Part shown: one piece after another, positions 1 to 64,000 of the stretch
Layout of the letters: each line of letters starts with the position of its first letter
How positions within the stretch are numbered: position 1 is the stretch's first letter
Assembly: GCA_965213625.1 (NCBI GenBank)
Contig: CBDBZU010000004.1
Coordinates: forward strand, 1,280,001 to 1,344,000
Length of the DNA: 64,000 nucleotides
Source: a bacterium
Lineage (GTDB): Bacteria > UBA8248
Direction: 5' to 3'
The notes under the pieces: generated by a model
The model's input: the letters and a program-made list of their open reading frames with translations, nothing else
Told to the model about the DNA's origin: nothing
The model's database searches: none
Translations under genes and position numbers: made by a program

Positions 1-180
1 GCCGCGCCGTCTCGCGATATAGCCGTCAACGCCGTCCGCCACGCCCGCGATGATGAAGACGGCCAGAGCGATTCCCGGCTTCTTGTAGGCGAGACACATC
101 ACGAATACGGGGATTAGGAAAACCCGGACCAGCGTGATCTTGGTCGCCAGCGTCAATTTGTATGAAGCAGGTGCGCTCAT
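1..180 (-). CDS. CDP-alcohol phosphatidyltransferase (PgsA-like), N-terminal part, runs off the window
   Basis: Manual translation from ATG at 180: MSAPASYKLTLATKITLVRVFLIPVF...ADGVDGYIARRRG; contains the DGxDGxxAR family motif. Absent from the ORF track because it is truncated. Confidence 0.85.
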   Translation of the reverse strand, partial: MSAPASYKLTLATKITLVRVFLIPVFVMCLAYKKPGIALAVFIIAGVADGVDGYIARRRG

Positions 181-279
181 CGTTTAAGCGGCCTTTTTAC
201 TTTTCTCTCGCGTATTGACGCATCATAACACACGAACCCCGTGGTTTTCTTTGCCTGAATCGTCCATCAAGCGCCTGCA

Positions 280-1149
280 TCATGAGGAGCCGGTTTTCCC
301 GGGTGCTTTCGTTTTCTGTTTTGCTGATTGTCCGCGCGGTGTTCGCTTCGGGTTCGCCCTGGCCTTGGCCCAGCCCACTCTGGATGGCGGACGCTTCGCC
401 GCTTCGGTGCGGATATTCGTCATCAGTTTCAGTTTTTCGACCTCATCGTTGTTGAGGGTCCTCACTTTGGCGGCGGGAAGGCCCCTGGCCGTAACCCCCC
501 CGTATGCGCGCCGGACGAGCTTTATGACAGGGTGCCCCACGGCCTCGCACATTTTCTTGACCTGGTGCTGCCTGCCCTCGTGGAGTTCGATTCTGAGCCA
601 TGTGTTCTTCTCCGTCTTTGCGCGGATGGTCCGCACGAGCGCTTCCTGGGGTTTCCTGCCACGCCTGCGCATCCATGATCCGTCCGCCATCCGGGCGAGG
701 GCGGCCTCGGTGGGCGCTCCCTTCACCTTCGCCTCATAGACGCGGGGTATCCCGTATCTCGGGTGGGCGAGTCGGTTCGCCATCTCGCCATCGTTGGTGA
801 GGAGTAACACTCCTTCCACGTCGAAATCGAGTCTGCCCACGGGGAACACGCGTCTTAAGCCCTGGGGCAGCAGGTCTGCCACAGTAGGCCTGTCCTTGCC
901 CTCCTCGTCCCGCATGGTGGTGAGCACGTTCTTCGGTTTGTTCAGCACCAGATAGATGGGAGCCTCCTTTTTCGTAATGAGCTTTCCGTTCACCTTGATG
1001 GAATCGGTCAGCGGGTCCGCCTTGGCGCCTAAGGTGACCACGCGCGCTCCATTCACCCGAACGCAGCCCTCCTCGATCAGGCGTTCCGCTTCACGGCGCG
1101 AGGCGAGGCCCGCCTGGGCGATAATTTTCTGAAGCCGGATAGCGGTCAT
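280..1149 (-). CDS. rluB: rRNA pseudouridine synthase, RsuA/RluB family
   Basis: N-terminal S4 domain (RLQKIIAQAGLASRREAE), catalytic GRLD motif, EGRQHQVKKM motif. Confidence 0.88.
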   Translation of the reverse strand: MTAIRLQKIIAQAGLASRREAERLIEEGCVRVNGARVVTLGAKADPLTDSIKVNGKLITKKEAPIYLVLNKPKNVLTTMRDEEGKDRPTVADLLPQGLRRVFPVGRLDFDVEGVLLLTNDGEMANRLAHPRYGIPRVYEAKVKGAPTEAALARMADGSWMRRRGRKPQEALVRTIRAKTEKNTWLRIELHEGRQHQVKKMCEAVGHPVIKLVRRAYGGVTARGLPAAKVRTLNNDEVEKLKLMTNIRTEAAKRPPSRVGWAKARANPKRTPRGQSAKQKTKAPGKTGSS

Positions 1150-1290
1150 CTCTGGTATTACTCCCTCGGGTTTCTCACAAAATTGCGAGACACGCGATTA
1201 TAGCCATTCGGGGCCGAACAGGGTAACCTGTCGCGCAAAGCTCATGAAGGACAGGGCGACATCTCATACTCTTTGCGAAGGAGGTACGTT

Positions 1291-2400
1291 TTGCCGTCTT
1301 CACAAACCATCATCAGCATGACGCCGGCGCACGTTTGCGTGCCGCTGGACCGGCCGCTCAAGGTGGCCACTTTCGAGGTGCATGCCGTCGACACCTGCTG
1401 CGTCACCCTCCGGACGAAAGAGGGCTTGAAGGGCCACGGCTGGTGCTTCGCCTTCGGACCCGAGCGCACCCGCGCGATGATAGCGATGGTGCGCGATCTG
1501 TTCGCCAACCTGCTCGGCAAGGACCCCGCCGACGCCGAGGCGAACTGGGAGGCCATGCGCAAGGCGGTGAGCTTCGTGGGCCGTGACGGCATCAGCGCCC
1601 TGGCGATGTCAGCACTCGATACCGCCTGCTGGGACCTGGCGGCCAAGGCGGCGGGCCAGCCGCTGTGGCGCTACCTCGGTGGCGAGAAGCGCGAGATTCC
1701 CTGCTACGCGAGCGAGGGCCTCTGGCTCAACCTCACGATAGACGAACTCATGGAGGAGGCTGCAGCGCTCAAGGCGCGCGGCTTCAAGGCCATGAAGCTC
1801 CGCGTGGGCGGCAGGGTGGATGACGACGTCGAGCGAATCCGCGCCGTGCGTGAGGCGATAGGCGGCGATGTTGCGCTCATGGTGGACGCCAACCAGGCCT
1901 GGGACGTGGAAACTGCGAAACAGGCGTGCAAGGCGTTCGAGCCGTTCGACCTCTACTGGGTGGAGGAACCTGTCGATCACGAAGACATCAGGGGGTGCGC
2001 CGAGGTAGCCAAGACCAGCAACATTCCCATCTGCACCGGGGAGACGAACTACAACCCGCGCGGGATGCGCCACCTGCTCGTCGCGGGCGCGGCCGATATT
2101 CTGATGCCCGATCTCGAGCGCTGCTCCGGCGTTACGGGCTGGCGCCGTGCGGCGGCGATCGCGAAAGAGTTCGGAAAGCCGGTGACACCGCACTTGTTCC
2201 ACGAGGTTTCGGCGCATCTTCTGAGTGCGGAGGAGCACGGCGTCTGGTGCGAGAACATGCCCTGGTGGGAGTGCATCATCGAGGAGCCGATGGAGTTCAG
2301 GGACGGGAATCTGGTTCTTACTGACAAACCCGGCCTCGGGCTGGAGTGGAAAGAAGAGGCGCTCCGGGAGTACGCGCCGCCCGCGGGAGGTTCTTTGTAA
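1291..2400 (+). CDS. Mandelate racemase/muconate lactonizing enzyme family enolase
   Basis: ALDTACWDL, metal ligands in MVDANQ / WVEEP / TGET, K-x-R (AMKLRVG), PGLG near C-terminus. TTG start chosen behind AGGAGG. Confidence 0.88.
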   Translation: MPSSQTIISMTPAHVCVPLDRPLKVATFEVHAVDTCCVTLRTKEGLKGHGWCFAFGPERTRAMIAMVRDLFANLLGKDPADAEANWEAMRKAVSFVGRDGISALAMSALDTACWDLAAKAAGQPLWRYLGGEKREIPCYASEGLWLNLTIDELMEEAAALKARGFKAMKLRVGGRVDDDVERIRAVREAIGGDVALMVDANQAWDVETAKQACKAFEPFDLYWVEEPVDHEDIRGCAEVAKTSNIPICTGETNYNPRGMRHLLVAGAADILMPDLERCSGVTGWRRAAAIAKEFGKPVTPHLFHEVSAHLLSAEEHGVWCENMPWWECIIEEPMEFRDGNLVLTDKPGLGLEWKEEALREYAPPAGGSL

Positions 2401-3734
2401 TGGGGAGGACGCTCCTGCGCGATAGCAGCATCCTCACGCTCGACCCCGTACTCGGCGAGGTCGAAGGCGGGGACCTGCTCATCGAGGACGATGAGATACG
2501 GGAACTCGGCCGGAACATTCATGCCCCCGAGGCCGAAAGCGTCGATGCGAGCGATTTCATCGTCATGCCCGGTTTCGTGAACACGCATCAGCATACCTGG
2601 CAGACGGGCATACGCGGTGTCGCGGGCGACTGGTCGCTGGTGGAGTACATCCGGCAGATGCACGAGGGTTTCGGGCCCGGGTTTCAGCCCGAAGATGTTT
2701 ATCTTGCGAATCTGGTGGGTGCGCTGAATCAACTCAACGGCGGCGTCACGACGCTCTTCGACTGGTGTCACAACAACCCCACGCCCGAGCACACCGACGC
2801 AGGCTTAGACGGCCTGGAGGAAGCGGGCATCCGCGCGGTCTTCGGTCACGGAACGCCCAAGCCCAAGATTGCAGAGGGCGAGACGCCGCTCAGCCACAGG
2901 CCGCATCCACCAGATGAGGTCAGGCGTTTGCGATCTGGGCGGCTGGCTTCGGACGGCGGGCTCATCAAACTGGCCCTGGCCACGAGAGGGCCCGATCTCT
3001 CCACGCTCGAAATGTGCGTGCACGACATCTGTCTGGCCCGTGAATACGACTTGCTCTGGAGCGCGCACATCGGCGGCGGGTTCTACCGGGTGACGCCCGA
3101 CGGCGTACGGGAACTGGCGCGCAAGGGACTTCTGGGGCCCGATTTCAACGCCGTGCACGCGAACCAGTTGAGCGAGGAGGAGTTGCGGATACTCGTCGAC
3201 TCGGGCTGCTCGGTCACCTCTTGTCCGGAGGTGGAGATGCAGATGGGCCACGGCGAGCCCGTCATCGGTCGCGTTCTGGCCCTGGGCGGCAGGCCGACGC
3301 TCGGGATCGACGTGGAATCGAACATCAGCGGCGACATGTTCACCATGATGCGGATGGGACTTCAGTTCGCGCGCGCGCAGGAAAACCAGAATATACTCAA
3401 CGGGCGAACCTCGCCGGCGCAGGTCGCGGTTCCCGCGAAGCGCGCGCTGGAGTGGGCGACGATAGACGGCGCCAACGCACTGGGGCTGGGATACAAGGCG
3501 GGCACGCTCAAGCCCGGCAAGCAGGCGGACCTCATCCTGATCAGAAAGACCGACCTGAACCTCTATCCCGTGAACGTCCCGCTGGAGACGGTTGTTTTCC
3601 AGGCGTCTTTCGCCAACGTGGATACGGTCTACGTAGCCGGAAAGGCCGTGAAGAAAAACGGAAAACTGCTCTACCCCCGCCTTAGAGAGAAGATGGAGGC
3701 GTTGGCGGAATCCGGCAGGAGATTGCTACACTAG
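2400..3734 (+). CDS. Metal-dependent amidohydrolase (AtzA/MTA-SAH deaminase-like)
   Basis: MPGFVNTHQH (HxH), AVHAN, LGID, GTLKPGKQAD; ATG overlaps the upstream TAA. Confidence 0.88.
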   Translation: MGRTLLRDSSILTLDPVLGEVEGGDLLIEDDEIRELGRNIHAPEAESVDASDFIVMPGFVNTHQHTWQTGIRGVAGDWSLVEYIRQMHEGFGPGFQPEDVYLANLVGALNQLNGGVTTLFDWCHNNPTPEHTDAGLDGLEEAGIRAVFGHGTPKPKIAEGETPLSHRPHPPDEVRRLRSGRLASDGGLIKLALATRGPDLSTLEMCVHDICLAREYDLLWSAHIGGGFYRVTPDGVRELARKGLLGPDFNAVHANQLSEEELRILVDSGCSVTSCPEVEMQMGHGEPVIGRVLALGGRPTLGIDVESNISGDMFTMMRMGLQFARAQENQNILNGRTSPAQVAVPAKRALEWATIDGANALGLGYKAGTLKPGKQADLILIRKTDLNLYPVNVPLETVVFQASFANVDTVYVAGKAVKKNGKLLYPRLREKMEALAESGRRLLH

Positions 3735-3789
3735 CGAGTTCATCGGCATATACAGATATTCATACATTATCAATTATGGAGATTGAGAA

Positions 3790-4530
3790 ATGAGACTCGC
3801 GCTTTATTCCGACATTCATGCCCAACTCGCACCTCTGGACGCCGTTCTGGCGGAAGTAGACAAGCACGACGTCCACTGGGAGATAGTGCCCGGAGATCAC
3901 GTCATGGGCGGGCCGGAGCCGGGCGAAGTGGTCGATCGCCTGCGTTCCAGGAAAAACTGCCTGCCCATACTGGGGAATTTCGATCGCTGGGTCATCGACC
4001 ATGTCGACGAGGGGGAAAACGATTTTCCCGCGCGAAATGATAGTTCCCGCCTGACGCGCGAGCACCTGAGCGAAGATCAACTCGACTGGCTCCGTGGGCT
4101 GCCCCGCGAAATGACGCTTACGCCCGAACCCGGCCACGACCTCCGCATTTTTCATGGTTCGCCGGGAAACGACGAAGGCGCGCTCCCGCTCAGGCTTACC
4201 GACGACGAGATACTCGAACGCCTCGCGGGCGAGAAGTCAGAAGTTGTGGCCTTCGGGCAGTGTCACGGCCCTTATATCCGCCAGGTAGGGGACCAGACCC
4301 TCGTGTGCGCCGCGTCAGCCGCCGTGAGCTGGGACGGGGACAACCGCCCCGCCTACGTCCTGCTCGAATACCATGGAGGCGGGAAATGGGAAGGGGAAAT
4401 CCACCGCGTCGAGTATGATTTCGAGGAACAGGCGCGAAAGAACGAGGATAGTTGGGACCCGGGCGGGGATAAACAAGCCCACACGATTCGCACGGGCGAG
4501 TTCTGGAACCCCGCCCACATGCCCCACTAA
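3790..4530 (+). CDS. Metallophosphoesterase (calcineurin-like), divergent motifs
   Basis: SDIH, PGD, LGNFD, FHGSP, GQCH motifs in the canonical order. Confidence 0.8.
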   Translation: MRLALYSDIHAQLAPLDAVLAEVDKHDVHWEIVPGDHVMGGPEPGEVVDRLRSRKNCLPILGNFDRWVIDHVDEGENDFPARNDSSRLTREHLSEDQLDWLRGLPREMTLTPEPGHDLRIFHGSPGNDEGALPLRLTDDEILERLAGEKSEVVAFGQCHGPYIRQVGDQTLVCAASAAVSWDGDNRPAYVLLEYHGGGKWEGEIHRVEYDFEEQARKNEDSWDPGGDKQAHTIRTGEFWNPAHMPH

Positions 4531-4538
4531 GAGGTTGC

Positions 4539-4584
4539 AACCCCGCCTCTACGACGATCGCCGCGAGGCGGGGTATTGTTTTTT
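4539..4584 (+). terminator. Probable intrinsic terminator
   Basis: ACCCCGCCTC...GAGGCGGGGT stem followed by a T-run, right after the stop at 4530. Confidence 0.55.
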
Positions 4585-4790
4585 GAAGAATCCGGGTTTT
4601 GGAAGGCGAATTTTTCGTGTCGCAAGCCGACCCGGTCGATAATTACTTGATATATGGCCGATACATGCTAGCATAATACTGATACAGGCATGGCGAATCG
4701 TGAAAAATAGAACTAAATTGAATTTTGGAAGAAAAGAGAACCGACGAGGAACGAATCGAATACAGACGTCAAGCGCAGGAGGGCCAGAAA

Positions 4791-6203
4791 ATGAACGCAT
4801 CTTCTTCAGAAAATCCCGCTGAGACGGGGACGGCGAAAACCCAAAACGGCAGCCCGAACGGCCAGAATCTGTTGTCTATCGATCCGCCGCGCTACAAACC
4901 GATTGTGGTTCAGCAGATAGACAAAGTTCCCGAGTTGCAGAGCCTGCCCGACGATATCCGCTTCAGCATGAAGGTGGTGGGGCATGTGCTGCCTTTCCGC
5001 ACGAATCGCTACATGGTGGAGAATCTCATCGATTGGGACAACGTGCCTGAAGACCCCTTGTTCCAGCTCTCCTTTCCCCAGGAGGGAATGATCTCGAAAG
5101 AGGATTTTGATTCCGTGGCGGACCTGCTGAGGCGCGAAGCGCCCAAGGAGCAGCTCAATGCCGCCATCCACGAGATCAGGGCCGGCCTGAACCCCCACCC
5201 CGCCGGGCAGCAGACGCTGAACGTGCCCACCATCGACGATGAGCATGTGGAAGGCATGCAGCACAAATACCACGAAACGGTGCTCTTCTTCCCGGGACAG
5301 GGACAGACCTGCCACGCCTACTGCACCTTCTGTTTCCGCTGGGCGCAGTTCGTGGGGGACAAGGAGCTTCGCTTCATCTCCACGGACGCGGACATCCTGC
5401 ACAGGTATCTCGCCGATCATAAAGAGGTGACGGACGTCCTCTTCACCGGCGGCGATCCCTTGATCATGAAGACCAAGGCGCTCCAAGGCTACATGGAGCC
5501 CCTGCTGGATGATTCGCGTTTCGCGCACATCCGCGACATCCGCATCGGCTCGAAGGCGCTGACTTTCTGGCCGTATCGCTTCACCACGGACGCCGATGCG
5601 GACGATCTGATGCGTCTATTCGAGAAGATGGTGGAAGGCGGCAAGCACATCGCTATCATGGCGCACTTCAACCACGAGCGTGAGGTCCAGACCCCGATGG
5701 CGCGCGAAGCCATCAGAAGGGTGCGGGATACGGGCGCCGTCATCAGGACGCAGGCGCCGCTTCTCAAGCATATCAACGACGACGCGGACATGTGGGCGCG
5801 CATGTGGAAAGAGCAGGTGCGGCTCGGGCTGATACCCTATTACATGTTCGTGGAAAGGGACACGGGCGCCAAGCGCTATTTCGAACTGCCCCTGGTGGAG
5901 GCGCATGCGATCTACAGGAAAGCGTACTCCCAGGTGTCCGGTCTGGCGCGCACCGCGCGGGGTCCCTCGATGAGCGCGGCCCCCGGCAAGGTGCAGGTGT
6001 TGGGCATCGAAGAGGTTCGCGGCGAGCGCATCATCGCGCTTCAGTTCCTTCAGGCGAGAAACCCCGAGTGGCTGGGCCGCGTCTTCTTCGCCGAATACGA
6101 CGAGAACGCCACCTGGCTCACCGGCCTCAAGCCGGCCTTCGGAGAGAAGGAGTTCTTCTACGAGGCGGACTTCGAGGCGATGAAACAGCGCCTGGCGAGC
6201 TAG
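4791..6203 (+). CDS. KamA-family radical SAM enzyme (lysine 2,3-aminomutase-like)
   Basis: HKY, CHAYCTFCFRW (CxxxCxxC), FTGGDP, HFNH, QAPLL..INDD, PYY, PGKV. Confidence 0.87.
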   Translation: MNASSSENPAETGTAKTQNGSPNGQNLLSIDPPRYKPIVVQQIDKVPELQSLPDDIRFSMKVVGHVLPFRTNRYMVENLIDWDNVPEDPLFQLSFPQEGMISKEDFDSVADLLRREAPKEQLNAAIHEIRAGLNPHPAGQQTLNVPTIDDEHVEGMQHKYHETVLFFPGQGQTCHAYCTFCFRWAQFVGDKELRFISTDADILHRYLADHKEVTDVLFTGGDPLIMKTKALQGYMEPLLDDSRFAHIRDIRIGSKALTFWPYRFTTDADADDLMRLFEKMVEGGKHIAIMAHFNHEREVQTPMAREAIRRVRDTGAVIRTQAPLLKHINDDADMWARMWKEQVRLGLIPYYMFVERDTGAKRYFELPLVEAHAIYRKAYSQVSGLARTARGPSMSAAPGKVQVLGIEEVRGERIIALQFLQARNPEWLGRVFFAEYDENATWLTGLKPAFGEKEFFYEADFEAMKQRLAS

Positions 6204-6231
6204 GGGACGCTTAAGCTGCGCGCGGCGAAGA

Positions 6232-6699
6232 TCACTTCTTCGCCATTCGCAGCACCTCGTCGTATTCCTTTTTGGTCACGGGCTGTACGCTCAGGCGCTG
6301 CCCTTTCTGGGTGACGCGCATCTCCGCCAGCTTGGGATTTTCCTTGAGTTCGCTCAGCGAGACGGGCCGGGGGAGCTTTTCCGTCGCCTGCAAATCCACC
6401 ATCTGCCAGCGCGGGGCGTCGGCAGGGGCCTTCGGGTCGTAGTATTTGGATTTCTTGTCGTATTGGGTATGATCGGGATACGACTCCCGCGCCACCCGCG
6501 CAGTTCCCGCCACGTGGGGCGGTTTCGCGTTCGAATGGTAGAAGAGAACGAGGTCGCCCACCTTCATCTCCATCATGAAATTTCTGGCCTGATAGTTTCG
6601 AATGCCGTCCCAGCAGGCGGTCTGCTCGGGTTCGGCCATCAGGTCGTCGAACGAGTATGCGTCCGGTTCGCTCTTCATGAGCCAGTATTTTCGGGCCAT
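6232..6699 (-). CDS. EVE domain protein
   Basis: YWLMKSEP, WDGIRNYQARNF, FYHS, RLSVQPV signature. Confidence 0.92.
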   Translation of the reverse strand: MARKYWLMKSEPDAYSFDDLMAEPEQTACWDGIRNYQARNFMMEMKVGDLVLFYHSNAKPPHVAGTARVARESYPDHTQYDKKSKYYDPKAPADAPRWQMVDLQATEKLPRPVSLSELKENPKLAEMRVTQKGQRLSVQPVTKKEYDEVLRMAKK

Positions 6700-6795
6700 C
6701 GAAAGCGTATCTCCGTTAGTCGGCGTGAATGAGATTAGGGTTCCGGGAAGATTACCACGTCGTTAATAGCGAGAAAATATGAACGAGTGATGCGC

Positions 6796-7743
6796 TTATG
6801 ATTGAGGCTTTACCTCACCCGCGATTTGAAGGTCGGCGAGTTTCAGGGTGCGCGAGATGAAATCGTTGCACGGCGTCTCGACGCCCACCTCCGCCCCGAT
6901 GCGAGAGACCGCGCCACACAAGGCGTCTATCTCGAGGCGCCTGCCGGCTTCCAGGTCATGACACAGGCTGCCCTTGCTGGCCGGGTTTTGCTCGTCGATG
7001 AAGCGATAGCGGCCCTCATCCGCGCCGTCGGGGAGGTTCACGCCCTTCGCCCGGCCCACCTGAAATACCTCGCGCATCGTCTCGCGCATCATGTTTCGCG
7101 TACCCTCATAGGCCATGTTCTCGCCGATGGTGGAGCGCGTGAGCGCCGTCATGCCGCCGACCGCGCAGATGAAAATGAACTTCGTCCAAAGCTCCGCCTC
7201 GATGTCTTCCGAGTATTCCGCGTTTATCTCTGCATCTTTCAGTTCGCTCAGTATCTCATGGCCCCGCTCGCTTTCGCCGCCGCCAAATTCGCCGAAAACC
7301 ATTCGCCTCGGGCCCCCGATTTGGCGGATGAGGCCCGGCCCTGCGATGGAGGTGAATATGTAGGCGGCGCCTCCCATCACCCGCGCAGCACCATAGACGG
7401 CCGCCAGTTTCTCCTCATTGTCCACGCCGTTTTGCAGGTTGATGATTACGGTGTCCGGGCCGACCATGGGCGCGATGGCGGGAATGGCGACGGAGTTTGC
7501 GGTCGTTTTCACGCAGTAGAGAATGACGTCGCAAACGCCCGCCTCCGCAGGCGAATCCGTAAACATTCCTTCTCGCACGCTGAATGCCCCAGGCAAGACG
7601 CTCTCCACGCGAAGACCGTCTTTTCGTATGGCTTCCAGGTGCGCGCCGCGCGCGATGAAGGCGACGTCCTTTCCGCCCCTCGCCAGCATGGCGCCGAAAT
7701 ACCCGCCCACGCCTCCCGTCGCCATGATTCCAAAGCGCATCAT
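6796..7743 (-). CDS. panE: Ketopantoate reductase family protein
   Basis: GGVGGYFG Rossmann start, LQNG, WTKF, SLCHDLEAGRRLEID. Confidence 0.8.
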   Translation of the reverse strand: MMRFGIMATGGVGGYFGAMLARGGKDVAFIARGAHLEAIRKDGLRVESVLPGAFSVREGMFTDSPAEAGVCDVILYCVKTTANSVAIPAIAPMVGPDTVIINLQNGVDNEEKLAAVYGAARVMGGAAYIFTSIAGPGLIRQIGGPRRMVFGEFGGGESERGHEILSELKDAEINAEYSEDIEAELWTKFIFICAVGGMTALTRSTIGENMAYEGTRNMMRETMREVFQVGRAKGVNLPDGADEGRYRFIDEQNPASKGSLCHDLEAGRRLEIDALCGAVSRIGAEVGVETPCNDFISRTLKLADLQIAGEVKPQS

Positions 7744-7788
7744 AAATCCCTGTCAAAGAGGCTCGGCTTGCGCCGCGCAAGGCAAATG

Positions 7789-7820
7789 AAAAGGAGGAAA
7801 GCCTGGGCCTTCCTCCTTTT
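7789..7820. terminator. Intrinsic terminator (bidirectional shape) downstream of scpB
   Basis: AAAAGGAGGAA...TTCCTCCTTTT inverted repeat. Confidence 0.7.
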
Positions 7821-7868
7821 GGTTGTAGCAGAGTTTAGGGTATTTCGTCAGGAAGAGGTCTCCGTATT

Positions 7869-8894
7869 CTATTCGAGGTCATTATCCGCCTGGCCGTTTA
7901 CATGGCCGTTCGACGGCGATGCCTCCGCTTGCGTCGGAGCGTCATCCTGCTTGGCGTCCTCGTCCGCATGGCCGTTTGCGTGGCCATTGGTGTGACCATT
8001 CGTATGTCCGTTCGAATGGCCGTTTGCATGACCGTTCGATGGCGGCGTCTCGGCCTCGGCTTCGAGCGCCACTATCTCTTCTTGGCCTTCCGCCGGGCCT
8101 AAGTCGAGCTTCTCGGTCATTTCGAATTCCTCGGGTTTCGGCATATCCGAAAGGTTCTTGAAGCCGAAATGCTCCAGGAACAGGGGCGTGGTGCCATAGA
8201 CGATGGGCCGGCCCACGACGTCCCGACGCCCGAGAATGCGGGTGAGGCCGCGCTCGAGCAGGGTGTGCAGCACGCCGCCGCAATCCACCCGCCGAATCTC
8301 CTCGATCTCCGCTTTGGTGATGGGCTGCTTGTAGGCCAGGATGGCCAGTGTTTCGAGCGCCGCCTGGGACAGTTTGGTTTTTTTCTCCGTTTTGGAGAAC
8401 CGCTTCACCCAGGGAGAGAACTCCGCCCGCGTGCACAGGCGGAAACCCTCGGCCACTTCGATGATCTGCAGGGTTTTGTCCCCGTATTCCTCGACAAGTT
8501 CGCCCAGGAATTTTCGGACGACCTTGACGTCCACGTTGGAAACGCCTTTGAACAGAAAAGATATGTCCCGCGGCCTGAGCGGCTCGCTCGCGACGAATAG
8601 AATGGATTCCACGATCTTTTTCGCCTCGCCCAGGTCCATGATGAGGGGCGCGTCCTTGTCGACCTCTCCGGCTTCCTCTTCATCGGGCGCATCTTCGGCC
8701 ATCTCCATATGTTCCTGCGCCTCATCGATCTCGAAGAGCGTCTCCTCGCGAGGTTCCTCCATGGCCTCCATCTGATGCTCCGCCAGAGCCTTGGCCGCGG
8801 CGTCGGGGGCCGATATTTCATCTTCTGCGAGTTCGAAGGGAGTTTCCGGTTCCATGCGCTCTGTTTTCTCTTTTTCTGGTTGGGGGTTATTCAT
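7869..8894 (-). CDS. scpB: SMC-Scp complex subunit ScpB with acidic N-terminal and NGH-repeat C-terminal extensions
   Basis: VESILF, LSQAALETLAILAYKQPITKAEIEEIR, GRPIVYGTT..FLEHFG. Confidence 0.93.
   Translation of the reverse strand: MNNPQPEKEKTERMEPETPFELAEDEISAPDAAAKALAEHQMEAMEEPREETLFEIDEAQEHMEMAEDAPDEEEAGEVDKDAPLIMDLGEAKKIVESILFVASEPLRPRDISFLFKGVSNVDVKVVRKFLGELVEEYGDKTLQIIEVAEGFRLCTRAEFSPWVKRFSKTEKKTKLSQAALETLAILAYKQPITKAEIEEIRRVDCGGVLHTLLERGLTRILGRRDVVGRPIVYGTTPLFLEHFGFKNLSDMPKPEEFEMTEKLDLGPAEGQEEIVALEAEAETPPSNGHANGHSNGHTNGHTNGHANGHADEDAKQDDAPTQAEASPSNGHVNGQADNDLE
7893..8040 (-). repeat. Coding 12-bp (NGHx) tandem repeat in the ScpB tail
   Basis: SNGHANGHSNGHTNGHTNGHANGHA plus later SNGHVNGQ. 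Confidence 0.8.
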
Positions 8895-9816
8895 CACGCA
8901 CCGCCTTTGAAATTCGGATTTCACCGAAATTGGACGCCTGTTGCGCCACGACGAGATTTCCCTTGATGAGTTCCAGGAGCGCCAGGAATATCGCCACCAC
9001 TTCCAGCGCGCGCTTCGTCTGGAACAATGAGTGGAAAAAGACGCCCTCTTTGCCTGCGTCTTCGAGAGTGTCCAGCAGTCTGGTTCTCATGTCGGCAACT
9101 TCGAGCTCATCGATGTCCACGAGGTGGATACCCTCTTCCCCGATGGATTCGATGAGGTGTTGCATGGCGCTGATGAGGTCAAATACCGTCACTTGCAGCT
9201 TCGGCGCTTCTTCTTCCTCTTCATCTTCCAGCAGGAGGGGGTCGGCCCCCCGCGTATAGAGCCAGGATTGCTCCTCCTCCGCATGGCGGAACACCTGGCT
9301 GATTTTCTTGAATTTCTGGTATTCGATGAGCTGGCGCTGGAGTTCCTGGCGCAGGATTTCGGGGTCTTCCTCTTCCGCGTCGTCCTCGGTCCGGGGCAGA
9401 AGGGTTCTGCTCTTGAGGTAGACCAGATAAGAGGCCATGACGAGATATTCCGACGCCAGGTTGATGTTCAGTTTATTGAGCAGTTCCACGTATTTGAGGT
9501 ATTGATCCGTAATAAAAGCGACCGGAATGTCGTGGATGTCCAGCTTGTGCTCGCGCACCAGATGGAGCAGGAGTTCGAGCGGGCCTTCGAAGACGTCGAT
9601 TTTTATGTTGAATCGCTCGGAAACATCCGAAGCTTCAGAGGCGGTCTCTTGGCCCTCGGGGTGACCCGCATCGGGCGCAGCCACAGTCTCCAGGACCTCC
9701 CAGTTCTCGGGGTTTCCCGCGGACTTATCGCTGCCCCAGGGCAGATTGGCGAAGTCCGTCGCCTCTGAAGGCGCAGCCGCACCCTCTGTATTCGGCGTAT
9801 CTTGCTGGGGATTCAT
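8887..9816 (-). CDS. scpA: Segregation and condensation protein A (kleisin)
   Basis: FEGPLELLLHLV, ITDQYL, ASEYLVMA..LKSRTLLP, FLALLELIK. Confidence 0.93.
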   Translation of the reverse strand: MNPQQDTPNTEGAAAPSEATDFANLPWGSDKSAGNPENWEVLETVAAPDAGHPEGQETASEASDVSERFNIKIDVFEGPLELLLHLVREHKLDIHDIPVAFITDQYLKYVELLNKLNINLASEYLVMASYLVYLKSRTLLPRTEDDAEEEDPEILRQELQRQLIEYQKFKKISQVFRHAEEEQSWLYTRGADPLLLEDEEEEEAPKLQVTVFDLISAMQHLIESIGEEGIHLVDIDELEVADMRTRLLDTLEDAGKEGVFFHSLFQTKRALEVVAIFLALLELIKGNLVVAQQASNFGEIRISKAVRDE

Positions 9817-10074
9817 GCTCACCCCGGATGGGCGGACTGAGCGGTCTTTACCGGGCAATTTCACGAGCCCACAGGCGGGGAGGCTCTAAATCACCCTGGA
9901 ACTACTATCAAGCCTAGGAAAGATAGGTGTTCTTGTCAAATGGAAAAAATTGGGTTTTTCAAGAGATTCAACCCCTTATACTTGAACTTCACGGCTTATC
10001 GGCACGTCCGCCTTGAGGGGCGCGCGCCACTGGGGGATAATCGGAGAAGTGTTCATCTCGATGAGGAGAAATCG

Positions 10075-10917
10075 ATGGCAGGCAAGCTGATGTCCCTCAC
10101 GCAAGCGGCGGCCCTCGTGCAGGATGGGGATATGCTCGCCATGGGCGGAAACTCGCTCACGAGAATTCCCGCCGCCTACGTCCGCGAAATCGCCCGCCAA
10201 GGGCGGGAAAGTTTGCGTCTCGTGAAGACGGCCGGCGCCTACGACGTCGATTTGCTATGCGCGGCGGGGGCCGTGACGCAGACGCAGACGGGCTACGTGG
10301 GTTTCGAGAACCTCTTCGGCCTGGCGCCCTCCTACCGCCGCAGCGTGGAGGAAGGCCGTGTGCAAGCGGTCGAACACGCCTGCTCCACGGTCATCGCAGG
10401 TCTCAGGGCCTCCGCGTATGGTCTTCCGAGCCAGCCCGTGGCGGGTCTGGACGGGAGCGACGTGGCGGCGATTACGGGTTTCCGGCAGGTGAAAGACCCC
10501 TACACGGGCGAGTCGACCTACATGGTTCCCCGGATCAGGCCCCGGTTCGCCGTACTCCACGTGACGTACGCAGATTCCGAGGGAAACGCGCGGATAGATG
10601 GCGGCGCGTTCGAGGACGTGCTGATGTCCCGTGCGGCCGAGTCGGTGATTCTCACGGCGGAGCGCATCGAGGAGACTGCGTTTTTCGTCGAAAAACCAGA
10701 CAGAACGGCGGTTCCCGCCTTCATGGTGCAGGCGGTCGTGCACGCGCCGGGAGGCGCGCGGCCCGGGGGATGCCATCCGTTCTACGATATCGACGAGGAC
10801 GCCGTGGGCGCGTATCTCGATTCGGCATCCGGTGTGGAATCCCTGCGCGCTCATCTGGATTCATGGGAGGAGCGCGACCATGCGGGCAGCGCGGCGGCCT
10901 CGGGGAGCGTTGCATGA
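10075..10917 (+). CDS. Family I CoA-transferase subunit A (GctA/CatI/IpdA-like)
   Basis: VQDGDMLAMGG, GLRASAYGLP, DPYTGE, AVLHVTYADSEGNA, VVHAPGGARP; RBS GAGGAG. Confidence 0.85.
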   Translation: MAGKLMSLTQAAALVQDGDMLAMGGNSLTRIPAAYVREIARQGRESLRLVKTAGAYDVDLLCAAGAVTQTQTGYVGFENLFGLAPSYRRSVEEGRVQAVEHACSTVIAGLRASAYGLPSQPVAGLDGSDVAAITGFRQVKDPYTGESTYMVPRIRPRFAVLHVTYADSEGNARIDGGAFEDVLMSRAAESVILTAERIEETAFFVEKPDRTAVPAFMVQAVVHAPGGARPGGCHPFYDIDEDAVGAYLDSASGVESLRAHLDSWEERDHAGSAAASGSVA

Positions 10918-11666
10918 GCGTCGCCTTGCGCGAAGGCGTGTCCGAAGAAGTACGTGCCGCCGCGGACAGGATGGCGGTTTTCCTTTCGAGGTTCATTCGC
11001 GATGGGGAACTCGTGTTCCACGGGGTGGCCTCGCCGCTGCCGATGGCGGCGATCGTCATGGCGCGGAATACCCATGCGCCGAACCTGACCTATCTGAACA
11101 TTCCAGGCGGCGTGGACCCCCGGCCTTCCTATCTTCCCGGTTCCACGGTTGCAAGACAGCTCATGGAGGGGGCGCTTTCGTATTTCACCCTCACGGAAAT
11201 TTTCGATCTCTCCGCACGCGGCAAGCTCGACCTGGCGTTTCTGGGCGGCGCGCAAATCGACGCGCACGGTGACATGAACCTCTCCTTCATCGGGGACCCG
11301 GCGGCGCCCAAGGTGCGCCTTCCGGGCGGCGCGGGCAGCGCGCATATTCTGCCCACGGCGGTGCGCACCGTGCTCTGGCGGACGGTTCACGACGCGAGGA
11401 GCTTTCCTGAGCGTTGCGACTTCATAACCGCATCGGGCAACGTGGAAGCGGTAGTGACCCCTCTTTGCATTTTTGAAAAGGTGGATGGTCGCCTGAGAGT
11501 CAAGTCGATTCACCAGGGGGTGACGGCGGACGTATTGCGCGCCGCCACGGGGTTCGACCTGGGCGATCTGGAATCTCTGCCCACCACACCTGAACCTACG
11601 GATGCCGAACGCGCCGCACTCGCCGCCGCAGACCCCGAAGGTGTTCGCCTGCGCGAATTCATCTGA
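10914..11666 (+). CDS. Family I CoA-transferase subunit B (GctB/CatJ-like), catalytic Glu apparently absent
   Basis: AFLGGAQIDAHGDMN, RLPGGAGS, FPERCDFITA, ATGFDL; ATGA overlap with subunit A. Confidence 0.85.
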   Translation: MSVALREGVSEEVRAAADRMAVFLSRFIRDGELVFHGVASPLPMAAIVMARNTHAPNLTYLNIPGGVDPRPSYLPGSTVARQLMEGALSYFTLTEIFDLSARGKLDLAFLGGAQIDAHGDMNLSFIGDPAAPKVRLPGGAGSAHILPTAVRTVLWRTVHDARSFPERCDFITASGNVEAVVTPLCIFEKVDGRLRVKSIHQGVTADVLRAATGFDLGDLESLPTTPEPTDAERAALAAADPEGVRLREFI

Positions 11667-11683
11667 AGCGGAAATCTCCTTTC

Positions 11684-12619
11684 ATGACGCAGAAAAAATT
11701 CGACGCCGTGGGAATCGGCCTGAACTCGGCCGATCAGTTCTGCGTGGTGCGTGGATACCCGAAAGTGAACACCAAGAGCGGGGTTCTGGAGACGGTGCGT
11801 GCGGGCGGCGGTCAGGCGGCGACGGCCATGGCGGCGCTGGCGCGCCTGGGCATGCGCACGGCCTATATCGGCGCGGTGGGCGACGACGAGGCGGGCGCGT
11901 TTTCTCTTGCGAGTCTGGAGGCCGAGGGCGTGAACGTGGAAGGCGTCGTTACGCAGAAAGGACGCGCGAGCCAGTTCGCCCTCATCATCGTGCAGCAGGA
12001 AGGCGACGGGGAGGAGAAAGGCTCGCGGACGATTCTGTGGCGGCGCGAGGTCTCCCTGGCTCCTGAAGACGTGCGCGAGGATATCGTTCGCGCGGGCAGC
12101 ACGCTGCATCTCGATGGCCATCACGTCGAGGCGGAAATCGCAGCCGCCCGGTGGGCGTGCGAGGAGGGCGCGCCCGTGTTTCTGGATGCCGAGCGTGCGC
12201 CCGAGGGCATCGAGGATCTCATCGGACTCACGGATTACCTGATCGCGGCGGAGGATTTTCCCGCTCTGCTCACCGGCGTTTCCGATCACCGCGATGCTTT
12301 GCGCCTGCTTCACGCGATGGGGCCCAAGGTGGCGGGCGTCACCCTGGGCGCGCGTGGCGCGCTCGCATACGACGGGGCGCGGTTTTATGAATCACCCGGC
12401 TTTCAGGTGGACGTTCTCGACACCACGGGCGCGGGCGATGCGTTTCATGGCGCGTTCTTGTACGGCGTATTGCGAAAGATGGGCCTTGAGGATACGTTGC
12501 GCTTCGCAAACGCGGTCGCCGCGATGAACTGCACCGCCCTCGGAGGAAGGGCCGCACTTCCTCGGCTGAGCGAGGTGGAAGCATTTCTGCAGGCGAATTC
12601 ACCACGGGAAAACCCATGA
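11684..12619 (+). CDS. PfkB-family carbohydrate kinase
   Basis: GGGQAATA..ALARLG, VGDD, DTTGAGDAFHG. Confidence 0.9.
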   Translation: MTQKKFDAVGIGLNSADQFCVVRGYPKVNTKSGVLETVRAGGGQAATAMAALARLGMRTAYIGAVGDDEAGAFSLASLEAEGVNVEGVVTQKGRASQFALIIVQQEGDGEEKGSRTILWRREVSLAPEDVREDIVRAGSTLHLDGHHVEAEIAAARWACEEGAPVFLDAERAPEGIEDLIGLTDYLIAAEDFPALLTGVSDHRDALRLLHAMGPKVAGVTLGARGALAYDGARFYESPGFQVDVLDTTGAGDAFHGAFLYGVLRKMGLEDTLRFANAVAAMNCTALGGRAALPRLSEVEAFLQANSPRENP

Positions 12620-13845
12620 AGCGCATATCCAAAAATACTTGCTCCGCTCTCACGTCGATTTGTCTCTCCTTGATTCTGGGCGGTTGCGATCTCCTGCCCG
12701 AGCTCGGCCCGCCGGAAGAATCCGTCTCGGGCACCATTCGGATGAGCGGGAAGCTGCCCGTAAAGGCATGGCGCACGCGCACGCTCTTCATCATCCTGGA
12801 GCGCGAGGGAGGCGGTCCGCCGCTGGCCGTGCAGCGCCTGGTGGAGACGCGGTTTCCTTACCAATACGTAATCACGAAAGACGACATGATGATTCGCGGG
12901 CGGAAATTCTCAGGCCGCGTCCGCGTGCGCGCCCGCCTGGATTCGGACGGCGTTCCGGGGCCGCTGGTCCAGGGCGATTACGAGGGGCGGGCCTCAGGCC
13001 TGGTTGCCGTGGGCGCGAAGAACGTAGACGTGGTGATCGATCGAATCGGCACGGCTCCTCCCCCGAAAGTGGTGAAAAAATCTCCCCGAAAACCCGCTCC
13101 ACCTCCAAAGGCAGCGCCACCGGCGGGAGTAGGGAAAACGATTCGCGGCGTGGTTCGCGTCGCCCCCAAACTTAAGGAAAAGGCGAAGGGTAAGGCGGCG
13201 ATTTTCATCATCGCGCGCGGGAAGCAACCCGGCCCGCCCCTGGCGGTCATGCGGATTCTGAGTCCCACCTTTCCCCTCGAATTCACGATGAGCGAGCAAA
13301 ACGTGATGCTCCAGGGGGCGGCGTTCGCAGGCGAGGTCAGCCTCATCGCCAAACTCGATGGGGACGGAAAGGTCGGGACGCAGCCGGGCGATATTTTCGG
13401 CGGCGCTCGCGGGCCGGTCCAGGTGGGTGCGCAAGGCGTGGAGATCGTTCTCTCACAAGAGGCAAAAGGCGCAGCCGCGTCACAGCCCGCACAGAAGCAA
13501 GAGGCGGGAGAGGTGATTTCGGGCACAATCGAGGTTGTCCCTGCGTTACGGACAATGGCCGAAGGAAAGCCCGTCTTGTTCCTGATCGCGCGCAAGGGCG
13601 GAGGAGGTCCCCCGCTGGCTGTCGTGCGGGTGGCGAACCCCCGATTCCCCCTCAAGTTCGAGATATCGAAACGAAACGTGATGATCCCCGGCGTGCCGTT
13701 CGAGGGAATGGTTTCGCTCTCGGCGCGCCTCGACGCGGACGGCTCGGCGGGACCCGCTGGTGCAGGCGATCTCGAGGGCCGTACGGCGCGCCCCGTTCGG
13801 GTGGGGGAGAAGAACGTGCGCATCGTGATCGACAAGGCGTTTTAA
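12616..13845 (+). CDS. Lipoprotein with three tandem beta-rich domains resembling the CycH/CcmI C-terminal domain
   Basis: Signal peptide with lipobox LGGC; three copies of LFII.R..GPPLAV.R....FP..F......M..G..F.G.V...ARLD.DG separated by Pro/Ala/Lys linkers. Confidence 0.7.
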   Translation: MKRISKNTCSALTSICLSLILGGCDLLPELGPPEESVSGTIRMSGKLPVKAWRTRTLFIILEREGGGPPLAVQRLVETRFPYQYVITKDDMMIRGRKFSGRVRVRARLDSDGVPGPLVQGDYEGRASGLVAVGAKNVDVVIDRIGTAPPPKVVKKSPRKPAPPPKAAPPAGVGKTIRGVVRVAPKLKEKAKGKAAIFIIARGKQPGPPLAVMRILSPTFPLEFTMSEQNVMLQGAAFAGEVSLIAKLDGDGKVGTQPGDIFGGARGPVQVGAQGVEIVLSQEAKGAAASQPAQKQEAGEVISGTIEVVPALRTMAEGKPVLFLIARKGGGGPPLAVVRVANPRFPLKFEISKRNVMIPGVPFEGMVSLSARLDADGSAGPAGAGDLEGRTARPVRVGEKNVRIVIDKAF

Positions 13846-14041
13846 AACGGCGCGGCCGGAACGCAGACGCTGACCGGCATGCGCGTCGTCTCGATTGCGC
13901 TGCGCAACAATCGAGTCATGACCCCGCGCTCTGGCGCGGCGGCGGCAAAGTGTGCATAATCGGCCCTCGAAAAATCCAAGAATCTATTTCTGAGCGAAAT
14001 TAGGTTTATCCTCATTCACGTACCGATAAGGAGAAGTCCAG

Positions 14042-15058
14042 GTGATCATCGACCCTCATGCCCACATCGCTCCCGAGAGTTTCATCGAAGACGTACGCCA
14101 GGGCCGTTTCGGCGACGCCGTCACCATCGAAGCGGGCGACCCGTGGGAACTGCTCGTCACGAAAAACACCGTTCTCGGCGAGGAGCGGATTCACAAGAAC
14201 CCGTTGCCGAAAGAAACCTATGACGTCGAGATGCGCCTGAGCGACATGGACAACAACCAGAACGTGGACATACAGATACTCTCCGTCGTTCCGCCGATGA
14301 CGCACTACGCGCTCGACGCAGGCCTGAACAGGGAACTCTCCGTATCGCTGAACGATGCGCTGACCGCGCTCACGAAAGAACACCCCGAGCGCTTCCTGTG
14401 CATGGCGCAGATTCCGCTCCAGGACCCCGAAGCCGCGGCGGCCGAACTCGACCGCGCGGTGAAAAACGGCCACCTGGGTTGTCAGATCGGCTCGAACATC
14501 GCGGGGAAAAACCTGGACGACCCCGCACTCGACGTCGTCTGGGCCAAGGCCTGCGAGCACGACGTGCCGATCTTCATCCATCCGGTGGACGTCATGGGCA
14601 TCAATGACAGGCTCAAGGACTATTACCTGAGAAACTTCATCGGCAACCCGCTTGACACGACGATATCCATCGCCTGCCTTATCTTCGGCGGCGTGTTCGA
14701 CCGCTTCCCGAACATCAAGTTCCTGGTCTCGCACGTGGGCGGCTTCGTGCCCTGGATCCGGGGCCGCTGGCAGCACGGCTACGGCGAGCGCAGAGAGCCC
14801 AAGGTGCACGGAGCGAAAGATCCCGAACAGTATTTCGGCAAAATTTACTACGACACCATCATCCACAACGCGGATTCGTTCGAGTTCGCCGTGAAAACGC
14901 TCGGCGTGGACAAGATTCTCTACGGCACGGACTATCCCTTCGACATGGGCTATCTGGCCGGGGCGAAGGAGATTCCCGGGCTTTCGCGCTTCTCGGCGGA
15001 TGAGCAGGAACAGATGCTCTACGGGAACGTGAAGAAACTCTACAAGCTGGACGTGTAG
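14042..15058 (+). CDS. Amidohydrolase_2 family (ACMSD-like decarboxylase/hydratase), paralog 1
   Basis: IDPHAH, PIFIHP, SHVGG, YGTDYPF. Confidence 0.88.
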   Translation: MIIDPHAHIAPESFIEDVRQGRFGDAVTIEAGDPWELLVTKNTVLGEERIHKNPLPKETYDVEMRLSDMDNNQNVDIQILSVVPPMTHYALDAGLNRELSVSLNDALTALTKEHPERFLCMAQIPLQDPEAAAAELDRAVKNGHLGCQIGSNIAGKNLDDPALDVVWAKACEHDVPIFIHPVDVMGINDRLKDYYLRNFIGNPLDTTISIACLIFGGVFDRFPNIKFLVSHVGGFVPWIRGRWQHGYGERREPKVHGAKDPEQYFGKIYYDTIIHNADSFEFAVKTLGVDKILYGTDYPFDMGYLAGAKEIPGLSRFSADEQEQMLYGNVKKLYKLDV

Positions 15059-15142
15059 AACCAGCGACGGAGAATACGACTCGACACACTTGCGGTGAGG
15101 GGTCCCCGGAAGGGCCTCCTCCCTTCATAGATAGAGAAAAAG

Positions 15143-16159
15143 ATGACGGCGATCGATCCACATACCCATATCTATCCCGGGCAGTTCATTGCGGACGTGC
15201 GCGCAGGCCGCTTCGGCCGCACGGCGTCGATTGAGACCGACGAACACGGCGAGTGGCTCATCACGCGCGGAAAGGTCTTGGGGCGCGATTCGGAACTCAG
15301 GAACAAGCTCACGCCCCTTTATTATGAACTCGAGCCGCGCTTCGCCGACATGGAGCGGATGGGCGTCGCGCATCAGGTGCTCTCCATCGGCCCCGCCATG
15401 ACGCTCTACACACTGGAGGCGGAGGCGAACAAGGAGTTGGCCGCCTCGCTGAACGACGGCCTGAGCGCGCTGGCGAGGGAGTACCCCGATAAGTTCTCCT
15501 GCATGGCCACGGCGCCCCTCCAGGACCCGGAAGCGGCGGCGGCGGAACTCGAGCGGGCGGGCGCGAACGGTCACCTCGGCGTGATGATCGCCTCGAACGT
15601 GGCGGGGAGGAATCTCGACGATCCGGGGCTGGACGTATTCTGGGCCAAGGCCCAAGCGCTGGATATGCCCGTGTTCGTGCACCCCACGAACGTGCTGGGC
15701 GGCGGTGATCGTCTCCAGGATTTCTACTTGAGAAACTTCATCGGAAACCCGCTCGATACCACCATAGCGGTGGCGTGCCTCATCTTCGGCGGCGTGATGG
15801 ACAGGTTCCCGGAACTGAAATTCTATCTTTCCCACGTGGGCGGTTTCACGCCCTGGATCAGAGGCCGCTGGCAGCACGGCTACGGCGAGCGCAGGGAACC
15901 CAAGGTGCACGGAGCGAAGGACCCCGAGGAGTATTTCGGTCGTTTCTACTACGACACCATCATCCACAACGCGGATTGCTTCGAATTCGCTGCGAAGACG
16001 CTGGGTGCGGAGCGGATTCTCTACGGCACGGATTATCCGGCGGACATGGGCTATCACCAGCCCGCGCGGGATATTCCGGGTCTGAACCGCCTTTCGGAAG
16101 CGGAGCAGGAGATGATTCTCACGACCAATGCCAGACGTGTCTACGGACTTAATATATAG
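15143..16159 (+). CDS. Amidohydrolase_2 family (ACMSD-like), paralog 2
   Basis: IDPHTH, PVFVHP, SHVGG, YGTDYP; same length (338 aa) as, and similar to, the upstream gene. Confidence 0.88.
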   Translation: MTAIDPHTHIYPGQFIADVRAGRFGRTASIETDEHGEWLITRGKVLGRDSELRNKLTPLYYELEPRFADMERMGVAHQVLSIGPAMTLYTLEAEANKELAASLNDGLSALAREYPDKFSCMATAPLQDPEAAAAELERAGANGHLGVMIASNVAGRNLDDPGLDVFWAKAQALDMPVFVHPTNVLGGGDRLQDFYLRNFIGNPLDTTIAVACLIFGGVMDRFPELKFYLSHVGGFTPWIRGRWQHGYGERREPKVHGAKDPEEYFGRFYYDTIIHNADCFEFAAKTLGAERILYGTDYPADMGYHQPARDIPGLNRLSEAEQEMILTTNARRVYGLNI

Positions 16160-16163
16160 GGAC

Positions 16164-16191
16164 TGGACAAAGCGTCTTTGCGGTGTAAAAT
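16164..16191 (+). promoter_or_regulatory. Candidate sigma70 promoter for the nitrile-hydratase-like pair
   Basis: TGGACA-16 bp-TAAAAT. Confidence 0.4.
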
Positions 16192-16242
16192 TCAGATAAG
16201 TATTTCAGATCAAGTCGATTCAACTGCATAGGGGAAGTTCCG

Positions 16243-16530
16243 ATGGAGGAAACCACCTTCCGCGTGGGCGACAGGGTGCGCATCAAGGAGATGTACCCCG
16301 ACGGCCACCACCGGACGACGTATTTCGTGAAGGGTAAGACGGGCGTCGTCAACCGTTATTTCGGCAAATACAAAAACCCGGAAAACCTCGCCTACGGCGG
16401 CGACGGCCTGCCGCTCAGGGAACTCTACTGGGTGGAGTTCGAAATCAACGATCTCTGGGATCACGAGGCGGGGAAAAAACAGGACAAACTCTATATCGAG
16501 ATTTATGAACATTGGCTGGAGCCGGTCTAG
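16243..16530 (+). CDS. Stand-alone SH3-like domain of nitrile hydratase beta subunit (thiocyanate hydrolase alpha/ScnA-like)
   Basis: FRVGDRVRI, GHHRT..FVKGKTG, PENLAYG, LYWVEF...LW, D.LYIEIYEHWLEP. Confidence 0.85.
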   Translation: MEETTFRVGDRVRIKEMYPDGHHRTTYFVKGKTGVVNRYFGKYKNPENLAYGGDGLPLRELYWVEFEINDLWDHEAGKKQDKLYIEIYEHWLEPV

Positions 16531-16568
16531 GCGAATCCACCGGCTCCCCCGTGAGCGAGGAGCACACC

Positions 16569-17333
16569 ATGGCGCACTCACACGATCACCACAACGGCGG
16601 ACATGTTCACCACCACGGCGACCATCCCCACACGTACAGCCAGGACCCCGGGGCGCACAACGCGCGTATGCAGTCCGACGACGCCTACCGCGAAGGAGCC
16701 GTGACCCAGGTCGAACACGATCTGGACTACTACCAGGTGCGGATGATGGCGCTGATGAACGTCCTCAGAGAGAAGGGCCTTCTCACGACCGACGAGATGA
16801 GGCGCGCGGTGGAGGAGATTTACGGCCAGAGCCCCGCCATCGGTTCGCGCATCATCGCGCGCGCCTGGGTGGATGAGGGCTTCAAGGAAAGGCTCCTCAC
16901 GGACGCGGACGCCGCCTGCGGCGAAATGGGGGTTGACACCACGGGCATCAACCGCGTGGTGGCCCTCGAGAATACCGACACGACCCGCTACATGGTGGTG
17001 TGCACGCTGTGTTCGTGCTACCCGAGGCAAATCCTCGGTCAGCCCCCCACCTGGTACAAGAGTTTCCCCTATCGCTCGAAGGCCGTGTCGGACCCGAGGG
17101 GAACCTTGAAGGACATGGGCTTCGATGCGCCCGATGACGTGGAGCTCATCGTCATCGACTCGAATGCGGATTGCCGCTATCTCATCATCCCCCAGCGTCC
17201 GGCGGGAACCGAGGACTGGAACGAAGCGCAACTCTTCCAGCTCGTGACGCGCGATTCGATGATCGGCGTGGGCGATCCCCTGACGCCGGAGCAACTCGAA
17301 GAAGCGATGCAGGCGTCGGAGCAGGCCACCTGA
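16569..17333 (+). CDS. Cobalt-type nitrile hydratase alpha / thiocyanate hydrolase gamma-like subunit
   Basis: Metal-binding VCTLCSCYP, ARAWVD..FK.RLL, VTRDSMIG; His-rich N-terminus. Confidence 0.9.
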   Translation: MAHSHDHHNGGHVHHHGDHPHTYSQDPGAHNARMQSDDAYREGAVTQVEHDLDYYQVRMMALMNVLREKGLLTTDEMRRAVEEIYGQSPAIGSRIIARAWVDEGFKERLLTDADAACGEMGVDTTGINRVVALENTDTTRYMVVCTLCSCYPRQILGQPPTWYKSFPYRSKAVSDPRGTLKDMGFDAPDDVELIVIDSNADCRYLIIPQRPAGTEDWNEAQLFQLVTRDSMIGVGDPLTPEQLEEAMQASEQAT

Positions 17334-17354
17334 TCTTAGTTTCGATCTTTACAT

Positions 17355-17387
17355 GCGGCGGGGGCGGAAACCCCCGCCGCTTTTTTT
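17355..17387 (+). terminator. Intrinsic terminator
   Basis: GCGGCGGGGG-cggaaa-CCCCCGCCGC followed by TTTTTTT. Confidence 0.9.
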
Positions 17388-17401
17388 CGGGATGAGAAAG
17401 A

Positions 17402-18895
17402 ATGCCGACGCCCCGCGTAATAGCGATTCAGTTCGATGGTCTTCGCGCGGACGCCCTGAGTGCGGAGAGAACACCGAATCTCCTCGCCGCGGCGGAGCGA
17501 GGCGCGTGGTTCCAGAATCACCGCAGCACGTTTCCCACCTCGACGAGGGTTTGCGTATCGAGCCTCGCCACCGGCGTCTATCCCCGAATGCACGGCCTGC
17601 CGGGGAATTCACTCTTCTCACCCGAGTTGGGCGAATCCATCACCACGGGCCGCTACGAGCACCTCCTCGCCTGGGAGCGGGCCATGGGCGGGCGTCTGCT
17701 CTTGCAGGACACCTTTTTCGAGCGGGCGGGAGGCGGCGTCATCATCAGCGCCGCGTCGAGCGGCTCGGCCTGGATCTGGAACGCGGGACGGCCTGCGTGC
17801 CTGATTCATCCAGAGGCGACGCATCCCGCTGAAGATATTGGAAGAATCGAGGAGACGGGAAAAATCCCCGCGGCAGGGGAACCGGATCTTGCGCGCTGCG
17901 CGTGGGCGCTCGACGTGACGCTCGATTACGTGATCCCCGAACTCGAACCCGCCGTGCTCGTGGTACATCTGAGTGAGCCGGACAGCACGCAACACTACCG
18001 GGGCGCCGCAGGTGCAGTCCATCGTCAGGCGCTCGAAGGGGTGGATCGACTGTTCGGCGCGTTCTGGGAAAGGTTTCGAGCGGCACACGATGATTGGGCG
18101 CAGACGAACCTTCTCCTGTTCTCCGACCACGGCGTCGTTGCGACGGCGGGCATGATCGACCTGGAAGCGGAACTCAATGATATCCCGGGTCGCGGGGAGA
18201 GGTGGGAGGTGGCGCACAGCGAGGGCGCGGCGCTTTTCTATGCGCAGTCGGAAAAAACACTTTTGGAGCTTTTAGAGCTTTTGCGGACGAAAGACTGGGC
18301 GGGGCCGCTCTTTTCAAAAGACGGGGATGGCGCCGAGGGAAGTTTGCCGGGAACGATGTCCTTGAGCCTGGCGGGTTGCGGCGGACCACGCGCGCCCGAT
18401 TTGCTCATGGGCTTTCAGTGGGGCGATGGATTCTTGCAGGGCGCACAAAGCGCGGGCGCGCTCCCCGGCTGGGGGTATTCATCGGTCAACAACAAGGGAA
18501 GCGGGGGAACGCACGGCTCGTGCAGCCCGTATGAGTTAGGCAATTTCCTGATTGCGCAAGGCCCCGCTTTTCCGGCGGGTGTGCGGGTGGATGCGCCGAC
18601 GGGAAACATCGACCTGGCCCCCACCATACTTTCCTTAGCTGGGCAGGAGACGCCCGGCGGTCTCGATGGGGAGACGCTTACGAACGCTTCCAGAGCGAGA
18701 GGAGAAAAGCGGGTCTACCGGGTGGAGTCCAAAGATTTCGCGCAGACGCTCTCGCGCACGGAGGTGAACGGGCGGTTTTATCTCAATTACGCAAGGTTGG
18801 AGAAAGGGCAATTTTTCTTCGATGGTGGGCTAGGGCACACCGTGCGCTCGCCTAACGCTCGGCGTCCGTATACGCGGCGCGTTCCTCGTCCTTGA
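17402..18895 (+). CDS. Alkaline phosphatase superfamily, nucleotide pyrophosphatase/phosphodiesterase-like
   Basis: FDGLR, FPTSTRV, TG.YP..HG, EPDSTQH, SDHG, GTHG, NIDLAPTIL. Confidence 0.83.
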   Translation: MPTPRVIAIQFDGLRADALSAERTPNLLAAAERGAWFQNHRSTFPTSTRVCVSSLATGVYPRMHGLPGNSLFSPELGESITTGRYEHLLAWERAMGGRLLLQDTFFERAGGGVIISAASSGSAWIWNAGRPACLIHPEATHPAEDIGRIEETGKIPAAGEPDLARCAWALDVTLDYVIPELEPAVLVVHLSEPDSTQHYRGAAGAVHRQALEGVDRLFGAFWERFRAAHDDWAQTNLLLFSDHGVVATAGMIDLEAELNDIPGRGERWEVAHSEGAALFYAQSEKTLLELLELLRTKDWAGPLFSKDGDGAEGSLPGTMSLSLAGCGGPRAPDLLMGFQWGDGFLQGAQSAGALPGWGYSSVNNKGSGGTHGSCSPYELGNFLIAQGPAFPAGVRVDAPTGNIDLAPTILSLAGQETPGGLDGETLTNASRARGEKRVYRVESKDFAQTLSRTEVNGRFYLNYARLEKGQFFFDGGLGHTVRSPNARRPYTRRVPRP

Positions 18896-19763
18896 AGTCA
18901 TCCAGCAGATTGTGACCGCCCTCTTTGGCCTGCCGGACGGTGAAGATGGGCGGCGGCACGTCCGGACGCCATTTGGTGGTTTCCGGCGGTTCGGGCCACT
19001 CATACGGCAGGTGCCGATAGGCGTTGGGCGCTTGCGCTTCTTCCAGCAGCGCCGCCATGTCCTCGCAAATTTTGCGCTGTCCCTCGTAATCGCCCGCGAC
19101 GCCCAGTTGCCGCCCGAAGGGGTACTGGACGAACACCGCCCTGGGTACGCAGACTCGCTCGGTGGTCTCGGGCACGTTGGAGATGATGACGGTGGCGATC
19201 CCCGCCTTTTCGATTTCGCGCTGAAGCAGTCCGCCGGACCGGTTGCACAAGGGTCAGACCGGATAGAGGAAGGCCGCATCCACGCCCTCCGCTTTCATCT
19301 TCTCGATCATCAGGGGCGCGGTGCGCTTCACCAGCGGGTTGAAGTTCGGGATGTAGCCCATGATGGAATAGAGCGTATCGGCCAGCGCGCCGATTCTTCC
19401 CTCCTGCTCGAAATCCGTGAAGATATCGACCGGCCAGGACACGTTTCTGTCCTCGGCCATGAAGGAGGTATCGACGTGTAAGTGCGAATACGCCACGTCG
19501 TCCTGGCCCGCCGTCTTGGGAATCTCCCGGTGGGTGGGGTCGCCCCACGTGCCCTCGCGGCGCTCTCTTTCATAATCGAAAGAAACGTCGTTCTTCATGA
19601 AGATGCCGGCCGTAGATACCAGGGTGACCTTGCACTCTGCCAGTGGTTTTTCCAGCGGCGTCCAGGGCGTTTTGGCCGGGTCCGCGTGGCGCTGCGCCAG
19701 GACGCGATCGCGCGAGGTGGGGTGAAAATAAAATCCATCGACTTTTTCGATCGGCATGTTCAT
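18852..19763 (-). CDS. Glycine/sarcosine/betaine/D-proline reductase selenoprotein B-like (PrdB/GrdB family); in-frame UGA at 19254-19256 read as Sec
   Basis: ORFs 19254-19763 and 18852-19250 are one frame: ...AFLYPV-TGA-PLCNRSGGLLQREIEKAGIATV (UxxC). Both halves are PrdB-like (TPWTP..KPL.EC.V.LVSTAG; VPRAVFV.YPFG). Confidence 0.85.
19227..19241 (-). promoter_or_regulatory. Candidate bacterial SECIS hairpin
   Basis: CGGTCC-GGC-GGACTG starts 12 nt after the UGA; G-initiated loop. Confidence 0.55.
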
Positions 19764-19786
19764 CCTCGAATTCCGGGTTTCATGAT

Positions 19787-21055
19787 TCAGGCTGGAGACG
19801 CTCCTCTCTTATCTCTTTTCGTCCAGCCGAGCAACACGACAAAGAAGCCGCAGAGAAAAAACATGAGCGCGAAGGCCGAAAGTCCCCAAAGGTAGGAGCC
19901 GTGCAGGTCGAAGAGGAAGCCCGTGGTCCATGGCCCTGCCGAACCCCAGAGGGCGAAGCCCATCATCGCTACGCCGTTCACGCGCCCGAAGCCGGGGCCT
20001 TCGAAATAATCCGCCAGGATGGCTGAGCCGGTAGGCCGCATGAGCCCCAGGGCTAGACCATTGGCGATCGTGCCCAGGTAGAAGCGGATTTGGGGGTCGC
20101 CCTTCTCGTAGTTCGCCAGAACGAGGACGGAGGCGATCCCGAGCGCCACGCCGATGAGGAACGTCGGCACCCGGCCCAGGCGGTCCGAGACCGGGCTGAT
20201 AAGGTTCGCTCCCACCTGGCATAAGCCCCAGATGGCGAACAGAACGCTCGCGGTTTCGAGCGAGAAGCCCTGGTCGGTGGCGTGAGGCACCAGATGAACA
20301 AGCATGCCCGCGAAGGTGTACGCCATGGGCAGAAACGAACCCATGAAGAAGAAAAACGGCAGATTTAATAAGGAGACGCGCTTATCATCGGATGATGAAG
20401 GCGCTGGTTTCGGTGTTTGCTCCTCCGGCAGTTCCAGGATGAAAGGGGCGTCGGCGATGGTGCCTTTGTCGGATGGGTGGTCCCTGTGAAAAATGATGCA
20501 GACGGGGAGCACGATGAGCAGAGTCACTCCCGCAAGCGCCAAATAGCTCATTCGCCAGCCCAGGGCCGAGATGAGGTAGGGCGTCGCGATGTTCAGGCAG
20601 AAGGCCCCCCCCTGGCAGGTGTTGGAAATGCCCAGGGCGAGTCCTCTTTTTTTCACGAACCAGTTCGAGAGCGTGGGCACCTGGGCAATCCAAGTGCTCG
20701 CGGCGAAGCCTGCGCACAGGCCGATGTACATCAGATAAAAATGCCAGAGCGAGGAGATTTGGCTTCCGATGAGAAGCGAGAGGCCGAATACCACGACCCC
20801 CGCCGACATCGACGCCCGTATGCTCCAGCGATCGGAAAAGATGCCCGCCAGCGGCGAGATGATCGCCTGGGCCACCATGCCGATGGAAAAAGCCGCCGCC
20901 GTCGCCCCCCGGCTCCAGCCCAGCTCGCCCGAGATTTCCTTGAAGAAGGGCCCGATGGTGGCGCGAATGGCGATGAGCGAAATCATGACGAGAAAGACCA
21001 CGGCCAGAACCACCCAGCCGTACCAGAGGCGCGATTCGTCCCGCATGACGTTCAT
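19787..21055 (-). CDS. MFS transporter (OFA/MCT-like), paralog 2
   Basis: WYGWVVL, GWSRG, NWFVKKRGLALG, SDRLGR; about 12 hydrophobic segments. Confidence 0.88.
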   Translation of the reverse strand: MNVMRDESRLWYGWVVLAVVFLVMISLIAIRATIGPFFKEISGELGWSRGATAAAFSIGMVAQAIISPLAGIFSDRWSIRASMSAGVVVFGLSLLIGSQISSLWHFYLMYIGLCAGFAASTWIAQVPTLSNWFVKKRGLALGISNTCQGGAFCLNIATPYLISALGWRMSYLALAGVTLLIVLPVCIIFHRDHPSDKGTIADAPFILELPEEQTPKPAPSSSDDKRVSLLNLPFFFFMGSFLPMAYTFAGMLVHLVPHATDQGFSLETASVLFAIWGLCQVGANLISPVSDRLGRVPTFLIGVALGIASVLVLANYEKGDPQIRFYLGTIANGLALGLMRPTGSAILADYFEGPGFGRVNGVAMMGFALWGSAGPWTTGFLFDLHGSYLWGLSAFALMFFLCGFFVVLLGWTKRDKRGASPA

Positions 21056-21059
21056 GGTC

Positions 21060-22328
21060 CTAAGCGCGCTCTTCGCGCGGCATGCCAGAGAGGCTCACGA
21101 CGAAAACCGCGCCAACGATGAACATGCAGCCCACGAGGAGAAAACCCGAGTAGTAGTTCCCGCTGGCGTCGAAGAGCATGCCCGTCACGAGCGGGCCGAG
21201 CGCGCCAATGAGGGAGAAGACCATCATTGCGCATCCGTTTACGAGACCGAACCCCGGCCCCGCGAAATGGTCCGCCAATAGAGAGGACGCCGTGGGCCGG
21301 ACGAAGCCCAGTGCGAAGCCCACTCCCATCGCGCCCGCGTATATCAGCCACTCGGGCGATGCGCGCGTGAAGGCGGCCAGGAGATAACTCGCGGCCACGC
21401 CGCACACCACGCCCACCATGTAGGTGGGGAGCCTCCCGATGCGATCCGAAATCGCGCTCAACCCGTTTCCTACGACGAGGGCCGCCCCATACAGGGCGAA
21501 GAGCGCGGCGCCCCCCGAGGGAGAGAAGCCCTGGTCCGTCGCGTGGGGTATCAGGTGCACCAGAACGGCGGTGAAGACATACGCGATGCTGCCGTAAATG
21601 CCTCCGATCAGCATGAACCTGCGGGTGAAGAAAAAAGTAAAGGATACAGTTTCCGATTCCTTATCCGCAGGAATGATGACGGCGGCCCTGGCGCGGGCGC
21701 GGGAGAACTCCTCAGACGTGAGAAAAGGCGCGTCGGGAGCGGTTCGTTTCTCTCTGGGGTGGTCGCGCAGCGTCGTCACGGCGAAGGGCAGCACGAGTAG
21801 GAGTACGATTCCCGCCAGTGCGAGATAGCTACCCCGCCAGCCGAGTGCCGCGATGAGCAGAGGCGTGAAGATGTTCACGATGGGCGCGAAGCCCTGGGCT
21901 GCGTGCGAGAAACCCATGGCGAGGCCGCGCTTCAAGACGAACCAGTTCGAGAGCAGTTGCACCTGCGGCAGGTTGGCCGTGAAGGCGAAGCCGACCGATA
22001 GCAGAAAATACATGGCGTAGAATTGCCAGAGCGCACCGATGTAGGCGCCGATGATGAGCGCCGCTCCGTTTACGAGGATGCCTGCGCCAATCACCCAGCG
22101 CATGTTGAAGCGCTCGAGCACCCAGCCCGCGAAGGGGGCGACCATCGCCTGGCCGAGCATGCCCATGGTGAAGGCGGCGGCTGTCTCTGCGCGGTTCCAG
22201 CCGAATTCGCCGGAAATGTCCTTGAAGAAAACGCCGATAGAATTTCTGATGCCGATGGTCACCGTCAGGATCATGAAGACACTGAGGAGGATCACCCACC
22301 CGTACCACAGGCGCAGTTCTTTGCTCAT
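21060..22328 (-). CDS. MFS transporter (OFA/MCT-like), paralog 1
   Basis: Start MSKELRLWYGW; NWFVLKRGLAMG, SDRIGR; homologous to the downstream MFS. Confidence 0.87.
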   Translation of the reverse strand: MSKELRLWYGWVILLSVFMILTVTIGIRNSIGVFFKDISGEFGWNRAETAAAFTMGMLGQAMVAPFAGWVLERFNMRWVIGAGILVNGAALIIGAYIGALWQFYAMYFLLSVGFAFTANLPQVQLLSNWFVLKRGLAMGFSHAAQGFAPIVNIFTPLLIAALGWRGSYLALAGIVLLLVLPFAVTTLRDHPREKRTAPDAPFLTSEEFSRARARAAVIIPADKESETVSFTFFFTRRFMLIGGIYGSIAYVFTAVLVHLIPHATDQGFSPSGGAALFALYGAALVVGNGLSAISDRIGRLPTYMVGVVCGVAASYLLAAFTRASPEWLIYAGAMGVGFALGFVRPTASSLLADHFAGPGFGLVNGCAMMVFSLIGALGPLVTGMLFDASGNYYSGFLLVGCMFIVGAVFVVSLSGMPREERA

Positions 22329-22345
22329 CTGGTAACGCGATGCGA

Positions 22346-22684
22346 TCAAGACGATGATTGGTCTTTGAGCGGTTGCCCCACCCAAAACGAATAGCCGGAG
22401 TAGAATTTCTCCACCCGTTTGATGGCGTGATCCGAGATGCGGACGCCCTCGACCGCGACGTCCGTAACGCCGGGGTGCTGCATCAGCTTCTGGCGCACGC
22501 CCAGGGCGTAGGTGACGCTCTTGAGCATGCAGCCGCGGCACGCGCCCTCGAAGCGCAGCGATACTTCGCCTTTTTCGCTCACTTTATCGAGCGAGATGCC
22601 GCCGCCGTGAATCTTGAGAAGCGGGCGAATCTGCGTCTCGATGATGTCCTGGACGTCGGTGACGAGGGCTTCGTGCTCGTTCAT
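22346..22684 (-). CDS. NifU-C/Nfu domain protein
   Basis: IRPLLKIHGGGI, FEGACRGC (CxxC). Confidence 0.85.
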   Translation of the reverse strand: MNEHEALVTDVQDIIETQIRPLLKIHGGGISLDKVSEKGEVSLRFEGACRGCMLKSVTYALGVRQKLMQHPGVTDVAVEGVRISDHAIKRVEKFYSGYSFWVGQPLKDQSSS

Positions 22685-23709
22685 CGGGCTGCTCCGCTCC
22701 ATAACTCTTGTTTCTTGGCCTCCACGTCCACGCCGAAGATGCGCGCCTGGTTCAGGCCCAGGATGTTGCGCTTATCCTCTTCGGTGATCTGCGGATAGCC
22801 GTAGTCGTCCTGCATGGATTCCGGGATTTCCATCTCCCATATCCACTCGATAACGGGCTTTGCGTTTCCCAGAAGCGCCATCTCAGAACCCCAGAGCACT
22901 CTCTCGGAGCCCACGTCGCGCAACAATCTGCCCATCCACTCGGTGAAGGTTCTGGGCGCGACCATGGGCGTATGGCCGATGCCTGAGAGCACGAGAAAGA
23001 CGTTCTCGTAGCGGTTCGCCATCCAGACGACTTCCTCGAAGTAGGGCACCGCCAGGTGGTGGATGCCGAAGAGCAGATCGGGAAAATCAAGGGCCGCGCC
23101 CTCGATGTCGAGCGGTGAGAGGTCGCGCAGCTTCGCCCGTGTGATGGGGTTTCCCTTGTGGAACTGGAATACCTCGATGCCCAGTTCGCGCCCTTTTTCA
23201 TAGAGGGGGTAGGCGATTTCGGGGTCGTCGCACGCCCAGGATTTTCCGTCCACGTGGGCGTTGTAGATTTTCATGGATTTCGCCCCCCACTCCTTCACCT
23301 GGCGCTCCATCTCCTCACACGCTGCGGCCACGCTCGGATACATGGGGTCCACGGCCCCACAGAACAGGCAGCGCTCGGGAAACGCTTGAGCGAACGCATA
23401 CTGCGCCTTCACGGGCGCAAAGCCGTCTTTATACAGGTCGAACAAGGGCACGGCCTGGGCCATCGCCATGTCGGTGCCCGAATCCTCGAAAACGAGGCGG
23501 CCCATGTCCTCCACGCTCCAGCGGCGCTTGAAGCCCTCCACCGGGTGCCAGTTCGCGTAGACGTCGGTGGGCGCGGTTCGTCTACGGCGGAGCACCTTGC
23601 TCACGTGGTAGTGGCGGTCGTATTCGCTTTGCTCCGAGACGAGGTTCTCATCCGAGTAGTCGTACATGTGCACCACGTTGTCGAATACGAATACGTCGTC
23701 GCGAATCAT
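22681..23709 (-). CDS. Amidohydrolase_2 family metal-dependent hydrolase
   Basis: DNVVH, FHKG, DFPDL.F.IHH, VLWGSE, DKRNILGLN.AR. Confidence 0.85.
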   Translation of the reverse strand: MIRDDVFVFDNVVHMYDYSDENLVSEQSEYDRHYHVSKVLRRRRTAPTDVYANWHPVEGFKRRWSVEDMGRLVFEDSGTDMAMAQAVPLFDLYKDGFAPVKAQYAFAQAFPERCLFCGAVDPMYPSVAAACEEMERQVKEWGAKSMKIYNAHVDGKSWACDDPEIAYPLYEKGRELGIEVFQFHKGNPITRAKLRDLSPLDIEGAALDFPDLLFGIHHLAVPYFEEVVWMANRYENVFLVLSGIGHTPMVAPRTFTEWMGRLLRDVGSERVLWGSEMALLGNAKPVIEWIWEMEIPESMQDDYGYPQITEEDKRNILGLNQARIFGVDVEAKKQELWSGAAR

Positions 23710-23914
23710 GACGCCAATCTCCTGGTAGGGGATAGAATCACCATCGCCAGATTATACATACAGCGCGCGGTCATGTCAGACGGGAGAGAGATTTCAGGTT
23801 AGCTTTGGTTGGGCTTTTAGGCGCAAGAGTCGTGAAATACCGCCGCTATTGGACTTAGATATAAAGTGCGCGTAGAAAAGTCCCTGGTTTTTCCACGCGC
23901 CAAAGGAGCAGGAC

Positions 23915-24784
23915 ATGGACTGGGTGACGCTCGCCGTCATTGCGGCTCTCGCGCAGGTGCTCAGAAACGCGGCGATGAAATCCATCGGCCACAAGCTGGA
24001 CGAGTACATCAACGTGCTGGGGCGGTTCGCTTTCCTGCTCCCCTTCGCGGCCGTGGCGGTGTGGATGAGGGGGGTGCCCGAGATACAGCCCGGCTTCTGG
24101 TGGTTTTGCGTCCTCTTCGGCTTCCTGCAAACCTCGGCCACGCTCGCGCTCTCGAAGGCGCTCCTGTACGGCTCGATGGGCGTGGTGACCTCGCTGTGGA
24201 AGCTCGCGACCATCTGGCTGGTGGTGCTCGCTTTCATCACGCTGGGCGAGGCGCCCTCGGCCTGGGGGCTCGTGGGTATCTTTGTCACCCTGGCGGGCGT
24301 CTACGGGCTGAACGTCTCGCGCGCGCGAATCGGCTGGTTCGAGCCTGTCCGCGCCATATTCACCGACAAGGGAATGCGCTACACCGTGCTCGCCTCGCTT
24401 TTCTACGCGCCCTCGGTGATTACCTTCAAGCAGGCGGCGGTGCTCTCAGACGCCACTTTCGGCACGCTCATTACCTATGCGGCGGCATCGCTCGTCGTGT
24501 TGCCGCTGACCCTGTGGAAATCCGCCGAGCACTTCAAGAGCGCGCCCAGGCTCTGGAAAGGCTTCGTATCCCTGGGGCTTTTCGCTTTCATCACGAGCTT
24601 GGCCCAGGCGGAGGCCTACCGTCTCACGCTCACCTCATACGTGGAATCGGTGAAACAGGTGGAGATACTCCTGGCCATCGGCATCGGCTACGTCTTCTTC
24701 AAGGAGCGCGACCGCGTGCGCGAAACGCTGCTGGGAGGCGTGGTGATTCTGGCCGGAATCGTTCTTCTGATTTTGGCGGGGTGA
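23915..24784 (+). CDS. EamA/DMT family transporter
   Basis: About 10 TM segments in two repeats, LGEAPS and FFKER motifs; RBS AGGAG. Confidence 0.8.
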   Translation: MDWVTLAVIAALAQVLRNAAMKSIGHKLDEYINVLGRFAFLLPFAAVAVWMRGVPEIQPGFWWFCVLFGFLQTSATLALSKALLYGSMGVVTSLWKLATIWLVVLAFITLGEAPSAWGLVGIFVTLAGVYGLNVSRARIGWFEPVRAIFTDKGMRYTVLASLFYAPSVITFKQAAVLSDATFGTLITYAAASLVVLPLTLWKSAEHFKSAPRLWKGFVSLGLFAFITSLAQAEAYRLTLTSYVESVKQVEILLAIGIGYVFFKERDRVRETLLGGVVILAGIVLLILAG

Positions 24785-24925
24785 GATTCGAGCGAGAAGC
24801 GAGAATTTCCCGACTGAAGAAGGAGAAATTCAGCCTTCGTTCCAGGGACTCGGTTTCTGCGACAACTCCTCCTTCTTCAGTTGAAGTAGACCCTCAAGGG
24901 GTTGTTGAAAAAGCCCCCCCTTGTC

Positions 24926-26445
24926 GGGTCTGTTGAAAAACCCGGTGTTGGAAGCGGGCGTTTTGGCGGCTCACGCGGCGGCGGAGAGGCAGTCCAATCG
25001 GCGCGTGAGGGCGCCATGTGTGCGCAGACGGCGTCTCCAGGCGGCACAGGCCGTCCAGAGGGCGAATAAACGCGCCGCAAAAGCGGCGGCCAGCCGCTTG
25101 AGGTTCACCGCTATCGCCGTCAGGTAGGACTGGATCCTCATGTTCGCAAGGCCCCGGCGCACCGCCCGCCCCAGTCCGTGCCGGCTCTTCGCCTCGCCGT
25201 GGTAGCCCTCCGAGCGCCAACGGTGGCGGTCGTAGAGCCGCTTCTCCTCCTCCCCCCATCGCAAATGGCGACGACGCGCGCGCAACAGCGCCGGATACGC
25301 GTTGGGAATCAACACCGCCTTGCTCGTTTGCGACTTCGACAGACAATCGGACCTGAGCGCGCAGCCCGCGCAATCCCGCGTCTTCGATACATAGGAGCGC
25401 CCCCGCTCCGTCGCCTGCCGGGGACGCAGCGTCTTGCCTCCCGGACACTTCACCACCTCGTTGCGCGCATCGTAGTGGAACAACTGCAGCGGAACACGGC
25501 TCTGGCTGGGTTCCTTCTTCGCTGGTATCAGCGCTTCCACGCCCCGCCGCTCCAATTCGCCATAAACCTTCGAGTACGCGTAGCCCGAATCCGCCGTCAC
25601 CATCTCCGGCGCGCGGCCCGACAACTCGCTTACCGCCTCTATATGGGACGCCATCATCTCACGCTCGTTCCGCGTCCCCTCCGTCACCGACACGTCGAGA
25701 ACAACACCCCGCTCATCGTCCACCGCCGCGTGCTGCTTGTAGCTCGGCTCGAACCCCGCCCGCGCGCTCTTGCGCGCAAGCCGCGCGTCCGGGTCCGTCC
25801 GGCTCACCCGACCCCCGCCACCGCGGCCTCCTCCCTTCTTCTCCCCCTCATCATCGACGGGATTCTCCCGAATCACCTTCTCCGCGTGGTGCGCCGCCAG
25901 ACTCTCCCAGCTCACGTCCGCGCGTATCAACGAGGCGTCCACGTGCACCACTTCCCCCTTCGCCACATTCGCCTCCAGGCAAGCCTGCACCGTGCGACGG
26001 AATATCTCCTTGAACCGAGCCTCCCCCCACCGCTGACGAATCCGCGTCAGGCTCGAATGATGCGGCAAATCCTCGTGCAGCCCGTACCCGATGAACCACC
26101 GGATCGCCAGGTGCGCACGCGCCTCGCGAAGCAGACGCCGGTCGTGTACGTAGCCCAGCAACATACCCGCCAGCATCAGGCGCAACGCCACCTCCGGGTC
26201 GATCCCCGGTCGACCGTTATCCGCGCAATAGCAATCCGCCACCTCCGCGCGAAGCCAACTCAAATCCAGTACGTGGTCCACGCGCATCAGGACGTGATCC
26301 TCGGGGATCAACCGTTCCAGCGAACCGGCCACGAACAAATCCATCTGCTCGCGCCCCTTGCTGCCTATCATCGAGGGAACTCCCATCTCGGGCGAGATAG
26401 TGTCCTTACACCCAATCACAATGCCGGGGGTTTTTCAACAGCCCC
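24926..26445 (-). mobile_element. IS1182-family insertion sequence, apparently intact
   Basis: TIRs GGGTCTGTTGAAAAACCC (24926) and GGGTTTTTCAACAGCCCC (ends 26445); direct repeat TTGTC at 24921-24925 and 26446-26450. Confidence 0.88.
24971..26371 (-). CDS. IS1182-family DDE transposase
   Basis: LIPEDH, GRPGIDP, PHHSSLTRIR, VDAS, TDPDA, ADSGY, CPGG..L, C.GC.LR..C, R.RSEG..GEAK..HGL. Confidence 0.9.
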   Translation of the reverse strand: MIGSKGREQMDLFVAGSLERLIPEDHVLMRVDHVLDLSWLRAEVADCYCADNGRPGIDPEVALRLMLAGMLLGYVHDRRLLREARAHLAIRWFIGYGLHEDLPHHSSLTRIRQRWGEARFKEIFRRTVQACLEANVAKGEVVHVDASLIRADVSWESLAAHHAEKVIRENPVDDEGEKKGGGRGGGGRVSRTDPDARLARKSARAGFEPSYKQHAAVDDERGVVLDVSVTEGTRNEREMMASHIEAVSELSGRAPEMVTADSGYAYSKVYGELERRGVEALIPAKKEPSQSRVPLQLFHYDARNEVVKCPGGKTLRPRQATERGRSYVSKTRDCAGCALRSDCLSKSQTSKAVLIPNAYPALLRARRRHLRWGEEEKRLYDRHRWRSEGYHGEAKSRHGLGRAVRRGLANMRIQSYLTAIAVNLKRLAAAFAARLFALWTACAAWRRRLRTHGALTRRLDCLSAAA

Positions 26446-26587
26446 TTGTCAGGGGGGTAAAAGCGATTCGCCCCGCCGAGGAGGTTATTCAACAACCTCC
26501 AAGGGGGGAGTGATTTTGAGGCGGCGCTTTGGGTTTCCTTCCTCATTGGTCGGTTTTTCTGTTCTGCTTCCGGTGGGTGTGTTTCCC

Positions 26588-26615
26588 GTAGGGACAGGTC
26601 GCGACCTGTCCCTAC
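26588..26615. repeat. Perfect 28-bp GTAG-type REP-like palindrome
   Basis: GTAGGGACAGGTCGCGACCTGTCCCTAC is its own reverse complement. Confidence 0.8.
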
Positions 26616-26642
26616 AATCGGTTATTCCAATTGTGGAAATCC

Positions 26643-27035
26643 TCACAGAACCTCCTCGTCTTCCAACAGCACCTTTGCCTTCGCCTCGTCATCCGCAGTG
26701 AGGGCGACGTTCGCGTAGCCGGCGTGGCGGTTCAGGATGTGCATGCTCTGGATGTTCACGCCCGCGACCTTGAATTTCTCCGCCACCTTGGCGAGCGCGC
26801 CGGGTTCGTCGCGCAGCCTGATGATCGTCGCCTCGTCGCTGATGGCCCGGAAACCCGCGTTCATGAGTACGCGCAGGGCGCGGTCGGGCTCGTCGGTGGT
26901 CAGGATGACGACGCCCTTCTCGCCGGCGACCTCGGTGTTTATCGCCTCGATGTTGATGTCCTCATCGGCCAGCGCCTTGCTGATATCCGCGATGACGCCG
27001 ACCTCGTCGCGCACCGTGATGATGATTCGATTCAT
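26643..27035 (-). CDS. Tandem ACT domain protein
   Basis: DEVGVIADIS..LA...INI and DEPGALAKVA......VNI repeats. Confidence 0.85.
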   Translation of the reverse strand: MNRIIITVRDEVGVIADISKALADEDINIEAINTEVAGEKGVVILTTDEPDRALRVLMNAGFRAISDEATIIRLRDEPGALAKVAEKFKVAGVNIQSMHILNRHAGYANVALTADDEAKAKVLLEDEEVL

Positions 27036-27047
27036 CCAGAATCCTCC

Positions 27048-28178
27048 TCAGGCCGTTTGCCTGTGTTTTTGCTTCACGCAGTCGTCGACGAACTCGTTCA
27101 CCATCTCGCGCGTGACGTGCGGCATGGTGATGATGTGGGCGATGTCTCCCAGCGGCGCGATTTGCCACTTGCGCATCACCTCGGCCGGGGGTCTCGGGAA
27201 GACGACCGTCACCGAGTTCTTGTGACGCCAGGCTGGAACCCCGAACTCGCCAAAGCGTTCGACCGCATATTCGGCGACCGCCAGCATCTCAGACACGAGT
27301 TCCCGGAACCCGTCCATCCCCAAGCGCTCGAAGGCGTACCACAGCATGAGCGGCGTCAGCCCGCTGCGCGAGCCGGGCAGGGTGGTGTCGAGCACGCCCA
27401 CGTATTCTATCGAGCGCGCGATGCGCGCCACGTAATCGCGCTTCGTCAGCACGACGCCGCAGGGCAGCGGACAGCCGATGAGCTTGTGGCCGCTGATGGA
27501 TACGCTGTCGAAACCGGCGTCGAACCCGTAGGGCTGCGGGTCGTCGACGAAGGGCAGGATCATGCCGCTTAAGGCGGCGTCCGCGTGTATGTAGGCGTTC
27601 GTGATAGCCAGATCGTCCAGGATGGCGCGCACCTTGCTCACGTCGTCAATGGCGCCTTTCATTGTGGAGCCGATGTTCGCCATGAAGATGACCGGCGCAT
27701 CGCGGTGGATGCGTATGGTTTCGCGGAGGTCCTCGTAGTCGATCTCCCCGTTATCGCTGCTCTTGATCATGATGTTGCGCACGTTCAGTACGCGCAGAAT
27801 CTTGAGGACGCTGTAGTGCGTGTCCTGAGAGAAGTACACCACCCCGTCCGGGAACAGTTCGCGCCCCATGTAGATGCCGTACATGTTGCCTTCGGTTCCG
27901 CCGGAGGTGACGTAGCCCCAGGCCTTTTCCTGCTCCAGATGCATCATAGAGGCGAACCGGGCGATAACCTCGCGCTCCATCTCGTGCGTGTTGCTGCGGA
28001 AATTGCTGTCGTGAAAGGGATCGCCGACGTTGTTTAAGCTGTATTCCATGAATGGCAGTAAATCCGAGTAGTCGTAATCCTGGTTGCAGGGATAGCCCAC
28101 CTGCCGCCTGCCCAGTTCTTCGAAGTCGCGTCTCAAGGCGTCGAGGTGCGCCTTGATGAGTGGATTCGGTTCATTCAT
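27048..28178 (-). CDS. hdc: PLP-dependent histidine decarboxylase-like (group II)
   Basis: GYPCN, NNVGDP, WGYVTSGGTEGNMYG, DTHYS, HADAALSG, SGHK..G.P.PCG, GSRSG. Confidence 0.8.
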   Translation of the reverse strand: MNEPNPLIKAHLDALRRDFEELGRRQVGYPCNQDYDYSDLLPFMEYSLNNVGDPFHDSNFRSNTHEMEREVIARFASMMHLEQEKAWGYVTSGGTEGNMYGIYMGRELFPDGVVYFSQDTHYSVLKILRVLNVRNIMIKSSDNGEIDYEDLRETIRIHRDAPVIFMANIGSTMKGAIDDVSKVRAILDDLAITNAYIHADAALSGMILPFVDDPQPYGFDAGFDSVSISGHKLIGCPLPCGVVLTKRDYVARIARSIEYVGVLDTTLPGSRSGLTPLMLWYAFERLGMDGFRELVSEMLAVAEYAVERFGEFGVPAWRHKNSVTVVFPRPPAEVMRKWQIAPLGDIAHIITMPHVTREMVNEFVDDCVKQKHRQTA

Positions 28179-28390
28179 GGCTCTAATCCTCATGCCCGCG
28201 CGCGGGAGGACGCCTCGGGTTATCGTTCAGGTGCGCCATTCTCCCGGGCGGATGATGGCGGCAAGATAAAATACCCTATTTTCGAGGGCGAGAAAACGCC
28301 AAAATGTTCGCGCGCGAGCAACAATATTGAATAGAGGTTGCATGGTGTTCGGGCCGGTCTTCGGATTATGGCGCATGGCGGTGGGAATTG

Positions 28391-28419
28391 TTGACACCAA
28401 GGGATGCCAGCCGTAAGAT
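28391..28419 (+). promoter_or_regulatory. sigma70-type promoter of the first nuo operon
   Basis: TTGACA-17 bp-TAAGAT, 66 bp before nuoA. Confidence 0.7.
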
Positions 28420-28485
28420 GCGCTCGATTTGATATCCCAAGTGGCATAAGAAAAAGTGCGTGTTCGAACGCCGTGGGGGCGGGAA

Positions 28486-28842
28486 ATGCCGGAAGAATAT
28501 ATACCCATATTGATTCTGATAGCGCTGGCGGTCGGGTTCGCCGTCGTGAACCTGGGCGTGACCTTCCTGCTGGGCAGGCGAAAGTCAACGGTGGAGAAGG
28601 ATTTCGCCTATGAGTGCGGCATCGTGCCCGAATCGAACGCGCGGGGACGCTTCAGCGTGAAATTCTTTCTGGTGGCGATATTGTTCATCGTTTTCGACGT
28701 GGAGACCATCTTCCTGTTTCCCTGGGCGGTGAACCTGAAAAGCCTGGGCGTATACGGGTTTCTCGCGATTCTGCCTTTCATGGCTTTGCTGGTGGCCAGT
28801 CTGATATACGAGTGGCGCCGGGGAGCGCTCGAATGGGACTAG
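28486..28842 (+). CDS. nuoA: NADH-quinone oxidoreductase subunit A (operon 1)
   Basis: YECG, FDVE, GALEWD. Confidence 0.95.
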
Positions 28843-29330
28843 AACAGCAACTCGAAGGCCAGGTGGTGCTGGGCCGCGCGACCGACGTCATCAAATGGGC
28901 GCGTAAAAACAGCCTGTGGCCCGCGCTTTTCGGGCTGGCGTGCTGCGCCATTGAGATGATGTCGACCTCGGCGGCGAAATACGACATCTCGCGCTTCGGC
29001 GCCGAGGTGTTCCGCGCATCGCCGCGCCAGGCGGATTTGATGATCGTGGCGGGCCGGGTATCGCGCAAGATGGCACCCGTGCTCCGGCAGATATACGATC
29101 AGATGCCCGAGCCGAAATGGGTGATCTCCATGGGTGCGTGCGCGTCCACGGGCGGGATATTCAACAACTACGCGCTCGTGCAGGGCGTGGACGAGGTCGT
29201 GCCCGTCGATATCTACGTGCCGGGCTGTCCGCCGCGTCCCGAAACGCTCATCGACGGGATCATGAAGCTGCAGGCGAAGATTGCGGATGAAACGCTCTAC
29301 CGAGAGGATTCCGGCGTCACCTCGCTTTAG
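28833..29330 (+). CDS. nuoB: NADH-quinone oxidoreductase subunit B (operon 1)
   Basis: [28 protein letters not shown]. Confidence 0.95.
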
Positions 29331-29442
29331 ATGATGTGAGAAGGCTCCCCACGCCATGTGAGTAGTGATGGTCGACGCAGGGGCGGGGTGAGCGCTTTTT
29401 CGTGAAGTAAAACAAACCTTTGTGGAATGAGGGGTTGAGCCG

Positions 29443-30015
29443 TTGAGTGAAGAGGAGCGGGAGCAGGAGGAGGTCGAAGAGCCGGCCGAGGAGCCGATCG
29501 AGAAGAAAGACCCCGACCTCGTTTTGCTGCAGGCGAAAATCGGGGCCGGCTTTCTTGGAGCGACGGAACATCGCGGCCAGATTTCCGCGCAGGTCGCGCC
29601 GGACGCACTGCTCGATGCGGCGCGTTTTTTGCGTGATGAGAGAGGCTACAAGCTGCTGAGTTTCGTCTGCGGGGTGGATTGTCTGGAACTGCCGGTTTCC
29701 TACCGGTTCAAGGTGACGTATTCGCTCCTGAATCCCGAGAGACCGCGGCGTCTGCGCTTGGAAACCCCCTGCGCGGACGATCTCGAACCGGCGGTGCCCA
29801 GCGTCTGCGGGATTTGGCCGGGCGCGAGGCTCCATGAGAGCGAGGCGTACGACCTGTTGGGAATCACCTTCGAGGGGCACCCCGAGCTCGAACGCATTCT
29901 CACGCCCGAGGGCTTCGAGGGACACCCCCACCGCAAGGATTTCGATATATCTTCCGAGCCGGTGGCGTTCACGTTCAGGGATACGCCCGCCGGCAAGCCC
30001 AAGGCGGCGGAATAA
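29443..30015 (+). CDS. nuoC: NADH-quinone oxidoreductase subunit C (operon 1)
   Basis: E.EAYDLLGITFEGHP.L.RIL, GHPHRKDF. Confidence 0.92.
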   Translation: MSEEEREQEEVEEPAEEPIEKKDPDLVLLQAKIGAGFLGATEHRGQISAQVAPDALLDAARFLRDERGYKLLSFVCGVDCLELPVSYRFKVTYSLLNPERPRRLRLETPCADDLEPAVPSVCGIWPGARLHESEAYDLLGITFEGHPELERILTPEGFEGHPHRKDFDISSEPVAFTFRDTPAGKPKAAE

Positions 30016-30033
30016 GGATCACGGGAGCCATTG

Positions 30034-31257
30034 ATGGCCACGCAAGCGCAAAGCACGGACCCACTCGACAGCGACATGCTCGGTCCCATCCAGACCGAGA
30101 CCATGACTCTCAACATGGGGCCGCAGCACCCGAGCACCCACGGTGTTCTGCGCGTTGTGCTCGAACTCGACGGCGAGACGGTGCTTTCGTGCAAGCCCAT
30201 CATCGGCTACCTGCATACCGGCATCGAGAAGAACATGGAGGGGAGAACCTACAACAAGGCCCTCCCCATGACCGACCGCATGGATTACCTGGCGCCCATG
30301 TCGAACAACTTGGGCTTCGTTCTGGCCGTGGAGAAGCTCCTGGATATGGAGGTTCCCCGCCGGTGCAAGTATCTGCGCGTGCTGCTTGCGGAGATGACGC
30401 GGCTGAACAGCCACCTGGTCTGGCTGGGTACCCACGCGCTCGACCTGGGCGCGATGACGGTCTTTCTCTATTGCTTCAGAGAGCGCGAGCAGCTCTTGAA
30501 GATTTTCGAGAAAGTCGCCGGCGTCCGCATGATGACAAGCTATTTCCGCGTGGGCGGCGTCGCGCGCGAGCCCTACCCGACGTTTTACGATGATTGTCGC
30601 AATTTCCTGGAACCCTTCTCAGACCGCGTGGACGAGTATGAGGAACTGCTCACGAACAACCCCATCTACAGGAGGCGCGCAGAGGGCGTTTGCGCCATGA
30701 CGGCCGATGAGGCCTATGCGCTCGGCATCACGGGGCCGCTGCTCAGAGCCTGCGGCGTTCCCTACGACATCCGAAAGAACGAGCCCTACTCGGGCTATGA
30801 GGAGTTCGACTTCGAGGTTCCCGTAGGCGAGCGGGGCGATATTCTGGACAGGTACCTGGTGCGGATAGCGGAGATGCGCGAGTCCCGGCGCATCGCCATG
30901 CAGGCGTGGGAAGGTATGCCCGAGGGGCCCCTCATGGCGGACAACCCCAAGGTGGTGCCGCCGCCCAAAGAGCAACTGGCCCACGACATGGAGGCGCTTA
31001 TCCACCACTTCAAGATATTCACCGAAGGCTACAGCGTGCCCGAGGGCGAGGTGTACCAGGCCATCGAGTCTCCCCGGGGAGAGCTTGGCTATTACATGAT
31101 CAGCGATGGCAGTCCGGGTCCTTATAAGGTAAAAGTGCGCGCGCCGAGTTTCGCGAACCTGCACTCGCTCGCCGAGATCACCCGCGGCGGGCTGATGGGC
31201 GACGTCGTTGCCGCCATCGGCAGCATCGACATCGTACTGGGCGAGATTGATCGCTAA
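30034..31257 (+). CDS. nuoD: NADH-quinone oxidoreductase subunit D (operon 1)
   Basis: GPQHPSTHGVLR, DRMDY, ESPRGE, GEIDR. Confidence 0.96.
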   Translation: MATQAQSTDPLDSDMLGPIQTETMTLNMGPQHPSTHGVLRVVLELDGETVLSCKPIIGYLHTGIEKNMEGRTYNKALPMTDRMDYLAPMSNNLGFVLAVEKLLDMEVPRRCKYLRVLLAEMTRLNSHLVWLGTHALDLGAMTVFLYCFREREQLLKIFEKVAGVRMMTSYFRVGGVAREPYPTFYDDCRNFLEPFSDRVDEYEELLTNNPIYRRRAEGVCAMTADEAYALGITGPLLRACGVPYDIRKNEPYSGYEEFDFEVPVGERGDILDRYLVRIAEMRESRRIAMQAWEGMPEGPLMADNPKVVPPPKEQLAHDMEALIHHFKIFTEGYSVPEGEVYQAIESPRGELGYYMISDGSPGPYKVKVRAPSFANLHSLAEITRGGLMGDVVAAIGSIDIVLGEIDR

Positions 31258-31281
31258 AGAGAAACAGAGGGCGGTATTGTT

Positions 31282-31890
31282 TTGGCGTTGATACGGTTTC
31301 CCCATTCCGAGCAGGAAGAACGCTTCGAGTTCTCGCCCGAGAACCGCGCGGAACTAGAGCGCATCATCGCCAAGTATCCGGTGAAGCGCTCGGCCCTCAT
31401 CCCCGCGCTCCAGCTGGCCCAGGAGCAGGAGGGCTTCATCACGAGCGCTGTGATGCAGCACGTGGCCGAGATTTTCGAGGTCTCCCCCATGGAGGTGTGG
31501 GGCGTGGTGAGCTTCTATACCATGCTCAAGACCCAGCCCATCGGCGAGTACCACGTACAGGTGTGCAACAACCTCTCGTGCGCCCTCATGGGAGCGGGCA
31601 GATTGTTGCGCGAGATCGAAAACCGCCTGGATTGCCGCACCGGACATACGCGCGAGGACGGGAAGTTCTCGATCGAGGCGGTCGAGTGCCTGGGCGCGTG
31701 CGGCGGCGCTCCGTGCGTGCAGGTGAATGAAGACTACTTCGAGCGCGTAACACCCGAGATTATGAACGACATCCTGAGCGCGCTGGAAAAAGGCGAGACA
31801 GTCTCGCCCATCGGGGCGGACGAGGTGGTATCGCCCGCTCTGGCAGGCGCCGAAGAAACAGATGGCGAAGGCCAGGGCCGAGGAGTCTGA
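31282..31890 (+). CDS. nuoE: NADH-quinone oxidoreductase subunit E
   Basis: CNNLSC and ECLGAC 2Fe-2S ligands. Confidence 0.95.
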   Translation: MALIRFPHSEQEERFEFSPENRAELERIIAKYPVKRSALIPALQLAQEQEGFITSAVMQHVAEIFEVSPMEVWGVVSFYTMLKTQPIGEYHVQVCNNLSCALMGAGRLLREIENRLDCRTGHTREDGKFSIEAVECLGACGGAPCVQVNEDYFERVTPEIMNDILSALEKGETVSPIGADEVVSPALAGAEETDGEGQGRGV

Positions 31891-31892
31891 AG

Positions 31893-33197
31893 ATGGCGTT
31901 GGTTCTGGAAAAAATCGTGACGAGCCGGTTCGACAACCCCGATGCGCCTCAAATCGCGGGTTATGAAGCCACGGGCGGCTATGAGGCGTTACGGAAGCTC
32001 CTGGGCGGTGTCGAACCAGCGGACGTCATCGAGCTCGTAAAATCCTCGGGCCTGCGCGGGCGCGGCGGCGCGGGATTCCCATGCGGCCTCAAGTGGAGCT
32101 TCGTGCCCCAGGTAGACGGACCGAAATACCTGGCCGTCAACGCGGACGAGGGAGAGCCCGGCACGTTCAAGGATCGCGAACTCATGCTGCGCGACCCGCA
32201 CCAGCTTATCGAGGGCATCCTCATCGCGTGTTACGCCGTGGGCATCGAAAAGGCCTACATCTACATTCGTGGCGAGTTCGTCGCGCCCTGGCGCGCGGTC
32301 GAGAAAGCCCTGGCCGAGGCATACGAGAAGGGATACGTCGGCCAGAACATCATGGGCAGCGGTTTTTCGTGCGATATCTACACCCACCGCGGCGCGGGCG
32401 CCTACATCTGCGGCGAGGAGACGGGTCTTCTGGAGTCGCTCGAGGGCAAGCGCGGACACCCGCGCTTAAAGCCGCCGTTTCCGGCGGTGATCGGTCTTTA
32501 TGCGCGGCCCACGGTCATCAACAACGTGGAGACGCTCGCGAATCTCCCCCACATCGTGAACAAGGGGGCGGAGTGGTTCGCTGGCATCGGAATCGACGAG
32601 AAGAACTCGGGCACCCGCATGTACTGCGTCTCGGGCCACGTGGCGAAGCCGGGCCTGTATGAGTTGCCGCTCGGCCTGACGTGCGAGGAGATGATTCACG
32701 ATCACTGCGGCGGCATGCGGAACGGGGCTGCTCTTAAAGCGGTGATACCCGGCGGCGCGAGCGCGCCCGTCCTCACGGCGAAGGAAGTATACGAAGACAA
32801 GGTGACGATGGATTTCGATTCCCTCGCGAAGGCCGGCAGCATGGGCGGAAGCGGCGGGGTGATCGTCATGGACGAGACCACGTGCATGGTGCAGGCCGCG
32901 GGCAGGCTCGCCGCCTTTTTCGAGCACGAATCGTGCGGACAGTGCTCGGTCTGCCGGGAGGGAACCGGCTGGGTGTCCGAGATTCTGGCGCGCATGGAGC
33001 GGGGCGAAGGCGTGCCCGACGATCTGGATACGCTCGCGTCGATAGACCCCAACATGCGGGGCAACACCATCTGCGTGTTGTCTGATGCATGCGCCATGAT
33101 GTTCGGCGCGTTCCTGACGAAATTTCACGATGAATTCGAAGCGCACATCTCTCTGGGCCGCTGTCCGCTGGACAGTCCGTATCCCGCCGCGATGTGA
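31893..33197 (+). CDS. nuoF: NADH-quinone oxidoreductase subunit F
   Basis: GLRGRGGAGFP, NADEGEPG, GAYICGEET, ESCGQCSVCREG. Confidence 0.96.
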   Translation: MALVLEKIVTSRFDNPDAPQIAGYEATGGYEALRKLLGGVEPADVIELVKSSGLRGRGGAGFPCGLKWSFVPQVDGPKYLAVNADEGEPGTFKDRELMLRDPHQLIEGILIACYAVGIEKAYIYIRGEFVAPWRAVEKALAEAYEKGYVGQNIMGSGFSCDIYTHRGAGAYICGEETGLLESLEGKRGHPRLKPPFPAVIGLYARPTVINNVETLANLPHIVNKGAEWFAGIGIDEKNSGTRMYCVSGHVAKPGLYELPLGLTCEEMIHDHCGGMRNGAALKAVIPGGASAPVLTAKEVYEDKVTMDFDSLAKAGSMGGSGGVIVMDETTCMVQAAGRLAAFFEHESCGQCSVCREGTGWVSEILARMERGEGVPDDLDTLASIDPNMRGNTICVLSDACAMMFGAFLTKFHDEFEAHISLGRCPLDSPYPAAM

Positions 33198-33214
33198 TGG
33201 GGGAGAGGCGATAG

Positions 33215-35812
33215 ATGTCGAATGAGCAGGTAACATTCGTATTCAACGATCAGAGCGTCACGATGGACAAGGGCCTGCCCGTCCTGGAGGCCGCGCTCCG
33301 CATCGGCGCGCACGTTCCGCATTTTTGCTACCACAAGAACCTCTCCATCGTCGGCCAGTGCCGGGCCTGTCTCGTGGAAGTGCTCGACGCCGGAAACGGC
33401 AGGCCGATACCCAAGCTCCAGCCTTCCTGCGCCACGCCTGCGGCCGAGGGCATGGTGATCAGTTCCGTGACCCCGCGCGTCATCGAGGCGCAGGAAGGGG
33501 TTTTCGAATTTCTGCTCAAGAACCACCCGCTCGATTGCCCGGTGTGCGATCAGGGCGGCGAGTGCCCTCTGCAGGATCAGACGATGGCCTACGGCAAGGC
33601 TATCAGCAGGACGCACGAGTTCAGGCGCATTTATCCGCAAAAGGAGATCAGCGCCTTCATCAAGCCCGAAATGAACCGCTGCGTGCACTGCACCCGGTGC
33701 ATCCGCTTCACCGAAGAGATAGACGGCGGAGCGGAATTCGGCTGGGCGCAGCGCGGCGACCGCACCGAGGTGGGCGTCTACGAGGATCTGCCCATGACGA
33801 GCGTCGTCTCGGGCAACGTCATCGACATCTGCCCCGTCGGCGCGCTCACGGACAACAAATACCGCTTCACCGCGCGCGTGTGGGAGATGCAGGAAACCCA
33901 GGGCCCCTGCACCCTTTGCAGCGTGGGCTGTCGCCAGGGCGTCTGGACGAAGGACGGCGAGATCAAGCGCGTCACGGCGGCCGAGAACGAAAGAGTCAAC
34001 GACACCTGGATTTGCGACGTCGCGCGCTATGGCTGGAGCGGTGCGCACGGCGAGGGGCGCATCACCCAGCCGATGATCCGAAAAGACGGCGAACTGACGC
34101 CCGTCGGCTGGGCGGAGGCAATCGGCGAGGCGGCGAGGGGCTTGAGCGCGCTCATGGAGGGAGCGGGCGGCGGCGCAATCGCCGGCCTGGGCGGGGCCTC
34201 TTCCACGAACGAGACGGCGTATCAGTTCGGCGCCTTCATGCGCGCGGTTCTGGGAACCAACCACCTGGACAGCCGGATTCATCCGCGCGACATCGTGCAG
34301 TCGGACTTGCAAAGCGCCGCCTTTGGCGGCGTGGGCGGCGCGGGCTCCATCGAGGAGTTGGGGCGCTCGAAGGCCATCATCATCGTGGGCAGCGACCCGT
34401 TCACGCAGCATCCCATACTCGCGCTTCAGATCAGAAAAGCGCACCGGGCGGGCGCCGTCATCATCAACGTGAACCAAAGGCGCATCGACTTGCGCGTTCA
34501 GGGCAGGGTGCATCATCTGGTGCCGGTGCTGGGGGGCATTTCGCGGACGCTGCGCGCGCTGGCGACATACCTCGTGGACGGCGGCGCGAAGCCGGAAGGC
34601 GAAAAAGCGGAGGAATACGCCGCGCTCATCGGTTCCGTGGACCTGAGCCGCTTGTGCGAAGAGGCGGACGTGTCGCCCGATGACCTCATGGCCGCCGCCC
34701 GGGCGATTCTGGTGGCCGATGGCGGCGTGAGCATACTCTCAGGGCCCGGAGAGACCGGGAAAGTCGCCGTTTCCGAGGCGATCAATCTGGGGCTGTTGCT
34801 CCGCGCCAACATGCTCTTCGCCACCGTCGCGCCGAACTTACAGGGCGCAATCGATATGGGACTGCGCCCCGAAGCCCTGCCCGGCGGCGATTTGTCGGAT
34901 GAAGCGGCGCGCGCCGCCTGCGAGGAAGCATGGGGGAGGCCGCCCGGCGACCAACCCGGCAAGAACGCGAACGGCATACTGGATGGCCTCATGAGCGGTG
35001 ATCTGAAGGGACTCTACATCCTGGGCTGCGACCCGGTAGGCGAGCATCCCGACGGCGCGCGGGCGAGAGAGGCGCTGGAAAAGGCCGATTTCGTCGTCGC
35101 GCAGACATCCCACTTGAACGCCAGCACGGAATACGCGGACGTCGTGATCCCCGCGCCCACATTGTATGAGGAGACGGGCAGCGTCACGAACATGGAGCGC
35201 AGGGCGCAGTCTCTCCCGCGCGCGCTCAAGCCGATGATCGACAAGATGGTCCCCGAAGCGTGGCGGGCCTTCGCCGATATCGCCAAGGCGATGGAGCGGC
35301 CGTTGCGGGCGAATGCGCTGGACAAGATACGGATTCAGGCGCGCTCGCTCATCGGCGATTACGCGGACGCCTTCGGCCGGGTACCCGATGAGGGACTGCA
35401 TTTAAGACGAGAGGGGCAGCGCGCCTATCAGCTAGCGCAGATTCCCGAGAAAGAGGCGCAGGAGCCGGGCTTGAGGATGCTGATGACGCCCGTCTTGTGG
35501 CTCTCGGGCGCTTATGCGGCCTCGGCTTATCATCTCGCCGACATGCCGGAAGCCTCTCTCGTCCTCTCGCCGAGCGATGCCGAGAACCTGGGTGTTGCGG
35601 ACGGCGAACTCGTGGAATTCGAAGTGGGCGGAGAGGTCGTTCAGCTTCCCGCGCACGTCGACAAGAACGCGCCGGTGGGCGTCGCATTCGCGCCGGAGGG
35701 TTATCTGCGCGCGCATGGGGGCTCGGCCCTCAACGCCGTCGGCGCGACTGGCCGCCAGGGGGTGGAGATTCGGGTGCGCAAGGCGGAGAAACCCCAAGAG
35801 GTGGGCGCATAG
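33215..35812 (+). CDS. nuoG: NADH-quinone oxidoreductase subunit G
   Basis: PHFCYH, CRAC, HPLDCPVCDQGGEC, RCVHCTRC, CTLCSVGC...C (N7-type motif). Confidence 0.95.
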   Translation: MSNEQVTFVFNDQSVTMDKGLPVLEAALRIGAHVPHFCYHKNLSIVGQCRACLVEVLDAGNGRPIPKLQPSCATPAAEGMVISSVTPRVIEAQEGVFEFLLKNHPLDCPVCDQGGECPLQDQTMAYGKAISRTHEFRRIYPQKEISAFIKPEMNRCVHCTRCIRFTEEIDGGAEFGWAQRGDRTEVGVYEDLPMTSVVSGNVIDICPVGALTDNKYRFTARVWEMQETQGPCTLCSVGCRQGVWTKDGEIKRVTAAENERVNDTWICDVARYGWSGAHGEGRITQPMIRKDGELTPVGWAEAIGEAARGLSALMEGAGGGAIAGLGGASSTNETAYQFGAFMRAVLGTNHLDSRIHPRDIVQSDLQSAAFGGVGGAGSIEELGRSKAIIIVGSDPFTQHPILALQIRKAHRAGAVIINVNQRRIDLRVQGRVHHLVPVLGGISRTLRALATYLVDGGAKPEGEKAEEYAALIGSVDLSRLCEEADVSPDDLMAAARAILVADGGVSILSGPGETGKVAVSEAINLGLLLRANMLFATVAPNLQGAIDMGLRPEALPGGDLSDEAARAACEEAWGRPPGDQPGKNANGILDGLMSGDLKGLYILGCDPVGEHPDGARAREALEKADFVVAQTSHLNASTEYADVVIPAPTLYEETGSVTNMERRAQSLPRALKPMIDKMVPEAWRAFADIAKAMERPLRANALDKIRIQARSLIGDYADAFGRVPDEGLHLRREGQRAYQLAQIPEKEAQEPGLRMLMTPVLWLSGAYAASAYHLADMPEASLVLSPSDAENLGVADGELVEFEVGGEVVQLPAHVDKNAPVGVAFAPEGYLRAHGGSALNAVGATGRQGVEIRVRKAEKPQEVGA

Positions 35813-36793
35813 ATGATTTGGCTGCTCATCATTCTCGGAAAAGTGCTCGTGGGCTTCGGCGGACTTTTGCTGCTCGCCGCCTACATGACCTGGATGGAGC
35901 GGCGCGTGTTCGCGCTCATACAGGTGCGCGTGGGACCCAACCGCGTGGGGCCGTCGGGGCTACTGCAGCCCATCGCCGACGGGATCAAGCTCATGTTCAA
36001 GGAAACCATTATTCCTTCTCAGGCGGACAAGGTGATTTACGTTCTGGCGCCGGCCATTACGCTTATTCCGGCGCTGGTTGCCTTCGCCGTGGTGCCCTTC
36101 GGCGATTCCGTAACCGTGCTCGGCCAGAAGGTGGACCTGGTGGTGGCCGACGTGAACGTCGGCATCCTGTACATCTTCGCCATGGCGGGCATCGGCGTGT
36201 ACGGCATCGTGCTCGGCTCATGGGCGTCGAACAGCAAGTATCCGCTCATCGGCGGGCTTCGCTCCGCCGCTCAATTGATCAGCTACGAACTCTCGCTCGG
36301 CATGTCGCTTCTGGGCGTGGTGATGATCTCGGGCACCCTGAGCTTAAAGGGAATCGTCGAGGCTCAGGCCGGGATGCCCTACATCGTCCTGCAGCCCCTG
36401 GGCTTTCTGCTCTTCGTCATCTGTATGCTGGCGGAGACGAACCGGGCACCGTTCGATTTGCCCGAGGCCGAAAGCGAGCTCACCGGCGGTTTTCATACCG
36501 AATACAGCAGCATGCACTTTGCGGTTTATTCCATCGCCGAGTACTGCAGCATGATTACGCTCTCGGCGGTGGGGGCGACGTTTTTCCTCGGCGGATGGCG
36601 CGGACCGCTGCTGCCGCCCGTCTTGTGGTTCCTGATCAAGGTGCTGGCGTTCATGTTCTTCTTCATGTGGCTGCGCGCCTCCACGCCGCGCCTGCGCTAT
36701 GACCAACTGATGGGTCTCGGGTGGAAGGTGCTTCTGCCGCTGTCCATCCTGAACGTGATACTCACGGCCGCCGCCGTCGTTTTCCTGGGCTAG
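35813..36793 (+). CDS. nuoH: NADH-quinone oxidoreductase subunit H (operon 1)
   Basis: [41 protein letters not shown]. Confidence 0.96.
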
Positions 36794-36819
36794 CGGGCCG
36801 CTCTAAGGGGGGAGGATTC

Positions 36820-37299
36820 ATGTTAGGCGAGATTTGCAAGGGTTTGTGGCTGACGATCAAGCATTCCTTCAAAAACCGCGTGACCGTGCAGTACCCCGAC
36901 GTCAAAGAGGAAATGCCCGTGGGCTACCGCGGCCTCCACAAGCTGCTGCGCTGGGAGGACGGCCTGGAGCGCTGCGTGGGGTGCAAGCTCTGCTCGGCGG
37001 CGTGTCCCGTGGATTGCATATATGTGGAATCGGAGGAGAACGACCCCGAGGCGCCGACTTCGAAGGGCGAGCGCTACGCCAGTATTTACGAGATCAACGA
37101 GCTTCGCTGCATCTTTTGCGGGTACTGCGAGGAAGCCTGCCCGGTCGGCGCGGTCGTGCTGGGCAACGAATATGAATTCTGCCAGGACGATCGCGGCAAG
37201 TTCCTCTACGAGAAGGGCGATTTGATCGTGGAGCGGACCGAGGATTATCCGGAGCTTCATGCCCGCTATGACGAGAAGAACCTGCTCACGTATGTCTAG
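36820..37299 (+). CDS. nuoI: NADH-quinone oxidoreductase subunit I
   Basis: CVGCKLCSAACP and CIFCGYCEEACP. Confidence 0.96.
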   Translation: MLGEICKGLWLTIKHSFKNRVTVQYPDVKEEMPVGYRGLHKLLRWEDGLERCVGCKLCSAACPVDCIYVESEENDPEAPTSKGERYASIYEINELRCIFCGYCEEACPVGAVVLGNEYEFCQDDRGKFLYEKGDLIVERTEDYPELHARYDEKNLLTYV

Positions 37300-37344
37300 G
37301 ATTCGATTTGAAGCGGGCGCCCGCCCGCTGGAGGAAGGGCGGTA

Positions 37345-37863
37345 GTGGCCAGTTCCCTGTTTTTTTATTTCCTGGCGGTGGTGACGACGGTGGGCGCGAT
37401 AGCCGTCGTCGCGTTTCCCAGCCCGCTCTACAGCGTACTCGCCCTGATCCTGACCTTCCTCGGCCTTGCCGGGCTGTATCTCTCTCTACACGCGCAGTTC
37501 GTCGCCATCGTTCAGGTGATCATCTACGCCAGCGCGATCATGATGCTCTTCCTGTTCGTGGTGATGCTGATCAACTTAGGACGCGAGGAGAAAAGGGAGC
37601 TGCGCCTGCCCGGCCAGAAGATGCTGGGCGCCATCGCGGGACTCGCCGTATTCAGCGTACTGCTCAAAATATTCCTCTCCACCTCCCTTATGACGGGCAA
37701 GAAGGGGAGCTTTCCGGTCGAGCGGGTGGATGAGCTGGGCAACACGCAGGTTATCGGAAACCTTTTGTTGACGGATTACGTCCTGCCGTTTCAGGCGATG
37801 GGCGTCTTGTTGTTCGTGGGCATCGTCGGCGCCGTGGTTCTGGCGCGCAGGCGAAGCCGCTAG
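37345..37863 (+). CDS. nuoJ: NADH-quinone oxidoreductase subunit J (operon 1)
   Basis: AQFVAIVQVIIYASAIMMLFLFVVML; gene order. Confidence 0.93.
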   Translation: MASSLFFYFLAVVTTVGAIAVVAFPSPLYSVLALILTFLGLAGLYLSLHAQFVAIVQVIIYASAIMMLFLFVVMLINLGREEKRELRLPGQKMLGAIAGLAVFSVLLKIFLSTSLMTGKKGSFPVERVDELGNTQVIGNLLLTDYVLPFQAMGVLLFVGIVGAVVLARRRSR

Positions 37864-37875
37864 GAGGGGTGGGAC

Positions 37876-38178
37876 GTGGCGCCACTCGAGCATTACCTGA
37901 TTCTGAGCGCGGTTCTCTTCTCCCTGGGGGTGGTGGGCGTCGTGGTGCGCAGAAACGCTATCGTCGTCATCTTGTGCATCGAGTTGATGATGAACGGGGC
38001 GAATCTGGCGTTCGTGGCCTATGGCCGCTTCCTGGATTCGATGGCGGGCCAGATGATCGTGTTTTTCGTGATGGCGGTGGCCGCGGCGGAGGCCGCCATC
38101 GGGCTGGCCATCGTGGTGCTGATCTACCGCAACCGCGAATCCACCGACCTGGACGAGATCAATCTACTGAAACTATAA
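37876..38178 (+). CDS. nuoK: NADH-quinone oxidoreductase subunit K (operon 1)
   Basis: [22 protein letters not shown]. Confidence 0.95.
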
Positions 38179-38190
38179 GAGCAAGGAATT

Positions 38191-40095
38191 ATGGATAGTC
38201 TGACCCTCATATTGGCGTTCCCCCTCATCGGCGTGCTGGTGAACCTGCTCTTCGGCTGGAAGCGCGGGGAGAAATTCGCCGGCTGGACCGCGACGCTGGT
38301 GATGGCGCTCGCGTTCGTGGCGTCTCTCGTGAGTTGGCTCCGCCTTCTGGGGATGCCCGAGAAGGGGCGGCTGATTCGCGTCGTCCTGTTCGAGTGGATT
38401 CCCGTGGGCGCTTTCGAGGTCAAGGCGAGCTTCTCGATGGATCCGCTCTCCGCCGTGATGGCGCTGGTCGTCACCGGCGTGGGGACGCTGATCCACATCT
38501 ACTCGATGGGCTACATGCACGGCGATCGCGGCGTGGTGCGCTATTTCATCTACCTGAACCTCTTCTCACTCTCCATGCTCACGCTCGTTCTGGGCGACAA
38601 CTTCGTGGTGATGTTCGTGGGCTGGGAGGCGGTGGGTCTTTGCAGCTACCTGCTCATCGGCTTCTGGTACGAGCGAAAGGCGGCGGCCGAGGCCGGCAAG
38701 AAAGCCTTCATCGTGAACCGGGTGGGTGATTTCTGTTTCCTGATTGCGCTTTTCTACATCTACAGCATAGTCGGCTCGCTGGATTACGCGACGGTGTTCG
38801 CAAAGGCTCCGGAGTTGCTCGCCCCCGAGAGCGCTGCTGCGACGATTATCTGCCTGCTGCTCTTCGCGGGCGCGACGGGCAAGAGCGCGCAGATTCCGCT
38901 TTACGTCTGGCTGCCCGACGCCATGGAAGGCCCCACCCCGGTAAGCGCCCTGATACACGCGGCGACGATGGTGACGGCGGGCGTCTACATGGTGGCGAGG
39001 GCGCACGTACTCTTCGAACTCTCCGCCACGGCGATGCTGGTGGTGGCCATTATCGGAGCGCTCACGCTGTTGATGGCGGCGTCCATCGCCCTGGTTCAGA
39101 CAGACATCAAGAAGGTGCTCGCCTACAGCACGGTGAGCCAACTGGGCTATATGTTCCTGGCATGCGGCGTGGGCGCGTTCTCCGCGGCGATCTTCCACCT
39201 GATGACCCATGCGTTCTTCAAGGCGCTCCTGTTCCTGGGCGCGGGAAGCGTGATTCACGCGCTTGACGGCGAGCAGGACATCCGCAGGATGGGCGGACTC
39301 CACGCGGCCCTGCCGCGTACGAGCAACACCTTCCTGATCGGCGCGCTGGCCATCGCAGGCGTATTCCCCTTCGCCGGCTTTTTCAGCAAGGACGCGATTC
39401 TCTACTCGGCCATGACGGCCGAGCGCGGTGGGGTGCTCCTGTGGCTCGCCGGCGCGGCGGGCGCTCTGATGACGGCGTTTTATATGTTCAGGCTATTGTT
39501 CCGCGTATTCTTCGGCACCTGCAGCCTGAGCCTGGCGGAGCAGCAGAAAGTCCATGAATCCCCCACGAACATGACGCTTCCGCTTCAGGCGCTGGCGGCG
39601 CTCTCCATCGTCGGCGGCTGGGTGGGGATTCCCATTATCACGGGGGCGAACGTTTTCGGCGATTTCCTGGCGCCTGCTTTCGGCGGTCACGTAGAGGCGC
39701 ACCATGAGGTGGTGTTTGAGATACTGATGATGTTGTTCTCGCTCGCCATCGCCTTTTTCGGCATTTACGCGGCCTACAATCTTTACGTCAAGAAAAACGA
39801 CGGCGGCAGCGCCTATGCGGAACTCTGGCCGGGCATCCACCGCCTTTTGGTGAACAAGTATTACGTGGACGAGATTTACGACGCCTGCATCATACAACCG
39901 GTGAAGCGGGCGTCGATCTGGTGCTGGAAAGCGTTCGAGGACGGTTTGGTGGACGCGGCCGTGAGCGGGGCGGGCATTTTCGTCAGGTCCCTGGGGGGCG
40001 TCCTGAGGCGTCTCCAGACGGGCTACGTGAAGAGCTACGCCGTTTCGATGCTGGTCGGCGCGCTGGTGATTCTGCTGTATCTCACGGCGCGTTGA
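38191..40095 (+). CDS. nuoL: NADH-quinone oxidoreductase subunit L (operon 1)
   Basis: GWEAVGLCSYLLIGFW, GKSAQIPLYVWLPDAMEGPTPVSALIHAATMV. Confidence 0.96.
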   Translation: MDSLTLILAFPLIGVLVNLLFGWKRGEKFAGWTATLVMALAFVASLVSWLRLLGMPEKGRLIRVVLFEWIPVGAFEVKASFSMDPLSAVMALVVTGVGTLIHIYSMGYMHGDRGVVRYFIYLNLFSLSMLTLVLGDNFVVMFVGWEAVGLCSYLLIGFWYERKAAAEAGKKAFIVNRVGDFCFLIALFYIYSIVGSLDYATVFAKAPELLAPESAAATIICLLLFAGATGKSAQIPLYVWLPDAMEGPTPVSALIHAATMVTAGVYMVARAHVLFELSATAMLVVAIIGALTLLMAASIALVQTDIKKVLAYSTVSQLGYMFLACGVGAFSAAIFHLMTHAFFKALLFLGAGSVIHALDGEQDIRRMGGLHAALPRTSNTFLIGALAIAGVFPFAGFFSKDAILYSAMTAERGGVLLWLAGAAGALMTAFYMFRLLFRVFFGTCSLSLAEQQKVHESPTNMTLPLQALAALSIVGGWVGIPIITGANVFGDFLAPAFGGHVEAHHEVVFEILMMLFSLAIAFFGIYAAYNLYVKKNDGGSAYAELWPGIHRLLVNKYYVDEIYDACIIQPVKRASIWCWKAFEDGLVDAAVSGAGIFVRSLGGVLRRLQTGYVKSYAVSMLVGALVILLYLTAR

Positions 40096-40131
40096 TGATT
40101 CTTTTGATTCTTTGAGGAGCGTGAGGGGCGA

Positions 40132-41688
40132 GTGCCTGGAATAATCACCTCGATACTGTTTTTGCCCATGCTCGGGGGCCTGCTGCTCCTGTTCGCGCGC
40201 GAGGGCGCGCGGAAGGGAAGCGGAGGCGTCCGCGCGTTCGCGCTGGCGGTATCCCTGGTCACGTTCGCCCTCTCGGTGGTGATGTACGTGGGCTTCCGGC
40301 CCGATTACGCGGGCATGCAGTTCATCGAGGAAGCGGCGTGGATACCGAGGTTCGGGATTGCATACAAAGTGGGCGTGGACGGCATCAGCCTGCTGCTCGT
40401 GATGCTGACCACCATCCTGACGCCCGTCGCGATACTCTTCTCCTTCGAGGACGTGCGGAAAAAGACGCGGCTCTACTACATGTCCCTGCTGTTCCTGGAG
40501 ACGGGGATGCTCGGCGTGTTCTTCGCGCTCGATTTCTTCCTGTTCTATGTCTTCTGGGAAGGAATGCTGATTCCGATGTACCTCATCATCGGGGTCTGGG
40601 GCGGAGACCGCCGGATATACGCGGCCGTGAAGTTCTTCCTCTACACCATGGCCGGAAGCGTGCTGATGCTCGTGGCGATCATCTGGCTGTACTTCGCGAG
40701 CGGGGTCGGCACGTTCGACATCCTGGCGCATTTCAGAGAACCCGTGGACGCCGCCCTCCAGCCGTGGCTGTTCGCCGCGTTCGCCATCTCCTTCGCCATC
40801 AAGGTGCCGATTTTTCCGTTTCACACCTGGCTGCCCGACGCCCACGTGGAAGCGCCCACGGCGGGAAGCGTCATCCTCGCCGGCGTTCTCCTGAAGATGG
40901 GCACGTACGGCTTCATGAGGCTGGCGATGCCGCTGTTCCCGACGGCGGCGCGCGAGTTCGCGTTTCTCATCATCTGCCTGGCGCTGGTGGGGATCATCTA
41001 CGGGGCGCTCATGGCCATGGTGCAGACCGACGTGAAAAAACTCGTGGCCTACTCCTCGGTGAGTCACCTGGGCTTCGTGATGCTGGGGCTTTTCTCCTTC
41101 AACCTGCTGGGCGCTTCGGGAAGCGTTATCCAGATGGTGAACCACGGCATCAGCAGCGGAGCGCTCTTCCTGATAGTGGGCTTCATCTACTCGAGGCGGC
41201 ACACGCGGCAAATCGAGGAATTCGGCGGCCTCCTTCGGGTGATGCCCGTATTTTCGACGTTTTTCATCATCACGGCGCTGAGCAGCATCGGCCTCCCGGG
41301 GCTGAACGGGTTCGTGGGCGAGTTCACGATTCTGCTGGGCGCGTTCGAGCGCAACGCCTGGTTCGCCGTAATCGCGGCCACCGGCGTGGTTCTCTCGGCG
41401 GTCTACATGCTCTGGATGCTGCAGCGCGTGCTGTTCGGCGAGGTGAACGTGCGGGCGAACCAGGGGCTGGCCGACATGAACAGGCGCGAGTGGCTCGTCA
41501 TGCTGCCCATGGTGGCGCTGATGTTCTGGATAGGGCTGTACCCCAAGCCGTTGTTCAACCGCATCGAGCCGTCGGCCCAGGCCTGGCTCTCGCAGGTGAA
41601 CCGCCGGGTGCTGCGCGTGGAGAAGGCGCCCGAGCGGAAACTGCAAAAGAGCGCGCTCGCTCATGCGCATAGAGTCGAGGTGAAATAG
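40132..41688 (+). CDS. nuoM: NADH-quinone oxidoreductase subunit M (operon 1)
   Basis: HTWLPDAHVEAPT, LLKMGTYG, AYSSVSH, GLPGLNGFVGE. Confidence 0.96.
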   Translation: MPGIITSILFLPMLGGLLLLFAREGARKGSGGVRAFALAVSLVTFALSVVMYVGFRPDYAGMQFIEEAAWIPRFGIAYKVGVDGISLLLVMLTTILTPVAILFSFEDVRKKTRLYYMSLLFLETGMLGVFFALDFFLFYVFWEGMLIPMYLIIGVWGGDRRIYAAVKFFLYTMAGSVLMLVAIIWLYFASGVGTFDILAHFREPVDAALQPWLFAAFAISFAIKVPIFPFHTWLPDAHVEAPTAGSVILAGVLLKMGTYGFMRLAMPLFPTAAREFAFLIICLALVGIIYGALMAMVQTDVKKLVAYSSVSHLGFVMLGLFSFNLLGASGSVIQMVNHGISSGALFLIVGFIYSRRHTRQIEEFGGLLRVMPVFSTFFIITALSSIGLPGLNGFVGEFTILLGAFERNAWFAVIAATGVVLSAVYMLWMLQRVLFGEVNVRANQGLADMNRREWLVMLPMVALMFWIGLYPKPLFNRIEPSAQAWLSQVNRRVLRVEKAPERKLQKSALAHAHRVEVK

Positions 41689-41690
41689 CT

Positions 41691-43175
41691 TTGGAAATCG
41701 TTCATCCCACAATCCATTGGGGGTACCTGCTCCCGGTGATCCTGCCGGTGTTCGGGGCGGTGGTTGTGTTGATGTGGGACGCTTTTCTCGCGAAAGGGGA
41801 GCGCTCCGTCATCATCATCATTTCGCTGGTGACGCTGGCCGCCGCCCTGGGGGTGACGCTCGGCGCGCGCGCCCTGCCGGGTCTGGCCGCGTCGTTCGGC
41901 GGCATGTACCTCTTCGACGGGTTCACGCAGTTTCTCTACGTCGTCATCCTGTTCGCGAGCATTTTCTCGGTGCTCATCGCCGCGGCCCAGCGGGAGCTGG
42001 ACGATACGCCCGCGGGCGAGTATTTCGGCCTCATCCTCTTCGCCACCTCCGGCATGATGCTCATGGCGGCGACGCGGAACCTGCTGATGATATTCGTGGG
42101 CCTGGAAGTGTTCTCACTTTCGCTCTACGTCCTGGCGGGTTATCTGCGCGCGCGTCCCGAGGGGAACGAGGCGTCACTCAAATACTTCCTGCTCGGTTCG
42201 TTCGCCTCGGGCTTCCTGCTCTACGGCATGGCGCTCGTCTACGGCGCGACCGGCTCGGTCGACCTGATAGAGATAGCGACGCGGCTTCACGAGAATCCCG
42301 CCTCGCGCGGGGCGGTCTTCCTGATGGGCCTGGGCTTCATGGTGGTTGGGCTGGGCTTCAAGGTGGCCGCGGCGCCGTTTTACATGTGGACGCCCGACGT
42401 CTACGAGGGCGCGCCCACCGCGGTGACGGCTTTCATGTCCGTGGGGCCCAAGGCGGCGGCTTTCGCCGCGTTCTTCAGGGTATTTCTCTCCGCGGGCGAC
42501 GCCGGCGGGAGCTTCGATTCGGTATTGTGGGTGATGGCCGTGCTCACGATGAGCCTAGCGAACCTGGTCGCGATCTGGCAGACCTGCGTGAAGCGGATGC
42601 TCGCCTATTCCAGCATCGCCCATGCCGGGTATCTCATGGTCGCGCTCGTGGCCTCGCGCACGAGCGCGGAGCTTGCGACGAGCGGGTTCCTCTACTACAT
42701 GCTCGTCTACGTTTTCATGAACATGGGCGCTTTCTGCGTGCTCATTCTCATTTCGAACATGCGCGAGGACGGCGGCACGAAGCTCGACAATCTCGCAGGT
42801 CTGGCTTCTTTCCGGCCGGGTCTCGCGGCTGCGATGGCCGTGTTCATGGTGTCGCTCTCCGGCCTGCCGCCCACGGGAGGCTTCGTGGCGAAATTCCACG
42901 TGTTCAGCGCGGCGCTGAACGGCGGGTACGTCTGGCTGACCGTGATTGCGGTGCTCAACAGCGTGGTGGCCGTGTATTACTACCTGCGGATCGTCGTGGT
43001 GATGTATATGCGCGAGCCACAAGCACAAGGCGGAGTTGCGAGATCCGCTCCGCATCCAGGCTGGACCTACGCGGTCACGGCGCTCGTGCTCGCCGTCGCG
43101 AGCACCCTGCAACTGGGGATTTTCCCCTCCTCGGTGCTGGATTTCGCCCATCGCTCCACAGTCTTTTTTAATTGA
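41691..43175 (+). CDS. nuoN: NADH-quinone oxidoreductase subunit N (operon 1)
   Basis: EASLKYF, FK..AAPF.MWTPDVYEGAPT, KRMLAYSSIAH. Confidence 0.96.
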   Translation: MEIVHPTIHWGYLLPVILPVFGAVVVLMWDAFLAKGERSVIIIISLVTLAAALGVTLGARALPGLAASFGGMYLFDGFTQFLYVVILFASIFSVLIAAAQRELDDTPAGEYFGLILFATSGMMLMAATRNLLMIFVGLEVFSLSLYVLAGYLRARPEGNEASLKYFLLGSFASGFLLYGMALVYGATGSVDLIEIATRLHENPASRGAVFLMGLGFMVVGLGFKVAAAPFYMWTPDVYEGAPTAVTAFMSVGPKAAAFAAFFRVFLSAGDAGGSFDSVLWVMAVLTMSLANLVAIWQTCVKRMLAYSSIAHAGYLMVALVASRTSAELATSGFLYYMLVYVFMNMGAFCVLILISNMREDGGTKLDNLAGLASFRPGLAAAMAVFMVSLSGLPPTGGFVAKFHVFSAALNGGYVWLTVIAVLNSVVAVYYYLRIVVVMYMREPQAQGGVARSAPHPGWTYAVTALVLAVASTLQLGIFPSSVLDFAHRSTVFFN

Positions 43176-43205
43176 CCTCAGGGGTTGGTTTTTCGGTAGT
43201 CGCCA

Positions 43206-43214
43206 TGATATAAG
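43206..43214 (+). promoter_or_regulatory. Candidate extended -10 promoter for the second nuo operon
   Basis: TGATATAAG in the ~170-bp gap between nuoN and the second nuoA. Confidence 0.3.
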
Positions 43215-43343
43215 TTTTGGCGGTTCGTTCGATTTCAGGCTTTTGTTCCAGGGGTTTTCGAGGGAAATGACCGCCTTGCGGCAACGATGAAGGCGGCGCA
43301 ATTTCATCGCCCTGGCGGTTTGCGAATTTTGTGGGGGCCACGC

Positions 43344-43745
43344 ATGGATGCGATGGAGTTTCTAGGCGCTTTTTTCAGGGATTATCAGGCCATCAATCCC
43401 TACGTCCCCATTTTCCTGATCACGCTCATGGCGGCCGCTCTCGGCGCGAGCATTCTGATCATCGCGCTGGTCATCCGCCCGAACAACCCGGACCCCGAGA
43501 AAAATTCCCCGTATGAGTGCGGCATGCCCCCCCTGATGGAGGCGCACGAGCGCTTCTCCATCCGGTTCTACCTGCTGGGAATCCTGTTCCTGCTTTTCGA
43601 CGTGGAGGCCTTGTTCCTCTTCCCCTGGGCGGTGCGCTACGATGCGCTCGGGCTATTCGGGTTTATCGAGATGATGCTGTTCATCGGCATCCTTTTGGTG
43701 GGTTATTTCTACGCTTGGAGAAAAGGAGCCTTGGAGTGGGCTTAG
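43344..43745 (+). CDS. nuoA: Complex I-like subunit A (operon 2)
   Basis: PYECG, FDVE, KGALEWA. Confidence 0.94.
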
Positions 43746-44212
43746 TCGAGGGCAAGTTCAGCGACAACTTCGTCACGTCGAAGGTCGACAGCCTGGTCGC
43801 CTGGGCGAGGAAGAGCGCGCTTTGGCCGATGACCTTCGGCCTGGCGTGCTGCGCCATCGAGATGATGGCCTCGGGCGCCGCGCGCTACGATTTCGACCGT
43901 TTCGGGGTGATCTTCCGGGCCACGCCGCGCCAGTCCGACGTGATCATCGTGGCGGGCACCGTCACCCACAAGATGGGGGACGCGATTCGCAAGGTCTACG
44001 ACCAGATGCCCGAGCCGCGCTGGGTGATCGCGATGGGCAACTGCGCCACATGCGGCGGCCCGTATGCGAACTACGCGGTGATGCAGGGAGTGGATGAAAT
44101 CATCCCGGTGGACGTCTACGTTCCGGGTTGCCCGCCCAGGCCCGAATCCTTGATGTGGGGCGTCATGCAGCTTCAGAAAAAAATTGAACAGGAAAAATAC
44201 ATCCGCCGGTAA
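43736..44212 (+). CDS. nuoB: Complex I-like subunit B (operon 2)
   Basis: [28 protein letters not shown]; GTG start overlapping nuoA as in operon 1. Confidence 0.94.
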
Positions 44213-44238
44213 TAACCTGCGGCGCACAAGGGAAGAAG

Positions 44239-44829
44239 ATGCCGGACGAAGTGGTGGAAGACAGCGAAGAGACGAACGGCGCGCCTGATTCCGATGAGGC
44301 CGCCGAGGCCGTGAAGACCCCTCCGGGCGAGGATTTGAAGGAGGTGGTGGAATCTGCGTTTCCGGGCGCGGTTCTGGAGCAGAGCGCCTACGAGGACGAT
44401 GAGGACGAGACGACGTTCGTCGTGGGGCTCGATTCCATCGTCGCCATGTGCACGCATCTGCGCGACCACGGCGATACGCTCTTCAAGCTCCTCACCGACT
44501 TGACGGCGGCGCACTACCCGGAGGCCGAGTATCCCTTCGAGATGCTGTATCAGCTCTATAGCATCGAGCATAACCGCAGGCTTCGCCTCAAGGTGCGGAT
44601 CAAGGAAGGCCAGGCGATGCCTACGGTTTCGGGCGTATGGAGCAGCGCGGACTGGATGGAGCGCGAGGTCTACGATTTATTCGGAATCGAATTCGAGGGT
44701 CATCCGGATCTCAGGCGGATACTTCTGCCCGACAATTGGGGCAGCCATCCGATGCGGAAAGACTATCCGCTCGAGGGTCGCGGAGAGCGGATTTACACCA
44801 AGCCGAAACGCAAGGAAATCGGCGATTAA
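44239..44829 (+). CDS. nuoC: Complex I-like subunit C (operon 2)
   Basis: W.EREVYDLFGIEFEGHPDLRRILLP, HPMRKDYP. Confidence 0.94.
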   Translation: MPDEVVEDSEETNGAPDSDEAAEAVKTPPGEDLKEVVESAFPGAVLEQSAYEDDEDETTFVVGLDSIVAMCTHLRDHGDTLFKLLTDLTAAHYPEAEYPFEMLYQLYSIEHNRRLRLKVRIKEGQAMPTVSGVWSSADWMEREVYDLFGIEFEGHPDLRRILLPDNWGSHPMRKDYPLEGRGERIYTKPKRKEIGD

Positions 44830-44858
44830 AGCGGTATCGCTTTTGAGGGAATGAGGGA

Positions 44859-45998
44859 ATGGTCGGCGTAGCGAACACGTCTCGTATCGAGCAGAGCACC
44901 CTGCACGGGACCGAAGAACTCGTCATCAACATGGGTCCGCAGCACCCGAGCACGCACGGGGTGCTCCGGGTGATCCTGAAGCTCGACGGCGAGACGGTGA
45001 ACGATCTCGACTGCGACATCGGCTACCTGCACCGCGGCACGGAGAAGATTGGCGAGAACATCACCTACACGATGTTCATCCCCTATACGGACAGGCTCGA
45101 CTACATCGCCGCCCCCTCGAACAATCTCGCTTGGGTGACGGCGGTGGAGAAATTCTTCGACTGGGAGATCCCCATGCGGGCGCAGTACATCCGCTCGATG
45201 GTGGGGGAGCTCTCCCGAATCGCCAGCCATCTGCTCTGGCTCGCCACGCACGCGCTCGACATCGGGGCGATGACGGTGTTCCTGTGGTGTTTCAGAGAGC
45301 GCGAGATGGTGCTCGACCTGTTTGAGACAGCTTTCGGCGGCCGCCTGACGGTGAACGCCTTCCGCCTGGGCGGTCTGCACGAGGACGTGCCGGACAAGTT
45401 CCTGCAGCTCACGCAGGAGTTCATCGACATCTTCCCGAGCCGGATCGACGACTACGAGACGCTGCTCACCAACAACCGCATCTGGCTGCAGAGGACGCGC
45501 GACGTGGGCATCATCTCCGCCGAGGACGCGATGGACTTAGGCCTCACGGGCCCGATCATCCGGGGAAGCGGCGTGCGCTGGGACTTGAGGCGCGCGAAGC
45601 CCTATGCGGCGTATCCCTATCTCGACTTCGTCGTGCCCGTGGGCGAGAACGGCGACATCTACGACCGTTATCTGGTGCGCATCGAGGAATTGCGTCAGAG
45701 CACCCATATCATCCAGCAGTGCCTGGCGCAGCTTCCCGGCGGGCCGGTGACCTGCAAGACGCCGCGCACCATCAAGCCCCCCGAGGGCGAGATATACCAC
45801 AGCATCGAAAACCCCAAGGGCGAGTTCGGCTTCTACATCGTGAGCGATGGGACGACGACGCCCTACCGGGTCCGCATCCGTCCGCCCTCGTTCATCAACC
45901 TCGGCGGTCTCAAGAAGCTGTGCGTCGGGCAGTTGGTCGCGGACGTGGTGGCCATCATCGGAAGCATCGACATCGTGTTGGGCGAGTGTGATCGGTAA
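44859..45998 (+). CDS. nuoD: Complex I-like subunit D (operon 2, short form)
   Basis: GPQHPSTHGVLR, DRLDY, ENPKGE, GECDR; 379 aa. Confidence 0.95.
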   Translation: MVGVANTSRIEQSTLHGTEELVINMGPQHPSTHGVLRVILKLDGETVNDLDCDIGYLHRGTEKIGENITYTMFIPYTDRLDYIAAPSNNLAWVTAVEKFFDWEIPMRAQYIRSMVGELSRIASHLLWLATHALDIGAMTVFLWCFREREMVLDLFETAFGGRLTVNAFRLGGLHEDVPDKFLQLTQEFIDIFPSRIDDYETLLTNNRIWLQRTRDVGIISAEDAMDLGLTGPIIRGSGVRWDLRRAKPYAAYPYLDFVVPVGENGDIYDRYLVRIEELRQSTHIIQQCLAQLPGGPVTCKTPRTIKPPEGEIYHSIENPKGEFGFYIVSDGTTTPYRVRIRPPSFINLGGLKKLCVGQLVADVVAIIGSIDIVLGECDR

Positions 45999-46010
45999 GG
46001 AGTAGCTTCG

Positions 46011-46982
46011 TTGGAAATGGCGCTTGAAGTCGCGGTCGCCGCGATAAAGATATTCATCGTAGTAAACGTGGTGCAACTCGTGGTGGCGTATTTGATCTAC
46101 GTCGAGCGAAAGGTGATCGCCCACGTACAGATGCGCCTCGGGCCGATGCGCGTGGGCTGGCACGGCCTATTGCAGCCGATAGCGGATGGGCTGAAGCTGT
46201 TCCTCAAGGAAGACATCGTTCCCGACAAGGCGGACCGCGTCGTGTTCGTGCTGGCGCCCGTGATGGTGCTGGTGCCCGCTCTCGTCGTCTACGCGGTGCT
46301 GCCCTTCAGCGCGACGTTCTACATCACGCAAATCAACATCGGACTGTTCTTCGTTCTGGCGGTGAGTTCGCTCGGCGTGTTCGGCGTCGTGATGGCTGGC
46401 TGGGCCTCGAACAGCAAATACTCGCTTCTGGGCGCGCTCCGGAGCGCGGCGCAGATGCTGAGCTACGAGATTTTTCTGGGCTTCTCCGTCATCGGGCCGC
46501 TGATGCTGGCGGGCTCCTTGAACCTGCAGGAGATCGTGCACGCGCAGAGCGACGTGTGGTTCGTGTTCTATCAGCCGTTGGCCTTTATCGTCTTCTTCGT
46601 CGCCGCGCTGGCGGAGACGAACCGCGCGCCCTTCGACCTGCCCGAGGCGGAGACCGAGCTCGTGGCCGGCTTCCACACCGAATACAGCGGGATGAAGTTC
46701 GCGTTCTTCTTCCTGGCGGAATACGCCAGCATGATAGTCATATCCACGATAGGCATCGTGCTCTTTTTCGGCGGATGGGATGGGCCGGATTTCATTCCGC
46801 TCCCCGGCTTCGTCTGGTACGTCTTGAAGCTCTCCGCTTTCATGTTCGTGTTCATCTGGCTGCGGGCGACGCTGCCGCGCTACCGCTACGATCAACTCAT
46901 GCGCGTGGGCTGGAAATTCATGTTCCCGCTCGTGATGTTCAACATATTCCTCACCGGTTTTCTGAAGTACCTGTTCTTGTAA
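46011..46982 (+). CDS. nuoH: Complex I-like subunit H (operon 2)
   Basis: [42 protein letters not shown]. Confidence 0.95.
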
Positions 46983-47001
46983 CTCGCGGGAGAGACGCAG
47001 G

Positions 47002-47511
47002 GTGGAACTTTATTTCTTTTATATGTTCTCAGGCGGGATGATCCTCACCTCCTTGCTGATGATCACGCGCGCGAACGTGATTCACGCGGCCCTGTTGCTG
47101 GTGCTGACGTTCTTCCAGCTGTCGGGCGTCTTCGTGCTGGCGGGGGCGGAGTTTCTCGCGGCGGTGCAGATTCTGCTCTACGCGGGCGGCATCATGGTGC
47201 TGTACCTGTTCTCGATCATGCTGATGAACGTGGAAGTGGCCGTGCGGATGCGGCAATGGCACCGCCAGGGCGTCGTGGTGTTCGTGGCGGCCGTCCTGCT
47301 GGGCCTGGAAATATGGGCCGTGCTGGGGGACGTGGAGTTCGCGGCGCCCAAGCAGTGGGAATGGTCGCTGGGCGCCACGCCGGGCAACGTCGAGGCCCTG
47401 GGCGCGGTCTTGTACACGAAATTCCTGTTCCCCTTCGAGGTGGCTTCCATCCTCCTGCTGGCCGCGATGATCGGCGCCATCGTTCTCGCGAAGCGCAGGA
47501 TAGAGCGATAA
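47002..47511 (+). CDS. nuoJ: Complex I-like subunit J (operon 2)
   Basis: [32 protein letters not shown]. Confidence 0.94.
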
Positions 47512-47530
47512 AGGGGAGAGAGGACCCGCT

Positions 47531-47833
47531 ATGATATCGATGACCCATTTTCTCGTCCTGGGCGCCATATTGTTCCTCATCGGCGCGATGGGTGTGCTGA
47601 TGCGCCGCAACGCCATCATTATCCTGTTGTCCATCGAGTTGATGCTCAACGCCGTGAACGTGACCTTTGTGGGCTTCTCGCGCCATCTGGCGGATATGAC
47701 GGGCCAGGTGTTCGCCATCTTCGTCATTACCGTGGCGGCGTGCGAGGCGGCCGTGGGACTCGCGATTCTCATCGCGCTCAACCGCGACCGCACGATGGTC
47801 AACGTGGACGAAGTCAACCTTTTGAAGTGGTAG
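47531..47833 (+). CDS. nuoK: Complex I-like subunit K (operon 2)
   Basis: [23 protein letters not shown]. Confidence 0.95.
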
Positions 47834-47840
47834 GGGAATC

Positions 47841-49862
47841 ATGATCGAACTGGCTTGGCTCATTCCCGTTTTTCCGGTGATCGGGGTTCTGATCAACGGA
47901 TTGTTCGGAAGGCACGTGGGCGAGAAGGCGGGTCCCATCGCTTCCGTCATGGCGGGCCTGTCGCTTCTCGTGGTGCTGGGCATCGCCGGGCAGATGATCT
48001 TCGGCGCGGGCGGCAGCCACACCATACCGCTCTGGACGTGGGTGGAAGCTGGCAGCCTGAGCGTTTCCATGAGCTTCCTCATAGACCCGCTGAGCACCAT
48101 CATGCTGCTCGTGGTGTCGGGCGTGGGCTTTCTGGTTCACGTCTACTCCGTGGGCTACATGCACGGCGACCCGGGCTATCCGCGCTTTTTCACCTATCTC
48201 AACCTGTTCATGCTCTCGATGTTCCTGCTGGTGCTGGGGGACAATTATCTCGTCATGTTCGTGGGCTGGGAGGGCGTGGGCCTTTGCAGCTATCTGCTCA
48301 TCGGCTTCTGGTACGAGAAGCAATCCGCTTCCGACGCGGGCAAGAAGGCGTTCATCGTCAACCGCATCGGCGACGCGGGCTTCCTGCTCGGCATGTTCCT
48401 CATCTGGACGCTGACCGGCAGCCTCACCTACACGGAAGTGTTCAAGGCGGCGCCCGAGATGAGCGCGGCGGCGGCATCGGCCGTCGGCCTTCTGCTGTTC
48501 GTCGGGGCCATCGGCAAGAGCGCGCAGATTCCGCTCTACGTCTGGCTGCCCGACGCCATGGAAGGCCCGACCCCCGTCAGCGCCCTCATCCACGCCGCCA
48601 CCATGGTGACGGCTGGCGTCTACATGGTCGCGCGCACGAGCCCCATCTACGTCATGGGGCCGGACGCGATGAGCGTCATTGCCATCGTCGGCGCGCTCAC
48701 GGGCCTGTTTGCCGCGAGCATCGGCCTGGTGCAAAACGACATCAAGCGCGTGCTCGCCTACAGCACGGTGAGCCAGCTCGGCTTCATGTTCATGGCGCTG
48801 GGCGTGGGCGCCTTTACGGCCGCCATCTTCCACCTGATGACCCACGCCTTCTTCAAGGGCCTGCTCTTTCTGGGCAGCGGCAGCGTGATCCACGCACTGC
48901 ACCATGCGCCCGAGGAACAGCAGCAGGACATGCGCTACATGGGCGGCTTGAAGGACAAGATGCCCATCACGTACTGGACGTTCCTGATCGGCGCAATCGC
49001 CATCGCGGGCGTGCCGCCGCTGGCGGGCTTCTGGAGCAAGGACGAGATTCTGGCGAACGCCTTCTTCACGGGACACTACACGGTCTGGATCATGGGCACG
49101 GTTGCGGCCTTCATGACGGCCTTCTACATGTTCCGGCTCATCTTCATGACGTTTCACGGCGAGATGCGCGTCGATCATCACGCCCGCGAGCATATTCACG
49201 AATCGCCCGCCACGATGACGGTACCGCTCGTCATACTGGCGGTTCTGAGCGTGATCGGCGGCGTGATTCCCGGCTTCCCGCCCGAGGGCGGGTGGATACA
49301 CGGCTTCCTGGCGCCTTCGCTGGCGAAGATGCCGGCGGGTGGCCACGCCATGGACCAGGGCGTGCACCTGGTGAACGCGGCGGCCGGCGGCGGACACAGC
49401 GGGCCTGCGGTGGTGTTCCTGATCATCCTGGCCATCGCCGTCGCCGTGGGCGGCATCGCCCTGGCGTGGTACATGTACGTGAAGGACACGGAAGCGCCGA
49501 GGCGCTTGTACAGGAGCATGCCGGGCTTATATTACCTGCTGCTCGGCAAATACTATATCGACGAGATTTACCAGGCCTGCATCGTCGAGCCGACCTACAA
49601 GCTCATGCGCGGCCTGTGGGCCTTCGATGCGAAGGTGGTGGACGGCGCGGTGAACGGCAGTTCGCTCATCACTATGGTGTCGAGCCGCTTCTCGGGTATT
49701 TTCGATCTTCGGACGGTGGACGGGGCGGTGAACGGCACGGCGAGCTTCATCCGCTTCTTCTCCCAGGTATTCAAATACCTGCAATCCGGAATGGTTCAGA
49801 ATTATCTTTTCGTGATGCTGTTGGGCATCTTCGTGATGCTGAGCGCGTACCTTTTCCGCTGA
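47841..49862 (+). CDS. nuoL: Complex I-like subunit L (operon 2)
   Basis: GWEGVGLCSYLLIGFW, KSAQIPLYVWLPDAMEGPTPVSALIHAATMV. Confidence 0.96.
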   Translation: MIELAWLIPVFPVIGVLINGLFGRHVGEKAGPIASVMAGLSLLVVLGIAGQMIFGAGGSHTIPLWTWVEAGSLSVSMSFLIDPLSTIMLLVVSGVGFLVHVYSVGYMHGDPGYPRFFTYLNLFMLSMFLLVLGDNYLVMFVGWEGVGLCSYLLIGFWYEKQSASDAGKKAFIVNRIGDAGFLLGMFLIWTLTGSLTYTEVFKAAPEMSAAAASAVGLLLFVGAIGKSAQIPLYVWLPDAMEGPTPVSALIHAATMVTAGVYMVARTSPIYVMGPDAMSVIAIVGALTGLFAASIGLVQNDIKRVLAYSTVSQLGFMFMALGVGAFTAAIFHLMTHAFFKGLLFLGSGSVIHALHHAPEEQQQDMRYMGGLKDKMPITYWTFLIGAIAIAGVPPLAGFWSKDEILANAFFTGHYTVWIMGTVAAFMTAFYMFRLIFMTFHGEMRVDHHAREHIHESPATMTVPLVILAVLSVIGGVIPGFPPEGGWIHGFLAPSLAKMPAGGHAMDQGVHLVNAAAGGGHSGPAVVFLIILAIAVAVGGIALAWYMYVKDTEAPRRLYRSMPGLYYLLLGKYYIDEIYQACIVEPTYKLMRGLWAFDAKVVDGAVNGSSLITMVSSRFSGIFDLRTVDGAVNGTASFIRFFSQVFKYLQSGMVQNYLFVMLLGIFVMLSAYLFR

Positions 49863-49885
49863 TGCGATGAGGTTTTGGAGGAACT

Positions 49886-51433
49886 ATGAGTAACATGCCG
49901 CTTCTTACGATGATCACCTTCCTGCCCGCGTTGGGCGCGGTGATCATCATGCTCTTTATGAAGAAAGAGCAGACGAAAGCCATCAAGGGTTTCGCCACGG
50001 CGGTGGCGGTCTTGGATTTCCTGATCTCACTCCCCCTCTGGTTCAAATTCGACAAGGCCGAAGCCGGCTTTCAGTTCGTGGAGAAGGTGAGTTGGATACC
50101 GACCATCGGCGTGAGCTATTTCGTCGGCATCGACGGAATCAGCGTGCTGCTCGTCCTTCTCACCACGCTCACGATGATCATAGGGGTCGTGTGCTCGTTC
50201 ACCGCCATCGAGGAGCGCGAGAAAGAATACTACGTCTGCCTCCTGTTGCTGGCGACCGGCATGCTGGGCACCTTCATCGCGCTCGATATCTTCCTGTTCT
50301 ACGTGTTCTTCGAGATTACCCTGGTGCCGATGTATTTCCTCATCGGCGTGTGGGGCGGACCGAGAAAACTCTACGCGGCGATCAAGTTCTTCCTCTATAC
50401 GCTGTTTGGCAGCGTGTTGATGCTGTTGGGAATTCTGGCGCTCTATTTCGCCAACTTGAAGATGGGAACCGGGACCCTCACGTTCGACCTGGTCGAGTTG
50501 TACGGCGTGGGGCCGAAGATACCGCTTTCGCTCCAGATATGGATATTCTTGGCGTTCTTCATCGGTTTCGCCATCAAGGTACCCATGTTCCCCTTCCACA
50601 CCTGGCTGCCGGACGCGCACGTGGAAGCGCCCACGGCGGGCAGTGTGATTCTGGCGGGCATCCTCCTGAAAATGGGAACCTACGGGTTCGTGCGCTTCGC
50701 CCTGCCGCTGCTGCCCCAGGCGAGCCATGTTTTCGTGCCCTTCATGATGTTGCTCTCCATCATCGGCATCATCTACGGGGCGCTGGTGGCCATGGCGCAG
50801 ACCGACATCAAGAAACTGGTGGCCTATTCCTCCGTGAGCCACCTGGGCTTCGTGATGCTCGGCGTGTTCGCCTTAAACGAACAAGGCGTGCTCGGCGGAC
50901 AGCTCCAGATGATCAACCACGGAATCAGCACGGGCGCCTTGTTCCTTCTGGTCGGCGTCGTTTACGAGAGGCGCCACACGCGCCTCATTTCCGAATATGG
51001 CGGCCTCTCGAAGGTCGTGCCTGTCTTTACGGTGCTCTTCGCCATCACGATGCTGAGCAGCATCGGTCTGCCGGGGCTGAACGGGTTCGTGGGCGAGTTC
51101 CTCATCCTCATCGGCGCGTTCAAGAAGAGCTACGTGTACGCCGGGTTCGCCGTCATCGGCATCGTCCTGGGGGCGGCCTACATGCTCTGGCTCTTCCAGC
51201 GGGTATTCTTCGGCAATCTGGATAACCCCAAGAACAAGGAACTCACCGACTGCAACGCGCGCGAGGTTCTCTATCTTCTGCCGCTGGTCATCCTGATGTT
51301 CTGGATCGGCCTGTACCCCAAGCCGTTCCTCGGAAGGATGGAGGCGAGCGTGAAGAAGGTCGTGAAGATGGTGAACGTGGCGGAGGTCCCGCAAAAGGCC
51401 GCGCTCGGCAAACTGACGAAGCTCGAGAAATGA
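49886..51433 (+). CDS. nuoM: Complex I-like subunit M (operon 2)
   Basis: HTWLPDAHVEAPT, LLKMGTYG, GLPGLNGFVGE. Confidence 0.96.
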   Translation: MSNMPLLTMITFLPALGAVIIMLFMKKEQTKAIKGFATAVAVLDFLISLPLWFKFDKAEAGFQFVEKVSWIPTIGVSYFVGIDGISVLLVLLTTLTMIIGVVCSFTAIEEREKEYYVCLLLLATGMLGTFIALDIFLFYVFFEITLVPMYFLIGVWGGPRKLYAAIKFFLYTLFGSVLMLLGILALYFANLKMGTGTLTFDLVELYGVGPKIPLSLQIWIFLAFFIGFAIKVPMFPFHTWLPDAHVEAPTAGSVILAGILLKMGTYGFVRFALPLLPQASHVFVPFMMLLSIIGIIYGALVAMAQTDIKKLVAYSSVSHLGFVMLGVFALNEQGVLGGQLQMINHGISTGALFLLVGVVYERRHTRLISEYGGLSKVVPVFTVLFAITMLSSIGLPGLNGFVGEFLILIGAFKKSYVYAGFAVIGIVLGAAYMLWLFQRVFFGNLDNPKNKELTDCNAREVLYLLPLVILMFWIGLYPKPFLGRMEASVKKVVKMVNVAEVPQKAALGKLTKLEK

Positions 51434-51470
51434 TGAACGAGATTTCGCTTGAATTGATGGAGTCTTTCTG

Positions 51471-52973
51471 ATGGAAGTGGTGATTCCTGACATCGCCTTG
51501 TCCCTGGCGCTTCCCGAGATAGGGCTGGCCATACTCGTATGCGCCGTTCTGATTCTCGACCTGTTCGTGTCGCTCGAGAACAAGTCGCGCGTGGGCGTGG
51601 TGGCGTTCGTGGGGGTCGTGATTCTCGCGCTCGTCGCCTTCGGGCAATGGGGTGAGGGCGCGAGGACGACGTTCAACGGCTTCTACGTGGTCGACAACCT
51701 GAGCGTGTTCGTGAAGGTGTGCGTGCTGCTTTGCGCGGCCATCTCCATTCTGCTGCTGCTTCAATACGCAAAAGTCGAGAAGATCAACTTCGGCGAACTG
51801 TACGCCATGCTGCTCTTCTCGGTGTTCGGCATGCTCGTGATGGCGTCGGGCAACGATTTGATTTCGATCTACCTGGGACTCGAAACCATGAGCATCAGCA
51901 TCTACGTGCTCGTGGCGTTCATGCGGCATGACCCCTTGAGCCGGGAGGCGGGCCTCAAGTATTTCCTCATGGGGGCTTTCGCCTCGGGCATTCTCCTGTA
52001 CGGCATGGCGCTGACGTACGGGTTCGCCGGGACGACCTCGATTCGCGGTATAGCGGAAGCGTTCGCAGGGTCGGGCGGCGCCGCCATCGCGCAGAACCCC
52101 GTGATGATTTTCGGCCTCATTCTCCTGGTGGCGGGATTCGGCTTCAAGCTGGCGATGGCGCCGTTCCACATGTGGCTGCCGGACGCCTACACGGGCGCGC
52201 CGACGCCGATTACGGGCTTCATGTCCGTGGCCGTCAAGTTCGCGACCGTTGCCGCCCTGATGCGGATATTCTTCGTGGCGTTACCGGCCATGGCCGACAG
52301 GTGGAACACCCTGTTGTGGGCGCTCACCGCGTTCACGCTGGTGTGGGGGAACGTGGCGGCCATCGCCCAGACGAGCCTGAAGCGCATGCTGGCGTACTCG
52401 AGCATCGGACACGCGGGCTACGTGCTGATGGGCGTGGTGGCCACCATGAGCGTGGTGGACGGGAAGGTGACGTTCACCGACATCGGCATCAGCGCGGTGG
52501 CGTTTTACCTGCTCGCTTACCTGTTCACGAACCTGGGCGCCTTCGGGATGCTGATTCTCGTGTGCCGGGACGGCTACCGGGGCGACAACATCGAGGACTG
52601 GAAGGGAATCGGGCAGGCGCATCCCTGGGCGGGGATGGCCTTCGTGGTGTTCCTCCTCTCGCTCGGCGGCATTCCGCCGACGGCCGGCTTCGTCGGCAAA
52701 CTCTACCTCTTCGCCGCGGCAGTGCAGAACGAATATTATTGGCTCGCCGTCATCGGGCTCGTGATGAGCGCGGTCTCGATGTACTACTACGGGCGCATCA
52801 TCATGGTGATGTTCATGGAGAACAGGGGAGAGACGCAGGCGGTGATGAGTTTCTCGAGCGCGCCCTCTCTTTTCTTCGCGCTGGTGGTGCTGGTGGTGGC
52901 GACGCTGCTGCTTGGCATCTTCCCGGGCAGCTTCCTAGACGCGGCGAAAGGCACCGTCGCCGGATTTATCTAG
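51471..52973 (+). CDS. nuoN: Complex I-like subunit N (operon 2)
   Basis: EAGLKYF, FKLAMAPFHMWLPDAY.GAP, KRMLAYSSIGH, GIPPTAGF.GK. Confidence 0.96.
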   Translation: MEVVIPDIALSLALPEIGLAILVCAVLILDLFVSLENKSRVGVVAFVGVVILALVAFGQWGEGARTTFNGFYVVDNLSVFVKVCVLLCAAISILLLLQYAKVEKINFGELYAMLLFSVFGMLVMASGNDLISIYLGLETMSISIYVLVAFMRHDPLSREAGLKYFLMGAFASGILLYGMALTYGFAGTTSIRGIAEAFAGSGGAAIAQNPVMIFGLILLVAGFGFKLAMAPFHMWLPDAYTGAPTPITGFMSVAVKFATVAALMRIFFVALPAMADRWNTLLWALTAFTLVWGNVAAIAQTSLKRMLAYSSIGHAGYVLMGVVATMSVVDGKVTFTDIGISAVAFYLLAYLFTNLGAFGMLILVCRDGYRGDNIEDWKGIGQAHPWAGMAFVVFLLSLGGIPPTAGFVGKLYLFAAAVQNEYYWLAVIGLVMSAVSMYYYGRIIMVMFMENRGETQAVMSFSSAPSLFFALVVLVVATLLLGIFPGSFLDAAKGTVAGFI

Positions 52974-53083
52974 CAATCTCACGCGACATATAAAGCAGTA
53001 CGTTCTTCTCTCGTTCCTGAGCGGGGCGGGGGGTGGAAGCGCGTTTTTCTCCCGGCGGGTATCTTGCCGTCCGGCCCGAATGC

Positions 53084-53308
53084 GGTTGTTGAAAGCCCCT
53101 CATCGGTCGGAGTCGATCAACGTCGTCATTCCGGCGAAAGCCGGAATCCATTCTCAAGCGGAATGACAATACGCCGGCTTTTCATCTCCCCGTCATTGGC
53201 GTGAACTAATCAGAAAATAAAAAAAAGGAAAAACAAATGGATTCCGGCCCAAGGCCGGAATGACGAGCCAAGCCGTACGACCTCTTCCGGGACTTTTTCA
53301 ACAACCCC
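53084..53308. mobile_element. MITE/REPIN-like element: IS-like ends enclosing an inverted pair of REP-like hairpins
   Basis: Ends GGTTGTTGAAAG (53084) and TTTTTCAACAACCCC (ends 53308); inside GTCATTCCGGCGAAAGCCGGAATCCAT (53125-53151) and its inverted partner ATGGATTCCGGCCCAAGGCCGGAATGAC (53237-53264). Confidence 0.65.
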
Positions 53309-53366
53309 GAAGAGCGAGTGTTTGCAGCTTTTCCAGTCGAGAAGGGCGTCCCTCTCCTATCTGAAA

Positions 53367-53455
53367 GGGATCTTTTTCAACAACCCAGTGAAGGAGCGTT
53401 TGCACCTCCCATCCTTCGATACGGCGCGCGAGCGCGCCTACTCAGGATGAGGGAG
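53367..53455. repeat. Extra solo end plus a different palindromic unit
   Basis: GGGATCTTTTTCAACAACCC (53367-53386); CATCCTTCGATACGGCGCGCGAGCGCGCCTACTCAGGATG hairpin (~53410-53449). Confidence 0.55.
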
Positions 53456-53644
53456 TGTGTTGTCGCGCGTCAAACCCTCATTCATCAGTCGTGTCGATTC
53501 CTCCTGCATCAGTCGGAATTGACCCCGCATTTACCATGAGCGTGAAATCCTGGAATCCGGTATGGCGCGACCATGCCGCCGTCGAGCCAGACCTGGAATC
53601 GCTCCGAATCCTTGCTCATGCTCCCTCCGTCTCTCTCGGCCCTG

Positions 53645-55747
53645 TCATGCGAGTCCCCCGCTACCGCCGCTCCCTGCGTCGTGCGGGGCCGACACGACCG
53701 TGAGGTTCAGGTTGCCCTGCTCGTCGCTGCGGGCGACCTGTCCGGGTAGCACGACGGTCGTCGAGTCCATCTGCTCGAGGATCGCGGGGCCTTCAAGATC
53801 GGCGCCCCGTGGGAGGCCCTCCCGGGCGTAGATCGGGCAATCGACGAATCCGCCGAGCTCTGCAAAATGCACCCGGCGCCTCCCTCGCTCCGCCGCGCGC
53901 AGGTCGCCGCCCGTCCCGGCGGCGCCCGCGACCGGGGGCGCCGTCACCCGGGCGAGGGCGGTGACGCGAAAGGTGACCAGTTGAACCGGCGCGTCCGGCG
54001 CGTAGCCGTACACTCTTTCGTGCTCGCGCCGGAAAGCGTCGACCAGCGCCGAGAGGTCGTGGTCTGCGAATTCCCGCTCCTGAACCGCCACCGTGATCTC
54101 GTGGCTCTGTCCGACGTAGCGCATGTCGATGGCGCGTTGCACCGTGCGCTCGCCGGGCGCCACCCCCTCCCGGTCGAACCATTCGAGGGCTTGCTGTTCG
54201 ACCTCCGTGAAGGTGACGTTGATGCCGGCGGCGCCGGTTCCCTCGAGATCGGCGATCCGCGTCAGGCTGAAATCCGAGCGCACGTCGGCGACGAGGAGCC
54301 CGAGCGCGCACAGGAGACCCGGTCCGGGCGGCACCATGACCCGGGTCATGCCCAGCTCGCGGGCGAGCGCGGAGGCGAGGAGAGGCCCCGCCCCCCCGAA
54401 CGCCACCAGGGTGAAGCGTCGCGGATCGAAACCCTTCTCCACCGAGATCACGCGTATCGCCTGAACCAGGTTCTCGTTGAGGATGGTGAGCACCGCTTCG
54501 GCCGCCTCCTCGGCACCGAGCCCCATCGGGGCCGCCACCTTGTCGGTGATTGCGCGGTGCGCGAGGTCGGGGCGGAGGCTCATGCGGCCGCCCAGCAGGG
54601 AATCTCCGGAAAGGCGGCCGAGCACGACGTTGGCGTCTGTCACGGTGGGCTCGGTTCCTCCGAGGCCGTAGCAGGCGGGGCCGGGCGCGGCGCCGGCGCT
54701 CCGGGGGCCCACGTGCACGAAGCCGCCCGTGTCCACGCGCGCGATGCTGCCCCCTCCGGCTCCCACCGAATGCACGTCGACCATGGGAAAGCGGATGGGA
54801 TGCCCCCGCACCTCCCGCTCCTTTGCGACGAGCGGCCGGTTGCCTTCGATGAGGCAGACGTCGGTGCTCGTTCCCCCGACGTCGAAGGTGATGACGTCCG
54901 GACACTCGGCTCTTCCGGCGAGAAAGCCCGCGCCGGTGACTCCCGCCGCCGGTCCCGACATGAGGCAGCGGCCCGCCATCGCACCCGCATCCCGAAGCGA
55001 GGCGACGCCGCCGTGGGACTGGAGGATCTTCGGGCTCACGATGCCCAGGGCGCGGGACCGTTCCCCGAGGCGCTCGAGATAGCGGCTCACGACCGGGCCC
55101 AGCGATGCGTTCAGCACGGTGGTCGTGGTCCTCTCATACTCGCGGAACTCGGCCACGACTTCGTGGGATGCGCAGGTGAACGCACCGGGAAGGTGCTCGC
55201 GCACCGCGGCCGCGACGGCGGCCTCGTGGGCCGGATTGTGGTAGCTGTGCAGGAAGCAGACGGCCACCGCCTGCACGCCCTCGCGGCGGAAGTCGTCGAG
55301 GATTCCATCGAGCGCTTCGAGGTCCGGCGGCGCGTCGGAAGGCCCGAGGAGATAGGTGCGCTCCTCGATCTCGCGCCGGAGGTGGCGCGCGACGAGGGGC
55401 GGGGGCTTCGGCATCCGAATGTCGTAGTTGTGGGGTTGGCGCTGGCGGCGGATCTCCAGGATGTCGCGAAACCCTTCAGTGGTGATGAGGCCCGTGACCG
55501 CCGTGTCCCCCGTGATGAGCGCGTTGGTGGCGACCGTCGTTCCGTGGCCGAAGTAGCGGACGTTCCCGGCGCCGGTGGCTGCACGGTCCAATAGCTCCGG
55601 AATGCCGGCCGCAATCGCCCGGGACGGGTCGTCCGGGGTCGAGGGTGTCTTCAGAAACCACGTCTTGCCGTCCGACAGGCGGACGAGTGCGAAGTCGGTG
55701 AACGTCCCGCCGACGTCGACGCCGAGGACGTAACGCTCAGGCACCAC
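53645..55747 (-). CDS. Hydantoinase A / 5-oxoprolinase ATP-binding subunit
   Basis: GVDVGGTFTD, HGTTVATNA, REYERT.TT, SGPAAG, DVGGTSTD, GAGGGS, PGPACY, FGGAG. Confidence 0.92.
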   Translation of the reverse strand: MVPERYVLGVDVGGTFTDFALVRLSDGKTWFLKTPSTPDDPSRAIAAGIPELLDRAATGAGNVRYFGHGTTVATNALITGDTAVTGLITTEGFRDILEIRRQRQPHNYDIRMPKPPPLVARHLRREIEERTYLLGPSDAPPDLEALDGILDDFRREGVQAVAVCFLHSYHNPAHEAAVAAAVREHLPGAFTCASHEVVAEFREYERTTTTVLNASLGPVVSRYLERLGERSRALGIVSPKILQSHGGVASLRDAGAMAGRCLMSGPAAGVTGAGFLAGRAECPDVITFDVGGTSTDVCLIEGNRPLVAKEREVRGHPIRFPMVDVHSVGAGGGSIARVDTGGFVHVGPRSAGAAPGPACYGLGGTEPTVTDANVVLGRLSGDSLLGGRMSLRPDLAHRAITDKVAAPMGLGAEEAAEAVLTILNENLVQAIRVISVEKGFDPRRFTLVAFGGAGPLLASALARELGMTRVMVPPGPGLLCALGLLVADVRSDFSLTRIADLEGTGAAGINVTFTEVEQQALEWFDREGVAPGERTVQRAIDMRYVGQSHEITVAVQEREFADHDLSALVDAFRREHERVYGYAPDAPVQLVTFRVTALARVTAPPVAGAAGTGGDLRAAERGRRRVHFAELGGFVDCPIYAREGLPRGADLEGPAILEQMDSTTVVLPGQVARSDEQGNLNLTVVSAPHDAGSGGSGGLA

Positions 55748-57482
55748 GGTTCGAATCTTGGCGGGCCTCCCGCAAGGCCGCGGTCCGGGAGGCGTCGACG
55801 CTTCCGCGTACGAGCGCGACGCCGTAGCTCTGCTCCGCCGCGGGTGCGGTCACCTTGCCGGCGGCCACGTCGTTGCGCACCCTCTCCGGTTCGCGTTCCC
55901 ACGGGTCGCCGAAGCCGGCGCCGGACGGGGTGTCGACCCGAACCGTCGTTCCCGCGTCCACCTCGAGCTCCGAGAACGAGCCCGGAAGCTTCGTCTCGCG
56001 GTTTCCGCCCGGGTCCAGAACGAAGACGCCGGGACACCCCGAACTTCCGCCAAACAGCCCGGACGCGCCTCGGGATTGGCGTAGTCCGCGGCCTGCGAGC
56101 CTCGCCCGCTCCGCCCAGATGGTGACTTCGCGTCGCGTCGCGAGGCCGCCGCGATGCCGTCCGGGGCCTCCCGAGTCGGCGATCAGCTCGTAGCGGCCGA
56201 CGGTCAGCGGGAACTCCTGTTCCACGGATTCGATGGGCAGGTTGGCCGCGCCCGAAACGTGGACCCGGACCGCGTCTTTTCCGTCGAGCGCGGAAAGCGC
56301 GCCGGACGCTCCCGCGTAGGTCTCGTAGTCGACGAAGTACTCGTTCCGGCGCGGGTCGACGCCGCTGAAGATAAGCCCGTGGAGCGGACCGCAGCCGGCC
56401 ATCACCCGGTCCGGCGCTGCGTCGGCGAGCGCGCCCAGCAGCAGGTCGCCGAGCACGTTGCCGGTCGCGCCCCGATCCCCGACGGCTGCGGGGGGGCGGC
56501 AGTTGAGGACCGTGCCTTCCGGCGCGGTGACGCTGATGGCGCGGAAGTACCCGGAGTTGGGCGGCAGCGCCGGGTCCGTCACCGCCTTGACCGCGTAGTA
56601 GACGCCGGACAGGGTGGCCGCGAGCGGCATGTTCCGGGCCCCTGCGATCTGTCCGTCGGTGCCCGTGAAGTCGAAGTGAATGCTATCGGCGCGAATGGTG
56701 ATCTTGACGCGGAGGCGAACGATGCCGTCGGCCACGCCGTCGTTGTCGACCACTTCTTCGTTCTCGTAGGTTCCATCCGGCAGCCTCGCGATCTCGGCGC
56801 GCGTGCGCGACTCGGCGTAGTCGAGGAGCGCTCTCGCGCCCCGGTGCACGCTATCGGCTCCGAAGCGGGCAAAGCACTCCTGCACCCGGCGAACCCCGGT
56901 GGCGTTGGTCGCGATCTGGGCCCGCAGGTCGCCCTCGCGCTCGCGCGGGGTGCGCGAGTTGAGGAGCACGAACGCAAGCATGTCGGTGGACAGCTCCCCC
57001 TCGTCCAGCAGCTTGACGGGAGGGATTCGCAGCCCTTCCTGGAAGATGCTCGTGCAGTCGGCGCTCTCGCTCCCCGCCACCTTGCCGCCGATGTCGGAGT
57101 GGTGGGCGATGTTGGCGACGAACGCGACCGGCCGGCCATCGAAGAAGACGGGGCTTGCGAGCGTCAGGTCCGGCAGGTGCGAGCCGCCTCCCACGTACGG
57201 ATCGTTCGTGAGGAAGCCGTCGCCGGGGCGAAAGCGGTCGAGGGGGTAACGCCGGGTGATGTTCTCCACGAGGCCGAGGAGCGAGCTCAGGTGAAGGGGG
57301 GCGATGGCGGTCAGGGCGAGGAGGTTGCCCGCGGTGTCGAAGATCGCGACCGAGCAGTCACGCCGCTCCTTGATGTTCGGGGAATACGCGGTCTTGACGA
57401 GGGTGGCCATCATTTCGTCGGCCGCGGCGGCGAAGCGGTGCGCGATGACCTCGGAGGTGATTCGGTCGCAGCCTGGATCCAT
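55737..57482 (-). CDS. Hydantoinase B / 5-oxoprolinase subunit
   Basis: TAYSPNIKERRDCS, NDPY.GGSHLPD, HHSDIGG, FQEGLRIPP, DSGGPG.HRGG, G.GDP.ER. Confidence 0.92.
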   Translation of the reverse strand: MDPGCDRITSEVIAHRFAAAADEMMATLVKTAYSPNIKERRDCSVAIFDTAGNLLALTAIAPLHLSSLLGLVENITRRYPLDRFRPGDGFLTNDPYVGGGSHLPDLTLASPVFFDGRPVAFVANIAHHSDIGGKVAGSESADCTSIFQEGLRIPPVKLLDEGELSTDMLAFVLLNSRTPREREGDLRAQIATNATGVRRVQECFARFGADSVHRGARALLDYAESRTRAEIARLPDGTYENEEVVDNDGVADGIVRLRVKITIRADSIHFDFTGTDGQIAGARNMPLAATLSGVYYAVKAVTDPALPPNSGYFRAISVTAPEGTVLNCRPPAAVGDRGATGNVLGDLLLGALADAAPDRVMAGCGPLHGLIFSGVDPRRNEYFVDYETYAGASGALSALDGKDAVRVHVSGAANLPIESVEQEFPLTVGRYELIADSGGPGRHRGGLATRREVTIWAERARLAGRGLRQSRGASGLFGGSSGCPGVFVLDPGGNRETKLPGSFSELEVDAGTTVRVDTPSGAGFGDPWEREPERVRNDVAAGKVTAPAAEQSYGVALVRGSVDASRTAALREARQDSNRGA

Positions 57483-57760
57483 GGGCACTCCCCGACGCGT
57501 TACTGTCAGAAGTGGTGTATGAGCTGAATTGAAGAAGGCGGCGCATCCTGCTGAAACAGGGATGTCCAAAGCCCGGTCATTCAGCACACAGGAGATGCTC
57601 CACCATGAGAGAAGATACGACGATTTCTTCCCGGAAGCCAGCCCTACGGGATGAGTTGAGCGCGCTGGTGCGCGAGGGGGCATTCAAGGAGGAGCGAAAG
57701 GGATGCTCGTCATTGCCAAGCGTGAGACACCGAAGAAGCAGCGAAATTTTTCATGTGAAA

Positions 57761-57885
57761 AAGGGCAGGATCGCTGGCTTGCTCAGAAGTGATGAAAAAC
57801 AATTTAATGCAAATAATAATTTCTGAAAATATCGATAAAATTAGATAAATTCACGGGGTTTTTCGATAAAAAACTGAAAATTTAT
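57761..57885 (+). repeat. AT-rich repeat, copy A (inverted partner at 61641-61769)
   Basis: Shares an exact 27-mer GATAAATTCACGGGGTTTTTCGATAAA (57844-57870) and an exact CAATTTAATGCAAATA with the reverse complement of copy B. Confidence 0.85.
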
Positions 57886-58213
57886 TTTGTGGGATAAGGC
57901 GCCGGGGCACTCAAACGCAGGGGAATTCTGCCACAGCCTGGGACTTCCGCAATCACGGCAAATGCGGGGAATTGCGGAGGTATTTTCTGTTGTCGCCATT
58001 ATTTCAGGCTTCGGAAGCGTTCATCCGGGTTCCGGATTGACATATTGTCAGACCCGTACTGATTTCTTCCGAAAAATAGTCAAAGCGTGAGGCCATGCCA
58101 AGGAAGTGGGAAGGCGTTTTGCCGAAGCCTTACGCGCTGAGCAGGTATTTTATCTCGTTGTAATCATATAGGTTATGCGTATAAACGATTATTCGGCGGA
58201 GAATGCTCCATTC

Positions 58214-58229
58214 TGGCACGATTCGTGCA
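58214..58229 (+). promoter_or_regulatory. sigma54 (-24/-12) promoter
   Basis: TGGCAC-GATTC-GTGCA versus consensus TGGCAC-N5-TTGCW; correct GG-N10-GC spacing. Confidence 0.65.
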
Positions 58230-58239
58230 TATTTTAAGG

Positions 58240-58420
58240 GTGTGAACCATTAGCCCTCAATGGGCGCCTTTTATAGAGGAGCCTTTTCTCCCCGGTGATC
58301 AGTTGAAGGGTCCCCCGATACTGTTTCACTGACATCTCGCCGAATGATTCGCCTTAGACACAGGCGGATTCCTTCCAAAATGGGGCATGTCCTCCGGGGC
58401 GTGCCCCTAGTCTTTATTTA
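58240..58420 (+). ncRNA. Candidate structured small RNA
   Basis: Lies between the sigma54 motif and a terminal hairpin; several stem-loops; no convincing ORF. Family not recognised. Confidence 0.4.
58382..58420. terminator. GC-rich hairpin, probable (bidirectional) terminator
   Basis: GGGGCATGTCC-tcc-GGGGCGTGCCCC followed by TAGTCTTTATTT on + and ATTTT on -. Confidence 0.65.
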
Positions 58421-58998
58421 TCAAGTAGTTGTTCGAGCAAGGCGGGCGCTTCGAGGAGCGTTGGGAGGGTTAAATCGCTGGGAATCGAGGAGCATTCCGC
58501 CAGGTGGACCGACAACATGCCGGCCGTTTTGGCCGCCATCATGTCGTATTTCCCGTCACCGATGACGACGCATTTACCGGGCGATACGCCGATCGCCTCG
58601 GCGCCCGCGAACATGGGCCTCGGGTCAGGCTTCCAGTAGCCGATATCCCGGGTGATCAGGATTTCTAGCGAGATGTTTATTTTTTTCACCATTGTCAGAA
58701 CGTGCCGCTCCGCGTTGTTCGTCACGACGCCGAAGGGAATTTTTCTGGTTCTCAAGTAGGCGAGCAATTCGTGCGCGCCATCGTTGGCTTCCGCCATGTC
58801 GGCGGCCTTAAGTTCATGTTTTTCAAGGATATCTGATATTTCATGCGCGCGTTTGGCAGAGAGCGTGGGGAGAAGATCCAGTATGGATACGTCCCCATCG
58901 ACCAATCCCATCTCCTCTTTCATGGCGGGCCAGTCAAAGGCGGGTTTTGTGAGCGTACCGTCAAAATCAAGCAATACGCCCTCCAAGGCTCGTTTCAT
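58414..58998 (-). CDS. HAD-family hydrolase
   Basis: LDFDGTL, VTNN, KPDP, IGDGKYD. Confidence 0.9.
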   Translation of the reverse strand: MKRALEGVLLDFDGTLTKPAFDWPAMKEEMGLVDGDVSILDLLPTLSAKRAHEISDILEKHELKAADMAEANDGAHELLAYLRTRKIPFGVVTNNAERHVLTMVKKINISLEILITRDIGYWKPDPRPMFAGAEAIGVSPGKCVVIGDGKYDMMAAKTAGMLSVHLAECSSIPSDLTLPTLLEAPALLEQLLDK

Positions 58999-59008
58999 AT
59001 TTGCTTCC

Positions 59009-60022
59009 TCACAGCACTTTTGAAATTTCATCGGAATCGAAACGCTTAAGCGGATAGGTTTTCCCGCCGCGCCCAATCATCACCCCAAATTCAGGCGCGC
59101 ATAATCTGCCGATGCAGACACCCATTGCGCCGGTCGTCATGAGTGCTTCTCGCACGATTTCTTCTCCTTCCGCCGGAACCGCCAATAAAAGCGCTCCCGA
59201 CGTAATGACACCTAAAGGGTTTAGATTCAATGCTTTGCAAATCTTTTCCCCTTCAACGGAGATGGGAATGCGGTCTTCTTCTACGAGTGCCCCCAAACCA
59301 GCAGCTTCCGCCATTTCATGGACGCCGGTGGCGAGCCCACCCTCGGTCGGGTCGTGCATGGCGTGTACCTGGCCCGTGCCGGCCGCCGCCAGAGCTTGCG
59401 CCACTACGCTGATACCGGGAGATTCTAGGTATCTTTTCGCGTTCTCCAGAATCTCGACATCCATAATGTTTTTCAGAAAATCATATTTTGCACCCGCCAG
59501 GATCGCCGTACCTTCAACAGGTATCGCCCGCGTAAGTAGAATTAAATCATCTGCTTGCGCGTCGGCACCACGAATCAGGTTCTCCCTGGAAACTTCACCC
59601 AGCATGTGGCCCGAAAGAATCGGAAATTCCAGTCCCGATGTAATCTCCGTATGACCGCCGCATAAGGTGATTTCCAAATCGGCGCAAGTATCTCCCACTT
59701 CTTTCCAAATACAGCTTACCATCGCCTCATCAGCGCGTCCTTCCGGCAGAAGCAGGGTCATCAGAAACCACAAAGGAGTAGCGCCCATGCAAGCGATATC
59801 GTTTGCGTTCACATGTACGGCATAGCGTCCGATATGATGCTCCACGAACGTGATGGGGTCTGATTTCGCGACGAGAAAGCGTTCTCCCATATCGATGACG
59901 GCCGCGTCTTCTCCAACCTGTGGACCCACTACGAGACGCGGGTGCGAACTCGTGTTCTTGAGGAGGGTATCCAGTACATCCGGCGGAAGCTTGCCTACTG
60001 GAAATGAAGGATGTTTTACCAT
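59009..60022 (-). CDS. AIR synthase-related (PurM/HypE-like fold) protein
   Basis: GKLP, GEDAAV, SDPIT, NANDIA..GA.P, GGHTE, MHDPTEGG, NPL..I.SG.LL. Confidence 0.85.
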   Translation of the reverse strand: MVKHPSFPVGKLPPDVLDTLLKNTSSHPRLVVGPQVGEDAAVIDMGERFLVAKSDPITFVEHHIGRYAVHVNANDIACMGATPLWFLMTLLLPEGRADEAMVSCIWKEVGDTCADLEITLCGGHTEITSGLEFPILSGHMLGEVSRENLIRGADAQADDLILLTRAIPVEGTAILAGAKYDFLKNIMDVEILENAKRYLESPGISVVAQALAAAGTGQVHAMHDPTEGGLATGVHEMAEAAGLGALVEEDRIPISVEGEKICKALNLNPLGVITSGALLLAVPAEGEEIVREALMTTGAMGVCIGRLCAPEFGVMIGRGGKTYPLKRFDSDEISKVL

Positions 60023-60202
60023 TTCATAACCATAGGGAGGAGTCTTTATAACATCAAGAGCACAAGGCGTTTTCATGTTGACGCCCGGGTTGGAGCGTTT
60101 TAGAATCCCGACTTCCTGATAAAGGTATGGAAACACTTGCCTTTTCGGGAAATGAGCCGATAAGGTACAACCCTTGGTTGTCCGTTGATTGCTTCACATA
60201 CT

Positions 60203-60278
<76 letters not shown>

Positions 60279-60296
60279 GAAATTCTCCAGTTCGCG

Positions 60297-60860
60297 TCAA
60301 TTTGTATCCGTAATGCCTTCCAAATCAATGCTTTTTCCGTTTAACTCAACCGTGCTCGCCAATGGAACCGCCGTCTGGATCATTTGCTCGGCATAGCAGC
60401 CTTGTTTCGCCAGTCGAATGATGTTCAGAATCTTTTCTTCTGTCTCGCTCGATTCCACCTTGAAGTGCGTGCGTACCCCTCGGCATCCTGAGTTCACGTC
60501 GCCTCTCAGGACGGAACCTTTCAGAAAATAATCGAATTCCACGCGGCAGGTGGCCTTCTCGAAGGTCGTTTTCGTCATATGGGCGTACCGCCCAAGCTGG
60601 GTCAACAGTCAGAACCCGACCCCCATGGCGATGTATGTGAGAGGCTGCGGATACCTGTCCTCTCCGCCGATGCGGGGCGGTTCGTCGCTGAGTACTTCAA
60701 AATGCCGGAAGCGTCCGATTTTGAGCTGCCCATCGTCCATCGTTTCCGTCTCTGCGAGCATTGTGATCTCATACCCGTCTTTTGGAAGTTCAGGCTTGTC
60801 GATCGGCCGCTCGCCGGGCGCGGTGCTCTCATGCCAAGGATAATTGATGCTTTCCACCAT
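60297..60860 (-). CDS. OsmC-like protein with in-frame UGA (60609-60611), probable selenoprotein
   Basis: ORFs 60609-60860 and 60297-60605 are one frame: SDEPPRIGGED.YPQPLTYIAMGVGF-TGA-LLTQLGRYA...AKQGCYAE. The UGA sits at the first catalytic Cys position of OsmC/Ohr folds; second Cys present. Confidence 0.85.
60580..60594 (-). promoter_or_regulatory. Candidate bacterial SECIS hairpin
   Basis: Perfect TGGGCG-GTA-CGCCCA starting 14 nt after the UGA. Confidence 0.65.
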
Positions 60861-60909
60861 CTTGGAATGTCCTCCTGGGATTGGATGAAAATGATTGTTT
60901 ATATGAGTA

Positions 60910-61581
60910 TTACTCCCATTTCAACACACGCAGGTAGCCCTCTTGCGGAATCTGGACGAGCGGTTCCAGACGTTCCTCTTTTTTGTGCATCTGTATGGTT
61001 TTGAGATGCGCATACGCCTCCCAGAGCATGTGGCGGAACGTGTATTCCAGGTTGAAATGAAACAACTCCGCGTCCTCGGGGTCGATCCACACGCCGGTGC
61101 GGTGGGCTTTGAGGGTGACGCTTTCGCGCCATTCGCGGACATTCTCGCCGGTTCCGGGCCGTATCTTGCCGTGCGGAACACGCTCGGATATCTTCCTCTC
61201 ATCGCAAATCGACTCGGTCGTCTCCGTTCCCAACACCTCCCAGGCGAGGGCGAACGAATCCCGCATTGCGCCGATAAGGTCTTGAATTTGCGGGCAAAAC
61301 TCGTCTTTCATCATTCGCCCATCGAAGCGTTCGAGCAACTCCTTATCGCGCGGGAGCGCATCGCCGAAGAGAATCGCACCCCAGCGAACGAGCAGCCACC
61401 GGTAGGGCAGCGAAGCCACGTGGCTCACCTGATCCTGAATCGACCACAGACCCCAACTTTTCTCCTCTCTTGTTTTCCGCAACACATCCTCGGGGAGGCC
61501 GCGCGTTTCTTTATCATATAAATCAACTACTTGCGGGAATTCCGGGAAAAGATCGCGCGCCGCATTTCCTCGCATTTGCAT
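60910..61581 (-). CDS. DinB/YfiT-like protein (tentative)
   Basis: WSIQDQVSHVAS and FRHMLWEAYAHLKTI helices with DinB-like His spacing; RBS GGAGG. Confidence 0.6.
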   Translation of the reverse strand: MQMRGNAARDLFPEFPQVVDLYDKETRGLPEDVLRKTREEKSWGLWSIQDQVSHVASLPYRWLLVRWGAILFGDALPRDKELLERFDGRMMKDEFCPQIQDLIGAMRDSFALAWEVLGTETTESICDERKISERVPHGKIRPGTGENVREWRESVTLKAHRTGVWIDPEDAELFHFNLEYTFRHMLWEAYAHLKTIQMHKKEERLEPLVQIPQEGYLRVLKWE

Positions 61582-61640
61582 GTTCTGGATTCCTCCGCAC
61601 CGATATAGAATCAGTCGCATACCCGGCCTGAATCGGGCCT

Positions 61641-61769
61641 ATAAATTATCAGAAAACATCGTGAATTTATCGAAAAACCCCGTGAATTTATCGATATTTA
61701 CGGAAAATATGACTATTTGCATTAAATTGCATTTCATCATTTCTGAATAAGCCCGGCGATTCTCCCATT
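61641..61769 (-). repeat. AT-rich repeat, copy B, with internal 21-bp-period direct repeat
   Basis: CGTGAATTTATCGA at 61660 and 61681; the reverse complement matches copy A. Confidence 0.85.
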
Positions 61770-62193
61770 CGCTCTTCCTCGAAGACCTCCGGAAATCACC
61801 CTGTGATTGCGTCGCTACGCGCGAGACGCACCATACCGAATTCTGGTATTTCTCGCCCTCCGCACATTCAGGAAATACGCCCCTTCGCCATATTCCCGAG
61901 CGTCCGTCTCGAACGATTCCGTGCCACGCCACCAAAGCCAAGTTCTCATTGCTTGCCCGCGCTCGCGCCCATGCATTCAGGCAAGTAATCCCGAAACCCG
62001 ACTCGGGAATTATATTCGAGAATGAATGTAAAGCGCAGCCTCCTTGTAGCTCTCTTTGGCCAGAGGAAAGATTGGTTATCCGTCATAAATGCGCTTCCAC
62101 CCGATGTCACCGTCGTCTATCCTGATCATCGTCATTCCGGCAATTCCCGAGCCGGAGCAGATCTGTTTCCAATCCCCGTTACTGGAGGACTTC

Positions 62194-63594
62194 TTACGTC
62201 GGGGCGTGTTGAAACACCTTGATGATCCTCAGGCTGCGAGGCTTCCGCATACCGTTGTTACGGATGAGTGGTAGCGAGATCACGGCATGCCTCTCTCCCC
62301 GCGGAATCGTTGCGGTGATGATTTCGTCATGGAAATCCACGCCCGGGACGGCGGGGTTGGCGCCGCTTCCGGGCGCGAGGCGCACCCACACCCGGATGTC
62401 CTCGGGCGCTTCGACCGGAAGCGAGAGCCTCACCTGGAGCGCCTTGCCGCTGACGATGCTGTTTTGCAGGGGCCGGATGCTTACTCGATTCGTCAGAGTG
62501 GAAGTTTCGATTCGTCTTGCGACCTTGATGCGGCCGATTTTATCGACGGGCCGCCAGAGATTGAATACACTCGGGACCCCATTTTTTGGCAACACCCCAA
62601 AGCCTTCCCAGCGGGGCTTCGGCTTCGGCGGACCCCCGATTGGAACGGAGACTTTTGCCAGAAACGACGACGAGTCCTTGCCGCCGCGTATACCATCTTG
62701 ACCGGCGGAGAAACTCAGCCAGGGGTGGGGGCGCCAGTCGACGCCGAGGCTGGCACCTTCCTTCCAATCGCCTGTTCCGTCTTCGGCCTGCCGGCGGTAG
62801 GCGGTCAGATTCGCGCGAACGGTCGTCGTCAACTTGAGATTCAAGCCGAGTTCCACCCCCTCGAGAGCGCGCTCCTCAAACCCGGGGTCTGTGGGACGCC
62901 AACTCGTGGCGGGCAGGAAATACGTAAACGACCCCGTTCCCCAGCGTCCTGAGTAGTCCACCCGGGACGTCAGAACCTGGTGTCCCCACTGCGCGTTGTT
63001 CAGAGAGAACGCGGACAACCCGACGACGTCCGCGTCCGACTCATCGGTAAGACGAAATCGATACCCCACGCCGAAACGCAAGTCGTCGCGGGAATCTCCC
63101 TCGGAGTCCCGCCACCGGGTGACGCCCTGCTGCAGGTACAACGAAAAACGGGTGCGGTGATCTTTTTCGGTAAACGCGAGCGGAATCACGATGTCGAGAT
63201 CGTTCACAAAACCTGTCCCGTTCTTATAAGAGAGATCGCCGAAAAACTGGAAATCCTCCCCGAACGCTTCCTTTCCGAATACATTTGCGGAGTCCATGCC
63301 TTTTCTCAGCATCAGATTCAGGCCGCTATCGAGAAGGCAGTTCGTCCCGCTCGATAGAACGCCTTCGAAAGCCGTCATGCAATTGCCCGCGGTGCTCAGG
63401 GAGTCTTCCAGAAACCAATCGAAAGCATCGGCTTTCATGGGAGAAAAGACGAAAACGAGGGCTGTCGCGAACGTGAGAGTACGTGAAATTTTCAGAACGG
63501 CGCGGCTCGCCATAACGAGGAGAGAAAGAGAAAAACCGGATGAGATGCCATCCAGGCGCAATCGTGTTCGAATGTATCGCTCCGCTTTCATCAT
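62194..63594 (-). CDS. Inverse autotransporter beta-domain-like outer membrane protein with a short Calx-beta-like C-terminus
   Basis: Signal-like N-terminus; amphipathic strands (LYLQQGVTRW, DLRFGVGYRF, ERALEGVELG, GVDWRPHPWL); C-terminal A.PGVDF......TIPRGE....I.LP. Start codon uncertain. Confidence 0.6.
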   Translation of the reverse strand: MMKAERYIRTRLRLDGISSGFSLSLLVMASRAVLKISRTLTFATALVFVFSPMKADAFDWFLEDSLSTAGNCMTAFEGVLSSGTNCLLDSGLNLMLRKGMDSANVFGKEAFGEDFQFFGDLSYKNGTGFVNDLDIVIPLAFTEKDHRTRFSLYLQQGVTRWRDSEGDSRDDLRFGVGYRFRLTDESDADVVGLSAFSLNNAQWGHQVLTSRVDYSGRWGTGSFTYFLPATSWRPTDPGFEERALEGVELGLNLKLTTTVRANLTAYRRQAEDGTGDWKEGASLGVDWRPHPWLSFSAGQDGIRGGKDSSSFLAKVSVPIGGPPKPKPRWEGFGVLPKNGVPSVFNLWRPVDKIGRIKVARRIETSTLTNRVSIRPLQNSIVSGKALQVRLSLPVEAPEDIRVWVRLAPGSGANPAVPGVDFHDEIITATIPRGERHAVISLPLIRNNGMRKPRSLRIIKVFQHAPT

Positions 63595-63854
63595 GCAGGA
63601 AGTTTGTGCTGCTACGTGAGATTCGAGGAAAACTTCTTTTTCAAGTTCGAATGCTCGGATGATTATACCGGCGACGTGACGATCACATTTGACGTATCGG
63701 AGCCGGGCGGCAATACAACGAAAAAAACTGTTTCATTCACCTGCAACTGAGATTGGGCGCGGTTCATCAATCCTTCCTTGAGGGTCAAACCCGACCGATG
63801 AGGTCAGTTCCGACTGAAAAAAGGAGGAACTGCGTTTGTGCTCGCTCCCAAGGC

Positions 63855-63942
63855 CGGGTTGTTGACCTCCCCAACCGAGAGTGTTCACCGTCATTCCGGT
63901 GTCAATTCCGACCAAGGCGGGAGGGAAGCCGGAATCCATTTT
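63855..63942. repeat. Degenerate copy of the MITE/REP family
   Basis: GGGTTGTTGA followed by GTCATTCCGG...GCCGGAATCCATTTT, same order as in the 53084 element; probably continues beyond the window. Confidence 0.55.
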
Positions 63943-64000
63943 ACGCCTTTTGCTTTTTGTCAGGGTTCCCACGCATCGGCGGGAGATGAAATGACGCCGT

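Follow-up and report, generated by a model that had tools for sequence, protein, structure and literature searches.

PrdB-like selenoproteins without partner genes have been catalogued as orphans in ocean surveys since 2005, so that the occurrence of one in an aerobe is not new: the Sargasso Sea survey counted 42 orphan "proline reductase PrdB" UxxC sequences against one grdA and one grdB (PMC1088965), and the GOS survey 235 PrdB-like sequences against five GrdB (PMC2398784). A non-amino-acid substrate has been described for the fluoroacetate reductase (far) operon of Synergistota, which, as far as it is set out in PMC10838667, combines a GrdB-related protein with a transporter gene in an anaerobic setting, retains a radical SAM gene and two genes related to the GrdB complex, and includes neither an amidohydrolase nor an Nfu gene. 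Propane/acetone monooxygenase (prm) operons contain an amidohydrolase gene paired with one for an "iron-sulfur cluster assembly protein" (DUF59), a pair that the operon descriptions label without assigning it a function (PMC9213486, PMC13677872). The locus described here, part of a 64,000-nucleotide stretch of bacterial DNA (the window), brings relatives of the orphan selenoproteins and of this pair together in five genes (Table 1).

Table 1. Genes and putative signals of the cluster, in window coordinates.
Feature	Position	Strand	Details
Amidohydrolase_2 (PF04909) TIM-barrel protein	22681..23709	-	342 aa; Pfam E=2e-27
Nfu/NifU-C-type protein (PF01106)	22346..22684	-	112 aa; Pfam E=8e-16; C49-x-x-C52
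MFS transporter 1 (PF07690), monocarboxylate/OFA-like	21060..22328	-	Pfam
MFS transporter 2 (PF07690)	19787..21055	-	Pfam; 48% identical to MFS 1
PrdB-like stand-alone selenoprotein (PF07355)	18852..19763	-	303 aa; Pfam E=8e-10; U170-P-L-C173, UGA at 19254-19256
Sigma-70-like promoter site CTGACA-17-TATAAT	23751..23779	-	42 nt upstream of amidohydrolase gene; 11/12 matches
Candidate SECIS hairpin	19227..19241	-	6-bp stem, 3-nt loop with G first, loop 18 nt past UGA

ORF calls and Pfam matches bear out the row of five same-strand genes that an earlier note on this DNA had reported: the amidohydrolase and Nfu genes overlap at an ATGA (-4), and gaps of 17, 4, and 23 bp separate Nfu from MFS 1, MFS 1 from MFS 2 and MFS 2 from the selenoprotein gene, respectively. 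The promoter site does not rise above chance alone, since one sigma-70-like site was found where 1.6 are expected; the motif recurs in all 18 loci of the genus (positions -66 to -77) and in none of 22 other loci. Tight spacing and this one conserved site make co-transcription of the five genes probable, in keeping with the operon proposed in that note. Subunits of respiratory complex I, which it had also recognized, are encoded in the window by sequence reading, and the genome encodes a heme-copper oxidase. The arrangement is probably a composite operon formed at the level of the genus, in which a selenoenzyme was added once to a widespread amidohydrolase-Nfu unit.

Other genomes share the combination: 21 of the 22 other genus members carry the cluster (21/21 among those that possess the amidohydrolase), the genes keeping their order under purifying selection. 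The five-gene link was not found at the loci examined outside the genus. The selenoprotein accompanies 18 of 40 amidohydrolase genome loci, all of this one genus, and is found at none of the 39 amidohydrolase loci outside it (22 genome and 17 plasmid loci), while none of the other four genes occurs in the 15 fetched loci of selenoprotein relatives from outside the genus. A syntenic amidohydrolase-Nfu-MFS locus without the selenoprotein is present in the sister genus. Relatives of the selenoprotein adjoin at least six other gene sets, none of them with Nfu, and in the tree the selenoproteins linked to an amidohydrolase fall into a single clade (100/100) surrounded by copies from other contexts, consistent with a PrdB-like selenoenzyme having been gained once in the ancestor of the genus.

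The single module of five genes envisaged earlier is thus unsupported beyond one genus, Nfu and the amidohydrolase travelling across phyla without the selenoprotein. A narrower version would make the cluster one young, genus-restricted pathway, in which MFS import is followed by conversion in the barrel and reductive cleavage by the selenoprotein, Nfu providing support of a redox or Fe-S kind. Such a pathway would fit the tight spacing, the conserved promoter-like site and the linkage in 21/21 members, and the far operon, for all its retained GrdB-complex-related genes, provides a precedent for a GrdB-like protein and a transporter acting on fluoroacetate. However, the link arose once and is absent from the sister genus and all 39 non-linked loci, the cluster is interrupted in two members (G008 and G022), where three convergent genes separate MFS 2 from the selenoprotein gene, and the genome encodes two further PrdB-like paralogues, neither with Nfu alongside. 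This reading is considered rather unlikely, and the Nfu-free surroundings of the selenoprotein relatives likewise speak against the suggestion that Nfu supports the selenoprotein.

MFS 1 finds its best match in the L-lactate MFS model NF049980, at 94 bits and so below the cut-off of 320. It is missing or truncated in some genus members, and the single MFS of the sister-genus locus is closest to MFS 2; in the composite operon, a monocarboxylate-type MFS gene would have joined the amidohydrolase-Nfu unit and been duplicated later. Alternatively, MFS 2 and the selenoprotein might constitute a functional sub-unit that takes up a small carboxylate, e.g., a haloacid or onium acid, and cleaves it reductively or detoxifies it, while amidohydrolase-Nfu would only share the promoter. 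At most loci of the genus, single-MFS ones among them, the gene just before that of the selenoprotein is indeed MFS 2, and the MFS family resembles monocarboxylate carriers. The sister genus, however, has its MFS beside amidohydrolase-Nfu where the selenoprotein is missing, and none of the 15 selenoprotein loci outside the genus has an MFS of that family nearby, which makes the proposal very unlikely.

Returning to the composite operon, its first unit would be an old two-gene pair, a barrel whose metal site departs from the canonical one, together with a small Nfu-type CxxC protein of its own. The amidohydrolase model (pLDDT 92.5) has a TIM-barrel amidohydrolase fold, with the uncharacterized 3IRS as the best Foldseek match by TM score (0.67/0.80). 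Predicted fold similarity (TM 0.56-0.67) extends to PF04909 enzymes (gamma-resorcylate and 5-carboxyvanillate decarboxylases, LigJ hydratase, BB4693/3IRS) and to the amidohydrolase-related dinuclear oxygenases (AROs) AibH2, SfbO, and PtmU3; the window barrel differs from all of these in being only 13-19% identical and in lacking both the HxH...D set and the ARO motifs. The canonical PF04909 metal set comprises an H-x-H in strand 1, one His each in strands 5 and 6 and an Asp in strand 8, whereas this protein shows D10-N-V-V-H14 (the first His of HxH being absent), K147, Y149, H184, K185, H218, and E276. The first ligand of the N-terminal motif is absent in all 113 homologues with a readable motif; H184 and H218 are retained in distant relatives, in which the strand-8 acid, here Glu, is not invariant. 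Neither the N-terminal D-x-H motif that defines AROs (PMC13154177) is found, in view of D10-N-V-V-H14, nor is D-x-P-H-x-D/E, the corresponding stretch being W-G-S-E276-M-A-L. The gene has a dN/dS of 0.046. As a point against the proposed pairing, a second copy occurs in the genome and genus without an adjoining Nfu.

The small partner contains a PF01106 domain with CxxC, which places it in the Nfu/NifU-C family, and has in addition a conserved C-terminal extension; dN/dS for its gene is 0.19, and a profile of this subtype recovers 582 representatives at E<=1e-10. At 112 aa it does not match the two-domain housekeeping NfuA of ∼190 aa (TIGR03341, 43.5 bits against 269), and a separate 182-aa Nfu-like gene lies at C4:135.7-136.3 kb. 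It appears to be a dedicated partner of the amidohydrolase: of 40 genome loci, 38 have an Nfu gene no more than 2.6 kb from that of the amidohydrolase (15/15 among the alphaproteobacterial and actinobacterial ones), and in 16 of the 17 plasmid records inspected (out of 35 matched), five of them archaeal, a NifU or Fe-S-assembly/DUF59 gene adjoins it. One in-frame amidohydrolase-Nfu fusion (L077) was detected, in a single MAG; two "longer" amidohydrolase matches look like frameshift artefacts, and among the 120 best homologues just one is longer than 400 aa, without an Nfu part.

Among remoter relatives the place of Nfu is taken by a DUF59/SufT-type protein, as in the prm pair. The prm amidohydrolase belongs to the same clade, is 28-33% identical over its full length, shares D10, D80, K147, Y149, H184, K185, D201, H218, and N236 invariantly and likewise adjoins a small Cys-bearing gene of Fe-S-carrier type; the window pair is unlike it in having an Nfu-type (CxxC) partner instead of DUF59, in the absent first His of HxH and in having no monooxygenase nearby. 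Nfu and DUF59 proteins are Fe-S delivery factors, and the pair might, instead of being a catabolic enzyme, serve to mature or repair the metal centres of other iron enzymes, e.g., diiron monooxygenases. Three of the 17 plasmid loci do lie within soluble diiron monooxygenase operons with GroEL, but no monooxygenase gene is listed in the 3-5 kb flanks of the other 14, nor is one present in the window cluster. Alcohol and aldehyde enzymes predominate among the plasmid neighbours, which include alcohol/aldehyde dehydrogenases, SDRs, epoxide and alpha/beta hydrolases, glyoxalase or DJ-1, and soluble diiron monooxygenases, and such a maturation role is considered distinctly unlikely.

For the amidohydrolase-Nfu unit of the composite operon, the near-obligate pairing of the barrel with an Fe-S carrier across domains, together with the switch between Nfu and DUF59, instead predicts a two-subunit metal enzyme. 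Barrel and small partner would most likely form one enzyme, whose Fe-S or iron centre the partner either delivers or helps to ligate. Since neither the amidohydrolase nor the selenoprotein family has a close solved structure, the chemistry proposed for both is drawn from neighbours only; that of the barrel may be non-hydrolytic (dehydration, isomerization or cleavage), its substrate being a small oxygenated diol-, hydroxyketone- or aldehyde-level compound. It is tentatively suggested, as a minority view among the possibilities, that barrel and Nfu/DUF59 partner together make up a bacterial and archaeal Fe-S or iron enzyme of a class not yet described, to which the gene pair of the propane/acetone monooxygenase operons would also belong. 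The barrel would have abandoned the canonical metal site, borrowed ligands from the cysteines of its partner and come to convert small diols, hydroxyketones or aldehydes.

The second unit ends the cluster. Codon 170 of the selenoprotein gene is a TGA that reads V-U-P-L-C and stays in frame across 33 homologous stretches, themselves selected by tblastn, where it aligns with Sec or Cys of homologues; median dN/dS is 0.105 both before and after it (15 genus loci), and tRNA-Sec, selA, and selB are present in the genome. The UGA is thereby confirmed, at the level of sequence, as selenocysteine in a U-x-x-C motif. In the candidate SECIS, 93.9% of cells are paired (30 sequences), with two-sided change at two pairs, against 21-56% in slid controls, a test inflated by coding constraint and kinship, and the 82-nt region containing it shows no energy excess over shuffles (z-score 0.17).

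The "selenoprotein B" of the earlier note holds for the family, PF07355, and fails for the length, which is that of PrdB and not of the ∼430-aa GrdB with its N-terminal domain: only positions ∼220-400 of the GrdB-type models are matched, and there is no linkage to grdE or grdA. TIGR04483 (PrdB) is matched at 133 bits, below its cut-off of 300, over positions 18-234 of 238, and the predicted model has a pLDDT of 88.8. Family and motif assign the protein to the orphan marine PrdB type, which it resembles in its U-x-x-C, PrdB-like length, aerobic host and absence of partner genes; it differs in closing an amidohydrolase-Nfu-MFS unit and in the ∼45 C-terminal residues that extend past the TIGR04483 match. 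It is homologous to PrdB and GrdB/F/H, with Sec at the equivalent site and a resolving Cys, but, unlike them, is not linked to PrdA/GrdE, PrdC or GrdA and is kept where PF09338 is not found.

The window contains no grd or prd partner genes, as had been noted, PF09338 and PF04723 each having one match in the genome, ∼2 Mb distant. The genome-wide search for prdA, grdE, and grdA located a separate grdC-grdA-grdE-grdB cluster at C4:3.273-3.278 Mb, whose grdA and grdB contain Sec codons. Its 427-aa GrdE/G-type gene is the sole PF09338 match (TIGR04480, 26 bits against 700), and PF09338/TIGR04480 profile searches detected no PrdA pyruvoyl proprotein in the genome. The window selenoprotein might then be a swappable substrate-binding subunit of this Grd-type reductase, but the grd cluster has its own B protein of 438 aa, and five genus members (G001, G007, G009, G015, and G019; 94-100% complete, two being single contigs) have an intact window-type cluster without any PF09338 or PF04723 match, while G032 and G036 show the converse, with Grd genes and no short selenoprotein match. 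Distribution largely refutes this reading, which is held to be extremely improbable.

Because near-complete relatives lacking grdE, prdA, and grdA retain the selenoprotein, the distant grd cluster does not explain it, and the protein can be expected to work without a pyruvoyl partner, an orphan as first proposed. In the composite operon, the Sec170 selenolate would probably attack an already activated small substrate, with a good leaving group or oxidized sulfur, without a pyruvoyl Schiff base; Cys173 would resolve the selenoprotein adduct, and re-reduction would probably proceed via the general thiol system rather than Nfu.

The five genes, under purifying selection, have stayed in this order while the selenoproteins diverged to as little as 84% identity within the genus, and a functional link between the two units, acquired in this genus, is therefore possible. 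In its strongest form, to which a low probability is given, a single aerobic pathway of this genus would join the barrel-partner enzyme with a selenoenzyme that needs no partner. The five-gene operon, probably assembled in this lineage only, is of less importance than its component families. Orphan PrdB-like selenoproteins rank among the commonest selenoproteins of ocean surveys, and the genomes without any grdE, prdA or grdA provide clean test cases for them.

The five genes share one strand and are spaced as the earlier note had described (see table), and they probably form an operon. Located 42 nt upstream of the amidohydrolase gene is a CTGACA-17-TATAAT site, which alone is not above chance (1 found vs. 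1.6 expected) and which recurs in 18 of 18 loci from the genus and in none of 22 other loci. The two MFS proteins are 48% identical and both score best against L-lactate/monocarboxylate and oxalate-formate models, below cut-off; the genome encodes seven or more other relatives of theirs. A convergent phosphodiesterase-family ORF overlaps the 3′ end of the selenoprotein gene by 44 nt; at 497 aa, vs. 464–469 aa in 12 relatives, it possibly reflects a lost stop codon or frameshift.

Features of the window and of related loci, in coordinates of the window unless a locus (L) is named
Feature	Coordinates	Strand	Remark
amidohydrolase_2 (PF04909) gene	22681-23709	minus	first of five genes
Nfu-type protein gene	22346-22684	minus	spacing to amidohydrolase -4 nt
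MFS gene 1	21060-22328	minus	spacing to Nfu 17 nt
MFS gene 2	19787-21055	minus	spacing to MFS 1 4 nt
PF07355 selenoprotein gene	18852-19763	minus	spacing to MFS 2 23 nt
Phosphodiesterase-family ORF	17402-18895		
Tandem PF04909 genes and nitrile-hydratase-like pair	14042-17333		
DDE transposase (DUF772/DDE_Tnp_1_6)	24971-26419		
Complex I-like gene sets	28486-52973		
Two short ORFs	60297-60860	minus	
Second PrdB-like selenoprotein and maleylpyruvate-isomerase-family/SCP2 gene	L010:8256-9961		also L015, L017, L021, L024, L050-L052
Third PrdB-like selenoprotein	L011:8876-10505		
grd cluster and PrpD-family gene	L009:11137-15748 (G000:C4:3.273-3.278 Mb)		
Three-gene insert, G008/G022	L038:7310-9666, L039:9420-11777		

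Read-through of UGA as Sec in the PF07355 gene is well supported. The single interrupting TGA (context V-U170-P-L-C173) stays in the reading frame across 33 homologous stretches, the median dN/dS across 15 genus loci is 0.105 in each half of the gene, before and after the UGA, and tRNA-Sec, selA and selB are all present in the genome. A 6-bp hairpin starts 12 nt past the UGA, with 93.9% of cells paired over 30 sequences vs. 21–56% in slid controls; the region has no folding excess over shuffles (z 0.17), and the hairpin is therefore a SECIS candidate only. Elsewhere in the window, two adjacent short ORFs (83 and 93 aa, ∼30 nt apart, the latter weakly matching OsmC) are possibly another UGA-split gene.

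By length and best match the selenoprotein is PrdB-like (TIGR04483, 133 bits; cut-off 300); its structure model is confident (pLDDT 88.8), and a search for related solved structures returned none that was informative. Orphan PrdB-like UxxC selenoproteins are a class long known: the available portions of two studies give 42 UxxC ‘PrdB’ sequences from the Sargasso Sea, where grdA and grdB each numbered one (PMC1088965), and 235 such sequences vs. 5 GrdB (PMC2398784), and a 2026 review, in its available portion, covers canonical complexes only (PMC13188914). Two further PrdB-like genes occur in the genome, one (66% identical) behind a maleylpyruvate-isomerase-family gene, the other (39%; A-U-G-L-C) immediately 5′ of a cysteine-dioxygenase-like (CDO_I) gene. 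The former arrangement is found in five genera of the family, being kept more widely than the amidohydrolase linkage. Kin of the window's DDE transposase lie beside this second selenoprotein (L010) and beside the second amidohydrolase (L012). Selenium-free relatives (P0188-P0199; 270–314 aa, some from Acidobacteria), with G-C-x-L-S or D-C-L-G replacing U-x-x-C, form a single-Cys subfamily.

Canonical partners encoded elsewhere, which the earlier note said would refute its reading if they explained the selenoprotein, do exist, since a grdC-grdA-grdE-grdB cluster that includes a 438-aa B protein of its own lies ∼2 Mb away. However, five genomes (G001, G007, G019, G009, and G015) keep the window-type cluster with zero matches in PF09338 and GrdA profile searches, G001 and G007 being single contigs 99–100% complete, and conversely G032 and G036 have PF09338/GrdA matches and none to the short protein, so these partners are not the explanation for the orphan. 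In the set of 61 genomes, the short protein was matched in 42, PF09338 in 33 and GrdA in 30; grdD was matched in none, the window's genome included, in a search whose positive control gave no signal, and this lineage may have a Grd complex lacking GrdD. The grd cluster, with Sec in grdA and grdB, is followed by a PrpD-family gene in a host that is an aerobe, and its grdB reads T-U-G-T-G-T-R, with no resolving Cys. Complex I, which the earlier note had placed in the window, can be read there as two consecutive sets, apparently a full nuoA-N run and then a run without nuoE-G; a heme-copper oxidase is also encoded in the genome.

PrdB/GrdB chemistry is the basis for the proposed selenoprotein mechanism. 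Because a pyruvoyl subunit, and hence Schiff-base activation, is absent, the likeliest mode would be attack of the Sec170 selenolate on an already activated substrate, after which, by analogy, Cys173 would release the adduct and a general thiol system would re-reduce the protein. GrdB-related proteins can be linked to C-F cleavage, although the operon concerned, in the available part of the source, retains two GrdB-complex-related genes (PMC10838667).

As a candidate new system, the five-gene set held up within the genus and not beyond it. The amidohydrolase is found in 21 of 22 other genus members (the exception is 79% complete), with the selenoprotein within ∼7 kb in all 21, 15 of which were mapped in detail. 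G001 and G007 have a single MFS, the first MFS is truncated in G009, and in G008 and G022 MFS2 is separated from the selenoprotein by a convergent three-gene cassette (a 181-aa gene without family, a polysaccharide-deacetylase-like gene and an HpaD-like dioxygenase gene). Outside the genus, 5 of 38 genomes have the amidohydrolase (E ≤ 1e-30), in loci from which the selenoprotein is absent, and the syntenic locus of the sister genus is amidohydrolase-Nfu-MFS alone. Conversely, no amidohydrolase, Nfu or MFS gene was found in 15 outside loci of selenoprotein relatives (14 at ≥60% identity, from 13 of 14 such genomes with G033 left out, and one at 47%), where the neighbors are maleylpyruvate-isomerase-family (4), Zn-dehydrogenase (4), metallo-beta-lactamase-fold (2), molybdoenzyme (2), cyclase, hydantoinase-like and FMN-dehydrogenase genes. 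In a midpoint-rooted, 34-row tree, the eight amidohydrolase-linked selenoproteins included form one clade (100/100) whose sister copy adjoins a cyclase gene. The linkage thus looks like one event, judging from these sequences, in which case the 21 genomes do not count as independent evidence. We conclude that the cluster is probably a lineage-specific assembly of two uncharacterised units, the MFS genes having joined the amidohydrolase-Nfu pair in the window's family.

That pair is far more widespread. An Nfu gene lies ≤2.6 kb from the amidohydrolase in 38 of 40 genome-contig loci, among them every one of the 15 alphaproteobacterial and actinomycetotal loci; both exceptions are a second in-genus amidohydrolase paralogue, and the window genome's copy likewise has no Nfu. 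An in-frame fusion in one alphaproteobacterial MAG (L077) is weak evidence, as a single record. Among 35 matching plasmid records, 17, selected by annotation and for taxonomic spread, were inspected, and 16 (five archaeal) have an adjoining gene labeled ‘NifU’ (1) or ‘iron-sulfur cluster assembly’/DUF59 (15); in the 17th the amidohydrolase is shortened and the neighbor unlisted. NifU-C and DUF59 presumably have a common fold. No selenoprotein match was found in the 17 plasmid or 22 other loci. Plasmid neighbors are alcohol and aldehyde dehydrogenases, SDRs, epoxide and alpha/beta hydrolases, and glyoxalase or DJ-1; three of the loci also contain soluble diiron monooxygenases. The pair is marked in propane-monooxygenase operons, with no function given, in figure legends of PMC9213486 and PMC13677872, and our literature search found no publication describing it. 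H26, C49, C52, T58, R64 and R90 of Nfu, together with an extension at its C-terminus, are retained in 23 of 23 rows, and the protein heads a sizeable subtype (582 representatives, E ≤ 1e-10).

The amidohydrolase, the most constrained of the five genes (dN/dS 0.046), is modeled as a TIM-barrel (pLDDT 92.5), closest by TM-score (0.67/0.80) to uncharacterised BB4693 (3IRS) and 13–19% identical to PF04909 decarboxylases and LigJ. All 113 homologues whose motif could be read (7 of 120 could not) lack the first His of HxH, and strand 8 Glu is present in 110. Over the window protein and 10 plasmid relatives, D10, D80, K147, Y149, H184, K185, D201, H218, and N236 are invariant and the strand-1 and strand-8 ligands variable. 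An amidohydrolase-related dinuclear oxygenase was rejected, both motifs failing as defined in the available text of PMC13154177 (see also PMC10811679). Also in the window are two tandem PF04909 genes with a nitrile-hydratase-like pair, whose beta member is a 95-aa C-terminal part only and whose alpha member has an N-terminus rich in His; this arrangement is syntenic in both the genus and its sister genus.

The earlier note saw in Nfu a possible Fe-S or redox support, and a maturation role for the pair is the main rival reading. The weakened canonical metal site and near-obligate Cys-bearing partner would fit a two-protein enzyme that would have an Fe-S or iron centre and act as a lyase or isomerase on small oxygenated compounds. 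Within the finding, it is the amidohydrolase-Nfu/DUF59 pair that most deserves a bench test.
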